Shown here: positions 1-64,000 of the stretch, piece after piece
How positions within the stretch are numbered: the first letter of the stretch is position 1
Layout of the letters: every line of letters begins with the position of its first letter
NCBI GenBank assembly: GCA_026023565.1
Contig: JAPETS010000006.1
Coordinates: forward strand, 186,001-250,000
Length of the DNA: 64,000 nt
Direction of reading: 5' to 3'
Origin: Cirrosporium novae-zelandiae
Taxonomy: Eukaryota
Program-made: the position numbers and the translations under genes
The notes under the pieces: generated by a model
Told to the model about the DNA's origin: nothing
Databases searched by the model: none
What the model saw: the letters and a program-made list of their open reading frames with translations, nothing else

Positions 1-2047
1 ATGTTTCCTGCGTTCTTTTCTCTCTTCTTCTGTCTCCTCGCGCATGAGACTGCCGGGGCCGTAGCCGCCGCCGGCGCGACCGGAAGCCGGTGGCGGTCGC
101 TTCTCGCAGAGAGTTTCCCAGCTTTGTTGGAGGTTTAGCCAGTTATTGGCGCGGCGGACGATTTCGATCCAGTCTGCGCGTGCTGGGGAGCGCGCGGGTA
201 GGAAGATGGGGCTGCCGTCTGTGATGCGAGTGAGGCGGGCGACCATGTGGGCGTGGCGGAGGAGCTCTTTTGGTGAGGTTTGGATCAGCGCGTGGCAGAG
301 CAGGAGGGAGTGGAGAGCGTCGGTTATGAGGGGATGGTAGGTTAGATGTTCGATTAGGGGGTGGGCTGACTCCGGGAGTGGGGCCTTGGATTTCGGGATT
401 AGGGCTTGTGAGGATGTGGGGTAAGGGGGGAGGTTTGCTGGGGGGCTGGGGGAAAAGAGGGTGTTGACCGGGTGGGCTTGGATATGGAGGGGGTAGTTTG
501 GGGCGTGGGAGTAGCTGTGGCTGTTGTAGTGGGAGGAGTGGTTGATCTGTTGCCGGGGGACGAGGCTGTTGTCTGTTGGTTGGCAAGGGTTATTGGACTG
601 GTCGAGCAGTCTAGAGTTAGAGTGGTTCCTCCGAGTAATGTTGATTCCACCAACTGTTAGCTCGTGATATCTTCGAAAGAATTCCTCAAGCAGTTCTGAA
701 GGGTATTCTGGACTGTAGCTGAAGTGCGATAGATAAGCTATATAATCTCGGAGTGCACGTTTGGCACATGTTTTGACAATCTTTCGTGCTTCCGCCCTAT
801 GTCGGGCAGCTTCCTTCTCCTTGAAGCTTTGTATGGGTGGTTTTTCGATACCAGAAGGTGGTGACCTCTCTGTGGTATTCTGCGTTTCTTGCGCGGGTTT
901 CAATACATTAAGAGCATCATCAATATGTCGGACGGCGATTGTGAGATAGGTACCTGCCCGATGAAATAATAATTGGATCTCCATGCTGCTAGGTTGATCT
1001 TCGTCAGTGAGTTTTGGTTGTTCATATCTTGCATTTGGATCTCGTGCTTGACTTTTTAATGCAAGGGCCATCTCTTCCTCTTTTATAGCTCGGTGCTGTG
1101 CTAGCATCCTGTATTGGCCTAGGCCGCTGGTGAGGTCTGCAGCAGCACCGGCGAAGTCCTCCTTGAAGATTTTTGTCAGCGCCCTGGTACGATATGCAGC
1201 AACATCTGATTGAAATGGTCCAGCTACGATAACATCATCCAAAGGTTTCAGGTCGGTACACTCGGCTAACATGCGCGAGGGAATCTTTTCATGGAAGAAA
1301 TGAACATATTTAGCATCAGGATCATCCGGACTTCTATCCAGCACATGTTTAGCTACCAGTTCAAGTGATGAAGCAGACTGCATTGTTGCCACGCTCGCGG
1401 CAATCTCGTCAAGATGGTAGGCTTTGGAGAGCTTTTGTGTTGCATTTTCTCTCATTCTATGTTTTCTCTCCCTGCTCAGTTTTGCATTTGTCCCACCTCC
1501 ACCTATACCAAGTCCCAGAGCTGCTGCACTTCCACCACTAAATATTCCATTGCTGGCATTGATAGAATTCTGGAGGGCTGAGGACGTTGTGCCGTTTGCG
1601 GCGCGCACAGCTAAACTGGTCGCTTCCTCGACGAGACGGCGGATCTTGACAAGGTCGAAGAACACCGCGGGATCAATAACCTGAGGTCGAGGAAAGTAGT
1701 AATTATAGTAGGCAAACGATTCGAGGAGCTCGGGGGGCAATTGCAGCCAAGGACCGTGGAAAGCAGATATATATCGCCAATGCCTGTAGCATGGAACACG
1801 GTCAGCCAACAATATTCTAACTTTTCCATTGAATTGAGAAGGCAATTCCACTCAAGACCTCAATTTTCCCCCACAAGTCTACTCACTTATTCCGACAGAT
1901 TATCAGTGCTGGTTCAGACATCTTCGGGCGAGTCTGCTTTGCTGCCGGCCCTGGTTGTTGCAGTGCGGTAGACATCTCAGTCGAGGTGTTGGGATCCGTT
2001 CCGTTTGTCTTTCCATTCTCTTGGGCCTTGCTTTTCCTTTTGGTCAT
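1..2047 (-). CDS. Conserved fungal hypothetical protein, 3' end runs off the window
   Basis: ATG at 2047 (MTKRKSKAQENGK...ALIICRNK), then intron 1886-1784 (GTGAGT...CTACAG). Exon 2 stays in one frame to base 1 (HWRYISAFHGPWLQLP...YHPLITDALHSLLLCH...ARADWIEIVRR...). It is absent from the ORF track because it has no stop inside the window. Confidence 0.85.
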
Positions 2048-3040
2048 TGTTCGTAGCAATCAAACGTTCCACCAAGATGGTCAATGCGAAAGAGCGGGAT
2101 TTACAGTATATGAATCTACAATACAAATTATAAATTTCTTACGGCAAGTACCGAGGTCATATCTATATCATCGAATTTAGTACTTTAGTGAATGTCTCAA
2201 TTTTTATCTACATAATAGTCCTAAGGCTAGCTACCTAGGTATAGATTCATTTGTAATACTGGTACCTTTCCTTCCTTGATTGAGATGTGCAACCCCCCTA
2301 ATATTCATTGCTTGTTAAGATAATCATAGCTGAACCCGCTGATATACATAATTATTGGAACGAAACTGTTCACATACAAGGTCGAACGGCAATCGGAATA
2401 AAAAGATTCATTGAGGGAGTCTCAACAATGATTTGGTCAGATAACCGAGACAATGAACCTGATTTGTCGGGATTTAAAATGTCCTAGTTGAGGCCGAGAA
2501 AATGTGAGCCTGAACTAATTGATATCAACAAAATCAACTTGAGAAGTCCTACGTATCTCAAGAGAATAGCATCACTTTTTCATAGGGATCCAAGGGACCT
2601 CCCCCATCCAAGTGCTTTGGGAATTCCCATGCCCACACTGCCTTCCCATTCTTTGTATCTTAATACCATGTTGGTTTCCAAACCTATTGCTACTAGTGAC
2701 CTTATATAGAGAATAGGTGCTTTAGGATTGCACTAATCTCAGGGGCCATGCCTTTCATTATCCTAGCGCGTCAAGTACTTTGATTGGGTCTGGTAATTCT
2801 AGAAAGCCAAAGAGTCACAGGACTCCCGTTGATCACGGTAGATTGTCGTTCCTCAATGTAGGACAGGTACCACGGAATATTAGACGTCGTGGATGGATAA
2901 TTCCAAAAAAGAACGGTTGGTGTTCTGTAGGAAGTGCTTTAGACCACAGCTCTAGAATTATCGCATAATAGAGACGCATGAAAGACTCTATAGCAGGCCG
3001 TTTAATTCCCAGAATCCCTAGAACAAGAGAATCGCTGTAT

Positions 3041-5779
3041 TCAGGAACTCAATGCGAGGCAAGCGTCTACAGCAAGGCCCACCCTTATCATAAAATGTTA
3101 ACAGACCTTCGCGGAGAATATTGTATTTACTAGGGATACGAACCTTCCTTCCTTTAATCTCACAACATCGTCAATTACTTCTTTGTCGAGTGCTGGGAAC
3201 ATACCAGCGAGTGTTCTAAACGAGTCGTTAGGGAAGACTATGCATTATAACAGCAAAGGAACTTACTCGACAACATCATAATGTTCAGCTCTCTGGATTC
3301 TCTGAGCTTCAGCTACTTCAGCACTGGCTTGACGCGCAGCTGCCTCTTCCGCACTATACGGGTGCTTCTGACGTGCTTTAGCATTTCCTGCCTCCCTTGT
3401 GCGCTCACCAGACATTCTTCCATCTTCACTGTTCCTTGGGGATAGGGGAGTTTGATAAACCGAGGGAGATAGCCGAGGACTTGAACCTGGCTGAGGCGTA
3501 GAAATTGCCCCTAGTGATCTCTGTTGCGATGGTTGTAACGGTTCAGATGGTGTGTCGGAGAGTATGCGCCCAATAGTTGACAACGGGCGTTGTATGGTTC
3601 GTAGAAGACCAGCTACAGCAGCATTTTCCTCATTCCCCTCAGGCTGTGACGGTCCACGGTTCGTATCCCTCCTTGAAGTGGATCGCTGTGGAAGAGAGCG
3701 TTCACCCTCCATAGAATTTCTTGGAGTAATCTCAGGACGACTCAGCTTAGACTTCTCAGGAACCATGGGTCGTTGCTCTTCCATTTTGTTCCGTTCTGCG
3801 ATTGCAGACACTGCAGCCTCGACATTCTTCTCAAACTCTTCATCCGATATTGTCAGAGAAGTTCGGTCAAGATTCTCGATAAACTGAATAGCACCCATCT
3901 GCATGCAGAATTAGTAACAGATAAAATTTAGGTCTCGAGGCACGGCCTACCAATGAAGAGAGATAATAGCCGGCCTCGCCCCCAAGCTTTTCTTGATTAC
4001 GAAACCGTAGAATATACTGAACATTAGATACCAAGTGGTCGGGATTTGCTTGGAGAACAACATATATAAGTAGAGGTATGAATGAATCAGCAGATGTATC
4101 GGCACTCTTGCTATTCTTTAGCAAGCCTGTCAACTGTTAGCGACTGTAAAGTTTGTGGACTTGAGCTCACACGAACCGAAGATAACTTTACAGCAGTTCA
4201 AAACACAGATAATCTTATCTCTTGGTGCTCTATAACCTTTAATCTTCAATAATTCTGTAATGTCTGTTAGCGCACAATCTCGATAGATAGAAATAAATCA
4301 GAAATTATGACCTTGTTGAGCTAATGCTAGGAATCTTTTCCCTGAAGGGCCAACAGGAACGATGTCAAGATGCTCCTCCTTAATCCAACCATAAATTTTT
4401 ACCTTTTGAGCTAATATTTCGTCACGCTCAACATCCTCCTGATGTTGTCCTCTTCTTCCAGGACCAAGCAACTTGTCCATGTCCTTCCTTCGACCCCGAC
4501 TTCGAGGAGGTGGCTGCGGAGGTGGGATTGCGGGAGAGAAAGTTTGCGTGTACAGACGGTTCATAACGAGCTTTTCCATTCCCTCCTTTGCGTTATCAAA
4601 TTCTGCATCGGAGACCTCAAGCCATACTTCACACTGAGCCATCTTGACAGTGATGAAGGCAAGAAAATCACTTATTATTTTAACCTGTTCATGTACCATC
4701 CATTGTTTCTTTTGAAACTCGTTGAGAAACGACCTTAAGAATTTGGCAACAGGATCGGCGGTCCTGTGTCGAAGTTGCTCAAGAAATCTATGGAAATCGA
4801 AAGGCAAATCAGGTTCTGGGTCTGGTGCTGGTGGCGGAGGAGCATGGCCAGACCCTGGAGACTTGACGGCCGACGAGATAGAAGCTCTTGCAGAACTAGA
4901 TATGTACGACTCATCTTTTGGCGGTACAGGCGGATTAGGTTGAGTTTCGGTTTTGCTATCACCTTGGGGATGGGATAGGTTGAACTCGGTAGAATTGATG
5001 GGCTCGAGACTGGATTTCCTTGGCGGATGCTGTATTGGACCCCCAAGAAACTGTGCTAGCTCAAGTCGAGGAGACATAACTTCCTCCAGCGTTGATGGTG
5101 CCTCATCAGCCTCCGAAAATTGGTCCATTATACTTTGTATTTCCCCTTTTGTATCCTCGGCTGCAGGCTCAGCTGAAGGTTGAGCTTGCTTTTCATCGAA
5201 TTCAGCATCTGAGGATGTGGATGATCTACCCACAGGCTCCTTCTCTGACCAGTATTCGTGTGGAGATTGAGAGTCACGAGTAGAAGGGCGCCTTGACAAG
5301 GTCGGCGCCTCTGACTGTGAAGGAGCTAGGCTTTCACTGGCCTCCGTAGAGGGATTGATATCCTTTGGGGTAGGAATATGTTGCGGAGAAGATGGCTCAA
5401 TTGTTGGCTTGGTAGCCGGCATGATATCCATGTCAATCAAGGATATCTGGCGTATTTTATCGGTAATTTCGTCTTGTTCGCTGGTGGATGTACGATCGTC
5501 CGTGGTGCCAACAAGAAGTTCAGTCTTTTCCCCCTCTTTTAATGGCATCGAGCGATGTATTTTTTCCTGCCGCTGGTCCCCATCATCTTGAGGTTTTAAG
5601 GTTGTTACGGGTTCATTTTGATTCGACACAGCCCCAGATGTACTCCCAGGCTGATCCTCCAACTGTATCAAATCGTCTTGGTGTGATTTTATTTCAGGAA
5701 CGCGGCTCTGGTTATTCTCAGCCAATTCATTAATCGGTTCATGTCCGGGTCGGAGATCTGCATGATCTGGGGAAGACAT
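3041..5779 (-). CDS. VPS9: Vps9 Rab5/Vps21 guanine-nucleotide exchange factor (VPS9 + C-terminal CUE domain), 6 exons
   Basis: Motifs FDFHRFLEQLRHRTADPVAKFLRSFL, APRDKIICVLNCCKVIF, SADSFIPLLIYVVLQANP and GGEAGYYLSSL. CUE-like end TLAGMFPALDKEVIDDVVRLKEGRVGLAVDACLALSS*; stop TGA at 3043-3041. Confidence 0.93.
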
Positions 5780-6288
5780 AGAGCGCCAGGCGCATCCGAT
5801 AGAGGTTCGTATATGTTGATGTGTGCTCGTGACAGCTGTTCTTGTAGGTGCTTGATCTATAGGATTTCTTCGTCTCCGGCAATTATGAAAGCTCTAGTGA
5901 GCAAATGATAAGGCATATAAAGCTCAACAAGCCAGCACAAAGTCAATAGGAGGAAGAATCTTTGTGGAATAATTAGGTAGATGGCGAATAAAGTGCAACT
6001 AAGAAATTGAGAATCGCACCTGCTGATCAGATGGGTAACGATGGGGTCTTCTAGGCTTGTTGGCGGGACTCGGGGTGATCTCAATTCTTAATGACGAAGC
6101 GAACCTGGGACCCCTACACGCCCGTGACATACCGGCCTTTCGGGTTTGAATCGCCGGAGGATTCTGTGAACTTTCTATTTTTTTGAATCACCGACAGTTA
6201 TTGAGTTGAACGAACAACAAGGTACTTTTCAAAATATGTTAACGTTAAGTTTGAAGAAATCATCTATACTGCCTTGAACTTCGTGTCG

Positions 6289-8094
6289 ATGTGTGGCATT
6301 TTCTGTTCCTTGTGTCGGGATGACTACCTTCTTGCAACTGCTGAATTAGCAACCCTCCTGAAAAAGAGAGGTCCTGACAGTCTACAGCAGCATCAGCTAC
6401 AAATCAGTTCATCCAGGGGTGTTCGATATTTGACATGTTTATCTACTGTACTGGCACTTCGAGGCGATCATATAACTATCCAACCACTGATAGATCAGAT
6501 TTCTGGGTCTATCCTATGTTGGAATGGAGAAGCATGGGAAATCAATCATCATGCTATTTCTGGAAATGATTCTGAAGTAATCTTTGATCTTCTTCTAAAG
6601 GCATCTGCCAAAGATTCAAGACAAGGAAGCTCTGATGATACCATAACCCAAGTTGACTGCACTCTGAATGCTCTCAACCTCATTTCTGGTCCTTTCTCGT
6701 TTGTCTACTACGATGGAGTCAACAGCAGAGTTTTCTATGGTAGGGATCGACTTGGTAGAAGATCTCTGCTACGGAAACAGATGGAAAATGAGGCCTTGAT
6801 ATTGTCAAGTATATGTGATGGCCAAGTGCTTGATGGTTGGGTTGAAGTTGAGGCAGATGGCATATATTATATGGAGCTATCGCAGAACCGAGATGAACAG
6901 GTCGAAAAACCATTCATTCATTTTAAATGCATCTCATGGGATCAAATAAATGATAACCTTCGGACCCCAATCATGGTAAGTACATATTGATTTCACCGTG
7001 TCTATTCTGACTGCCCCTAGCAACGACTATCTCAGCCAATGAACAAAAAACTCCCTAACAGTATCATACCAGCTCTCAATTTTACCTCGCCATCTATATC
7101 TGCACTGCAAACAGAGCTCTGCAAGTCATTGAGATTACGAATCTTGGATATACCAACTCCACCATTCCTTAATGACCAAGCCATTGGAGCAAAAGTGGCC
7201 ATCCTTTTCTCGGGCGGTCTTGACTGTACACTGCTGGCTCGCCTTGCCCATGATATCTTACCTGTAAATGAAACCATTGATTTACTTAATGTAGCCTTCG
7301 AAAATCCCCGGATCATTGCTGCTGCAAAAGCAAACGGCGATATAGCAAACGTCTACGACCTATGTCCTGATCGGATCACCGGGAAATCCTCTCATGCTGA
7401 ACTTGAACGCATCTGTCCAGAAAGACGATGGCGCCATGTATCTATCAATATACCATATAGCGAAACGCTTCAACACCGAGAGATAGTGAAAGGTTTGATA
7501 TATCCACACAACACAGAAATGGACTTCTCAATTGCCATTGCCTTATACTTCGCTGCCCGGGGCTCTGGCATTGCATATAACCGTACAAACAACAGCCAGG
7601 CCCCATACACCACCAAAGCACGAGTTCTCCTCTCCGGTCTAGGTGCTGACGAAATATTTGGAGGCTATACTCGTCACAATACAGCTTTCTCACGACGCGG
7701 CTTTCAAGGTCTAGTTGATGAATTGGACCTGGACATCAATCGCCTCGGAAAACGCAACCTTGGTCGTGATGATCGTGCTATCTCCCATTGGGGAAAAGAG
7801 GTACGGTATCCGTACCTCGATGAGAAATTCATGAATTGGGCGCTAAGTATACCGGTATGGGAGAAATGTGGATTTGGCACTAGCCCTAACCCTGAGCCCG
7901 AATCTTCAAACTCTGCTCAAGATAGGAACGGTGTGGTTCCCACACTCCAGCCGGGAAAGAAGATCCTTCGATTACTGGCTTGGAAGAAAGGTATGAAAAA
8001 TGTGGCAAAGGAAGGTAAAAGGGCCATTCAATTTGGCGCAAGGACCGCGAAGATGGAAAAGGGCCGCACAAAGGGGACCCAGATTCTTGAATAA
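6289..8094 (+). CDS. Asparagine synthetase domain-containing protein (ASNSD1/YML096W-like; class II GATase + Asn synthase domain), 2 exons
   Basis: N-terminal MCGIF, RGPD, WNGE and RDRLGRRSLL. Intron 6976-7020 joins in frame to exon 2 with LFSGGLDC, SGLGADEIFGGY, RNLGRDDR, YPYLDE and KRAIQFGAR. Confidence 0.92.
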
Positions 8095-9544
8095 TATACC
8101 CTACATTAACCCCACCTTTCAGGCTTCCCCATCGCAAATAATCTAGTACTTCATACTCATCCCTCCACTCTCCCAACCGCCCCAAAAAACCCCGACCCTA
8201 GGAATGATGACAAAACCACAGATACTTCTGAGTCTTCTTTCACGCTCATATACTTTTTCCCCATCACCCCACCCTAGCAACACCATATACATACCTCTCT
8301 CTCCATCTACGACCTGGTGAAGCCTTCGCAAACATCAAGTTTAGCTTATGGTTCTACTGGCATCGAAGATGGATAGTTTGGGGGGTTGTTGTGGCTGTGG
8401 TTAGGGGCATCTCACCATGCATGGGGGGAATGGAAAGGGCTACTCAAGGGAGGGACGATGAAGCTTGAAAAGGCAAGTCTGAGCTAGGGTCTATATGTTT
8501 ATATGTTTATATCTGGTGGGAAAGCGGTTGGTGATAACGTATCTTGGCTACGGATCTTAGGCATGGTGGTAGTGCTCGAGGTTATAGATGTAGAAAATAT
8601 ATGCGTATATATTCATGTAATGGGCCTTAACTTAATACTCTGATGATAATTGATAAGGTAATGTAATCTGGAGGTAATATAGTGGATAAATAAAGAAAGT
8701 GGTCAACTGAAGGAACTGGAGATTTCATCACTCCGCCAAAATCAACCCGCTCTCCACATGATGCAAAAAAAACTGTTTTTTGGAGAAGTGACGAAACCCC
8801 AGTCGCTTTTAAGCATAAAAAAAATATAGATTTGTCTTTCCGTAGAAAGTCCTAACCTAATGCTGTCGTGACAGTCGACAGATTAACATGATATACACAT
8901 GGTTCTATCACTCTAGTGGAGACGTGTTATATTTATCTGAGTAAAAAAGATACATTTCCATATAAGAGTAATATTTTTTTGGTATTGTTGTTTATCTAAA
9001 GAAGGCACAGTAGTAGAAAAGTCACACAAATGCTCGACCTTTGGTCTGTCAGCCCATCAAAGAATGAAAGCGACATAGCCACGAGTGCAATCCCCAAGCC
9101 GCCTAATACTAAGGCAAGCAGAGGGAGACGTCAGAACCGGCCAGTCATTACCACCATAAAAACGCATTCCAAGAGACAAGATTCCGACAATTATAATAGC
9201 ATTTGAACCAACCTCTAGGCTCTAAATGTAGGAAAGAAGCTGAAGGTTAGACAAGAAAATCTTTTAAGGAAAAATGAAACGGAAATATAAGTAGAAATTA
9301 ACAAAAAAAAGCACCATCACAGCTATGACCCGAAGAGTCTTAATCATGCTCATGCAGATGCTGCATTAGAGCAGACCAGAAACTTGACCTCTTCTAATCT
9401 GAGGACTGTTTGATGTAGCAGGGTGCTGGTAGAGATGGGTTGGAGAGAAGAGCCCAAAACTCAACCCCCATCCATTGTTGCCAAGATTTGTCCACCTTTG
9501 ATCAGGGAACTTGCAGTAGCGGCTCAACATGCCACTTGTTTGTT

Positions 9545-10339
9545 TTAGCCCAAAGCACTTGTATCACCGTTTTGAATATTTAGATATAGCGATTTCCAAT
9601 GGTCCACCTCTGCTTCTAGGTCTTCAATCTTCTTCGACATCTCTTCGAACTTTTCGACTTTCCTTGCACGAGACTTCCGAGCAGCTTCGGTATTCCTGGC
9701 TCGCTTCAATGCCACTGGGTCACCTTTGTCATACCTGATTGGTGGTAGGGGCTTGTCTCGACGGCGGGAGTTGACACCAGTTATGGACGAATGACGACCA
9801 CCTGTAGAGGCTGGGGATTGACCAGGAGACGACCTCTTTCGCATCATAACTGGGGCAGTCGAGGATTTTGGCATGGAAGAGATCGTAGCCAATTTCTTAA
9901 GATCATCGGCTGAGGAATCATTCTGCACTGGGAATAGCGGAGGCCAAGATTCTTCACCGAAGCTGTTTTCCGGGCCGAAGAGAGGAGAAGTCTCGTAACT
10001 ACTAGTTTGATCGGGAGTGTCAAAAACTGAAGGAGTGCTGAAGTTGGTCAAGGTTGTGGACGGTGGAGCAGAAGTATGGTCGAAGGTAAGTTCTTGTGGA
10101 GAGACTGTGCCAGGTTCATGACCTCCACTGTTGATGGAGGTGAAGTATGTGAATTCACTGTTAAACAGACCGAGATCGTCATCGGCACCGAGGCCGAAAC
10201 CGACCGGCGAGAGGTCGAACATGTTCTCCATGTCTAATATGTGAATCGGCTTTAGTTTTTGTTCAATTAATATACTGGACAGATGGGATAATGCTTTACC
10301 CTTGATATTGGAAGTAGACAAATTTCTTCGATGATTCAT
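9545..10339 (-). CDS. cpcA: Cross-pathway control bZIP transcription factor (CpcA/CPC-1/Gcn4 orthologue), AUG-initiated form about 242 aa, intron 10299-10234
   Basis: C-terminal bZIP DPVALKRARNTEAARKSRARKVEKFEEMSKKIEDLEAEVDHWK; central TVSPQEL and SAPPST, WPPLFP motifs; first in-frame AUG at 10339; uORF-bearing leader. Confidence 0.95.
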   Translation of the reverse strand: MNHRRNLSTSNIKGKALSHLSSILIEQKLKPIHILDMENMFDLSPVGFGLGADDDLGLFNSEFTYFTSINSGGHEPGTVSPQELTFDHTSAPPSTTLTNFSTPSVFDTPDQTSSYETSPLFGPENSFGEESWPPLFPVQNDSSADDLKKLATISSMPKSSTAPVMMRKRSSPGQSPASTGGRHSSITGVNSRRRDKPLPPIRYDKGDPVALKRARNTEAARKSRARKVEKFEEMSKKIEDLEAEVDHWKSLYLNIQNGDTSALG

Positions 10340-10604
10340 GTTTTGGTGGTGGTTTTCAGGTGTATTGGGGCTGCTAAACAAAGGAACAGGTGGACGAGTT
10401 CGATGTTGATGAAACTGGTGCGATACAGAGGTAGGAGGCGTATATGACCAATGAGAGAACTGGTGAAGAGCCGAAGACGAAGCGCTACGAGACCCGTTGG
10501 ACTGAACTCTCTTCTGCACTCTAGGATTGCGTCCGGTGGAAAACAGGGTAGAGCGTCGACGATGAGTCTGATGACCCGCTAAGGGGGATCCAAGAGGAAA
10601 GTTA

Positions 10605-10772
10605 TTAAGGGCTATATGAGAGGTCGCCCGCTGTCGCTCGCTCGGAGGTTGCGTTTGCTGAGGAAAGAGCACGAAGTCTTCGGCGGGTGTTTGAGTCGGC
10701 AGCTGTTGCGAATGGTTCGGCTGCGTATTCAAGGCCAACAAGGGCTGGGAGGATGGGGGTTGAGGAGGCCAT
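10605..10772 (-). promoter_or_regulatory. cpcA uORF2 (55 aa, MASSTPILPA...RRRLRALSS...DLSYSP*)
   Basis: Strong-context AUG (AAA ATG G), out of frame with CpcA. It is the only AUG between uORF1 and the CpcA AUG. Confidence 0.85.
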
Positions 10773-10990
10773 TTTAGTTGGTTGTCCGTGGTGAACGACG
10801 TTAAGTCGTTTTGCTGAATGGTTGCGGTTGAGTAAGAACTTGGGTTGCTAAAAGCAGGTCCGAAGTCCAGAGTATCCTGTGAGGGAAGCTCTGAAGAGTT
10901 GTTGAATGATGGATTCACGTGAGTAAACTCGGTGTTTCCTATCTTGTCTGATTGCTGGAGACAAGAAGAAGGGTGAAGAGAGCAAGAAGC

Positions 10991-11005
10991 TTAGAAGACA
11001 GCCAT
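10991..11005 (-). promoter_or_regulatory. cpcA uORF1 (ATG GCT GTC TTC TAA; MAVF*)
   Basis: Short AUG ORF at the 5' end of the leader, matching the reinitiation-permissive uORF1 of Gcn4-type mRNAs. Confidence 0.85.
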
Positions 11006-11760
11006 TTGGACAAATATCTCTTTGATTTAATGTATTGTTTTGGATGAATAGTGGGTGTGAGATGAAGGAGAAAAAAAAAAGAGGAAAAAAATCTTGGGAA
11101 ATATGGAAAAGTGGGAGATCTTAAGTGAAATTTTGGTAGGTGTGTAGTGTGTGTGCGTGAGTAGTGTGGGTGGGTGAGATTAGGGGGGGGGGGGTTACAG
11201 GAGGTCCAAGCCACCATCACAAAGCAGCAACGGAATTGAAGAAACATTGGAAAGGGAAAATTAAAGACTCACACAAATTAGTTGAAACAACAGCAGTTTA
11301 ACTCTCATTGTTGCCTTGAATTTCTGTGTGCTTTTGTGCACTGCCCAGATGCACAATGTCCAATAATCCAGTGATAAGCTACAGGTGTCGAGGCAGCAAC
11401 TGTTTTACTCGAGGATTCTAATTCCTTTGATAATTAATTATTAATATTAATTCTTTGAGCATTATCATTTATTACTTGGTAATTACTGTACAGTACATGT
11501 ACATACCACCGTTGAGGTTTTCAATTCAGATCTTAGTGCGTGCATGTGAAGAGAAAGGTCTCTCCGATTGGATAACCCCACATTTTATGCCCTAAGTACC
11601 TAAGTACCTAGGTATAATCATTGTCCTCGAGTATAAATAATTTGGAGAATAATTATTCCCCTTTTCATACGTACTTGTATACTAAAGCAAATTAATAGTT
11701 AATTCAATTGAGTTCAACCGTTTCTCTAACCACCTAATTACCAAGTACATGGGCAAAAGA

Positions 11761-11767
11761 TGAGTCA
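11761..11767. promoter_or_regulatory. Gcn4/CpcA response element TGAGTCA upstream of cpcA
   Basis: Perfect TGA(C/G)TCA about 750 bp upstream of uORF1. Autoregulation through such sites is established for Aspergillus cpcA. Confidence 0.55.
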
Positions 11768-14700
11768 CTCCACCAACCCTTTTTTGCCCTTTCTGCCCTC
11801 TCCCTTCTCCTCTGCCCTTTTTTGATATCGGCCCGGTTTCTAAGTAATCCCTCTGTGCCCGCTAAATTTCTTCCCGCACTTCTGACTTGCCGCTCTAAAT
11901 CTAAATCTCACTGCATTGAGAAATTCCCAAGGGCCGAAGGGCGTGAAAAAAATAATCCATCGAAACTATACTCGAGTACTACCCATCTCGCTTCCTAATC
12001 CCAACAAAAAGGTGCTCATTCACCTTATCTGCTTTGGCCCTCAGTGTGCCTTGAATCCTAAGTTCGACGATATGTATGATGATGACTGCCGGTAAATCTA
12101 CTTGTATACTCAATTGGTTTTGCTTAATGCAATTCGATTGAGTATATTATCCTCTTATTGTATTTGGATTTACATGAGCCATCCAATCATACAGGACTTA
12201 TCGGGTGAAGCTACATTTGAAACCCTTGAATAGCTTAACCATACTAGCCTTTCTATTTCCTGTTTTTTTCACCTACAATTTTTGGATTGCTTGCCCTCCG
12301 ATCTTGTCGGAGTCCACGAGAAAGAAAAGTAGGGCAGCAGACTCGGATGCCTTGCAGGAAAAATCCATCAGCAATATGCAGCCCTACGCTCTTTCGCTAA
12401 CTAAACCACTGTTTGTTTGCCAGCTGAAAGTCCAGCATTACCCAATGGTTACAAACAAGAACTCCATGACATACAGGGAATAGAGAATTGAGGAGATGTG
12501 CAGGAAATCGAACGATGACGGGTCATGTGGTGAAGTATGGGAAGACTGGGATTAAGAAAACTTATGCATGCTAGATATGAGGCTCTTTGCCCGACTATAC
12601 TTCAGCGGGCTCGCCATCGACACCAAGGGCAGTGGGATTGCTCGTCCAGAAAACAGGACACCATAGATAATGTTGAGGACACGGACATGTCAATTCAGAA
12701 CCACCCTTAAGCAGACGTTCATGCATTATGTATGCTCAAACTCATGAGGTTAGAAGCTGACCAGAGTCTACATCAAATTCAATTGAGCCATGTAAGATCA
12801 GCGCAAGAGATACTACTTGCAGTACCGTCTGTATAACAACCACACTACTCTCGTCGAGATTTTGTGAACGAAACCACCTTACCAAAACAATTGCATTCAC
12901 ATTCTACATCCAGGAGAGACCTTCATACGCAACGGTGTCTTGGATAAAAATCATATCTCTGTCAAAGTCGATCTTCTAAATATAGGATTTTCGGGGGGAG
13001 CTCCTCTCAGATCGCGGACACGACTAAACTAACAGGTGGACTATTTTATTCAAACGCAACAAAAACACACCTTCTCACAATTCAGAAACGAGCACCTTGT
13101 CCATCTCAACCGACCGATAGCGCAAAAGTCACCGTCAGTCAATACATTTAAGAGGATAATCATAGATGAAGACACATAGATGGAAACAAACGCAAAGAAA
13201 CAGCAGCCGAGAAAGCCAACAATCCCGGTACTTCGAAAACCATCAACGATGAGACCCGGAAAAATATCCGTTCGGGCCGCACGCATGCAACAGAACACCT
13301 AAACAAAAATATCAGTAATTAAGACTCACCAAACAACTATTCACACAGCTCCTGAAATGGGACCGAAGGATTTTAGAGGGTTCTCCTTGTACAAGTACCA
13401 GCGCCGTCGATGCCAATGTTCCACTAACACCCACCCCTCAGTGCGCGGGGAAAAAAAAAACAAGCGAGCAGAGAAAAAACCTCCGATAGATAAATCAAGT
13501 AATGTTTTTGTTTGCCACGTCCTAGCGTTCCAATCCAATCCAATCCAATCCAAATGATACTCGAGTACTGTATAGTACATGCCTAACAATATATATATAC
13601 GCTTTCGGAGACAAAAAAATGAGACTTACTTAAAAGTTGGCATGTGTGTTAGGCGATAACCTAAACTCTTACCGCTAGGCCAAAAGGGCAATCATGGTTA
13701 CCCGCTAGGTTGCGAATAACCACACTGTTTAGCTATATAACCGGCTACTCCATAACAATGTGGCATAGACACAATACAACCTGATCCCAAATGCCAATAT
13801 CTAATAATAATTTTGAAAATATAATTGAAACCTTGGTTGGGGCTTGATTGGTTGGTTGGTGATGGTGATCAATCGATCACCTGATGAGAGAGATAAGGGA
13901 TTTTTGAAAGGAATTTTTGCTTGCTTGCAGCAGTTAAGTTAGAGATATGTTATGCCAACCCATATCTATGGCTTTCTTCCTGCCTATTCATACACGCATA
14001 CACGCACACACCATTTATACTTGCGACTTACCCAACCAAGTACGTGTGACTTACTTTCTACGTAGAGCCTTACCCCATAAAAAATATCATCCCACACAGC
14101 CCAACACCAAAACATCAAGCCACACAAACCAACTACTTACTACTTACTTCCTGCAAGATCTGGAAACAAGTGTTTGTGTTTATAACATCCATAACATAAT
14201 GTAACGACTCAGTTAGCAAGGCTATTATATGTGTACTGTGTATGCAGTCTTCCCATATAAGTAAATAAATCTCAAATATAAACAGAAATGGGTAGGTAGT
14301 AATAATATTGGTATGGTGCAGACTATACCCCTTTTGAATTAGAATTTAGGAGTTATATGACGTTCCCACGCATGTATGTATTATGTTATTTCATAGACAA
14401 GTCAATATGATCAAATGAGAATATTTGGCCAAGTTAATTTTATTCGTCAAGGTAGACTTGTTAACAATTCATTACCAAGGCATACACAAGATGTATGCAT
14501 TAACTCTACAGATCTACGCACATCTACATGCAATACATTAGAGTCCAGGTTGAGCAAACAGTTGTATTATTAGCTATTACCTATTTTCAACGAAACTCGA
14601 CTTTGTTTTGCCCTAGTGGCCGAAGATAGTGACAGACCCTCATAAGAATCTGCACAAGGGGTATCAGGAACACATAGAGGACTAGCTGACTGGTGGGGTA

Positions 14701-14978
14701 TTCAAAGAAAACACAAAAAGAACACGATCACGATAATAACACGCAGAGGAAAAGCGAATGACGGAAATTGGTATCGATCTAGCGAGACGAGTAAAAAAAG
14801 AAAAAGGAAACCATAACATCCGTTGACATCCGTAAAGGGAGCGACATCAAAAAGGACAAGCCAAAACTGTGCAGATGGGAGTTTTTTTTTCAAGACCGTC
14901 AAGGAATTAAGCACATTATAGCCTCATGTTACCAGACAACCTTCTATCCACCCACCAGACAGGTTCTTCGTCCCCAAT

Positions 14979-17181
14979 TCACGCAGCCGCCTGAACAGCG
15001 GGGTTAGAAGGCTGGCCAGTGGATACAGCATCAGCAACAACGTCACCGATCTGTGCTTGTTCAGTAGTCTCAGCAGGAGCAGCAGTTTCTGCTTGAGCAG
15101 GCTCAGCAGCAGCAGCTTCCTCCTTGACTGGCTCTTCCTTGGCAGGAACAGCTGGGGCTTCAGACTTGGCAGGCTTGCTTGGCTTGCGGAAGATGCTGCC
15201 AATTTTTGACTCAAGCTTGTTCACTGGAGAGGAGGCCTTCTTCGGCTCACCATCCGTAACTTCACCCTCAGAAAGAGGTTCGGCGGGGGCCTTCTCCTTC
15301 TTCTCTTTCTTACCACCAAGGTTACCAAAGAGCGAAGTTCGTCTCCTCTCTTTGGGGGTTATAGCAGGAGCGGCAGCTGCAGTTTCAGCTGGGGTCTCAG
15401 TCGCAACGGCGCTCTCAGCGGCAGGCGACTCGGCAGTTGCAGCACTCTCCTCAGTCTTAGCAGACTCCTCTTCGGTCTTGGCATCCTTCTTCTCCTGTAC
15501 GCCGTTAACAAATAATCGATCATAAACAGAGATAGCAACGTGGAATTAATCACGCGTTTTGGGGAAAATATACCTCATGCTTCGACTCATGCTTCTTGAT
15601 GAAGCTGAAAAGACCACCTTCCTTCTTCTCCTTCTTTTCAGCTTCCTTGGGAGTCGCGGTCTCGGCCTCAGCTGGCTTGGCTTCCTCAGCGGCAGCCTCA
15701 GTGGCTGGCTCCTCTGGCTTAGGGGTAGCATCCTCTACAGGGTTATCAAGTTGAGGGGCGGTCTCAGCAACAGGTGGAGTCTCATCCTTATCAGGAACAG
15801 TTGGTACAACCTCCTTCTCGCTCTTCTCGTGAGTTGGGCTAGAAAATTTCTTCCAGAAATCACCAATGACAGAACTTCTCTTGGTTGGCTTGGGAGGAGC
15901 CTCGACTGCCTTTGGTGACTCGGCTTCAGCTTCGACAGGCTTATCGGTCTCCGTAGCTTCGGTGGCAGCAGCAGAAGCTTCTATAAATTGTTAGTTAGCT
16001 TTCCTGACGTATGAATATTTTATAGATTCTTACCAGCAACAGGTTCCGCTGGGGTAGCCTCTTCAGTAGTCTCCTCCTTCTTGTCCTCCTCGGTTTCCTC
16101 AACCTTGTCTTCTTTCTTGACCTCTTTCTTCTCATCATGTTCCTCCTTCTTGCCTCGGAGGGTGCCAAAGATACTAACACGCTTGCGCGATTGAGATCGA
16201 CTCTTAGTCTTCTTGGGTTCTTCCTTCTTTGGTACTTCTTCCTTGGCTTCTTCAGTGGCTGGAGCAGCATCCTTTGGAGCCTCCGTCTCGGCAGGCTTAG
16301 CGGCAGGTACGGGAACGATCGTGGGTTTGCCTTAGTGTCATGTTAGCGCAGGGTTCAACACATGATTACCAGGTAGCTGTCACTTACTCAACTTCTCGAG
16401 AGTAGCCTTGTAGCCATCACTTCCTTTGACTGTCTCGACACTTCCCTTAGCTTCCTCAACCTTTTCCTTAACAGCCGCAATCCACGAGGCTTGCTCATCC
16501 TTGTTAGCGACCTTGAATGTATGCTTATCCTTGCCAACCTTGAATGAGAATTCATGGGACATTTCCTTGGAAATGTCTATAACCTCAGACTGAAGAAAAG
16601 GGACCAGATCAGTATAAAAAAAATCAATGGTTGTGTGAATTAGTTCACTTACCAAGTTGATGATGCCGGTTGGGGCAGATTTGTCTTCAACACGCTTAAC
16701 GTAGAACAACAAACCTTTTCCAGTTTCACCAGCCCATGCAGCATTAGCATGAGCAACTTCGGGCTTCTCTTCGCGCAAATATGCGCTCAAGCTCTTGGAT
16801 TCAACAGCCTCATCGCCGAACCAGAAGTACCTTTTTGAGAACCGAATCCTAGAGAGATTAGTTAGCATTCCCAATTTCCATTCAATGAAGTTCAACTAGA
16901 ACAACTTACTTTAGAAGACCGGGTCCCTTGTAGTCAAGGACACCTTCATAGATAGGCTCGACCTTAGCCTCCTCCTTTGCAGCCTCCTCTGTCTTTGGCT
17001 CAGCAGTTGCATCCTCGGTGGGAGCTGCGGTTTCACCAGCGGACTCAACGGCCGGTGTTTCCGCAGGCTTAGCCTCGTCAGCAGCGGGAGCAGCTTCGGT
17101 GGCAGCAACTGCTTCGACAGGCTCAGTAGCAGCAGGAACACTAGCTGGGGTCTCTTCGACAGGTTTCTGAACTTCAGACAT
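14979..17181 (-). CDS. PH-domain protein (Meu6-type fungal PH) with long Ala/Glu/Pro/Lys-rich disordered regions, 6 exons
   Basis: ATG 17181 (MSEVQKPVEE). PH-like core EGVLDYKGPGLLK/RFSKRYFWFGDE...AHANAAWAGETGKGLLFY...HEFSFKVG...EQASWIAAVK; ends NPAVQAAA*. Confidence 0.8.
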
Positions 17182-17784
17182 GATGAATATCGATGTGTGA
17201 TTTGTGTGTTGGTCAGGAAGTGAGTTGAAAGGCAAGAGGCGAGCACAGAAGTGGTGCTGTGAAATAGGCTCCTGATTATGTGTTAGGTGCGCGTGACCAA
17301 AAAGGTTGGCATTAAAGAGTAGGAAAGAAAAGTGATGGGGGTACCTTTTGAAACTTCCCTCAGGAGTCGAAATGACTGAGCCACAGAAAAAAGACGAATT
17401 AGAAGATTTGTCAGATTCAAAGACGAAAGAGAAGTAGAGGATTTCTCTTGGTTTTGTGGTAGGGTGCTTCGAAAGTCACGAAGAGGTCACACACACCTGA
17501 ATGGGCAGTTGAGGCAAATGAAGGGAGAGGGTGTGGAAGAAGAAGAAGTGTTTCTTGTGTTTTCACAGCGGAACCAGGAAAGAAAAAGGACGAAGGGGGA
17601 GGGAGAAAAGTGTTTGGTTGGTTGGCAGGGTCGTCAGTAAAATCAGCAGAAGCGACACAGTGAATGGTCAAAGCTTCAAGGGGCTAACGGGCTATGACTG
17701 GTAGACCCATCCTTAGCGCCACAAGCATCAGAAAGGGCCCTTGTGGCCAAACCGACAAACCGAACCAAACTGAACCAAACCCGA

Positions 17785-17820
17785 ACCAACACCAACACCA
17801 ACACCAACACCAACACCAAC
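17785..17820. repeat. (ACCAAC)6 microsatellite
   Basis: Six perfect hexamer copies upstream of the PH-domain gene. Confidence 0.9.
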
Positions 17821-20543
17821 CACCACCCACCGGACTCTGACCATCTTTCCCTAAATCCAGTTTAGCTTCCTACTGGTGTCCTTTTCGAACAACTTATCTG
17901 AACTCTCACCACTGAGCAAAACTGATTTTCCTCTTTTCTTCCCAATTCCCACCTGTAGTCGAATCAAAGTACTTCCCTAGCCAACTAGGTAATTTACAAA
18001 TTAACAAAATGGTAAATTTCCCATTTTCCCTCGGTCCAAATTTACATGATGGACTATGCTCTAAGTTACACGGTTTGGATACAATTCGGAAATCACTTCA
18101 ATCACCCGGCTCGCTTTTAGTCTTTTAGTCAAATACTAATTGCGCATGGATCTACGTCTTACTCTGACCATGAAGAAAAGAATGTTTCGATAAGAAGAAG
18201 CTTCCTAGACAAGTTCCTCTCCTGGAGGAGGCTGGAGGTCCCCTTCCATTGCTAACTATGTGCGCTGTGCGTTGTGCGTATTTTTTTTTGTGTGGAGTCC
18301 CGAGGGTTCTATGGGTTCCCTAGGGTTCCATGTCAGGACTTTGCCAGCCTGGACCTGAAAGAAGAAATGAATGGGTTGAAAAAACATGGAAAATGGCATG
18401 ACTCGGCCGCCGATTCATGTATTTTTCCTGACACGGCTGTTGCATCTTGTGGAGTAGGAATTGTCACGATTGTCTTGTGTAATTTCCATCATACAGTTTT
18501 TTATTTTTATTTTTTGTTGTTTTTTGTGTTTTGTTTTTTTCCAATTTCTGAGGTCCTCCAGTTTCTTTCCCCTCCTCCTTCTTTTTCCCAACCTCTCTTC
18601 CCAGCAACCGATGAGACAACAAGGGGAATTGGATACTTTTGTGTCTCAATTAACACGCGACAAGCATGTGCTAAACCTCCTTAGATATTTCAAAAACAGA
18701 CATGTCACTCAAGACCCAACAGTCGAGAGAATGTGCATCCCAAATAATTCGGTACCTGCCTATTGTTCTACTTCTAGAGTACCTCTTCTTTAGTTAATGT
18801 AGACATGATTTAATTGGTTGAGAAATTACAAACTGTGTAGACCTTGCAGAAGATTACGTTGTTACGAGTATCAAGTATTTCCCAGTCGCTGTCCCCACAG
18901 ATTCTCGTTTCAGAACAGCTTGCAATCTCCCAACCTCCCTTGAACCAATCAATCAATGATCCAAGATGGACTTTTGAAAATACATATCCAGAAAAAATTG
19001 GAATATCATTCTAACTCAACTAATAACAAAAAGAACAAAAAGGTCCAAAGGAGATTGATTGACCTAAGGGAAATTTTCTTTGGTTTCTTCACCGTCAAAA
19101 CATGCTTGAATCGAATAGGTTTCAATAATGTTATTTGCCAATGCCCCACTCTTTGGATGAGTTCAAGGCTAATGACCTGCCTGCTTCCGCCGAACGGAAT
19201 GCCCGCCATGGTGCTAGCTCCCCAAGCTTTTTTGTTACTATCTAACTACTATCTATTAACGAAGCCCAGATGCCGCCAAAAAAGCATTTCAATCAATTAT
19301 CCAAAGAAACTAGAAAATAGAAAATCTGCCCTTCACCGACCTCATCGTTTTAACCTGAGCGGTTAATCCAACCTACACCAGCCTTCTGTTTCCATATTCA
19401 TTCCCCCCCCCCGACCCCCCATTCAACTCCTTACGCCTCACGCCGCACATTCCATCTTAACATCTATCAAACTAATTCGTCCATAAACCAAAAGATCAAG
19501 ACAAGTATCTAAAAGACCCAAAAGATTCAAAAAGACCTGTGCTGATTCTAACAAGTAATCTCATCCACGTAGTAGCCAATGAAATCCAAAATCTCCACTA
19601 TGGAACTTTACTCGTCAGTGCTAAATTCCCTTGCAAGGATATATATCCATCGTAGCCGACTTGTTCTCACACTGGCTGATGTTTAACACGCCTTATGAAC
19701 TTTATAATTATTTACTTCTGTCCCAATGTTCTTTTCTTCAATGCCCAAAATCTTTTGTTTATTTTTTGACTTTTCTCCCTCTTTTGAATTCGTGGTACCT
19801 TATCAAAAAACTATCGTGGCCTGGAATATGTGGAAGTCCCTGTGTCTATCAAATCATATTCTGCCCTAGTTGCCCTAACCCCCAAATGCCTCTTGGGAAT
19901 TCATTTCAACCATGCTCATTATCATCATGCTAGATAACCGATAACTGTTTACTGTAATTGACATTAACCTGTCCTGCTGATCCATCATGGTTGATAACAA
20001 CTATATTATTCCACCTTGTGATGTTCATCAAACCCACTTCTCTGTTCCTTCGACATTTCAACCGCCACATTGGCTTTATTCTCACCCATATGACCATGTC
20101 TCCCAGAATTAATTATTTGTCGTTCTTACCACCAACTCCATTTGGGGTCAGCATTTGCACTTATCTATGTCTAACTTGTGAACAATGTTTTTTTGTATCT
20201 CAAAATCCCCTACTCTGGTTTCGGCCATTTCAATTTGAGCTATGTTATTGTTAACAAATTTGCTCCGTTGAAAATAACACCAATCCCTTCCTATCCAATT
20301 GTGTAATATACTTTTCCTCGCTTTTTCTCTGCCTTCGAAAAATCTGCATGTTGGAACCAACCTGCGTCTACTGGCCCCAATTGTCTGCGAAATGCTCCAT
20401 GTGTATTTTCCAAGACTTTTGCACGCCGCCGATCACTAACCTTAAAAAATTCTTTCACAGCTCGTACTTTAGCCCTGATATTACAGACTGTCAAGGCTAA
20501 ACCACCCATATATATAATAAAAAAAATAACATAGTTTACAGGG

Positions 20544-23500
20544 CTATCCAGCAATAGTCATCATGTATCTTTTCAAACAGTTAGCTAAGCTTATCCGAAA
20601 AGAAGTCTAAAACTCACGAAACAATAGTACTCATTCTTTCACTTGTCAACTTCATCCCGATTTTGAGGAGCTCTTGTGATACATCCTGATGTTCTTGCTG
20701 GAGTTTATTCCACCTTTCTTCGTCAAGCCTCCAGGCAATGCATTTTTTCTCTGCACATACCGTAGCTGTCCGGTCTGTTTCTGAAAAGAAAGGAAGTTCG
20801 CCGCATGTGGTACCAGCAACAATTGATTCATAAAAATCCATCCTTGCGTTGCTATACTCTGCTCGGAGTATTCCCTCTTGGAGGATATAGAACCCTCGAG
20901 CATGGTCTCCACGTTTGTAGATTACTGTCCCAGGTTCATATTCTTTTCTTTCTAAATAGGGACACAGATTTTGCCAGAAGTCTTCGTTCTGTTCCGTCAG
21001 GCCATGGAACGTCTGGAGAAGGAGAGGCAGCGGTTGTTTGAACTTCCTCCATTTAGAAACTGGGGCGACTTGCTCATCTTGAAGCGTCCTCATGGCAACC
21101 TGGTGTAATTGATGTCTCCGTGGAGAACTGAATACCGTTTCGAAGGAAGTGGAGAGCCGGTTAGAGGGAACATCTATAGTCAATTAATTATTCTGGTCGG
21201 TAATCAAATAAATCGCAACTCACCAAGTATTTCAGAAGGAGCGTCTCGTTGAATGAAGATATTGTGCCGCTGGTAGAAGGTTTTAAGTAGCTCATTCTCA
21301 CAAAATTCAAGAGCGGAATTCAGGTCTGCAAATGCCTCTATTTTCTGTCCATCATGAGAATCCTCCTTGTTGAACAGACCAGATTGAAATATTCTTTTCC
21401 CCACATCTGTTTCCGAATGAAACCCACTAATAATCAAGTCGACCTTTCGATCCCCAGTTAGACGCTTGATTTTTTCAAAGGCCTCGGCGGCTGAATAATC
21501 CAATCCATCGACATATTGAAGATCAAGGATCAAGAAACGAATTGGTTTTTCAGAAAACGCATCCTCCGCCAAGATAGCACGAATACGATTCTCGACGCTA
21601 ACAATAGTGCCGAAGAAAAGGAAACCAGCGAGCTTGATCACGTGTGTCTGCCTCCCAGCCTCTTGAAGAAAACGATGATGTACAGGATGTCGTCGTACGG
21701 TTGAACTTGCAGTCCCACCAGAATACATGGCTCGAATCGCAGATTTCTGTGAAGTTTTAACCACGTAGCTTGCACAAGCGAGTATAATCCCCACAAGGAT
21801 ACCAAGGACAAAGTCCCAAATCCCCATGACAAGGACGATCACCCAGATTGTCAAGTATTCAAGCCAGTCCGTTTTAGGCCATGATTCATAAACTGCTTCA
21901 ATCACAAGGTCAATGCCGAGCATAAAGATAAGGGCGCCAACCATCATAATTGGAATCAATCCAATAAGTCCTGGTCCAATAACAAGTATACCAAACGATC
22001 CAATTGCAAGCATAATACCAGCAACTCTGCTCGTGCCGCCAACCCGAATGAACAAGAGACTGTTGGTGTATACAAGGTAATTTTGAATACTGCCGCAGAA
22101 GCCAGACAATGCATTTGAGACGCCGTGTGCAATAAGCTCTCGATTGAGGTCAAAGTAGTCTTCTTTTGTCGCCACACCTAAAGCTGGGACATTGATAGGC
22201 ACATGCAAGATACCAAAGAAGGTCAGAGCAAACATGTTTGGGATCGTTTTCATAAGAGCCTCCCAATTGACTTCCTTAAAGTTATAGAGCGTATAAAAGT
22301 GATACCATGGTTCACTTGAATCGGGCGCCTCGAAAACCCATCCCTTGGCCCGCAGCAGGGGTAGGTTGAGCTGCGGGATTGCAAACGTGACAAAATAGAA
22401 AATCGTAGGTATCGCAAAAAAGTATGCGGGTACAAACCATGGACTCTTTACCCAGTTACGGCTGATGATAAGGGTAATAGAAAGAACCAAAGGGATCAGC
22501 CACAGCGGTATAATGTCTGGTTGGAAGAGATATTGTAGAGTATGTAAGTTATACTCAAGATTGCCACTTAGTCTGGATGTAACCTCGAGACCAGTGACAA
22601 TGAGAAAGTATCCCACTCCACCAATACAGCCGACCAAGATATGTCGAGGAAAGAATCCAATGAGAGTTCCAAGTTTAAAATATCCCATCAAGAAGAATAC
22701 AAGACCGGTGAGCACGGAGCTGAGAGCATATGACAGAACCGTAGTTGCTAGCACAGACTCAGGATGATCTTCACCGACAGTTCCCAAAATGATGAATGCC
22801 ATCTTGTGGAAGAAAGGTACTACCTCGATCTAAGAAAAATTAGATACTATCCTTTTATTTTTGGAGCCACGGAGGTCATACCATTTCGCTTCCAACTGCA
22901 CCTTTGAATATGCTTCCACCAAGAGAATATACCAACTGAGAAACTATGCAGCTCACATAAAACATAGAGATACCATCTGTTCCTAAGCTGGAAAATAAAG
23001 GTTGAGCAAGGGGAAACAAAATCATTCCTAGAATATTTAGCCCATATTCAGATTAGGTTGACAGGTAGATATACATACCATAGGACAGAGCATCCAAAAC
23101 ATTCATTAAAAGACCAAGGATTACTGCTGGGATGTATTGTGCAGGTTGAATTACGGTTTTTCGACCAATTTCCCTTATGTTCCAGATCTTAGGATTCCCT
23201 GCATGGATAACAAGCTCTCTCCCCCGTTGTACAAACCGGAACATCAATCGACCAGAGTCATCCAGAACAACTGGTTTATGATCCAACTGGTTCTCAATAT
23301 CGTGTGGCGTACCATAGGATGGTTGTTTCCGAACATCATTGGATGAACCTCTCCCTATTAAAAGAGCTGTTCGTTCACTGTCTGGTTCGGAGTACTCTTC
23401 ATCTCCAGATATTGAATCGATTGACCCGCTATCGGGTAGCTGGTCCTCGAAGAGAGTACCGTTGGAGGCAGGAACTAAATTCCGACCTTCGTTTGGTGGT

Positions 23501-24113
23501 GAGGTACGGATCATTTCGGTGAGTGCCGATCGTCCTTCACCCAACCTACTGTCAGGATGAAGCTCATCTGGCGAACTGGGTTCAGGCACTTCTTCTATAG
23601 CAGGGTGGTCTGAAGCTTCATTAGGCGGCTGTGATCTAATACTGCCCCGTTCAATAGATATTGGTGTATCACTTAATTGAGCTGAAGGATACGATCGTAC
23701 TGGGGGAGTAGTAGCTTGACTAGATACTGCATCTGATAAGGCTCGTGAGGCAAGTTGGGCTGTGTCTTCACGAACTCCTTGGGATGAGTGCTGAACATTA
23801 TCTATAGGACCTGGGTGTTGTCAGTATATAGTACACATCTTGTGGAGCAATTACTGAACCGACCTAGGCCTCCATGGAATGATCGAGCAAAGAAAGACCT
23901 CGTTGGCGTCCTTTGAGAGGCAGATGTCGCGAGAGAAATGGTGGATGTCGAAAGAGTAGCTGATGGTGAACGAGGTCCATTGGACCGTCCGTCCACCGCT
24001 GCCGGTATACTTTGGGCACGATCAGACCATCCAGTACTTTCTACATTGTCTCGCGAAGGCTGGTGAGACGAGCGAGAGCTACTTCTCAATCGCTGATTAA
24101 GAAAGCTGGACAT
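20544..24113 (-). CDS. SulP/SLC26-family transporter with STAS and cyclic-nucleotide-binding domains (yeast Vsb1/YGR125W-like), 6 exons
   Basis: [75 protein letters not shown]...DYSAAEAF; c[16 protein letters not shown]...[16 protein letters not shown]; last mini-exon YMMTIAG*. Confidence 0.9.
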
Positions 24114-25725
24114 GTTGGCTTCTTTTTTTCTCTCTCACACCTGGGAAGCACAATCACAACAATGTGGCAGCTATGGCGCAAAGGAAGTAGGTCCGAGGTT
24201 GATGATCATGAAAGCTAGAATGTTGCGTCAGTGCTCGAGCTAAAGCTTTATGCCTGAGAAATATGGCAATCAATATCAATCAAACTCTGTTGCTGTTCAT
24301 GAACGGTATTGAAGACCATGGTGCTAACGTTAGATGCACACTTGACTTTGGTACATATACCAAAGAGGAGAGAGAGGGGGGGGGGGGGGGTTGAGAAAGA
24401 GAAAAAAGGGAAGAGGAATAAGAAGAAGAACAAAAAGAGGAAGTGCAAACTGATGAAGTTGAAAGACAGTGCGGGGAGAGGAAGTTTTTAGCAAAAAAGG
24501 TTACTTTGTAGAGCAAGGACAGCTTCCAATTAGTCGATTATGGCTTAGGAGTTCGAGACTCAAAAAGTATTTTGAGCCGGCAAGTGAAACCATCGCGGGA
24601 GAATAACCAACTACTTTTAACCCAAGCTTCAACGGCATTTCTAGAAAGGTGATGTTTTTTGTAATATAATATTATGGGTAGATATTAGTCAAACATTCCA
24701 CAACATACCTACCTGGGTAGTCGATCAAGATGAATGATGAATGAATGGGGTGAAAAACTTGAGTAAGTAGCTCGAAGAATTTATCAAATGCCGGACACGG
24801 GGGAAGTCTCCGGTTCCGAATATTTGGAAATTTTCTTGTCGAATTATAAGTCAAATGTCTCGGCAACTACGTAAACAGAACCAGTGTTATATTATGTAGC
24901 TACATACTTAGGTATATACAACATGTGATGTTGAAAATAAGTTAGATATCTCTCTATCTTTTATACTAATAGTACTTGACTCACTGAGATGCCGAGACAA
25001 TTAAAGAATACCAAAGCAGGTACCTAGGTAGATATCTAAACCAAGTACCTTGCTGGACATCCATCTACCACCCATATATCACCCATAAATATCACCTCTT
25101 CGACTCGACAACAAACTAACAAATTAGACAATTGGTCATGTCGGTTTATTGCATCATTTCTACAGCTCTACACGCAATCTCTAACAAGCACCTATTCTTC
25201 AATTCATGAGTGATTAATGCAGAGCACGACATTTAAAGAGGGGCATGAGGGGGCCATATACAAATGTCTCCGCATCTTCCAACGTTTTAGAGAAAATTGC
25301 ATGGGTCCTTCTTCAATACTGCGGGTAGAATGTGCATTACCATGTTGTATGTGCATACAACATGTGGGCTCCATTGTAGATGTAAATGTGACGCAGCCTA
25401 CAGGCCAAGGGATTACAGCATCCCCACATTTCTTGGCCGATCCTCAATAGGCACTGGTAGGATGTGCCACAAAAGGTATTCCTTAGTACTTCTATGGTGC
25501 AGTCACGTCACAATTGTTTTATCAAAAATTTCTACCATCACATGACCTTCCCCGGATCTACAAAGTACCTAGGTATTCATCAGGTTCGGTCCCGGTATTC
25601 TCCTTTGGTTATGGGGGTCTGCACATTTCAAGAAAGACGGAAGATTTCAGTAAGTAAATCCCTTTACTGGATTGGTAAATATTATCTCTGATACATCATA
25701 GGCTAGTTGGCTTGAGTGGTGACCA

Positions 25726-26478
25726 TCAACTCAATCGTTGAAGAAAGCCTTGGGTGATAAGGCGTTCTACGTCAGATTGTCTCACATAAAATTGGCTGTT
25801 TTTGGTGAGGTTTATAGATCTGTAATGTATAGGTTAGCCATATTTATTGATCTGCCATCTCGATATAGATATACCCATATTCTGTTTGAATCTCCCCAGC
25901 ATCCTTCAAAACTCTGACGTCTATGAATAGATCTCGTGGAGGTTCCAAACTTCCTGTCAGGTCAATGTCTGTCCATTGACCCTTGTAGGCTGCTACTAAA
26001 TCACTGTACTGTCTGAAATATTCCTCCTCCTCTGGACTCGAAGAGCTCTGGTTGCTTCCTTCTGGCACCCCTGACCCTTCTATTTGGCCAGATTTGCCAG
26101 CATCAGATTGTAATTCCAGCACATCCTTTCCACCCCAACACATCTCCTCCAGTTTATCTGCGCGCACCCGATGGTAGGCAAGAAGACATCTCTTATTCCG
26201 CCGCATACATAAATGGTTGATGAGTAGGGCACAAGCAATAGCTGGATCGGCAGATGGGTTGAAAGAGCCTTCAAAAGGAGCTAATATGTTGACCACATCT
26301 TTATCTAGTTCGCGGATTTCCCGAGTCACAGCACGTACTATTTCTGTTTGATAAGGCGGAAGATGGACAAGCGATTGAGTCCTTTTTGCGTGCTGGACCT
26401 GTCATCAATTAGCTTAATGAAAATAACAGCGAGATAATTCTTACAACTTACAAGCTTGTGTCCAAGCTCTCCGTACAT
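25726..26478 (-). CDS. PSF1: GINS complex subunit Psf1, 3 exons
   Basis: MYGELGHKL/VQHAKR...LPPYQTEIVR, HLCMRRNKRCLLAYH, DLTGSLEPPRDLFIDVRVLKDAGEIQTEYG/SINLTKNSQFYVRQSDVERLITQGFLQRLS*. Confidence 0.95.
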
Positions 26479-27140
26479 TTAGATATTCATGAGCTGAACA
26501 GCTGCCGAGTGTGAACAGATTAATTTTTTTGCAACTGCTAGTACACAGTAATGAAGTACGAGATTTGGCACTCGAACCTCCCAAGGATGATAAGACTTGC
26601 TACAAGGTGGAGAGTACTATTTATCATGTGTGGCCGAAATGAGGGGAAGATCGACGCGCCTAAATTTGGCGCCGTCGAGAAATCAATAATTACAAGCTAA
26701 ATAATTGTGAAGTCTGAAGCTTCCTTTGATTAATCATCTATTATTTTGCGGTTTAATTCCCCTACCTCGTCATAATGAGTTCAAGGAATCTCCTGTCTTT
26801 GATACAGGATATTCCATGTAATTAGCTTCTCGCCATTCATGCTACAAAGAACATTGTTTGAGAATATTGGCTTTGTCAAACATCATCAACGCAGTTGCTG
26901 CTCTCCCAGGAAGAAAAGCAACGTTTAGAGAATAATCAATTTATTTCCCTTATCGACATTCTTTCTTGAGGCTACAGTACGATGAGTACATCAGAATCCG
27001 CCAACTAGGTATTTCCAAGCTCAGAAATAACACAATAAGACCATTCAAAGCAAGTACTACAATCGATTTCTAACCAAACCAAAACTCCAAAAGAAACTAC
27101 CACCCTAACAACAAAACCTCTTATGACACCTATCCATCAT

Positions 27141-28954
27141 CTATCTATTATTATGTTCTCCCATCCACTTTTCAAATTCTGAATCTTCAAGTGCGCTAAC
27201 CCCACTGTCTCGTCCCCAAACCTCATTTCCATCAGTCAATGTTTGCATGCCTGGATGAATCGATGCTGGATGCTGGTATTCTTCGATATGTGTACTATTT
27301 CCAAACAGTCCCTCGGGATCATATGAGCTAGGAAGACCGTCGTATTGAAATGAAGGCTGTTGACTGTTACCAAAAACGTCAAAGGAACCATCGCCGCTGG
27401 GAACTTGTCCACCATCTTGATGGAAATCCATATTTAAGAGAGCCGGATCAAGCTGCGGCTCTCCCAAAGGAGCAGGAGTGCTATGCTGGGAACGTTGCTG
27501 AAGCAATTCGTAGTGGTGACTTCCTGGGAGACCAATCAAGGGCGGCACGGACCTAAACTGAATATTCGGAGCTTCCGTCTTTCGCATCATGACATCCTCA
27601 ACATGCGGAACCGGGTAGTTTATATGTTGGACGGTTGTTTGATAGAACTCCCCAGCAAGTTCATCTTGATTTACGATTGGAGCAGGTGGTACTCTTCCCG
27701 GATTTGACGTCTGATAGGACGATCTATTCAGACCGTTATGCGTATCAAACATTGGACCCCCAAGGTAGTTTACAAGAGGCAGACCTTGACCTCTCTGCCT
27801 TTTGGGCTGGGTATAATTTGGTCTCGGCTTTCTGAAATCTGGTGGGGCCCAATTAGGGTCACCTTCATCTAAATCGCTTGGCTCATCATCTTCATCAGAA
27901 TAGCTCTTTCGTTTCTTGACAGTTGCCTGTGCTTTGCTTGGACAGAACTTATAACCCGGGTGTGCTTTCTGGTGGTTATCTCGCTCTAGCTTTGCAAGGT
28001 CGTTGTAATGCTCCCTTATTTCTTTGGGTTCTAGAGGCCAACTTTCCCCAGATACAGCCGAAACTACTTGGTGGTTATTCTGTAGGCACCATAACTTTGT
28101 TCGTTCTGCATACGCCGAACGATAAAGCATGAACGAGTTCATTGGCCTAGTTACATAACCGTTCCTTTTTTCTACCTCTTTGTGTCTTGTTTCGGCAGAT
28201 CTATTTACCCATTCCTCCATATTCTTGATTGGGATTTTATCATAGTCCTTCGTGAGTTGACTTAAGGGGGCTGTGATCTTTGGGACTTTGGGTTTATCTG
28301 CTTTGGTTTGCCTCATTTTTTTTGTTTTTGGTGACCCAGCTGACTTTCCCTTCTCACTTTTTGTACTCTGTGGGGATGCACTAATAGGAATCGATCTGCC
28401 ACTGCGTGTTCTCATCCCCAAATGGCCCGCTTCGGAGGTTGGGGTTGGGGGGGTATGGATATTCGAGAAATGATACATATGCTAATTGTGGATTAGCAGC
28501 CTCTTCCTCGTACCTTATTCTACACGGAAATTCTTACGGCATGTTGATCCGGCAGTAATTCAGGATAATTACTACTGTGATTATGGTGCCATAGAGGGTT
28601 TCCCTGGTTATCCTGATAAAGATGCTGGTTAGTATTCGCAGCATTTCAACGTTGCCGCCCACTCACAATATGGAAACCTAAACCGCCTAGGTAATGCTGG
28701 CCCTGATGGCCATTTGGATATAGATTGCTTCCATATGGTTCACCTGGCATGGCGTAATGGCTCGGAACCGGAGACCCGTATCTTGATTGTGGACTCGACT
28801 GAGTGTACCCTACATCACTTGTGTTGTTTGGACTAGGTCGATAGGAGTAGCCTGCGTTATGTTGAGCTAGAAGGTTTATGTTATGCAGAAGATCTCCACC
28901 ATTTGATGATGCTGGAGAAGGGGGTCGTTGCTTTGCAACCGTGGCCATAGACAT
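27141..28954 (-). CDS. Sequence-specific (MATA/Ste11-type) HMG-box transcription factor, 3 exons
   Basis: Exons 28954-28667, 28612-28538 and 28481-27141 join in frame. HMG box VTRPMNSFMLYRSAY...NNHQVVSAVSGESW...ERDNHQKAHPGYKFCP. Confidence 0.88.
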
Positions 28955-31900
28955 CGCCTTTTCTTCGAACCTTTCCAAAACGTGATATTTGAATTTCCGT
29001 GGAAGTTATCTTTACTTCACTGAAAGGCTACTAATAAGGAGCCTTGTTATATGAACTAAACACCTCTCAACTAACACTTTGGCGAAGGAGCTTTTTGCGG
29101 TAACTGACAAGCACTAATTCAACTTGAATTTCTAGTGCTGCTCTCAGGAATAGGGAGATTTGCTTCTCCTCTACTCTGTTTGAATTGTCGCCTCTAAAAA
29201 GAACAAGTCAGACAATCGCGAATACAGCCCCAACTTTCAACAATTACCTTCTGCTCCAAGAGCATCAAATGCTGTCCACAAATGTATTCAAGAGCCCGGT
29301 TGAATTAGATGTGCCCCGCTTCAGCCCGGTGTTGATCAGAAGAACCCTTTGGTGGAAGTATTCTAGAAGACCTTTGTTAGGTGAAGAGTGAATCGTCCTC
29401 TGGTTCCCTTGATTCATCCGAAATCGTGTGTTAGACTTTGATGCCTAGGAATTGAATTGAGTAAGAGATGGTTTTGCTCAGGGAAGATGGAGAGGACTAT
29501 GTGGAAAATCTCTGGAACGAACCTCATGCGGATACCTGCGCTCTTGACCGCTTTTGGCCCAATAACATCGACAGCTGGGACTCAGGCTAAGAAGCAAGCA
29601 GCAACCCACCAGCTAAGCCACGCCTATAGGATCAGGTTTCTATCTTAATGCGGGCTCTGTAGGTGGCAGGTGTCTTCTAATGTTCTTTGTCTTGGAATGT
29701 CTAGGGCCTTTGGGGAGCAAATAGAATATAGGGCTAAGTTGGGAGGCTAATGGTTCTTTGTCTCAGCTACCAGAATTTTCAGGCGAGGCCCTGATATTTC
29801 AATATTCATATATGAGAAGAAGGCCAATAATGCAATTGGTTGATCCCAGCTGAACTAGATATCAAAAAAACGATGCATGATACGAACCCAGAGCAATTGC
29901 CGACAAGCCCCGTCGGGTCGAGGCTGGATGCGGGTTGAGTGGAAATACCAAACTGCAGAAACGGGACGTGAAATCTTTATCTAGTTGTTGTCATTGAATG
30001 CGGTAGTGAAGTTCATCCGGGAAAAAACTCATGTTATGGTTTCAGCTTAGAATCTCCACCAACGTATTCTCAACTCAATCTACGGATCTGTACATGGGCA
30101 ATGTCGCGCTAATTACAAACGAAAGAGATGGTAGGCTACCTGTCTTAAGCTCATTCCACCTGTTCGCAGATATCTCACGCATAGTGAGTAGTGCGGCTAT
30201 TCGAGAAGTAGAGATCAATCTGGGTTATTTTTAGGAGATGTGAGGAATCCTAATGAGAAATCGTGTGGTTAGGGGCATTCCATAATCTCAATCTCTCTAA
30301 CTTCTATTTCAAAAACCACAATTTTATACTCTTCAACTTTACACATCCGCCGCCAAATTTAACATCAGAGGAAAACTCGACAAGGAACTGGGCGTCTAGA
30401 CTTCTGATGGACGAATTTGCACGCATGCAGTAAGGATGATTTGACGTGCAGCGGAAAGGCACATACATCCGACAGTCCCAGTAAGATGGGAAATGGGACC
30501 ATTTCAACGTCTGGTCACACCAACAGAAACAGGAGCCTTCTCTAACGCTATGAAATTTGCAATATTCTACCATTGGTCCATCCATATTGCTTAAGAACCA
30601 CCATGGTTTTATTGCCATAGCGACCAACTCCCGCGAATATTGAACGATGCATGACCAATTCTCGCATCCATTTTAGCCACAATTACCATGGAAAGCAGAT
30701 CTCTCTATGCGAGTCAACGTCTTGGTAATCTGCATCGCGAAACTCATCTTCCTCCATCGGAGTAGGTCATGAATCTCAATCAGTAGACTAATCTCATCAA
30801 AAATTCCACTCTGACAGATCCGGAAAATAAAAATAGCCAGCGCGAACAGACGATCAGAGGACCGCAATTTTCACGCTTTACCGAATCCGGCGTTTCTACT
30901 CCTCTGGAATCTAACAATCCGATACGCAGTGGCGGTGGCTACACTAATCCGCCACACGAGACACGATGAGTGCGGGTTAACACTAGGAACTTGGAATGCT
31001 GGATTTGAGATGGAGAGCGAATCGGTAGCCGCAAACGAAATGCGAAAATGAAATGATTGAGATTGATCGATGGATGGACTAATGGGTGATGATTCTTGGC
31101 AACGCTCGTGCGAGATTGCGGTGTATGTTTTGTGTAACCAACGAACTAGGGGGCAAGGATGAGAAATCGTGAGTGATGACTACTCATTTTTTCCCATTTT
31201 TCCCCTTCTTTTTTTTCCTGCGGGGAATATATATTTATTCATATAAAGGGCTGGCTTTCCAGCTCTCGAGAACCCAGGACGCGGCTCCATAAAGTACTTT
31301 TCATCTGGATATAATATGACGATATCATGCAAGCGTTGGATATCGATTTACGAGATGCTTGTGAGAGGGGGCGAGCTGTGATGAAGGAGCAGGTAAGTAA
31401 TTGTCGAGGACCGTAAGCACGCTTGCCTTCTTATTTTTATAATTGAAGACGCGAACATTATTTTCTCCCGTACCTTCTTATCCATATATACATATATCTC
31501 TTTATACGAACGAACTACAAAATACAAAAAGGCGAACCAACTAACAAATCGATAATTAAATATCAATCTCAATGGTGATGGTAGTGGAGGGGATGATGAT
31601 ATATCATCAAACCCATTTTCCCTCACTAAAGGTTTATAAGTTATAACACATACTATACCTATCCGAATGCAAATTATAACTACCCCCAGATAATGCCCTA
31701 ACTCCTGTTATATTTTCCCGTCCTTATGTCTCTCCACTCTTCTACTTAAAAAAAGGAAGGAGCAAAAATGAAATAGTAATTTCAATTTTTGCTTTTCAAT
31801 TCTGTTTTCCGTTTTTATATTTTCTATTTCTAAATCCCATCGTCCTCCCGAAAAGACCTCATGGTTATTATTCATCCTCATCCTTGACCACCCATACCAA

Positions 31901-32572
31901 ACCAATACACCACGCCCATACAGATGTAACGAAACAAAAAAAGAAAAGAAAAAGGATACTATCCTGCCTATTTATCGCTGATTCCCCTCCCCCTCCCTCC
32001 AAAACAAGTAAAGTAAATTCACTTCGCCCTGAACGGGAAAGGAATAGATGTTTATGTCTGTCTATTGAAAGAACCAAGGATCTCGATCTCGATCTTCAAA
32101 TCGATAACATTGATTTTAAAAAAAAGTTAACGTTAATAACGTACGTACGTACGGTATGTATCCAACGCTAAGTCGCTAGATAATGCAATGTATGTAGTCG
32201 CTAGTCTAATAATTTCCAACCTGCATAAAAAATGAATGATGATGATGGTGATGCACGGCAACAATAATGAATAACAATATGGATAGGGTATATAGTATAT
32301 AATAGGGTATCCTCGCGCCTTGCCTTTCCCGAAAACTTCCCATGGTGGAGGGGAAGAGGTTTAGGGATAGTTTTTTTTTAGAAAAAAACTCCATCGGACT
32401 CCGGTGGTCACCCCCCCTCAAAAAACAAAAACAAAAAAAGTATCGTAAAACTACGCAAGACGCACATGAGATTTCAAAATGGAGGAAAAGAAAGAAGGAA
32501 AAAAAATTTGCTAAGGAATGGAGAGGGAAGTAAAGGAGGTGACCGAGTTGGAGCTGATACTACACTCTCCAG

Positions 32573-35396
32573 TTACTTGTCCTCTGTGCTTTTGGGAGGA
32601 TCTACCTCCGCTCTGGCTTCCTTTTTCTCTAAGATGCCGTTTGTTGGCTGTGAGGGCGATTTTGGCTGCAGGTCTACTTGAAATGGAGGTTGCATTTGGT
32701 TATGCATACGAGCTGCGGCTTCCATCTTCGCTCGGCCACCCTTTTCTGGTATCAACCATGACATCTGCGCTCTAGGGCTTGGGCTCAGATTCGTTGCAGG
32801 TGGGAGTACGGGTGTGGATGAAATAGAATGGGTTTCGCGCTCTGATGTCCTGGGAGGGCTGTGCTTGGTGGGAGAAATACCAGAGGATGGGTGGGAAGGC
32901 GTGGCGTGTGGGCCCGCGCTAGAGGGACTTGAGTGGATGTATGCAGTTGAATGTGGCTGCATTGGGGAGGCTTTCGGTGGAGATGCCGGGGGGAGAGAGT
33001 ATGGGGAATCATGATGATTAGTACCTGGTGTTTGAGCATCTGAAGGGACGAAGCCGCCCATGCTATGCCGAGAGAAGGTAGGTTGGTTTGTAGGCGGGAA
33101 GAGAATAGGGCCAACTTCTTTATTTCCTTGCGTTGGAGACATGGATGGACGGTTCACAACCGGGGATGGGAAAGAACGGACTGATGCCATTGATTGTGAT
33201 GACATTGGGCGCTGACGGTCGAAGGTATTCAAGAATGGATTATCCCCTTGTGGGGCGGTCGAAGGTCGGGGTGTCTGGAAAGGGGGAAAGAGCGTTTTGG
33301 TAGGAGATATAGGCGACGAGAGTTGAGAGGGTCTGGAGAGTCCATTAGGCCCTAAAGAGGAGTGTGGTGAAATGGGTTGAGATGGACGGCCAGGTCTATT
33401 AGTTTTGGATGGAGGAGCCCTTTGAGGTGAAGATACGCTATCTGCATTACCATAGGGGAAGGAAAACTGTCTTTGGGCAGATGGATTGAGTGTAGGGGCA
33501 TTCATAACATTCTGGGTGAAGTTATGCTGACCTGGCACTCTAGCCGTAGTCTTTATAATAGGCTTGAACTTCTTCATCGGTGGAAGTTTAGCCCCCTCTC
33601 CTAATTCATGTAATCCATGCCTTTTGCCCTGGGAAGCATCGCCATTGGTAGCGAGTTTCTGGTCTGGGGGAGATGAACCAGGTCCGATACGTAATTTGAT
33701 CTTAGGTTTTTTTGCATCCTCCATCTTGTGTTTACAATCATCGCAGATGAAATGGAAATCATCCTTTTCAGCTTGATCTTTGGAGATGCCATGACAGGCG
33801 CTATGCTGCCAAACGTTGCATTTCTCGCAAGCGATACTAAGGGACCCATCATCCAAGTTTTCTCCATAGACACCGCAGACCGAGCAGTCGAAGGTCCACT
33901 CATCATCATCCTTAAGCTCTTCGAGTTCCTTTTTGCGCTTGTCGATTTCGGATTGGATACGACGTTCAGATTTTCTTGACTCGCCGTTTTCGATCTTCTT
34001 GCTGTCTTCAGATAATTCGGCCAACTCTTGCTCACGTTGGATACGCTTTAGCTCCCTTTCTTTCATTCGCTGCTCTCGGCCCACTAGGCGAGCCTCTCTA
34101 GCCGCCTCCTGCTTCGTATGCTTCTGTTCTTCCTTCTTGACAGCTATAGATTCAGCCTGGCGCTTCCGCTCTTCCTCCTCATGTTGGTGCTCTTCACGTT
34201 CCTTCTCTGCTCGCTGGGCAATTCTGCTCGACCTTTTTGCATGAGCTAACTTCTCTAGAACGACTAATTCTTTCTCATGTTTGGCAAGTTTCTTTTTTCT
34301 AGCTTCTTCAATTTTCTCAATTGTAGGTAGTACTTCCTCGGTGAGTCGCTGATACAAGAACTTCTCGTCTGGATCTCTGCTTTTCCGGATAGACTCCAAA
34401 AAATCTTTATATTCGTCAAGAGTTACTGCCAAGCACTCCCACTTGCGCCCGCCAAACATGTCATCATCCTTCCCTTCCTCTTCTAGCTTTTCCAGGGTCT
34501 CCTCATCTTCATCTTCCCCTTTGATAGGATCATCCTTTGTAGATGCTCTTTTTCGTTTGCTCGATCGCGTTCCACCTCTAGATCTCCTAGACTTGGTTTT
34601 GGCCTTCGGCTTGGGAGGAGGGGGAGGTAAAGCAGGGTCGGTTCGGCGGTATAGACGATTATCATCGAGAACGAAGTAAAGCCTTTCCTGGCGATCATAG
34701 CCAACTTCTTCAATACGCTAAAATAGCAAATTAGTCTTATGGGAACCAGGACCTGATCATGGGGCCATACCCATGAAGTCTGATCAATATCTTTAACTTC
34801 AGGCATTCTCTCCCTTACTCGATCAGGATTCGTAAACGTCCATTGCGTAAGTTGAAATAATACGCGTATCTTCATGAATATATCAAATTCGTCAAATTTC
34901 TTAGGAGTCTCAGCGGTACCGAAAGGATTTCGCTTAGGTGCCTTCGCCACATACTGCCGGCGGGTATATTCATCGAATATCTCATGCCTGCAGACCATTA
35001 AACACAATCTATAAGAAGAATGGACATATGAACATACGTCAATCCACGATGCGACGAGACAACCTTGAGCAAGGCAAGGCCTATGTCTGAAAGCATCTGA
35101 GAGGCACCCGGCTTCAAGCATTCGTTTTCAAGATCCTAGGGCAGCGGTAATCAGTAACTATACAACAGATAGTAAGATGCGCGTTGCAAAGGTGTTATAA
35201 AGCTCCGCAGACAAATCCGGGGGGGAAATACCTCTATGTCGAAATTGTCGTCGATTTTCACCGCCTTCCCAAAGATGAAGATGTATTGCATAAGGTTAGC
35301 AAATTCCCACATATTTCGAAGCTGCCTGATCGTCCCCGGAACTTCTGGGGTTGCAGAGGCCTCCATCTCTGCCCGGTTGCGTTTGCGGCCAGGCAT
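32573..35396 (-). CDS. PHD-finger chromatin protein (N-terminal WHIM/DDT-like region, coiled coil, PHD; resembles ISWI accessory subunits), 4 exons
   Basis: LRNMWEFANLMQYIFIFG and YFVLDDNRLYRRT. PHD FDCSVCGVYGENLDDG...IACEKCNVWQHSACHG...FHFICDDC; Pro/Ser-rich tail. Confidence 0.85.
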
Positions 35397-36411
35397 GATA
35401 GCGAGGCTTCGGCGGTATGATGAAAGGGTGATGTAGTTATTAGTGAGGGGTATATTCAGGAATTTAAGGTAAGGAGCGAAGTGATAGAAAAGGAAAATAT
35501 TCGAAGTTTCGAAGTGTTAGGTAGGGAGTGTTGTGGTCTGGAAATAGTTGTGTTGGGAAAGGGAAGTGAATTTCAATCTTGAAAGATGTTAGAACATCTC
35601 AAAGTCGCGTTTCCCGCAATTTGGCGACGGGTTTTTCTGGTTCGAAGCGAAACCCTGCCCAATCACGTGCTGTAATCAGTTACACTTTATTTGTTCCCTG
35701 TCACGCCTGTAGTACCTGTATTAGTGATAATATTCAATACCAAAAGCAATTTAGATCCTTACTGGCTACAAGTCTACTTTAGTATCCTACACCATCGCTA
35801 TAAATAAATATCAACTGCTTTCTAGAAGTCCAACCCCCCCTTCTTTCTCCTAAAAGAGAATATATGCTTTTATTTCAATACAAGTAACAAGTAGTAAAGA
35901 ATATGCGAACCACTTGCTGAACTCTTCTGGTCTTTTCGCGCTTATTCCATATTGTATACAAGTTAACTCTAGTCATCGCTAACCATGTGCCAAATAAGTC
36001 CCCCGGGCGTATCATTGTCAACCTCGACGAAATAATCCGTAGCTGTCAAGCTGAAAGAAATAATTGCATCAATCAGTATCCATCGAATCCAAAGACCAAA
36101 GACTCCCAATCCATGCAAACCCATCTCATGAGAACAAGTAAGAAGTAAAAATTTGCGGGTATCAAAAACCATGGCATATAGCATCCATCACTTTTAGTAA
36201 CCTCATCGAAAAGGAACCGAAGCCCGGAAGAACACCTCAAGTAAACCATCAAGATGAAGAGCCTTTGACCAAGCATACCAGCCCGAAGCTCCACACCCAG
36301 AACCGCTGCGAAAACCTGACCACGAGGACGTTCTCTATTGAACGGAAATTCGTCACCCATATCATGCGTAAAATACATCTAAATTTTGGTTTTGAGGTTT
36401 GAGCTGCGCCG

Positions 36412-37659
36412 TCAGATGCCTGGGTTATTGCCGGAATCGACAACATTATCTGACAAGTTGATTAGTAATTGAGCCAAGCATCGTTTTGTTGCAGCATCGT
36501 CTCTAAGAACTGAAGAAAATGTAGCATCACGGAGGGGCTCAGGAAGGCACTGGCGAAGGGCTTCACGAGCACGTTGATTGTCACTTAATCTAGCGAGGAT
36601 ATGTAAGCTTTTGACGCTGAAAACAATAGGATCAGGGACTTACCGGAGGAAGCACCGGACGACGTGTTTTAAAAGTCTGACCGTCTGTTGTTCCACCAAC
36701 TGTGTAACCATGTTGCTTAAAACAGTGCCTACAGCATAGAATCGTTCATATGTATGGCAAATATAAGCCAAGCCCGTATCGTCAAGGAGAATCTTCTGTA
36801 CAATGAATATTGCCACCGTCTTACTAAGCTCCGACCCTGTCTCCATGATACGAAGACAGAGAGGAATAATTTCAGTGCTAAGAAGAAAGTTGATGACATC
36901 CGAGGAATCGTTCTTAACGAGCGCTCCGATAACTCCTAGGGAAGTAAGTCTGAGATACTCGAATGGTCGAGATTTCGAAGTTGTATTAAGAAAAGGGTAG
37001 AGGAATAGCGGGATATGAGCTGTTATTGAAATTAGTAAGAAGCCCGACATCGAAGGGAGGCTTTTGAACCATTCAGAAACAGAGATCTTGTCTCATGATG
37101 CGAAGCAATGCACTGTAGAAGAGCCAATGCATTACATACTCTGTTAGACGCTGCCGCCGTGAGTTGAGAGGGGTTAAGAAGCGGATATACGGAGATTATT
37201 TCTTGAAGTAGCGAAGTCATGACACCTAGATAGCGTGCATCAGCAAAGTCCATCGTATAATCAAATGACAACCTGCATACCAAAAGAGTGCCATAGGATC
37301 ATAGCAAGTTCAGGGACCTGTTCACGCTTCTTGCTTAATTCCATAAGCGCAGTCTCTCGTGTATTCGCATTCATAAGATCCGCAACCCATCCGAGCACTT
37401 TCCGATTTTCTTCACTGATTTGTCCTTCCATAGGAATTCCTTGTCCATGATCCATTCCTACGCCTGGCCCGTTGTTGTTATTGGCTGCTGCGATTCGGTT
37501 GTAATGCTGCTGCTGGGCGGCGGCGGCAGCGGCAGCAGCAGCCTGGGCTTGAGCATGCTGTTGAGCAGCGTGATGAGCACTCTGCTGTTGCTGGAGCCAG
37601 GAAGTTTCCTGTGGGTATTGATGTTGGTGGGAGAATATGTGCTGGGGTGTCGCAAGCAT
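36412..37659 (-). CDS. RCD1: CCR4-NOT subunit Rcd1/Caf40/CNOT9, 4 exons
   Basis: [80 protein letters not shown]-rich N-terminus. Confidence 0.95.
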
Positions 37660-38557
37660 TCCGTCTGATCGTTAAACTAAGTGTCAAGGCCTAGGTTTCT
37701 GTGTGAGAGAAAATTGCATCAATATCCAGATAGCGATGGGGATGTTTGCTGTAGCAGTAGGATGAGGTAGTGAAACCTCTTGTGAAAGAAGAACAATTAG
37801 AAGAGATGAAGTAAGAGTGTGGCAGAGACCGTGTTTCTGCTGGAGAGAGTGAAGTGAAGTGGGGAGCACGCCTTCGATTAACCCTGCAGGTTCCGGTCAC
37901 GAGCTCTCGCTTACGGGTTTGACTATTAGACTTTAATTATTAGGAGGTACTGTGTTGGCTGTTGTAAAAATTATTACGCAGTCATGTCTGATGCGAAATG
38001 ATTGATAAAGAAATTTACCACAAATGTCCAGTTGGCCTGTGCCTTTTCGTACTCTATTTCGTATGTATAGAATTAGTTCTGAGGAATGTCTCCGAGTGCC
38101 TGAGGCAGTGGCACCTATGAAGAGAGATAGTCATGAAAAGAGATATAATTACGAGGCACACATTTATGTGGGCTTTCAACTCTGAAATAGTTAGTAGGTA
38201 TTGATGCATGGATTCGACTACAGTGGCAATTAGGAACAAAAATATGTCATTGCAAATTCCTATCGTACAAAATTTCATTGCTCCCTAATACTTGATTAGG
38301 ACCCATTAAGTCCATCGTTCCTCATCAATCATTCCTCCTTCGACGTATGCTTATTGACATGACTTAGCAGCGAAGCATTTCGAATATACAATAACCCATG
38401 AAGCCCATATTCCATTTTATGTACCATCTGAATTGTTCCGTAAAACTCATAACTCCGTACGATCCTATCATGGATCGTTGATGCAATCGCTGAAAAACTA
38501 CCAGTATCGTTCTATCAACCTCAAAACAATGAGATTAGACATGCCCAGAATTCAAAT

Positions 38558-39679
38558 TTATCTTCGTGTACCTCGTGAATGTCTCGTTCGTCTATCATCC
38601 GAGCTTGCACTACCTGAGGATAGAATTAGTCTGACATCATAAACTGAAACCATTGATCAATGCTTACTAGAAGTAGTGTAGTCGGATGAATAGTATGTAC
38701 TCCCGTATCCATAATAAGAACTTTTCTCCTCCTCTTGATCTTTCTTTCGTTTTAAGCCAAGGAGTGCTGCAAGTCCACCAAAGGCACCTGCCATGCCGGC
38801 GCCAGTCTTCTTCTTTGGCCTATCAACTCTCGAAGGCGAAGAACCATACCAAGATCCACTATGATGAGACGAATATCGTGACTCGACAATAGTTTCTGTT
38901 GTTGTACGCTTCTTCTTGCCCCCGCCGAACAGCCCAACAAGCAGTTCTCGGAAGCAGAGACAAGCGCATAGTAGGAGAAGTAGGATAATTCCTACAATAA
39001 CACCGATAACAATCCCAGCAATTGCACCTCCACTAAGTCCACTACTTGTAGTCTGTTCACCGGTAATCAAACTGCCGTTGGTGCTAACTGGGGTAATAAA
39101 AGCTTCTGTAGTTGTAGCAGAGCCAGTCGAAGTCACGGTAACAATGACCCCAGTAGTAGGCCTAAGAGGGGCCGAGTAAGTTCCAGTAGTAGGAGCAGTA
39201 TAGCTACTCTCGGTGCTTGCTTCTCCCTCTTTGCATTGCCCGGCAGTTTCACAGTATTGGTTACCTGCACAGCAGATAGACCCACAGGGAGTTTGATTGA
39301 GTGAATAATCGCAAGATGGTGTGGCTGAACTTGTTGCCCAGTACGTTGCTGTTGCAACGTAGGAACTATAGGTAGAAGTTATAGTGACAAGATCGGTTTC
39401 AACGTAAGTTGTAGTGTAGTACGTCCATGCTCCATTTCCACTATAGCTTGTTGCTGCCGCGCTGCATGCTGCTTCACCTGCGGTATTGGTATAGCAAGCT
39501 GAACTTGAACCACAGCACACTTGACTATACCAGCCACATGGGTTGACGCAGCCTCTTTCTACGAGGACAGCATCCTCAATAAGTTGCTTAGGAAATGGTG
39601 TCGATTCTCCGCAAGGCGCGAGAGTGAGAAAGGCATACAAGGCGGTGATGAGGGTGGGGGGAATTCTGAGAAGCCCCAT
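38558..39679 (-). CDS. Single-pass cell-surface protein (signal peptide, Cys-rich repeats, Ser/Thr stalk, Mid2-like TM), 2 exons
   Basis: MGLLRIPPTLITALYAFLTLAPCGES; CVNPCGWYSQVCC and PCGSICCAGNQYC; GLSGGAIAGIVIGVIVGIILLLLLCACLC. A short second exon ends RGTRR*. Confidence 0.85.
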
Positions 39680-41148
39680 TTTGGGGGCTTGATGAGGATA
39701 TGTAGACGTCTCCAAAATGGTTGAACAATTTGAGGCCGTCAGGTCGACCGTCGCAATTCTCTTTTGGTTTGTTGTATTGCGGTCCACCTTCCGTGAGGAT
39801 ATGGATGATGGTACTTGTGATGGCGCAATTGGTTCCGTCCTCCTAAATGAGCGAGACCGATGATGATTAGAATTCAAATGTATGATAGATACAGAGAGGA
39901 ATGGTAGAAAGAAGTTGGGAGTGAGTTTGAATGAAGATGGGAGAAAATATGCGAGAGGGTGGTGGTTATGGGTCTAGGATACTAAACTCCCAGCCTCCCC
40001 TGCCACATCTTTTTGGAGGTTGACAAATTAACGTACTAACACGATTTTTTTTCAGGTGGCTGGATAAACGCTGACAAGATTCCTTTTAATTGTTTCAAGG
40101 GATCCACATCCCCTTTAGCAATTGCATTTTTTTTGAAAGTCGTTAACTAAGCCTTGAATTTTTCTAATGAATAAGAAAAAGTTGCGGTGGAGAGGAATGA
40201 TTCACCGTGTTTACAGAGCGCAAAGGTCCCTAGCAACGAGCGCATATGGCTTTTCTCGCAGCCTCGGCACAATAAAGCATAGTCTTGATAAAATGAAGAT
40301 AATTATCAAGATAAATTCATCCCTTTATCCGATTATTATAATGTTCACGACACCGCATTACTTTGGAACTCTTCTAAAATTTACATCATACTTGCCGCGT
40401 TGACCTCTTGGTATCTCGCATGATCGGAACCCCACGATAGTTCGGCGGCCGAGCCCAGCTATCACTTACAGGGGTATAACCGAGTGTTAGTCGGTCACGG
40501 CGGCTTAGCCTAATCGATAGGGAAGCTCTGCCGAAAGTTTGTCCAACCAAGAACATTAAAAATTGTTTTCTGCCCAACGCCTGGTACCTTTCATAAGGCT
40601 TTCCAATGCGTTGTTGGCCAACTCATACACTTTATTAGAGTACCATCGAACACCTAGAATCTGCAACGTTCCATTCTGATCCATTAGGCCATCATCGAGT
40701 AGTCAGGCACACTTCACAACTCATTGGACTGACTCATGGAAATTCCCCAGATTGAGTTGAATGTGTGCATTCTGCCAGTATTCCATTGTGGAGATGAGGG
40801 ACAGATGAGGGACAATTTGCATATGCTGTTTATACCAAATATTTACAATTCAAAAGAAAGCACAATCCCGGGGATTTTGTATTTATATATATGCTTTGCA
40901 TCCAAAAGAAAGCAATGGTATTTGCATTCCACGTTAGGCTGTAGTCATAATACAATCAGTAAAAGTATCAGCGCAATTCAGATATCCTCCTAATGCATAA
41001 AATCACTGAGCGGACCATAAATACAAAACGCCAGGAAATGCTGGAGGAGCTTTTGTCCATCACAATGTCCATCACAGTGTCCACCTTCGCGTTTCCTTGC
41101 CAATCATTACATCGGTCATCTATAATCTTTGGGACATTAAGTTCTTCA

Positions 41149-41916
41149 TCAGAAAGCACCCGCAAACCCAATTGCCATCCCAACCCCAATACCATACATT
41201 GCTCCAGTGCACCTTGCTGGTGCTGCATTTCCAGTTGCGGTTCCAAATGCATCGCACTGTGTTTCCCGGAGCCCGTAACACCCTTTGGCACTCAGGCTTG
41301 AACATATTGAAATTGCTGCCGCCGTACCTGTAGCTGCCTGCGTCACGCCTCCTCCCGCAGCCGAGATTGTCACAGCATAGCCCATTGTTGCAAGAGATGA
41401 TGTGCAACTTGAGTACTCTGTTTGGCAGCTCGAATAGGCTGAAGTACACTCAGCTGCATTAGGGTAAGTTGTTGGTATATACACCCAAGGGAAGTATGGA
41501 TTTGTGATGGTGCTAGCTGCGACTGTCGCAGTGGCCGTGGTTGATCCAAAGGCAAAGCCGGAAGTTGAAGATGTTGTTGTTGTCGTCGTCGTTCCGCCAA
41601 GAACTAGACCGGATGTTGTTGAGGCAGAAACATAGTTAATTGTTCCAGTGCAAGCAGCACGGGTGGGGCAGCAGGCTACGTTACTATTCTCATCCAGTGT
41701 ACAAGTCGCCGTTGTTGTGCAGCATGCATTTGCATTGCCCATATTTGAGCAGGAATTGTATCCAGTAGGGCAAGTAGCTCGTTTTAGAAGCTCCCGCTCC
41801 AACTCTTCAGATGAGAAAAAGACATCTTCGAATGGAAGAAGGAATGGAGAGTAATTATTCGGAGCAGCCCATGAGAGCGTCAGGTAGACGAATATGTACA
41901 GCGCGTATGCGCGCAT
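41149..41916 (-). CDS. Secreted Cys-rich, Thr/Ser-rich protein, probable GPI anchor
   Basis: 255-aa ORF with signal peptide, Kex2-like LLKR, CPTGYNSC...ACC...VACCP and C-terminal GNAA plus hydrophobic tail. Confidence 0.85.
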   Translation of the reverse strand: MRAYALYIFVYLTLSWAAPNNYSPFLLPFEDVFFSSEELERELLKRATCPTGYNSCSNMGNANACCTTTATCTLDENSNVACCPTRAACTGTINYVSASTTSGLVLGGTTTTTTTSSTSGFAFGSTTATATVAASTITNPYFPWVYIPTTYPNAAECTSAYSSCQTEYSSCTSSLATMGYAVTISAAGGGVTQAATGTAAAISICSSLSAKGCYGLRETQCDAFGTATGNAAPARCTGAMYGIGVGMAIGFAGAF

Positions 41917-43028
41917 TCTCAGAATGTACGGCTGAACTGAATCTGTCTCAAGTCAGATTCGAATGAGCAGAGGTTCAAAATATAGAAATCAAAATATCTT
42001 ACCAATTGTTTAGATGAATTTCAATATATATTCTAGAAGGCAGAATTTGAAGGCTGTTCGAAAGACTAATATTTAAGTATCCGAAGATGAAAGGTGAAAA
42101 GATGAACTGTGAAGCTTTGCCAGCTGGCTAAAGGCTGTAAGTACTGTGGTGTAATGGACCGATTGGGGGGCATTATGACATCTAACGATTTGACCCAGCA
42201 ACCGGAAAAACATTTAATTTGAGTCGGACCGTGAGAAGCCGAGGAGAAGTCCCAACCATTTCTTGGCCCGACTCGCTCGACTCTTTTAACCCAACCATTT
42301 TAGCGCTTGGTCCGTGCTTTTTCTTACCGCTCGGAGACTATAAATTCTCTTCCATTTCCACTTTCTATTCTTCAGCTCTGTGAGTTTTCACCAGTCTTAC
42401 CCTACATTTTGATATCTCTTGCTAATAATGTCTTCGCAGCTTTGCCTTTTGGCTTAGATCAAGTGTAGTATCTGTTCTTTTCAGTTTAATCTCTGAAATG
42501 GTTCTAAGGAACCAAACATTGATTAATCTTATTTTTGGCATTGGTGAAGAGGCCTCTGTGCTTGCGCATGTCTCCTTACACTGTGTCCCTGGTATTACAC
42601 TATCTCCAGGTGACGCGAACTCTTTTTTCATCATCTACTTCGGCTTGTCTGGAGATTTGAAGGAGAATTTACAATATATCAGTAACTGCGTAGGCTATTT
42701 AGGGTGAGTAATGACAACTCCTCTCTACGGTTGATGCATGGATGGTGAGAATTGATAAAGTTTTATCTCAGGTACATACAGCCAGGAGGGGTAGGTGCTT
42801 TCACATGTCTCGATAATAAACCCCAGGTTCGAATATATGAGCTTAATTCTTGAAACAAAACCCTAAATTTAAATACAGGCAGTGGCCATAGGCCCAAAAA
42901 GTATATATATCTTATTATCATGCATTCATGATTCATCCGTCCATCCATCTATTCATCATCATCATCATCATTTGAAGCAGACTGAGAAATTATGTTTTTC
43001 TTCAGACATTAGCTTTTTAGGCTCAAAG

Positions 43029-44639
43029 ATGGAGAGCAGCAATCTGAAACCCCTGGAGCTCGTTAGAGGAAATGGTCGGAATAGCTCCTACACCTATGGA
43101 AAAGATGGTTTCTTGGTCAGCGGCTTCAAACGAGAGTTGCCCTCTCAACTGAACAACCTACTGTTTCCTGATAGGCTCAAAGGCAAAATAGCACAAAATC
43201 ATGCTCTAGAGGATGCCCAAAAGATAATCAAAAAGCCATGGATTACTGCTCAACTGCGACACTATAGTATTCCACTTGCCTCCAAGACCACTGTGAACGA
43301 ACTTCGAGATCTTCTTGAGAAGAGTGTTCAGCAAGGAAATGTTGTTACAATATCCATTCCATGATATCCAAATTAACTAACATAGTATTTTTGTCAGTGC
43401 AATACCATCCCTACCTCCATCCTCAGTATTGAGGCCAGCCTTAGAGAACAATACCACACCAAGAATGCTGAACACCTTGCCGCCGAATCTGAACGGTTGA
43501 AAGTTGCGTTTTCAGAACTAGGCTCACCAAGCAAGGAGGCAAAGAGTGACATAAACCTCTTCCTCTCAAAATATTTTCTTGACGGACAAGGCAATCCTGA
43601 TAACTCCAAGATGCAGTCGCCCCTAGTAGTCCTTGAGTTGACAGGACATGAGCTGCGAGATGCCGTTGAAAAAATCTCGGGTTTACATATATTTTGCACA
43701 AGCCGTTCATGGTATGATGGAGATGCCGCAATTGGATGGGATGAGTCGAATGTTGAGAACGTGGTAAACAAACTAGCAGCCAAGAAGGCGGCAGCGAAAC
43801 GCCAGATGGCTGAAGAGGCTCGACAGAAAATTCTTCAAAAGAATGACATTAAGTGGAAGAGCAAAATGCAGAAGCACCACGAGTTTATCTCCAAGAATCC
43901 CTCTAAACCCACTAACCACAAACCAGTGATACAGTACGCCAGCGGATTTTATGTCATTAGTTGCGACGAAATTCCGCGTAACTGGCATAATATAGATGAT
44001 CTAGGACTTAGAATTATTCTAGGGCGCTTTAACAGTAATGCGTTAATAGGTATCTTCGAGTTTGGGGTTTTGTTGGGAATTATGCGCTTTGAATGGAAGC
44101 TTGATGAAATCTCAGTCTCGGACACAGAGGACGACAGCGGTGAAGAAGAGGAAGAAGAGGAAGAAGAGGAAGAAGAGGAAGAAGAGGAAGAAGAGGAAGA
44201 AGAGGAAGAAGAGGAAGAAGAGGAAGAAGAGGAAGAGGAAGAGGAAGAAGAAAAGTACTACAGCCGAAAGCCCACTACCAGCAGCCTATGGGAATCCAGC
44301 AAAAAACGCGGCCCAACTAAATCACAGGACCCTCCACCTCCAAAGCGCGTAAAAGGATCCGTCTCTTCGTCCCGCCGCCGCATCCACTTTCGCTACCGCT
44401 GTCGTGAAACCGGAGAAAACGTGATCCAACTCGACTACAACAAGGGGTTCAGGGGTTACATCGAATTTACAGATGCGAGCTTTACAAAGTTCAAGGGTTC
44501 GTTTGACGGGACCTTTGTCGGTAGAGATGTTCCGTTTGAGGGATTCAAGGTCGGGGCACTTGGAGGTCCTGCGACTAGGCACTGGAGCGACTATTCTCAG
44601 AGTGTGTATGAGGAAGAATGGATTGGGAGGTGGAAATGA
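43029..44639 (+). CDS. Hypothetical protein with 37-residue poly-Glu tract, 2 exons
   Basis: Exon 43029-43340 and exon 43398-44639 join in phase 0 across an intron with branch CTAAC and acceptor CAG, but the donor (GTTGTT) is atypical. Confidence 0.7.
44142..44252 (+). repeat. Coding tandem repeat (GAAGAAGAG)10 plus variants, encoding 37 Glu
   Basis: Ten perfect 9-mers at 44142-44231 followed by further GAA/GAG codons. Confidence 0.95.
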
Positions 44640-45138
44640 TACCAATGGTGGTAGAACTCTGCATTTCTTCCTCCTTCTTCTTTCCCTTATGTAGTGGTGT
44701 TTAGCGGGAGGGAGGTTCTTGGATAATAAAAATAATAAAAGTTGGCTCTGTACTCAGTTTCAGATTACTTACTCACTCTCCCCTTGATGCTATCTCCGCT
44801 CTTCGCTTCTGGGTATGTATTGTATTGTATTGAAGGATGAAAAAAAATATATATACTGAATATAGTCTATTGTTCGAGTATCTTTTTTTCATCCATGAAC
44901 TCCGTCCGGACTACTTCTTTGTTAGGGTGGTAAGCCAACACTCTTACTTAACTAATCTAAAAGGACGTGGGATATCCGCTACTTGAGCGGATACCCAGTA
45001 TTAGGATATATAACCTGGCTGCGCCATAACATTCTTCTTCTTCTTCTTCTTTTTTAGAAGCATGTATTATCTTCACAATATTTTTAGTTATTTTTATATT
45101 TTTTCAAAAAAATCATGTGTTCCATCTGACCCACCCAA

Positions 45139-47250
<2,112 letters not shown>

Positions 47251-48720
47251 TTTTACTTGTCTATCTTTTAATTAAAGCGACCGAGTGCTGGGGAATGCTT
47301 TCTCTGGCTTCGATATATATAAGCTCAATATGCTATATATATACGCACACAAGAAAAAGTAAAGAGACAACCAATTTAAAACAGTTAAACGGAAGAAAAC
47401 TGCCCAACTAAAAGGTAAAAATTAGACAATTTGCTTTGTTGTTAACTTTACTTAACAAGCTCCATCCCACCTTTTTCATTAATGACATGGAAAGAAAATA
47501 GCGGGGGATGTGCGCTACAAACACAAATCACATCAAACCCACTTGGAATATTGGAGAAAAATGGGGGAGACCCGACCCACAGTCCCCCCCAAGGATACTC
47601 CATACTTAGTAATTTGAAAAAGAAAACGTAAAATTCAAATTCGACGACTTTAGATATTATCCTGTGCCTGCCTTTCAGTTTCCTTGTGTTAATTAACCTA
47701 TCTGAGATGATGATGATGATGATGCGAAGGGTATAGATATTGCTCTTTTTACTGTATAGGCAGAGAATTGGAAAAAGGGTGGTTGTTCTGGAATGTGCAG
47801 ATAGAAAGGGTCTGAAGGTTGTCTTTAAACGTGTATCCACCGTGTTTGAGTTTTCTTTATGATCATGATATATATTGTGCTTTTTATTCCTGTCGACCGA
47901 TTCTGGCTTCTTTTAACTAGACAGCTTGTTCCAACTTTTAATGGAATTCTTTGGTCTACTGTTTCTGTTTGCCATAGTATCTGATCTTTTTATCCTCATA
48001 GGTTATGAATAAATCATTCAACAGCGGTCTTGATTTGCTACACTGCATTAGCTAGGATAACCATCCAAGGAAAGTTCCATTCAATGAGGTTCTCAAATAT
48101 CGCCCGTCTATGCAGTAAATTATTCCTAAAATGCCTATACATTACTAGGTTATTGGTATTGAATCTCCACGCCTGGATAACTAAAGCATCTGACTAGCTT
48201 CAAAAACCGTGATATTAATCGTTTCATGTTGAGAAGCTTGGGAGTACTCTGGGCAAAATGGGCGACTGCTTCATTTGTCTAAGAGCTAAATACTAATAGC
48301 CCACCGTTTAAAGAACGTTGGAGGTAGGGACTTAATTATAGGAGCATATTAATACTTCTTTGCACTGGCTTTTAAGGATGCTATCTTCCGCGTTCGAATA
48401 CCACAATTCCCGGCATTGCGTCGATGGCTTGTCATTAGCTCTGTACCCCCAGAATTGACCTACCCCAGAATAATCTATCTAAATATAGTAGGTGACATGT
48501 CAATCTTCTACCATAGGTAGATCCAAGAAATTAATACTGTAATGGCTGCGTTAAGCTAGGGCTCGTTTAAGAAAGTCGAGAAATTGTAGGACAAGGTTGC
48601 GCTGGTAGGATGTGTGCGCCGGGAATGCTCCCATGTGATGGTACAACCTTTGACAACTAAAGGAGAAACAAGAATTTTGGCTTCAATTTGAACAAGGTAC
48701 TCTGTCAATATATATTTGAA

Positions 48721-50420
48721 ATGACGGTTAATATGGCTGATTCAGACGATAAGCCTGGCACGGTACACGAAAATTTGAAACATGAAGAATCTATCCATGA
48801 ACCAATCGACCCAGTCATCGAACGCAGACTTGTATGGAAAATTGACCTTCATGTTCTTCCCATGGTTTTTGTTCTCCACCTGCTAGCCTTTCTCGATCGC
48901 ATTAACATCGGAAATGCTCGGATCCAGGGAATGGAGAAAGATTTGAACATGAATGGAGTGCACGATTGCAACATTGCTCTTTTAATGTTCTTCATTCTTT
49001 ATATCCTCCTTGAGCCACCAAGCAATTTGCTCATGAAGAAAGTCAAACCATCCACGTGGTTATCGTCTATAATGTTCCTCTGGGGTATTCAACTTGTACC
49101 TATCCTTTTAGCATTTGCCTTAATGGCTAATTACATGAGGAATCAGGTGTAATCACTGTCTGCGAAGGCGTCACCAAAAGTTTTACCGGTCTTGTGGTTT
49201 GTCGCACATTTCTTGGAGCCTTTGAGGCCGGCTTCGTTCCAGGTAAAGGAAGAATTGAAATTGACACTCTATTGGCTTACCTTTGCAGGATGCTTCTATC
49301 TAGTCTCGATGTGGTATAAACGAGCAGAGTTGCAGAAACGGTTCACTGTTTTTTTAGTTCTAGTATTCTTGCAGGAGTTTTTGGAGGCGTAAGGATCCAA
49401 AATATCCCTAAGCATATTCACCAAACTTACCTAGTTCTAGCCTTTTGCCTACGCCATCGCCAACATGGACGGAGTCGGTGGTTATGGAGGTTGGCGCTGG
49501 ATATTCATCATCGAAGGGCTAATCACAATAGTCCTTGCAATGGTCGGCAAATGGTTTATCGTTGACTTTCCCGAACAAGCCAAATATCTGACACTCGAAG
49601 AGAAAGCGATTGTCATACGTCGTTTGAAAGATGACATTCCGGAAGCTAGAATGGATACGTATGATAGAAAGGCTTTGAAACAGGCTGTTAAGGACTGGAA
49701 GATCTATATCGGATATTTTGCCTTTTCTTTTTTTGGATATGGTCACCGAAATCGTACTAATACGAAGACCGGACCAGAACGTTTATGTATTTTGGCGTGG
49801 TCAACAGCGGATATTCGGTATCTTTCTTCACTCCGACAATCCTTGGCCAACTAGGATGGACTTCAATTCAGGCACAACTCATGAATATTCCTATCTATTG
49901 CGTTGCCGCCGTGGTAAGTATTATCTGTGCAATCCTCAGTGATCATTACCGCCATCGGTATGGCTTCACAATATTAGGATGCTGCGTTGCTACAATTGGA
50001 TATGTGTTATTGCTTGCTCAACGACATGTTGATGTTGGGGTCCGATACTTTGGCATGTATCTCATTACCACAGGTGGATATATCACTCAGCCAATGACGT
50101 TGGAATGGCTATCGAATAATCAAGCTGGACATCTGAAGCGATCATTTTCTTCGGCTTTTCAAATAGGCTTTGGTAACATCGGTGAAATTGTTGCAAGTAA
50201 CATCTATATCACTGGTCAAGCTCCGACATACCCTGTGGGCTTCGGTGTCAGTCTAGGTCTTATCTGGGTGACAGGAATTGCTTGCACGATATTCTTCGTG
50301 GGAATTAGAATGGAAAACAAAATTCGCAATCATGGTGGACGAGGTGACAGGTTGAGTCTTCCTGCAGATGAGGTGAATAACTTGGGAGATGACCATCCGA
50401 ACTTCAGATTCATATACTGA
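48721..50420 (+). pseudogene. MFS anion:cation symporter (Dal5/Tna1-like), probably disrupted
   Basis: Motifs KIDLHVLP, FLDRINIGNAR, FEAGFVPG, GWRWIFIIEG and LGDDHPNFRFIY. There is a frameshift in the T7 run at 49349-49355, and intron 4 begins with AT instead of GT at 49713. Confidence 0.7.
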
Positions 50421-51952
50421 AGTACGAAGATTGGTGAATCAATTATCTTGACTGGAATCGGATCATGTGTAGACAACTTGTCTAGAGCTCTAAGAGTTGT
50501 TGATTTCGAGTTACATTGGAGTGGTAACGTTATGTGGCTTGAGATAAGATGATGCAAGATATGCATTCATCCAAATTTGTCAAGTGTAAATGTCACAAAG
50601 TTTATTGGGAATAGCTCTAGATTGTTTCGGCCAAGTCTAAAGCATACTTCAATAGTTACGGTGGTCACTCGAACCGTTAAAATGATTTTTGATTTATGTA
50701 AATGGTCAGGTGAAGAGCTGGTAAAAAGGAAATGACTGGCTTTAGGACAGCCACATTAGAAGGTTTGAAGGGGGCCTTAGGGAGGTCTGAGGGAAAGCTG
50801 AGGGAGAGTGATGTGCCTGAAAAATGATGATGATAACGTTTGACAGGTGCCCCAGCGTGCCGACTTGGTAGGTGTCTAAGGTGTCGAACAGAAGACGATA
50901 GGAGGAAAGGAAGAAGAAGATGTAGAAGAGTCTAATCTGAAAATGGAAAGAAACGACATTTTGGCTTTCAGCTAAGAATTCCCTGCAGATAACAAAATAG
51001 CCAAGAAACCAACCCGAGATCCTCTCTCGGGTAAATCGGACATTCCATTCGTACATGTACAACTGTACAACTGTACAACAAGGATAACAAACACAACAAC
51101 TCGAAAGCGGAAAACTCCCGTGGTTTTTCTTCCTGCTTCTTCTTTGGTTTTTCGGAAAGAAGGGAATTAGTCTAAGGCATTGAGGGGTTAGCTAATAAGG
51201 GAAATAAATACAGGAAATTATAAACATGGATCCTTTGTTTTTGCACCCATACCTAGGTACAGTAGTTCTAGTACACTGTACTGTAATGTAACCATGTAAA
51301 ATTTCATTCCGCACTGATCAAGCGGCCACTGAAAGGTTGAAGTCATGATCAGCAGCTTGAAGTGGGAAAGTCCGAGAGCTTTGGCACTTCCCAAAGTAAC
51401 TGCGCGATTTAGTTGCGGGGGCTCATGATCATGTCCCCACTCTCTTTCCTTCCCTTGGTGCTTTCCTTGATGTTCTGGTAAGGCTGTCCCTGACGTCTTT
51501 TATTACTCGAATACTGTATGTATGTAACCATCTCTTCCTCTTCTTCCTTTTCTTTCTTCTCCTCTTCTTTATCCTTCCCCTCCCAATTCATCATCCATCA
51601 CCTATTTCATCATAATAGTATCGATTTTTTATTACCAACAGAGCGGACGCATCCCGCTTTCCTCATACCGAGGATAGAGGCCTGACACAGGCAGCGGAGG
51701 GTCCGATTGTAGTCGCTGAACCAGAACCCTATAGCTAAGGAATACTCTACGAAAAAACCTCAAGCCTTTTTAAACATTTACTTCTGGTCCAAATGTTCGA
51801 CTTCGTCGCCCTCCGGAGACCCTTCTCCCGCAGCAAACTTAGCCGTTTCAATAAGATTCCTTTGACTGAACGAAACATCCAAGAGTTTCTGAATTATCAA
51901 GATCCCGAGAACTGTGCCAAACCCCCAGACGACTTTTTGCTTGAAGAGAAAC

Positions 51953-53368
51953 ATGCCCGTCACCAACTTCAACGTTCCCGAGATATACAAATATCAGAAT
52001 GGCTTCAGCAGCTATCATGAGTTAGCTCCTAGACTCAACATTTTATGACTAGATAAGCTGACATGTTGTTCTAGGACTGAAGCCATCAAAGGTGCACTGC
52101 CCATAGGTGCCAATTCGCCCCAAAAACCACCCTATGGTCTATACACCGAGAAACTCTCGGGAACGTCCTTTACAGCTCCTCGTAATTCAAATCTTCAGTC
52201 ATGGCTCTATCGTATCTTGCCTGCCTGCGCCCATTCTCCCTTCGAACCTCAAGAAGCCACAACTTTCAACACCAATCCCGAAAATGACAGATCTCACAAA
52301 GTTTATCAAATTCCAAATCAACTTCGATGGGACCCCTTCGACCTCAACGAAACCGTCGATTGGGTTCATGGCCTTCATTTGGTGGCAGGAGCAGGTACTC
52401 CGGTGATGAAAAGTGGTTTAGGCATCATAATATTTGCAGCTGGAAAGTCAATGGATCCTCATTCTGCTTTTTACAGTGCCGATGGCGATTTCCTGATTGT
52501 TCCCCAACACGGTGTTCTCGACATTCGCACCGAACTTGGCCCCATTCTTGTTCGGCCCAATGAAATCTGTGTCATCCCTCGAGGAATTCGTTACCAAGTT
52601 TCACTTCCACACGGCCCTGTACGTGGCTATATCCTTGAGCTTTACGAAAATCACTTTCAACTCCCTGAGCTTGGCCCTATCGGTTCCAATTGTCTGGCCA
52701 ACGCAAGGGATTTCCAAGCACCCATTGCCTCCTATACTCAAGATACCTTCAACACTTACACCCTGGTCTCCAAGTTTGATGGTCACCTCTTCACTGCAAC
52801 CCAGAATCATACACCATTCGACATTGTTGCCTGGCATGGAACATACTATCCGTACAAGTACGACCTGGGTCGTTTTTCTACCATCGGCAGTATCTCGTTT
52901 GACCATCCCGACCCTTCGATCTTCACTGTACTCTCCGCCCCATCATCCACTCCCGGCACCGCTATAGCTGACTTTGTCATCTTCCCTCCTCGCTGGCTCG
53001 TTCAAGAAGACACATTCCGTCCGCCTTGGTACCATCGGAACACCATGTCTGAATTCATGGGTCTCATCCATGGTTTTTACGACGCCAAAGCCGGTGGGAA
53101 GGGCGGATTCGAACCTGCTGGTGCTTCTCTGCACAATGTGATGTCTGGTCATGGTCCTGACGCCACCACCCATTACAAAGCTAGTACAGCAGAGTTAGCT
53201 CCTATGAAAGTCGGACAAGGTAGCATGGCGTTCATGTTTGAGAGCTGTTTGATGGTCGGTGTGACGGAGTGGGGACTCAGCACTTGCAGTAAGGTGCAAG
53301 CAGAGTATAACAAGGAGAGCTGGGAGACATTGAAAGTCCACTTTAAACCTCCCGAACAAGGCAGTTGA
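51953..53368 (+). CDS. hmgA: Homogentisate 1,2-dioxygenase, 2 exons
   Basis: [23 protein letters not shown], intron 52021-52074, then [73 protein letters not shown] and [13 protein letters not shown]. Confidence 0.96.
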
Positions 53369-54566
53369 AGTGCTGATGGAAACACGACAAAATATTTGAT
53401 TGATGATAATATAACTCGGGATGGGAAACCAGATTTGGGTCCCTGGGTTGGTGAGAGTTGATCGAATTTTCTTTTTGGGCTCGATTCGACGGAAGCTAGG
53501 TACTTGCTGCATTGATTGCGCATGGTATTGCTTATACGTTGAAGAATACCTGCATTCTGTTTTCTGCTTCTTGATTCATATCGCAGGAGTTGGGTCCTAA
53601 TCATGTTCCTGTGTCTACAGTTGCTAGCAACTATTTACCTCTTACTATTTCCTTTTTTGTTCTACTGTACTATCTGTATTACTACTTACAGAACATATCT
53701 TCCAGTTCGACCCGATCCATGTTTTGGAATCAAATCAGGGCGGAATCTCACCAGATTAACTAATCGACTGACAGAAGCAAGCACATTTATTAATTGCTTT
53801 CCCAGATTGTCTTTTCGTCTGCGCGATGAGTTATGCGTTATGGGAATAGAATTGCTTTAGATGCACACGCATATCATATATATGAAATCGGCTTGCTTAT
53901 TGGTAGCCGTTAATCGAATACAAACACACATAAATTATTATCCCCGAATTGGATATAAAATTTTCATCATAATTAAATAAATACTTTCACTTGACCAAAG
54001 GGGCACCATTCGAAATTTACTCTCTCTCTTCCCAAAGCCTAGAAAAACAAGGTTGAATTTGTGACAAGTATATGAAATGTTTACTACTAAAGCAAATAAG
54101 AGAAGGGACGATAATTAGAGATGTTTTATTAGCGTATGCAGTTAAAAGAAATTTATCATGTGTGTGAAAATTTTCTTTTGGAGTTTGAGATACCTTAGGG
54201 GGGTTGTACTTGTAGGTGTGGTACATGTACTGTACAAAAAGGGGTATGAAGGTTGCTTAGAGGACGGATAGGAAAGGCGCGAGGGGGGGAAGCTTTATCT
54301 ATATAACAATAGTTTGGGGAAAGGTAAAGGAAAGAAAGTATATATAGTGTACATGTGCATGTATTACTACTAGGTACTAGATTAACTAACTAGTAGATTA
54401 AATTAAATAAATAGTTAAACAGTCTGGGTAGTTGAATAATTTTATTTATTGTTTGTAGACTGGAGAGTTTTTTTGATTTACATTCTAGATACATCACCAC
54501 CAAAACCAAAGTACCACTCCCTAAACCCAATTTAAATTTTGAACCTGCACTACATACTACATGTTT

Positions 54567-55981
54567 TCATTCCCTCATCCTCCACATAACTCTCAAAAAC
54601 CCCTCCCGAAACTCCTTCAGCGCCCTCATCAAATCCGCCCTCTCTATCTCCTCAGGGGAACCTTCAACACCAGATTCCTAACCTCCGGTTCCCATTTCCT
54701 CAAGCTCTAATGCTCTACGTGTGTGCTAGGAACCTTCATGGGGAGGGTGAGTGGGAATCTGGAGTGGGGGTATGGGTGGAGGGTGGAGGTGGAGGGTTTG
54801 AATTGGGATGGGAGTGGGGACGAGGAGGGGATATCTCGGGTCCAGGGAGGGGATGAATGTATAGAAGAAGAAGGAGGGTGTGAAGAATGGGAATGGGAAT
54901 TGGGAATTGGGAGGCTGTTGAGGAGGTTGTTGGTTGTGGGACTTGTGGGGTTGGAGTATTCGTAATCTTATAGATATTTCTTCTTCTTCTTCTTCTTCTT
55001 CTTCTTCTTCTCTTTCGGAACTAAATGCGTCATCGTCCCAAGTCCGAATCGTCACTGGGAACCGAGCATCGCATCCCCCTCAGTCCCAATCTCTCTTTGA
55101 TTTCCTGTAGCGTGTTGTATAACCCCCTGCTTCTTCAAATCATTGTCTAGTAACGGGGAATTACTGATATATCACCCCACCGACATACGCCCGAATTATG
55201 AGCGCCATACCTCTCAACCAGGTAGTCCTACCCCGTTTTCTCACTCATTAACGGAAGCTTTGTACCCTCAATAACCATATCACCGAAATCGATATACTGG
55301 CCTATTTCTTTCTAGTATTTAAATTCGTAATTAATTAGAATTAGCATCCTAGCTCATCCCAACGTGATGCGTGGCTATCTCGTTGGGGAACTAGGAGCGG
55401 AGGTAGAAGCGGGGGTAGACGTGGTCGGATGCGATTTTGAAGCTGATGGGCTTGGTGCTCCAGGTTATATCGTAGGGGAGGAGGTAGGTTTCTCGCGAGT
55501 TAGGGAGACGAGTTTGAGAGGACAAAATTTGGAGGGTTAAGGCTCGTTGGGTGGGTATGGTTTAGGCGATGCAGGTGAGTAATTTGGTGACGGTGGGGGG
55601 AATGTGGTGTTGAGTTTTGGGGGGACGGTTCAGGAGAGGTTGCTAAATTCGTCTGAGGTGGAGGCGGAGATGGAGAGGGTGTACATGTGTGGAGCTTCTT
55701 CGATGGAGAAGTCTCAGCTCTGTCTAGGTAATGTCTTTTTATGAAGCGGGATTTTGGTACTCAGTTGCTTATTCGGCGTACCAAACATCCTCGGTAGCGA
55801 GGATTTCTTCCCTAGTTCCCTCTAATGAGAGTGGGATTGAACGAACGGGTTTTTGGATATACCATTTCAAGAGCTTGTTCAGAGCTGCTGTCATCCATAT
55901 CCCCGTACACGAGTGTACCATGCGGTTGAAGCAATATTCTGCCTCGCCTACGAGCCTTTTGGAGTGGTAGTCTGTTGACAT
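54567..55981 (-). pseudogene. Possible decayed gene remnant of unknown family
   Basis: Good-context ATG at 55981 (MSTDYHSKRLVGEAEY...), then protein-like stretches broken by isolated stops, e.g. PPHEGS*HTRRALELEEMGTGG*ESGVEGSPEEIERADLMRALKEFREGFLRVMWRMRE*. No recognisable homology. Confidence 0.3.
54978..55010. repeat. (TTC)11 microsatellite
   Basis: Eleven perfect trinucleotide copies. Confidence 0.9.
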
Positions 55982-56569
55982 TTTAATGTGCAATAGGTTT
56001 TTTAGAAAGGGTTGTGTGATATGTTTGAGAGAATAAAAGAGCCTACCTAAAGCCTTGATAGGTGTTTTAAGGTGATGAGGTGGTTAGTCGGGAGACTAAG
56101 CTGATATTATTCTTAGAGGGGATACTAGGAGTTGATACAAGAAAAGAGTAAAGAGAAGGGATTCTGGATACTTATATCCTTAGGAAGTCGTCCAAGCGTA
56201 GCCTGGTCTCTGTGTCTGGTTGTATTCAGTGTGTCATATAATGAATTTATTCGCCACTCAGTTAAATTCCGAGCCACAAGGAAGGGACTTGTGGCCACGG
56301 TGAAGTGAATAAAAGTTTGAGGATAAAGTACTATTCATGACAAGTCAGTTTAAACCAATAGGAACAAGCTTTCTTGAATGCCCCCGTATGGGTTAATGCT
56401 ATCATTCATGAATTAGGCTTGCACCGATATCTCTTAAAGGCACTCCGCGTTTGCTGTATTTGTTTTGCAACTTTCCAGACCTAGTAGAAACTCCTCTTGT
56501 ATTTCCGGCCATCTTGAGTTCAGGTGTCGAGTGTCTATAGTCTATTTATCATGATACGACGTGAAATGA

Positions 56570-58143
56570 TTACCCAAAAATGCGGTCTAGCAGAATGTCT
56601 CCGAAAATTTCCTCACCGGGTGATGCCACAAATCGTCTAATACGGTTACCTTTTCTGGTACTGAGCCAACCATCCGGATCCCCTTTGACATGACCATCTT
56701 CCCCACCTTCACTTTTTGTTTTATTTCTCCGGTCAACAACATGCATCCCTCTCGTCCACTGCCCAGATGTTTCAATTCTGATGTCTTCTGGCGAGCCTGG
56801 TGACATCATCCAAGCGGGTGAATTTGATGTCAGAGCATACCACACACAAAGGGGATCGTGGAGATGGATTGAAGCTGCATCTCCTTCTAGACCATCGTAA
56901 AGAGATTGCATCTTCTTAAATGCATAGTTAATGAATACATTGGCCCATTCTGCTAATGGAGAACCTTCGGCAATAAGTGGGGTGACCTTAGCTTTATAAT
57001 GACTAGGAAGTAATGCATGGCGACCGGTAATATCCAATGGAAAGAGCGATAGTTTTAGAGGCCTACTAAGCGTCGCAGGATAAATGGGCCCTGGCTTTGA
57101 AGATGCCCTGGAGGGGGGACGTGGGGGAATGGTTGAGTGTGGATTCGGAGATGTAAGTGCAAACACTTGAGCCGAAGCCACTGCATCCGCGCAAGTGTTG
57201 AATTCAGCGACGGGTGTAACCTGGAATCAAGTCAGTGGGGGCAAGTACCGCAATAAAAGAAATATAGAAACCGACATTGCCCTCAACGTCAATAGCTCCA
57301 CCCATAACAACGACTTCCTTGACTCTAAGAAACGTTTCTGGGTCTTCGGCGGCAGCAAGCGCCAGGTTAGTTAGAGGCCCAACTGCTACGATCGTAATGG
57401 TGTCTGGATCATTCTCTCGAAGAAGCCGAAGGATTTCTTTATGGGCTTGTTCATTGGACGGCACAAAAGAGTTGTTTAGGTATGGAGGTTGTGTCGAAGA
57501 TGCAGCTTCAGCCAGTTCCGTCTTCTCGGACGGAGGCTCAAATAATTTTTTCCAAGTCTCAGAAGGAGTTAAATGTGGATGCTAGAACTGTAAGCATTAT
57601 CCCATGAAAAAAACTTGAAGGGCGATGCCTTACGCTTTCATGAACACCCCCAAGTCCATCAGCCCCATCTATAAGACTGTAAGTTAACCTTTGAAAATCT
57701 TTACAATAGTATAATATCCCTTACGAAAAAAGTCTTCCATTAATAGTTGGTCCCCGAGTGGTTCATGAGCACCAACCGCGACAATAGGCTTCACTGCTCT
57801 TAAGGTTTCAAATCCTTCGGGTTTCCCATGCTGTCGGCGCCATTCAAGTTCTTTTTCAATAACATGAAACATAGAAACAACATTTTGAAGACAACTTGCA
57901 TTAAATATAAGACTAAATATTCAAAAGTGGGGGGAAACATGGGCGAACCTCTTCACTGGAACATTACCGAACGTAAGAGATAACATCAAAACCTCCAGTT
58001 CTTCAGGCTTCGCAGTCAATGCCAACAAAATAGCAAGAACATCATCAATACCCTGTGGTGGTTAGATCTTTGTTTGACAAAACAACTTTTTGACCTGCTC
58101 TTACAGGGTCGGTATCTATGATAACACGATTTAGAGGAGCCAT
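56570..58143 (-). CDS. Inosine/uridine-preferring nucleoside hydrolase, 6 exons
   Basis: MAPLNRVIIDTDP/GIDDVLA, TFGNV, HGADGLGG, VAVGPLTNLALA, VVMGGA, GN/VTPVAEFN and LHDPL. All junctions keep frame. Confidence 0.92.
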
Positions 58144-60110
58144 GATAACAACCTCTACAATGGAGAATGATAATGCCTAGTTGTAAAAACGACGAAGATC
58201 GAGCAACAAGAAATAGCCCCAACAGTTGTGATTTAGCTGATATATATACTAAGCGTTGCCTAGCAAGAGTATTGTTTCCTGGGTTTAGAATCACGCTCTT
58301 TGAATGTTCGAAGAAGTTGTTGGAGTTAAGTGATTCTACACTTAACGGAGAAGACCGGAGCAAGTTGGCAAATTGGTGGATTTTGGACTTCACAGTTGGC
58401 CTATTCATATACCGTAATGCCAAACTCAATTTCAACGATTGGACCTTTTAGAATATGAGATGGATGACTTAATTAGTCAAAATTATTTAATCAAGAGGAG
58501 TTGAGAAAATATATAATACAGTCAAGAAGAAAACAATACATGAAAATTCTTTAATGGCTCGATAAATACATTTTTAAGCATGAGCATTAAGGGAGTTTAA
58601 ATATTAAAATTGAGCAAATCAATTCAGACAAAAAAACCGATAGCTCAGAAGCTCAATGAATAGGATTTCGTACCAAGCTTGAGAAGTCCAGAATAACATG
58701 TGCTAGGATAATGCAGTACACAGTAATAATAAGATTGACACAGGATAACATAAATAGCTGCTAATAACAACGACCGTATTAAGTATATATCACGTGATGC
58801 ACAGAGTAGGCGGATTAGAACTTCGGACGATCGAGTACCGAATGCCCGACCCCCCGTGCCTCCTTCCGTAGAGCCCAGAGCACAAGAGAGGCTAACAAAG
58901 ACCCCTCGAGCCTTAAGGATGGGCTATATTAGAACCTCTGGGCCTATCAAACCCCTAAATAATCAGCTAAATTGCGGAGTAAATACGCAGGGGACCGATT
59001 TCCGATGGCCAAAAGATGGTCAAAAGATCACACGGTGGCATCAAGATCCCTGAAATCAGTTGTTCCCTTTCCAATTGCTTTCAATTTTATCTCTCCTTCA
59101 TGACTATAGATGGATATCTATATGGAGGAGTTAATACTCAACTAACCACAGAAAAAGAAAGACATGTTTCTGTTACACCTGCATCCAGCTGCATTAGAGA
59201 TACAGATTATACATGATTCTTCTTTGGGGTTTGGGGTAGCCTGTCAATAAAATTAATAGCTCCTGAATTAGGAGGTTGTGCTTACCTAGACAGTCGTAGC
59301 TTAAAAGAAATAATAAATTATGGCATATGTGTCCAGATTCCATTCATTAGAAGAATAGACCTTAACAGATAGACCTGAGATTCCTTGGCGGATATCTCTT
59401 TTTTTCTTCTTTCGATTTTCAATTGTGATGGTGGGAGAGATCAAATGCATTGTCCACCATCCACGAATTGGAGGACCAAGCTTCCATCAAGCAACTGACC
59501 TTTGCCTCCGTCTCAATCAATAAACTATTCATTCCCTCCTCTTCACTCCTCCACTCCCCCCCTCCCCCCAATTTATTCCTTTTCAAGTCACATTCGTATC
59601 ACCTACGATACTCAAAACCTCCGTCTATTTTCCTTCCCTCTTCGAATGGTGTAACCAGCCGCACTCTGTCTTAGTTCTCTTCACTGGTCGTGAATCCCCG
59701 ACTTTACAGGACAGCCCCCCCGACTTGAGCAGTCACCTTCCGAAGTCAGAAGTTAGCTGTCTTTTATAAATCCTCAATACAATTTCACTTTAAAAAGAAG
59801 CAACGTTCAACAACTTCCTGCTACCATCAACTACCTCGACCTGCTCTACGAGAGTCCATTGCACTAAATAGATACCCTGAGTCTTCTGAATATCGGCCCC
59901 CCCCTTACATCAGTATTCTCCGCAATAATCTCTCCTTCTTTGCACCCCCTTGTTCCACAGCCATTGAAGCGAAAGCCTAGATGCGCTAAGTGTGTTGCTT
60001 GTCTACATTGAATTGTCTACTACTATCCTCGTGAGTATTAATGTGTCCCAATTTGACGTGCGTTTAACATAAAACTAATGGCTTTTATTTATTAGATATA
60101 CAACAGAACC

Positions 60111-61469
60111 ATGGATGCCGTATATTCCTGGGCTATTGTCCTAGCACTTGGTAGTAGTGCTTATTGGTACTATTCACGAACGTCCAATCCCAAGACAAGA
60201 CTTGGTCGAGTTGTACAGGCACCTGAACCTTCGAGAGGCCGCCAATCTACACGCAGAGGAGACTCTAAAGGGAAAAAGTATCGTGATGAGATTAGTGAAC
60301 ATGAACGTTCAGCAGTTTCAGCAGATGGGCTTGTCTCAGATGGGGGGAAAACTGCTGATAAAAAGAAGAAAAAGAATAAAAGCGGAAAGGCAAAGGGGGA
60401 CAATGCAGTAACATCTGCATTGGAACTGACACCACCTACCATCATTCAAGATAAAGCAGACGAGGATGAAAGTCTTAGTAACAAAGAGTTTGCAAGACGG
60501 ATGTCAGGGGTGAAGGCCGGAACCTTACTCACTCCCTCAACCCAACAGAAGCCCAAAGCCAAATCTATGAAGCAGCGGCATTCCCAGGTCGATACATCAG
60601 CAAGCACCTCCACGACCGGCCGTGATGCAGAAGATGGTCTGTCTGCTACAACATCGCCGTCCCTTGGTGGGAAAGATTCTGGCACGGTCCTTGTTAGTGG
60701 AGATATCTCTGACATGCTTGAGGCGCCAGCTGAGGCTGCGGGAGTTCTCCGGTTGACTGATCCTGTACAACCGCCTCGCCAAAAACAACAGAGGCAGCAG
60801 AAGCCTGCACCCGTCCAGGAAACCAAAAAACAGCGCCAACGGCGGCAAAGGAAAGAAGAGGATAGATTGGCTAGACAAGAAGACGAGGCTCAAAGAAGAA
60901 TACTTTTGGAGAAACAACTTCGCACTGCTAGAGAAGCTGAAGGCCGGCCAGCAAGGAATGGTATGAGCGCTGCAAGCCCAGCATCAAATGCCTGGACTAG
61001 TCAATCAAAGCCTGCCAACAACGACCAGCCATCAACCGTTGCTTCTAGTGCCGATAGCCAGTTGCTCGACACTTTTGACAGTGGCAAGAAGGGTAAGGCA
61101 GTTCCATTATACCACAACTCCTAGAATGAATGTCTAGTTAACGGAATCACTTTAGTGTCAAAGGAGAGTGCGGCTACCAATGGCAAGTGGGCTCATGAAT
61201 TACCGTCGGAAGAAGAACAGATGAGGATTATCAATGAGATGGATGAAAATGCTGGATGGAATACGGTTACGAAACCCAAAAAGGGCAAGAAGAAGGGCAA
61301 GACCAACGCCGATGATGGCAACGAGAGTAGTGATGCTGGAAGTACGAATGGAAACACCAGCAAGGCCGAGAACCGTCAGCTCCCTGTTCAAGCTCCCACA
61401 TACCGCCCAGACCCAATTCCAGCAGAATGGGCCGGTCACCCACTTGACTCTGACTGGGCTGCTGCTTAA
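60111..61469 (+). CDS. Hypothetical fungal protein with N-terminal membrane anchor and basic/coiled-coil region, 2 coding exons
   Basis: ACC ATG G start, hydrophobic MDAVYSWAIVLALGSSAYWYY, GDISDMLE, ETKKQRQ, LEKQLRTAREAEGRP. Intron 61093-61155 joins in frame to LPSEEEQMR...DSDWAAA*. Confidence 0.82.
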
Positions 61470-63857
61470 TTTTTTTTTTCAAAAATGAAGAGCAAACATT
61501 TGCGCTCCCACTTTCTTGTTCCTTGCTTCGATTTTTCATCCTTTTTTGATCGGAAAAAGATCGGTCGGTATTTTATATCATTTAGCCATTCCTAAGTATT
61601 GATTGGTATTATTGATGGATATCAGTCATGGCATGGCATGGCAGAAAGAGACCTATCCTATCCAGCTCAAAGTATTTTCCTGGTCTTCGGAGTAAAAAGC
61701 AGGGACTCTTCTTATCACATTTTAGTTTTTCCCTCTATGGTCCTCCAAATAGAAAGGAAGGAAATGAGGGGAAGGGAAAGGAGATGGCTACTGCTTCTAG
61801 GGAGGAATGAAAGGGAAATGACTCGGGGGCGTTTTTGATGTCTCGTCTGAAACAAACCAATTATCTATTTTTTATTATTATATTCCCCAAATCAGAAATG
61901 CATGGCCAACATTATGTGTGCATGTATGTATGTTTTGTATGTTTGACCGTCCACACGTATGTATGTGCGTTGTATACTGTACATGGGGGGCGTCACTTTC
62001 CCCCTTTCTTCTCCCTATCTCCTTTCTTTTACTCTTTTGCTCTTTTTCTCTTTTCCCCTCCCGTCGTAGACATGGATAATATGGCGCAAAAAAACAAGAA
62101 ACCTTTCCTACATCCCGTCTCTTTTTTGCTTTTCTTTTCTTTTATTTGTTATTTGTAACTTTTTGGTTTTGAAGAAACAAAAAAAGAAAGAAAAGATTGC
62201 TTGGCTTTGGCTTTGGCTTTGATGAAGATGGAGATGCGATGCGATGCGATGCAATGCGGGTTACGGATATAGGAGATTGATTAATGGATGGATAATTGGG
62301 GTTAGGTAGGTAGGTGGATGGGATGGGATGGTGGGTGACTGGGACTGCTTATTTGATAGGTACATGAATGGGATGAGATGGATGACTTGGATGGATGGCT
62401 CGCCCACACACATATTCTAAGCATGTGTAGGTATGTATGGTATTCTATAGGTCCAAGAAAGGGGCGGGAAGAAGCTCAAGAAAACCAAAGAAAGTGAAAA
62501 ACGAAAAAAAAAATTTCCATGATTTCAAGGTTTTTTTTTGGAATCCGGAATTGGTTCGGTTTTTGTTGCTGGTTTTATGAAAGTGGGTGGTGGTTGTAGA
62601 TGTGGATGGATGGATGGGTGAAGGAGTTATATTAATGGAAATTAGAAGGGTCAATCAGTCAGTCATAAATGGTACCTATATAAGTATCCTATATAAGTAT
62701 CAGACAGCACTCATGACAAATTAGCGGTCGTCTATAAAGCGAGAAGAAGGTGAGAAGCAAGAAGATAGATAAGTTTTGGTTAGTTGAAACCGTTGGTTAT
62801 TCGGTTATATGTTCCCGGACTTGCTTTCTTGCTTGCTTGCTTATATATAGATTTTGGATATTGGAAAAAGATTCAGCTTGATGGGTGATTGATGTGTTTC
62901 GAAAGAGTTCTTGAGCTTTTAGATGCGGAGAGGGGGGGCTGCTTAGTGTTTAGGTGAGTTAGTGATGTTTTCAGGCAGGGTTAGACCAGCAAGCATCCAG
63001 GAGGTGCTACTTTGGTGGTATGGTAGGAAACCCATCTCCGACTAGACAGCAGCTTATGATAATCTCTCACCTTGTCACCCAAAAGCGTTAATATAAAATG
63101 ATTATATTGCCCCCGTCTGCTGTTGATTGTTTGAATTCTACGTGCATGCGAGCATGTGTTTCTGTTTGTCCCCTTTCGGGGGTTTGAAATGTTGTTGTTA
63201 ATTTTTCTTTTTGAATATCTTCCGTGAAGGATATCAAGGAGGAGGGAGGTCTTCCACCCTCTTGTATGAAATTTTTCACTAACACTGGACTAGATTGGTT
63301 TCGAAATTTATATTCTTATAGATATACAGTGTTGTCCAGTCAAATTCGTGACTTTGGGGGGGGGATGACTTCTACTAAAGTTGGAAGTTGGCCATGTCAA
63401 GTATTTCATATCTCACATGCCCCTACATGCGTTTGTTAGCGTGTTCTATGACTCTTGTATCACGATTATGTACTGTACTTCTTCAAATCCGCTAATTCTT
63501 GATTTCAGGCTTTGAGTATAGTGGGAAGTACCCATAGTTCTAAAGAAATCGAGCATCGATGCGACTGATATTCAATATCAATAGCGGATGGTGCCAATAT
63601 ACCTTAAAGGTGAAGCTTATAAAGTGAAGAATTAAGGAGACAAGGTAGTAAGAGGGAGTCATGTGGGTATAGGTGTGAGGTGTTCACGTCTCTCCAGGTT
63701 ATAAAAGAAGTACAAGGACCCCGTACTTCGAGATTCTGCATTATCCTTTAAAACTTGCAGTTTCAGTCAGTCCATACCAACAAGATTCTCATTATACTTC
63801 CAGTGCCAACAACCCGATATACGCACTCTCTCACATATCTCATTGCCCAAAATAAAG

Positions 63858-64000
63858 ATGTCGACGTTTAAACGCTGGATGGAGGACGACGATGCCATTT
63901 TCGGGTTGAGACACAGCGACTATGCTGTTCCATTACATACTGTAGAGGAGTATGAATATGAGCGACGTGCACTACAAATGGTCCTGGAGCAACCTATATC
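63858..64000 (+). CDS. Possible 5' end of a gene running off the window
   Basis: AAG ATG start, frame open to the edge (MSTFKRWMEDDDAIFGLRHSDYAVPLH...), TATAAAAG at about 63700. Confidence 0.4.
   Translation, partial: MSTFKRWMEDDDAIFGLRHSDYAVPLHTVEEYEYERRALQMVLEQPI

What the first reader, a model, noticed from the sequence alone, without database searches (positions are those of the whole stretch)
10340..10990. 217-codon AUG-free in-frame extension of CpcA with strong-context near-cognate starts
Seen: the CpcA frame is open for 651 nt upstream of the AUG at 10339, with no in-frame AUG. In-frame near-cognate codons lie upstream of uORF2: GUG 10918, CUG 10870 (ACT CTG G), AUU 10819 (ACC ATT C) and ACG 10789 (ACC ACG G). 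They would add 193, 177, 160 or 150 aa, including motif-like EDFVLFP and RPPVPLFS. Established: N-terminally extended, non-AUG-initiated CPC-1 isoforms that bypass uORF2 have been described in Neurospora and Pezizomycotina. Gene finders miss or mis-model this, and the function of the extension remains poorly understood.
Basis: partly seen in the sequence, partly recalled or inferred. Interest (0 to 1): 0.75.

Follow-up and report, generated by a model that had tools for sequence, protein, structure and literature searches.

The report
Non-AUG extension of fungal CpcA regulator
The amino-acid-starvation regulator gene of this fungus carries the long, start-codon-free upstream reading frame and the unusual non-AUG start sites already described for Neurospora and its relatives, so it is a clear new example of a known arrangement rather than a new one.

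Summary
Observation confirmed. On the minus strand the bZIP gene's frame is open and ATG-free for 217 codons (10990..10340) above the AUG at 10339; 19 of 20,000 shuffles do as well. An identical database protein is named for Cirrosporium novae-zelandiae, class Xylobotryomycetes.

The locus has every sequence feature of the Pezizomycotina cpc-1/cpcA leader of Ivanov et al. 2017: uORF1 (MAVF), a 55-codon uORF2 in the -1 frame, and in-frame CUG 10870, AUU 10819 and ACG 10789 above uORF2. In 39 non-redundant relatives these codons are fixed as codons, while other conserved residues of the extension vary synonymously. The extension evolves under purifying selection in the CpcA frame (dN/dS 0.23, against 1.27 and 2.64 in the shifted frames).

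That codon is AUA or AUU with A at -3 in 39 of 39 leaders and marks where frame conservation begins.

No RNA, ribosome or peptide data exist for this organism, so translation is inferred by homology. Verdict: new member of a known kind, moderate-to-low interest.

The parts
10991..11005 (-). uORF1: ATG 11005, MAVF, stop TAA 10993-10991. It lies in frame with CpcA, and its stop codon bounds the extension.
   Evidence: The same MAVF uORF1, also in frame, occurs in L050, L053, L064, L072, L076 and L078. An ATG sits in this column in 39 of 39 aligned leaders.
10340..10990 (-). 217-codon open, ATG-free extension of the CpcA frame (the finding).
   Evidence: Translated in the CpcA frame it matches an HMM of relatives' extensions (window excluded) at E=3.2e-31; the other two frames give E=0.2 and 0.49.
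10940..10942 (-). AUA, context gacaagATAg (A at -3, G at +4), would add 201 aa. Conserved AUA/AUU column and 5' border of frame conservation.
   Evidence: ATT in 27 and ATA in 12 of 39 leaders, with A at -3 in 39 of 39. Between this codon and CTG there are 0 in-frame stops, against 20 and 23 in the other frames; upstream of it the counts are 5, 6 and 9.
10916..10918 (-). Weak context (C at -3, A at +4).
   Evidence: No GTG was seen at this place in the printed alignment, but this was not counted.
10868..10870 (-). CUG (equivalent of NCC6), gatactCTGg, A at -3 and G at +4, would add 177 aa.
   Evidence: CTG in 38 and TTG in 1 of 39 leaders. Leu is invariant in 25 of 25 proteins. Other conserved Leu columns use 3 to 5 codons.
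10817..10819 (-). AUU (equivalent of NCC7), gcaaccATTc, A at -3, would add 160 aa.
   Evidence: ATT 31, ATA 6, ATC 2 of 39. It lies exactly 30 nt above the ACG in 39 of 39.
10787..10789 (-). ACG (equivalent of NCC8), ttcaccACGg, A at -3 and G at +4, would add 150 aa. It is 17 nt above the uORF2 AUG.
   Evidence: ACG with A at -3 and G at +4 in 39 of 39 leaders. Present in all 60 loci that reach the site. Other conserved Thr columns use 4 codons.
10605..10772 (-). uORF2: ATG 10772 (actaaaATGg), 55 codons plus stop, in the -1 (+2) frame. It overlaps the extension, including DFVLFP.
   Evidence: The uAUG2 lies 14, 17 or 20 nt after the ACG, always in frame +2, in 39 of 39. dN/dS in its own frame is 1.25, against 0.43 in the CpcA frame.
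10661..10678 (-). DFVLFP, the most conserved patch of the extension.
   Evidence: D105, F106, V107 and L108 are invariant in 25 proteins. Codons vary synonymously: Val uses 4 codons and Leu 3.
10376..10396 (-). RPPVPLF, the second conserved patch, about 13 codons above the AUG.
   Evidence: P200, V202, P203 and F205 are invariant. Arg uses 6 codons, Pro 4 and Leu 5.
10337..10339 (-). First in-frame AUG (main start), context caaaacATGa.
10234..10299 (-). Probable 66-nt intron (GTAAAG...TAG). It is in frame and stop-free, so the frame is kept whether or not it is removed.
   Evidence: Read from the sequence. At the homologous place a 60-nt segment is present in contigs L050, L064 and L072 and absent from contigs L053, L076 and L078. 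Splicing in this organism was not observed.
9545..10233 (-). Rest of the CpcA coding sequence, with the bZIP region at 9602..9709 and stop TAA 9547-9545.
   Evidence: The only confidently predicted structure is the helix at residues 425-474.

Best explanation
This is the cross-pathway-control gene (cpc-1/cpcA, the GCN4 homologue) of a Pezizomycotina fungus, with the leader typical of that subphylum.

Shown by the sequence: a short uORF1, a 55-codon uORF2 in the -1 frame, and a 217-codon ATG-free continuation of the CpcA frame. That continuation holds four conserved near-cognate codons above uORF2: AUA 10942, CUG 10870, AUU 10819 and ACG 10789.

Inferred by homology with Neurospora crassa cpc-1 (Ivanov et al. 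2017):
- Most ribosomes translate uORF1, resume scanning, and either reinitiate at uORF2 (amino acids plentiful) or pass it and start at AUG 10339 (starvation).
- A minority start at the near-cognate codons and read straight through the uORF2 AUG in the CpcA frame.
- This makes CpcA isoforms about 150 to 201 residues longer, whose synthesis escapes inhibition by uORF2.

The extension is predicted to be disordered and carries short conserved motifs (SFTTDNQ..W, DFVLFP, RRxST, QNPRV, RPPVPLF). I infer that it modifies activity, partner binding or stability of the activator. Its function is not known.
For: Identity:
- bZIP_2 at residues 428-463.
- 736 relatives at E<=1e-3, many covering more than 90% of the 481-codon frame including the extension.

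Architecture: uORF1 is 5 codons and uORF2 is 56 codons, both counted with the stop. The ranges in Ivanov 2017 are 3-6 and 35-70. Only three ATGs occur in any frame from 11005 to 10339.

The frame is selected in relatives:
- In 39 non-redundant leaders (the window plus 38 metagenome loci, all under 95% identical), indels between AUW and CTG keep the frame in 38 of 39, over lengths of 66-81 nt.
- In-frame stops from AUW to ACG number 0 in about 2,025 codons, against 75 and 53 in the other two frames.
- Pooled dN/dS over 11 independent pairs of relatives is 0.23 in the CpcA frame for the stretch from the uORF2 stop to PVPLF, against 1.27 and 2.64 in the shifted frames. In the uORF2 overlap it is 0.43, against 1.27 and 1.25.

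The start codons are selected as codons:
- ACG in 39 of 39, with A at -3 and G at +4 in 39 of 39.
- In the protein-guided alignment, CTG in 37 and TTG in 1 of 39.
- Other invariant Thr and Leu columns use 3 to 5 synonymous codons.

ATG avoidance: 34 of 34 leaders have exactly one ATG (the uAUG2) between uAUG1 and PVPLF, where composition predicts 176.9 in total.

The window's own extension matches the relatives' HMM only in the CpcA frame, at E=3.2e-31.

Transcripts of relatives contain the sites:
- Contigs L053, L076 and L078 lack the intron and begin 40 nt above uAUG1.
- 16 of 24 short whole contigs begin 39-63 nt above uAUG1.

Experimental basis in N. crassa (PMC5487733, section 7 read): NCC5 to NCC8 initiate in vitro, and ribosome footprints between uORF2 and the AUG lie in the CPC1 frame.
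Against: - There is no RNA, ribosome-profiling or peptide evidence for this organism, and its transcription start is unmapped.
- In N. crassa in vivo, reporter activity from the near-cognate starts was under 1% of that from the AUG, so the isoforms may be rare.
- Above the ACG the substitution-based coding signal is weak: dN/dS 0.60 in frame, against 0.69 and 1.12.
- The window has no close relative (best 39-43% amino-acid identity), so selection was measured in relatives, not on its own branch.
- One related contig (L028) has the frame broken inside the extension. Its 96-98% identical relatives L060 and L029 are intact.
- Relatives are phylogenetically related, so counts such as 39 of 39 overstate the number of independent events.
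Confidence: 0.8

Rival explanations
1. The extension is translated, but ribosomes enter it by +1 (or -2) frameshifting from uORF2 rather than by starting at non-AUG codons.
For: uORF2 is in the -1 frame in the window and in 39 of 39 leaders and overlaps the extension. Ivanov et al. name this as a possible additional mechanism (Discussion).
Against: - Conservation reaches above the uORF2 AUG, where a frameshift product would have no need of it. There are 0 in-frame stops from AUW to ACG, against 75 and 53 in the other frames, and indels preserve the frame.
- ACG, CTG and AUW are fixed as codons with fixed contexts.
- The conserved patch inside uORF2 (DFVLFP) varies synonymously, so it is not a nucleotide-level shift signal.
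- Removing NCC5 to NCC8 removed specific products in vitro in N. crassa.
Confidence: 0.07
2. The open frame is not translated to any useful degree in this fungus. It persists as an inherited feature or because of constraints on the RNA leader.
For: There are no expression data for this organism. In vivo NCC-derived reporter activity in N. crassa was under 1% of AUG-derived activity. dN/dS above the ACG is not clearly frame-specific.
Against: - The window's extension keeps all conserved motifs and matches the relatives' HMM at E=3.2e-31 in one frame only, despite only about 40% identity to its nearest relatives.
- A 651-nt frame free of stops is found in 53 of 20,000 shuffles.
- Relatives show dN/dS of 0.23 with synonymous variation at conserved residues, which RNA-level constraint does not predict.
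- No Rfam family matches the leader.
Confidence: 0.1
3. The extension is ordinary coding sequence reached from a conventional AUG in an unrecognised upstream exon, as many automatic gene models draw it.
For: Several database proteins begin with unrelated AUG-initiated N-termini joined to the extension (P0011, P0056, P0059 and P0085).
Against: - These N-termini are unrelated to one another.
- In the window the frame is closed by uORF1's stop 49 nt above AUA 10942, and the next in-frame codons upstream hold further stops (11029, 11182, 11197).
- The intron-less contigs of relatives are colinear with genomic contigs from 40 nt above uORF1 and hold no in-frame ATG.
- The model for this very gene (P0003) starts at the uORF2 AUG.
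Confidence: 0.03

Closest known systems
Neurospora crassa cpc-1 and the Pezizomycotina cpc-1/cpcA leaders analysed by Ivanov et al., mBio 2017 (PMC5487733)
   Same: - Two uORFs of the stated sizes, with uORF2 in the -1 frame.
- No in-frame stop or AUG between the conserved near-cognate codons and the main AUG.
- CUG, AUU and ACG in the NCC6, NCC7 and NCC8 columns, with A at -3 and G at +4 at the ACG.
- The same two conserved patches (DFVLFP inside uORF2, and RPPVPLF just above the AUG).
- Purifying selection in the main frame.
   Different: - The lineage: by the name on an identical protein, the source is Xylobotryomycetes. The main-text passages read do not name this class among the species analysed, and the species list in the supplements could not be opened.
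- Here uORF1 is in frame with CpcA and its stop closes the frame. In N. crassa uORF1 is in another frame and the frame stays open to the mRNA 5' end.
- The paper calls conservation of NCC1 to NCC5 sporadic. In the sample here an AUA/AUU with A at -3 is present in 39 of 39 leaders.
Aspergillus cpcA (A. nidulans, A. fumigatus)
   Same: Two uORFs and a long leader. The A. fumigatus TSS lies at -855/-858 (passages of PMC12810187). Aspergillus proteins align through the extension (P0025 and P0119).
   Different: Autoregulation through CpcA-binding sites is reported for A. fumigatus. Here only one TGAGTCA lies upstream (11761-11767), and such sites are not enriched in the window.
Saccharomyces cerevisiae GCN4
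   Same: A bZIP activator controlled by delayed reinitiation. cpc-1 uORF1 and uORF2 act like GCN4 uORF1 and uORF4.
   Different: According to Ivanov et al., GCN4 and other Saccharomycotina homologues lack the in-frame extension.
Mammalian C/EBP alpha/beta isoforms (analogy drawn by Ivanov et al., Discussion)
   Same: A bZIP factor made as several N-terminal isoforms, by alternative starts combined with a short uORF and sensitive to eIF2 phosphorylation.
   Different: The N-terminal regions are unrelated, and most C/EBP starts are AUGs. No functional difference between isoforms has been shown for CpcA.

Membership tests
cpc-1/cpcA/GCN4 bZIP activators | C-terminal basic-leucine-zipper of GCN4 type | tested here: met
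   Pfam bZIP_2 E=3e-6, 27.7 bits against a cut-off of 22.3, residues 428-463. KRARNTxAARKSR is invariant in 25 proteins. A helix at 425-474 is predicted with pLDDT 86-96.
Pezizomycotina cpc-1 leader with NCC-initiated extension (Ivanov 2017) | Two AUG uORFs: uORF1 of 3-6 codons and uORF2 of 35-70 codons (stop included), with uORF2 in the -1 frame | tested here: met
   uORF1 is 5 codons and uORF2 is 56 codons, in frame +2. The arrangement is the same in 39 of 39 aligned leaders.
Pezizomycotina cpc-1 leader with NCC-initiated extension (Ivanov 2017) | Main frame open, with no stop and no AUG, from above the uORF2 AUG to the main AUG | tested here: met
   217 codons, 10990..10340. 19 of 20,000 shuffles are both open and ATG-free.
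Pezizomycotina cpc-1 leader with NCC-initiated extension (Ivanov 2017) | Conserved in-frame CUG, AUU and ACG above uORF2, the ACG with A at -3 and G at +4 | tested here: met
   10870, 10819 and 10789 fall in the conserved columns. Spacings of 51, 30 and 17 nt lie within the ranges seen in relatives.
Pezizomycotina cpc-1 leader with NCC-initiated extension (Ivanov 2017) | Extension conserved at the amino-acid level, under purifying selection in the main frame | tested here: met
   The window's extension against the relatives' HMM gives E=3.2e-31 in the main frame only. Relatives show dN/dS of 0.23, against 1.27 and 2.64 in the shifted frames. Selection on the window's own branch could not be measured because no close relative was found.
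Pezizomycotina cpc-1 leader with NCC-initiated extension (Ivanov 2017) | The mRNA includes uORF1 and the near-cognate codons | not testable with these tools
   No genome-wide or RNA data could be had for this organism. In relatives, intron-less contigs start 39-63 nt above uAUG1.
Pezizomycotina cpc-1 leader with NCC-initiated extension (Ivanov 2017) | Ribosomes actually initiate at the near-cognate codons and longer isoforms are made | not testable with these tools
   Shown only for N. crassa, in vitro and by ribosome profiling.

The most novel reading that the evidence does not exclude
The extension has a fourth, deeply conserved start codon that also defines its true 5' end. This is an AUA or AUU with an invariant A at -3, lying 66-81 nt above the CUG (window AUA 10942, adding 201 aa).

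Evidence:
- In 39 of 39 non-redundant leaders this codon is present.
- Indels below it keep the frame in 38 of 39.
- In-frame stops below it number 0, whereas above it the three frames carry stops alike (5, 6 and 9) and spacing to uORF1 shows no frame preference (mod 3: 19, 11, 9).
- Five divergent lineages that have lost the AUU at -30 nt still carry an in-frame AUW with A at -3, 108-150 nt above the ACG. Positional homology there is not established.

Ivanov et al. described conservation of the N. crassa NCCs other than NCC6 to NCC8 as sporadic, although N. crassa NCC5 (AUU) initiated in vitro. If the AUW is that codon's equivalent, the longest isoform would be an ancestral, selected product across Pezizomycotina.
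Probability: 0.5. Interest if true: 0.45.

Novelty: new member of a known kind. Interest (0 to 1): 0.3.

Why it matters
CpcA/CPC1 is the master activator of the amino-acid starvation response in filamentous fungi. The extension nearly doubles the protein and escapes the uORF2 brake, yet its function is unknown.

This locus shows that the arrangement, down to the individual start codons, is kept in a fungal class (Xylobotryomycetes) that the passages of the 2017 study read here do not name; the species list could not be opened. It also shows that the public gene model for it is wrong.

The comparison made here used metagenome contigs, not the GenBank sequences of the 2017 paper. It reproduces that paper's main conclusions and points to one more conserved start codon that could be tested directly in Neurospora or Aspergillus.

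Tried and rejected
- Whole genome of the window: none is held.
- Sequencing runs: no RNA holder is listed. One DNA run holds the stretch and may be the source.
So I could not check whether this lineage, or the AUW column, appears there.
- Single-sequence search of 1.84 billion representatives with the 217-residue extension: only 14 hits at E<=1e-3. Two (P0123, P0124; 3,909 and 3,669 aa, several stretches each) look like compositional matches and were not followed.
- Pfam on the extension alone: 0 families at E<=10.
- Rfam on 10200..11300: only a chance mir-981 match, 14.8 bits against a gathering score of 51.
- AlphaFold2 with the 25-row alignment: no fold in the extension, pLDDT under 50 almost throughout. 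This fits disorder but gives no functional lead, so no fold search was run.
- Earlier findings of this scan: none.
- Literature on the extension's function after 2017: searches found only the 2017 paper, its commentary and citing reviews among the held papers.
- Autoregulatory CpcA sites: TGASTCA occurs 4 times in the window against 10.7 expected. One lies 756 nt above uAUG1, which is not evidence of anything on its own.
- Ribosome queuing as the reason for the invariant 30-nt AUU-to-ACG spacing: considered. The spacing is equally explained by ten conserved codons without indels, and the ACG-to-uAUG2 spacing (14, 17 or 20 nt) does not fit a one-ribosome offset. Left as a note.
- ATG depletion in the window alone: not significant. 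It becomes clear only across loci.
Full report
**1. What is in the sequence**

The gene lies on the minus strand. The stop-to-stop frame 9545..10990 has 481 codons and ends in a bZIP domain (Pfam bZIP_2, residues 428-463, E=3e-6). Its first in-frame ATG is at 10339. The 217 codons above it (10990..10340) hold neither a stop nor an ATG.

The leader contains only three ATGs in any frame between 11005 and 10339:
- uORF1: ATG 11005, MAVF, stop TAA 10993-10991.
- uORF2: ATG 10772, 55 codons, stop 10607-10605, frame +2 relative to CpcA.
- The main AUG at 10339.

uORF1 happens to be in frame with CpcA, and its stop is the codon that closes the extension.

In-frame near-cognate codons above uORF2 are AAG 10945, ATA 10942, GTG 10918, CTG 10870, ATT 10819, ACG 10801 and ACG 10789. 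A at -3 together with G at +4 is found at ATA 10942, CTG 10870 and ACG 10789. ATT 10819 has A at -3 and C at +4. GTG 10918 has C at -3 and A at +4.

**2. More than chance?**

- In 20,000 dinucleotide-preserving shuffles of the 651 nt, the frame is open in 53, and open with no in-frame ATG in 19.
- The other two frames have 7 stops each.
- ATG scarcity in the window alone is not significant: 1 observed against a mean of 2.98, and 3,231 of 20,000 shuffles have 1 or fewer.

**3. Whose gene, and how it is annotated**

A search with the whole 481-codon frame found 736 proteins at E<=1e-3 among those of 264-842 residues. The top hit (P0003, 377 aa, 100% identity over 72% of the query) is named by its source 'MAG: hypothetical protein [Cirrosporium novae-zelandiae]'. 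That species belongs to the class Xylobotryomycetes in Pezizomycotina.

P0003 begins MASSTPILPALVGLEYAAEPFATAADSNTRRRL, which is the uORF2 peptide. It then continues in the CpcA frame at PGHQTHRRRS, and it keeps the 66-nt segment 10299..10234. So the public model starts at the uORF2 AUG and reaches the CpcA frame through an invented intron.

**4. The known system**

Ivanov et al. 2017 (PMC5487733; I read the abstract and sections 6, 7 and 8) analysed 100 Pezizomycotina cpc-1 homologues. They reported:
- uORF1 of 3-6 codons and uORF2 of 35-70 codons.
- An in-frame extension with no stop between uAUG2 and the main AUG in every case.
- Three conserved near-cognate codons: NCC6 CUG (77 of 100), NCC7 AUU (74 of 100) and NCC8 ACG (98 of 100, with A at -3 and G at +4).
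- dN/dS of 0.35 for the extension.
- Initiation at NCC5 to NCC8 in vitro, and in-frame ribosome footprints in vivo in N. crassa.
- In vivo reporter activity from the near-cognate starts below 1% of that from the AUG.

They state that the function of the extension is unknown, and they name frameshifting from uORF2 as a possible alternative. Two searches for later work on the extension listed only that paper, its commentary and citing papers.

**5. Protein-level comparison**

I aligned the window's frame with 24 of the 120 listed proteins. These were chosen for high coverage and varied source names; 96 were not used. Invariant columns inside the extension are L41, F66, T68, D69, W74, D105-F106-V107-L108, R157, P200, V202, P203 and F205. 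L41 is the CUG codon and T68 is the ACG codon. I58 (the AUU codon) is Ile in 21 of 25.

The N-termini above these columns are unrelated among gene models, as expected if gene finders invent AUG starts.

**6. DNA-level comparison with independent data**

A scan of metagenome contigs found 596 pattern matches. Of these, 306 were confirmed relatives and the best 80 were kept.

- 68 of the 80 have an ORF matching an HMM of the extension. The other 12 were not examined.
- In 66 of the 68, the extension and the main ORF lie in one open frame of 307 to 552 codons. L018 and L019 stop after the extension, near the intron.
- 53 loci have ACG in the NCC8 column.
- Of the other 15, seven are cut by a contig end before that point.
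- L028 has the frame broken inside the extension, while its 96-98% identical relatives L060 and L029 are intact.
- The remaining seven (L011, L012, L013, L014, L016, L062, L063) are divergent. They still show caccACGg or cacgACGg followed by an ATG 20 or 23 nt later in frame +2. They lack the AUU at -30 nt, which matches the minority clade described in the paper.
- So the ACG is present in all 60 loci that reach the site.

For 50 loci plus the window a uORF1 was also found. Collapsing at 95% identity left 39 leaders, including the window. These were aligned as nucleotides without regard to frame. Results:

| Feature | Result in 39 leaders |
|---|---|
| uAUG1 | ATG in 39 |
| ACG column | ACG in 39, all with A at -3 and G at +4 |
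| AUU column | ATT 31, ATA 6, ATC 2 |
| CUG column | CTG 38, TTG 1 |
| AUU to ACG spacing | 30 nt in 39 |
| ACG to uAUG2 spacing | 14, 17 or 20 nt, always frame +2 |

By nearest named proteins, these leaders include relatives of Pleopsidium (88%), Xylariaceae (86%), Colletotrichum (82%), Metarhizium (about 68%) and Paecilomyces (59%), so several classes are represented (names).

**7. Amino-acid selection against codon selection**

- Conserved residues of the extension vary synonymously across the 39 leaders: V107 uses 4 codons, L108 uses 3, R199 uses 6, P200 uses 4 and L204 uses 5.
- The start-codon columns do not vary: T68 is ACG in 39 of 39, whereas T295 and T315 each use 4 codons. L41 is CTG in 37 and TTG in 1.
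- Pooled Nei-Gojobori estimates over 11 independent pairs of relatives (78-97% identical; the window is not among them) are shown below.

| Segment | dN/dS, CpcA frame | dN/dS, +1 shift | dN/dS, +2 shift |
|---|---|---|---|
| uORF2 stop to PVPLF | 0.23 | 1.27 | 2.64 |
| uORF2 overlap | 0.43 | 1.27 | 1.25 (uORF2's own frame) |
| Main ORF | 0.12 | 2.20 | 2.94 |
| 50 codons above the ACG | 0.60 | 0.69 | 1.12 (weak signal) |

- The window's leader, translated in three frames and scored against an HMM of the relatives' extensions with the window excluded, gives E=3.2e-31 in the CpcA frame and 0.2 and 0.49 in the others.
- In 34 of 34 leaders where the PVPLF motif could be located, the only ATG in any frame between uAUG1 and PVPLF is the uAUG2. 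That is 34 observed against 176.9 expected from composition. Five leaders without a regex match were dropped.

**8. A fourth conserved codon**

The nucleotide alignment shows one more invariant block, G-N-C-A-N-N-A-T-W. In the window this is gacaagATAg at 10942. The codon is ATT in 27 and ATA in 12 of 39 leaders, with A at -3 in 39 of 39.

- Its distance to the CUG varies from 66 to 81 nt but is a multiple of three in 38 of 39. The exception, L031, is a local misalignment of the CTG column.
- Its distance from the uORF1 stop (39-69 nt) is spread over the three residues modulo 3 as 19, 11 and 9.
- In-frame stops number 0 between AUW and CTG (20 and 23 in the other frames; about 936 codons) and 0 between CTG and ACG (55 and 30; about 1,089 codons). 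Between the uORF1 stop and AUW the three frames carry 5, 6 and 9.
- In the protein alignment the column is Ile in 15 of the 17 rows that reach it.

So frame conservation starts at this codon. The paper says NCC1 to NCC5 are only sporadically conserved, yet N. crassa NCC5, an AUU, did initiate in vitro.

Caveat: my sample is the 80 loci most similar to the window and is phylogenetically structured.

**9. Transcript evidence in relatives only**

Three contigs of 1.73-1.77 kb (L053, L076, L078) lack a 60-nt GT..AG segment that is present in the contigs L050, L064 and L072 of the same group. All three begin at the same base, 40 nt above uAUG1. They behave as spliced mRNA.

The missing segment ends just before an ACATG, as does the window's candidate intron 10299..10234. 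That candidate is 66 nt, in frame and free of stops.

Of 24 short whole-contig loci, 16 begin 39-63 nt above uAUG1 and one begins at 101 nt. Published starts are 703 nt above the AUG in N. crassa and -855/-858 in A. fumigatus (passages of PMC12810187).

By homology, the window's mRNA should start near 11045-11070, below the out-of-frame ATGs at 11247 and 11217. This is inference: no RNA run for this organism is listed.

**10. Nature of the extension**

Pfam finds nothing in the extension. AlphaFold2 with the 25-row alignment predicts only the bZIP helix 425-474. The extension has pLDDT under 50 apart from small rises at residues 71-80, 101-110 and 200-205, which are the conserved motifs.

I read it as a disordered region with short linear motifs. 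That DFVLFP and PVPLF resemble the hydrophobic motifs of acidic activation domains is my recollection, not a test.

**11. Mechanism and rivals**

Best reading, confidence 0.8: GCN4-like delayed reinitiation through uORF1 and uORF2 governs the AUG form. A minority of ribosomes start at AUA 10942, CUG 10870, AUU 10819 or ACG 10789 and read through the uORF2 AUG in frame. After removal of the intron this gives isoforms of about 443, 419, 402 and 392 residues, against 242 for the AUG form. The sequence features are shown here; initiation itself is inferred from N. crassa.

Rivals:
- Frameshifting from uORF2 (0.07). It does not explain the codon and frame conservation above uAUG2.
- No meaningful translation in this fungus (0.10). 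This is hard to square with retention of every motif at about 40% overall identity.
- A hidden upstream AUG exon (0.03). The in-frame uORF1 stop and the colinear mRNA-like contigs of relatives argue against it.

**12. Verdict**

The phenomenon is already described, so this is a new member of a known kind in a lineage that the passages of the 2017 paper read here do not name. It comes with a corrected gene model and a lead on a fourth conserved start codon. Interest 0.3.

Noticed in passing
window 10605..10772 and 10234..10299 (protein P0003): The public protein model identical to this gene starts at the uORF2 AUG. It carries 33 uORF2 residues, then jumps into the CpcA frame at PGHQTHRRRS, and it retains the probable 66-nt intron. 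The annotation is wrong at both places.
   Followed up: yes
window 10234..10299: The candidate intron is in frame and stop-free, so retaining it would only insert 22 residues. A homologous 60-nt intron is absent from three mRNA-like contigs of a relative.
   Followed up: partly
window 10991..11005: uORF1 (MAVF) is in frame with CpcA and its stop closes the extension. The same peptide and frame occur in L050, L053, L064, L072, L076 and L078. In other relatives uORF1 sits in any of the three frames.
   Followed up: partly
window 10787..10819 and relatives: The AUU-to-ACG spacing is exactly 30 nt in 39 of 39 leaders, which is about one ribosome footprint. It may simply reflect ten conserved codons without indels. 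A queuing role is speculation.
   Followed up: no
window 11761..11767: A TGAGTCA (Gcn4/CpcA-type site, consensus recalled from memory) lies 756 nt above uAUG1. There are only 4 such sites in the 64-kb window against 10.7 expected, so it is not significant on its own.
   Followed up: partly
protein P0004 (named for Pleopsidium flavum): This model begins MDKIDS, that is, with a Met two residues before the conserved Ile of the AUW column. The 88% identical contig L001 has no ATG there. Whether that species has a real in-frame AUG could not be checked without its DNA.
   Followed up: no
L028:1-260: This contig changes frame inside the extension, between HRRHSST and QNQRV, relative to its 96-98% identical relatives L060 and L029. 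It is either an assembly error or a broken allele.
   Followed up: partly
L062 and L063: These divergent relatives have an ATG-started ORF of 19 codons above the ACG that may be an unusually long uORF1, and an in-frame ATG 136 nt above that ATG, probably outside the mRNA.
   Followed up: no
window 11030..11216: A pyrimidine-rich tract with a run of C at about 11190-11200 lies just above uORF1. It is the likely core promoter and start region, but it is unmapped.
   Followed up: no
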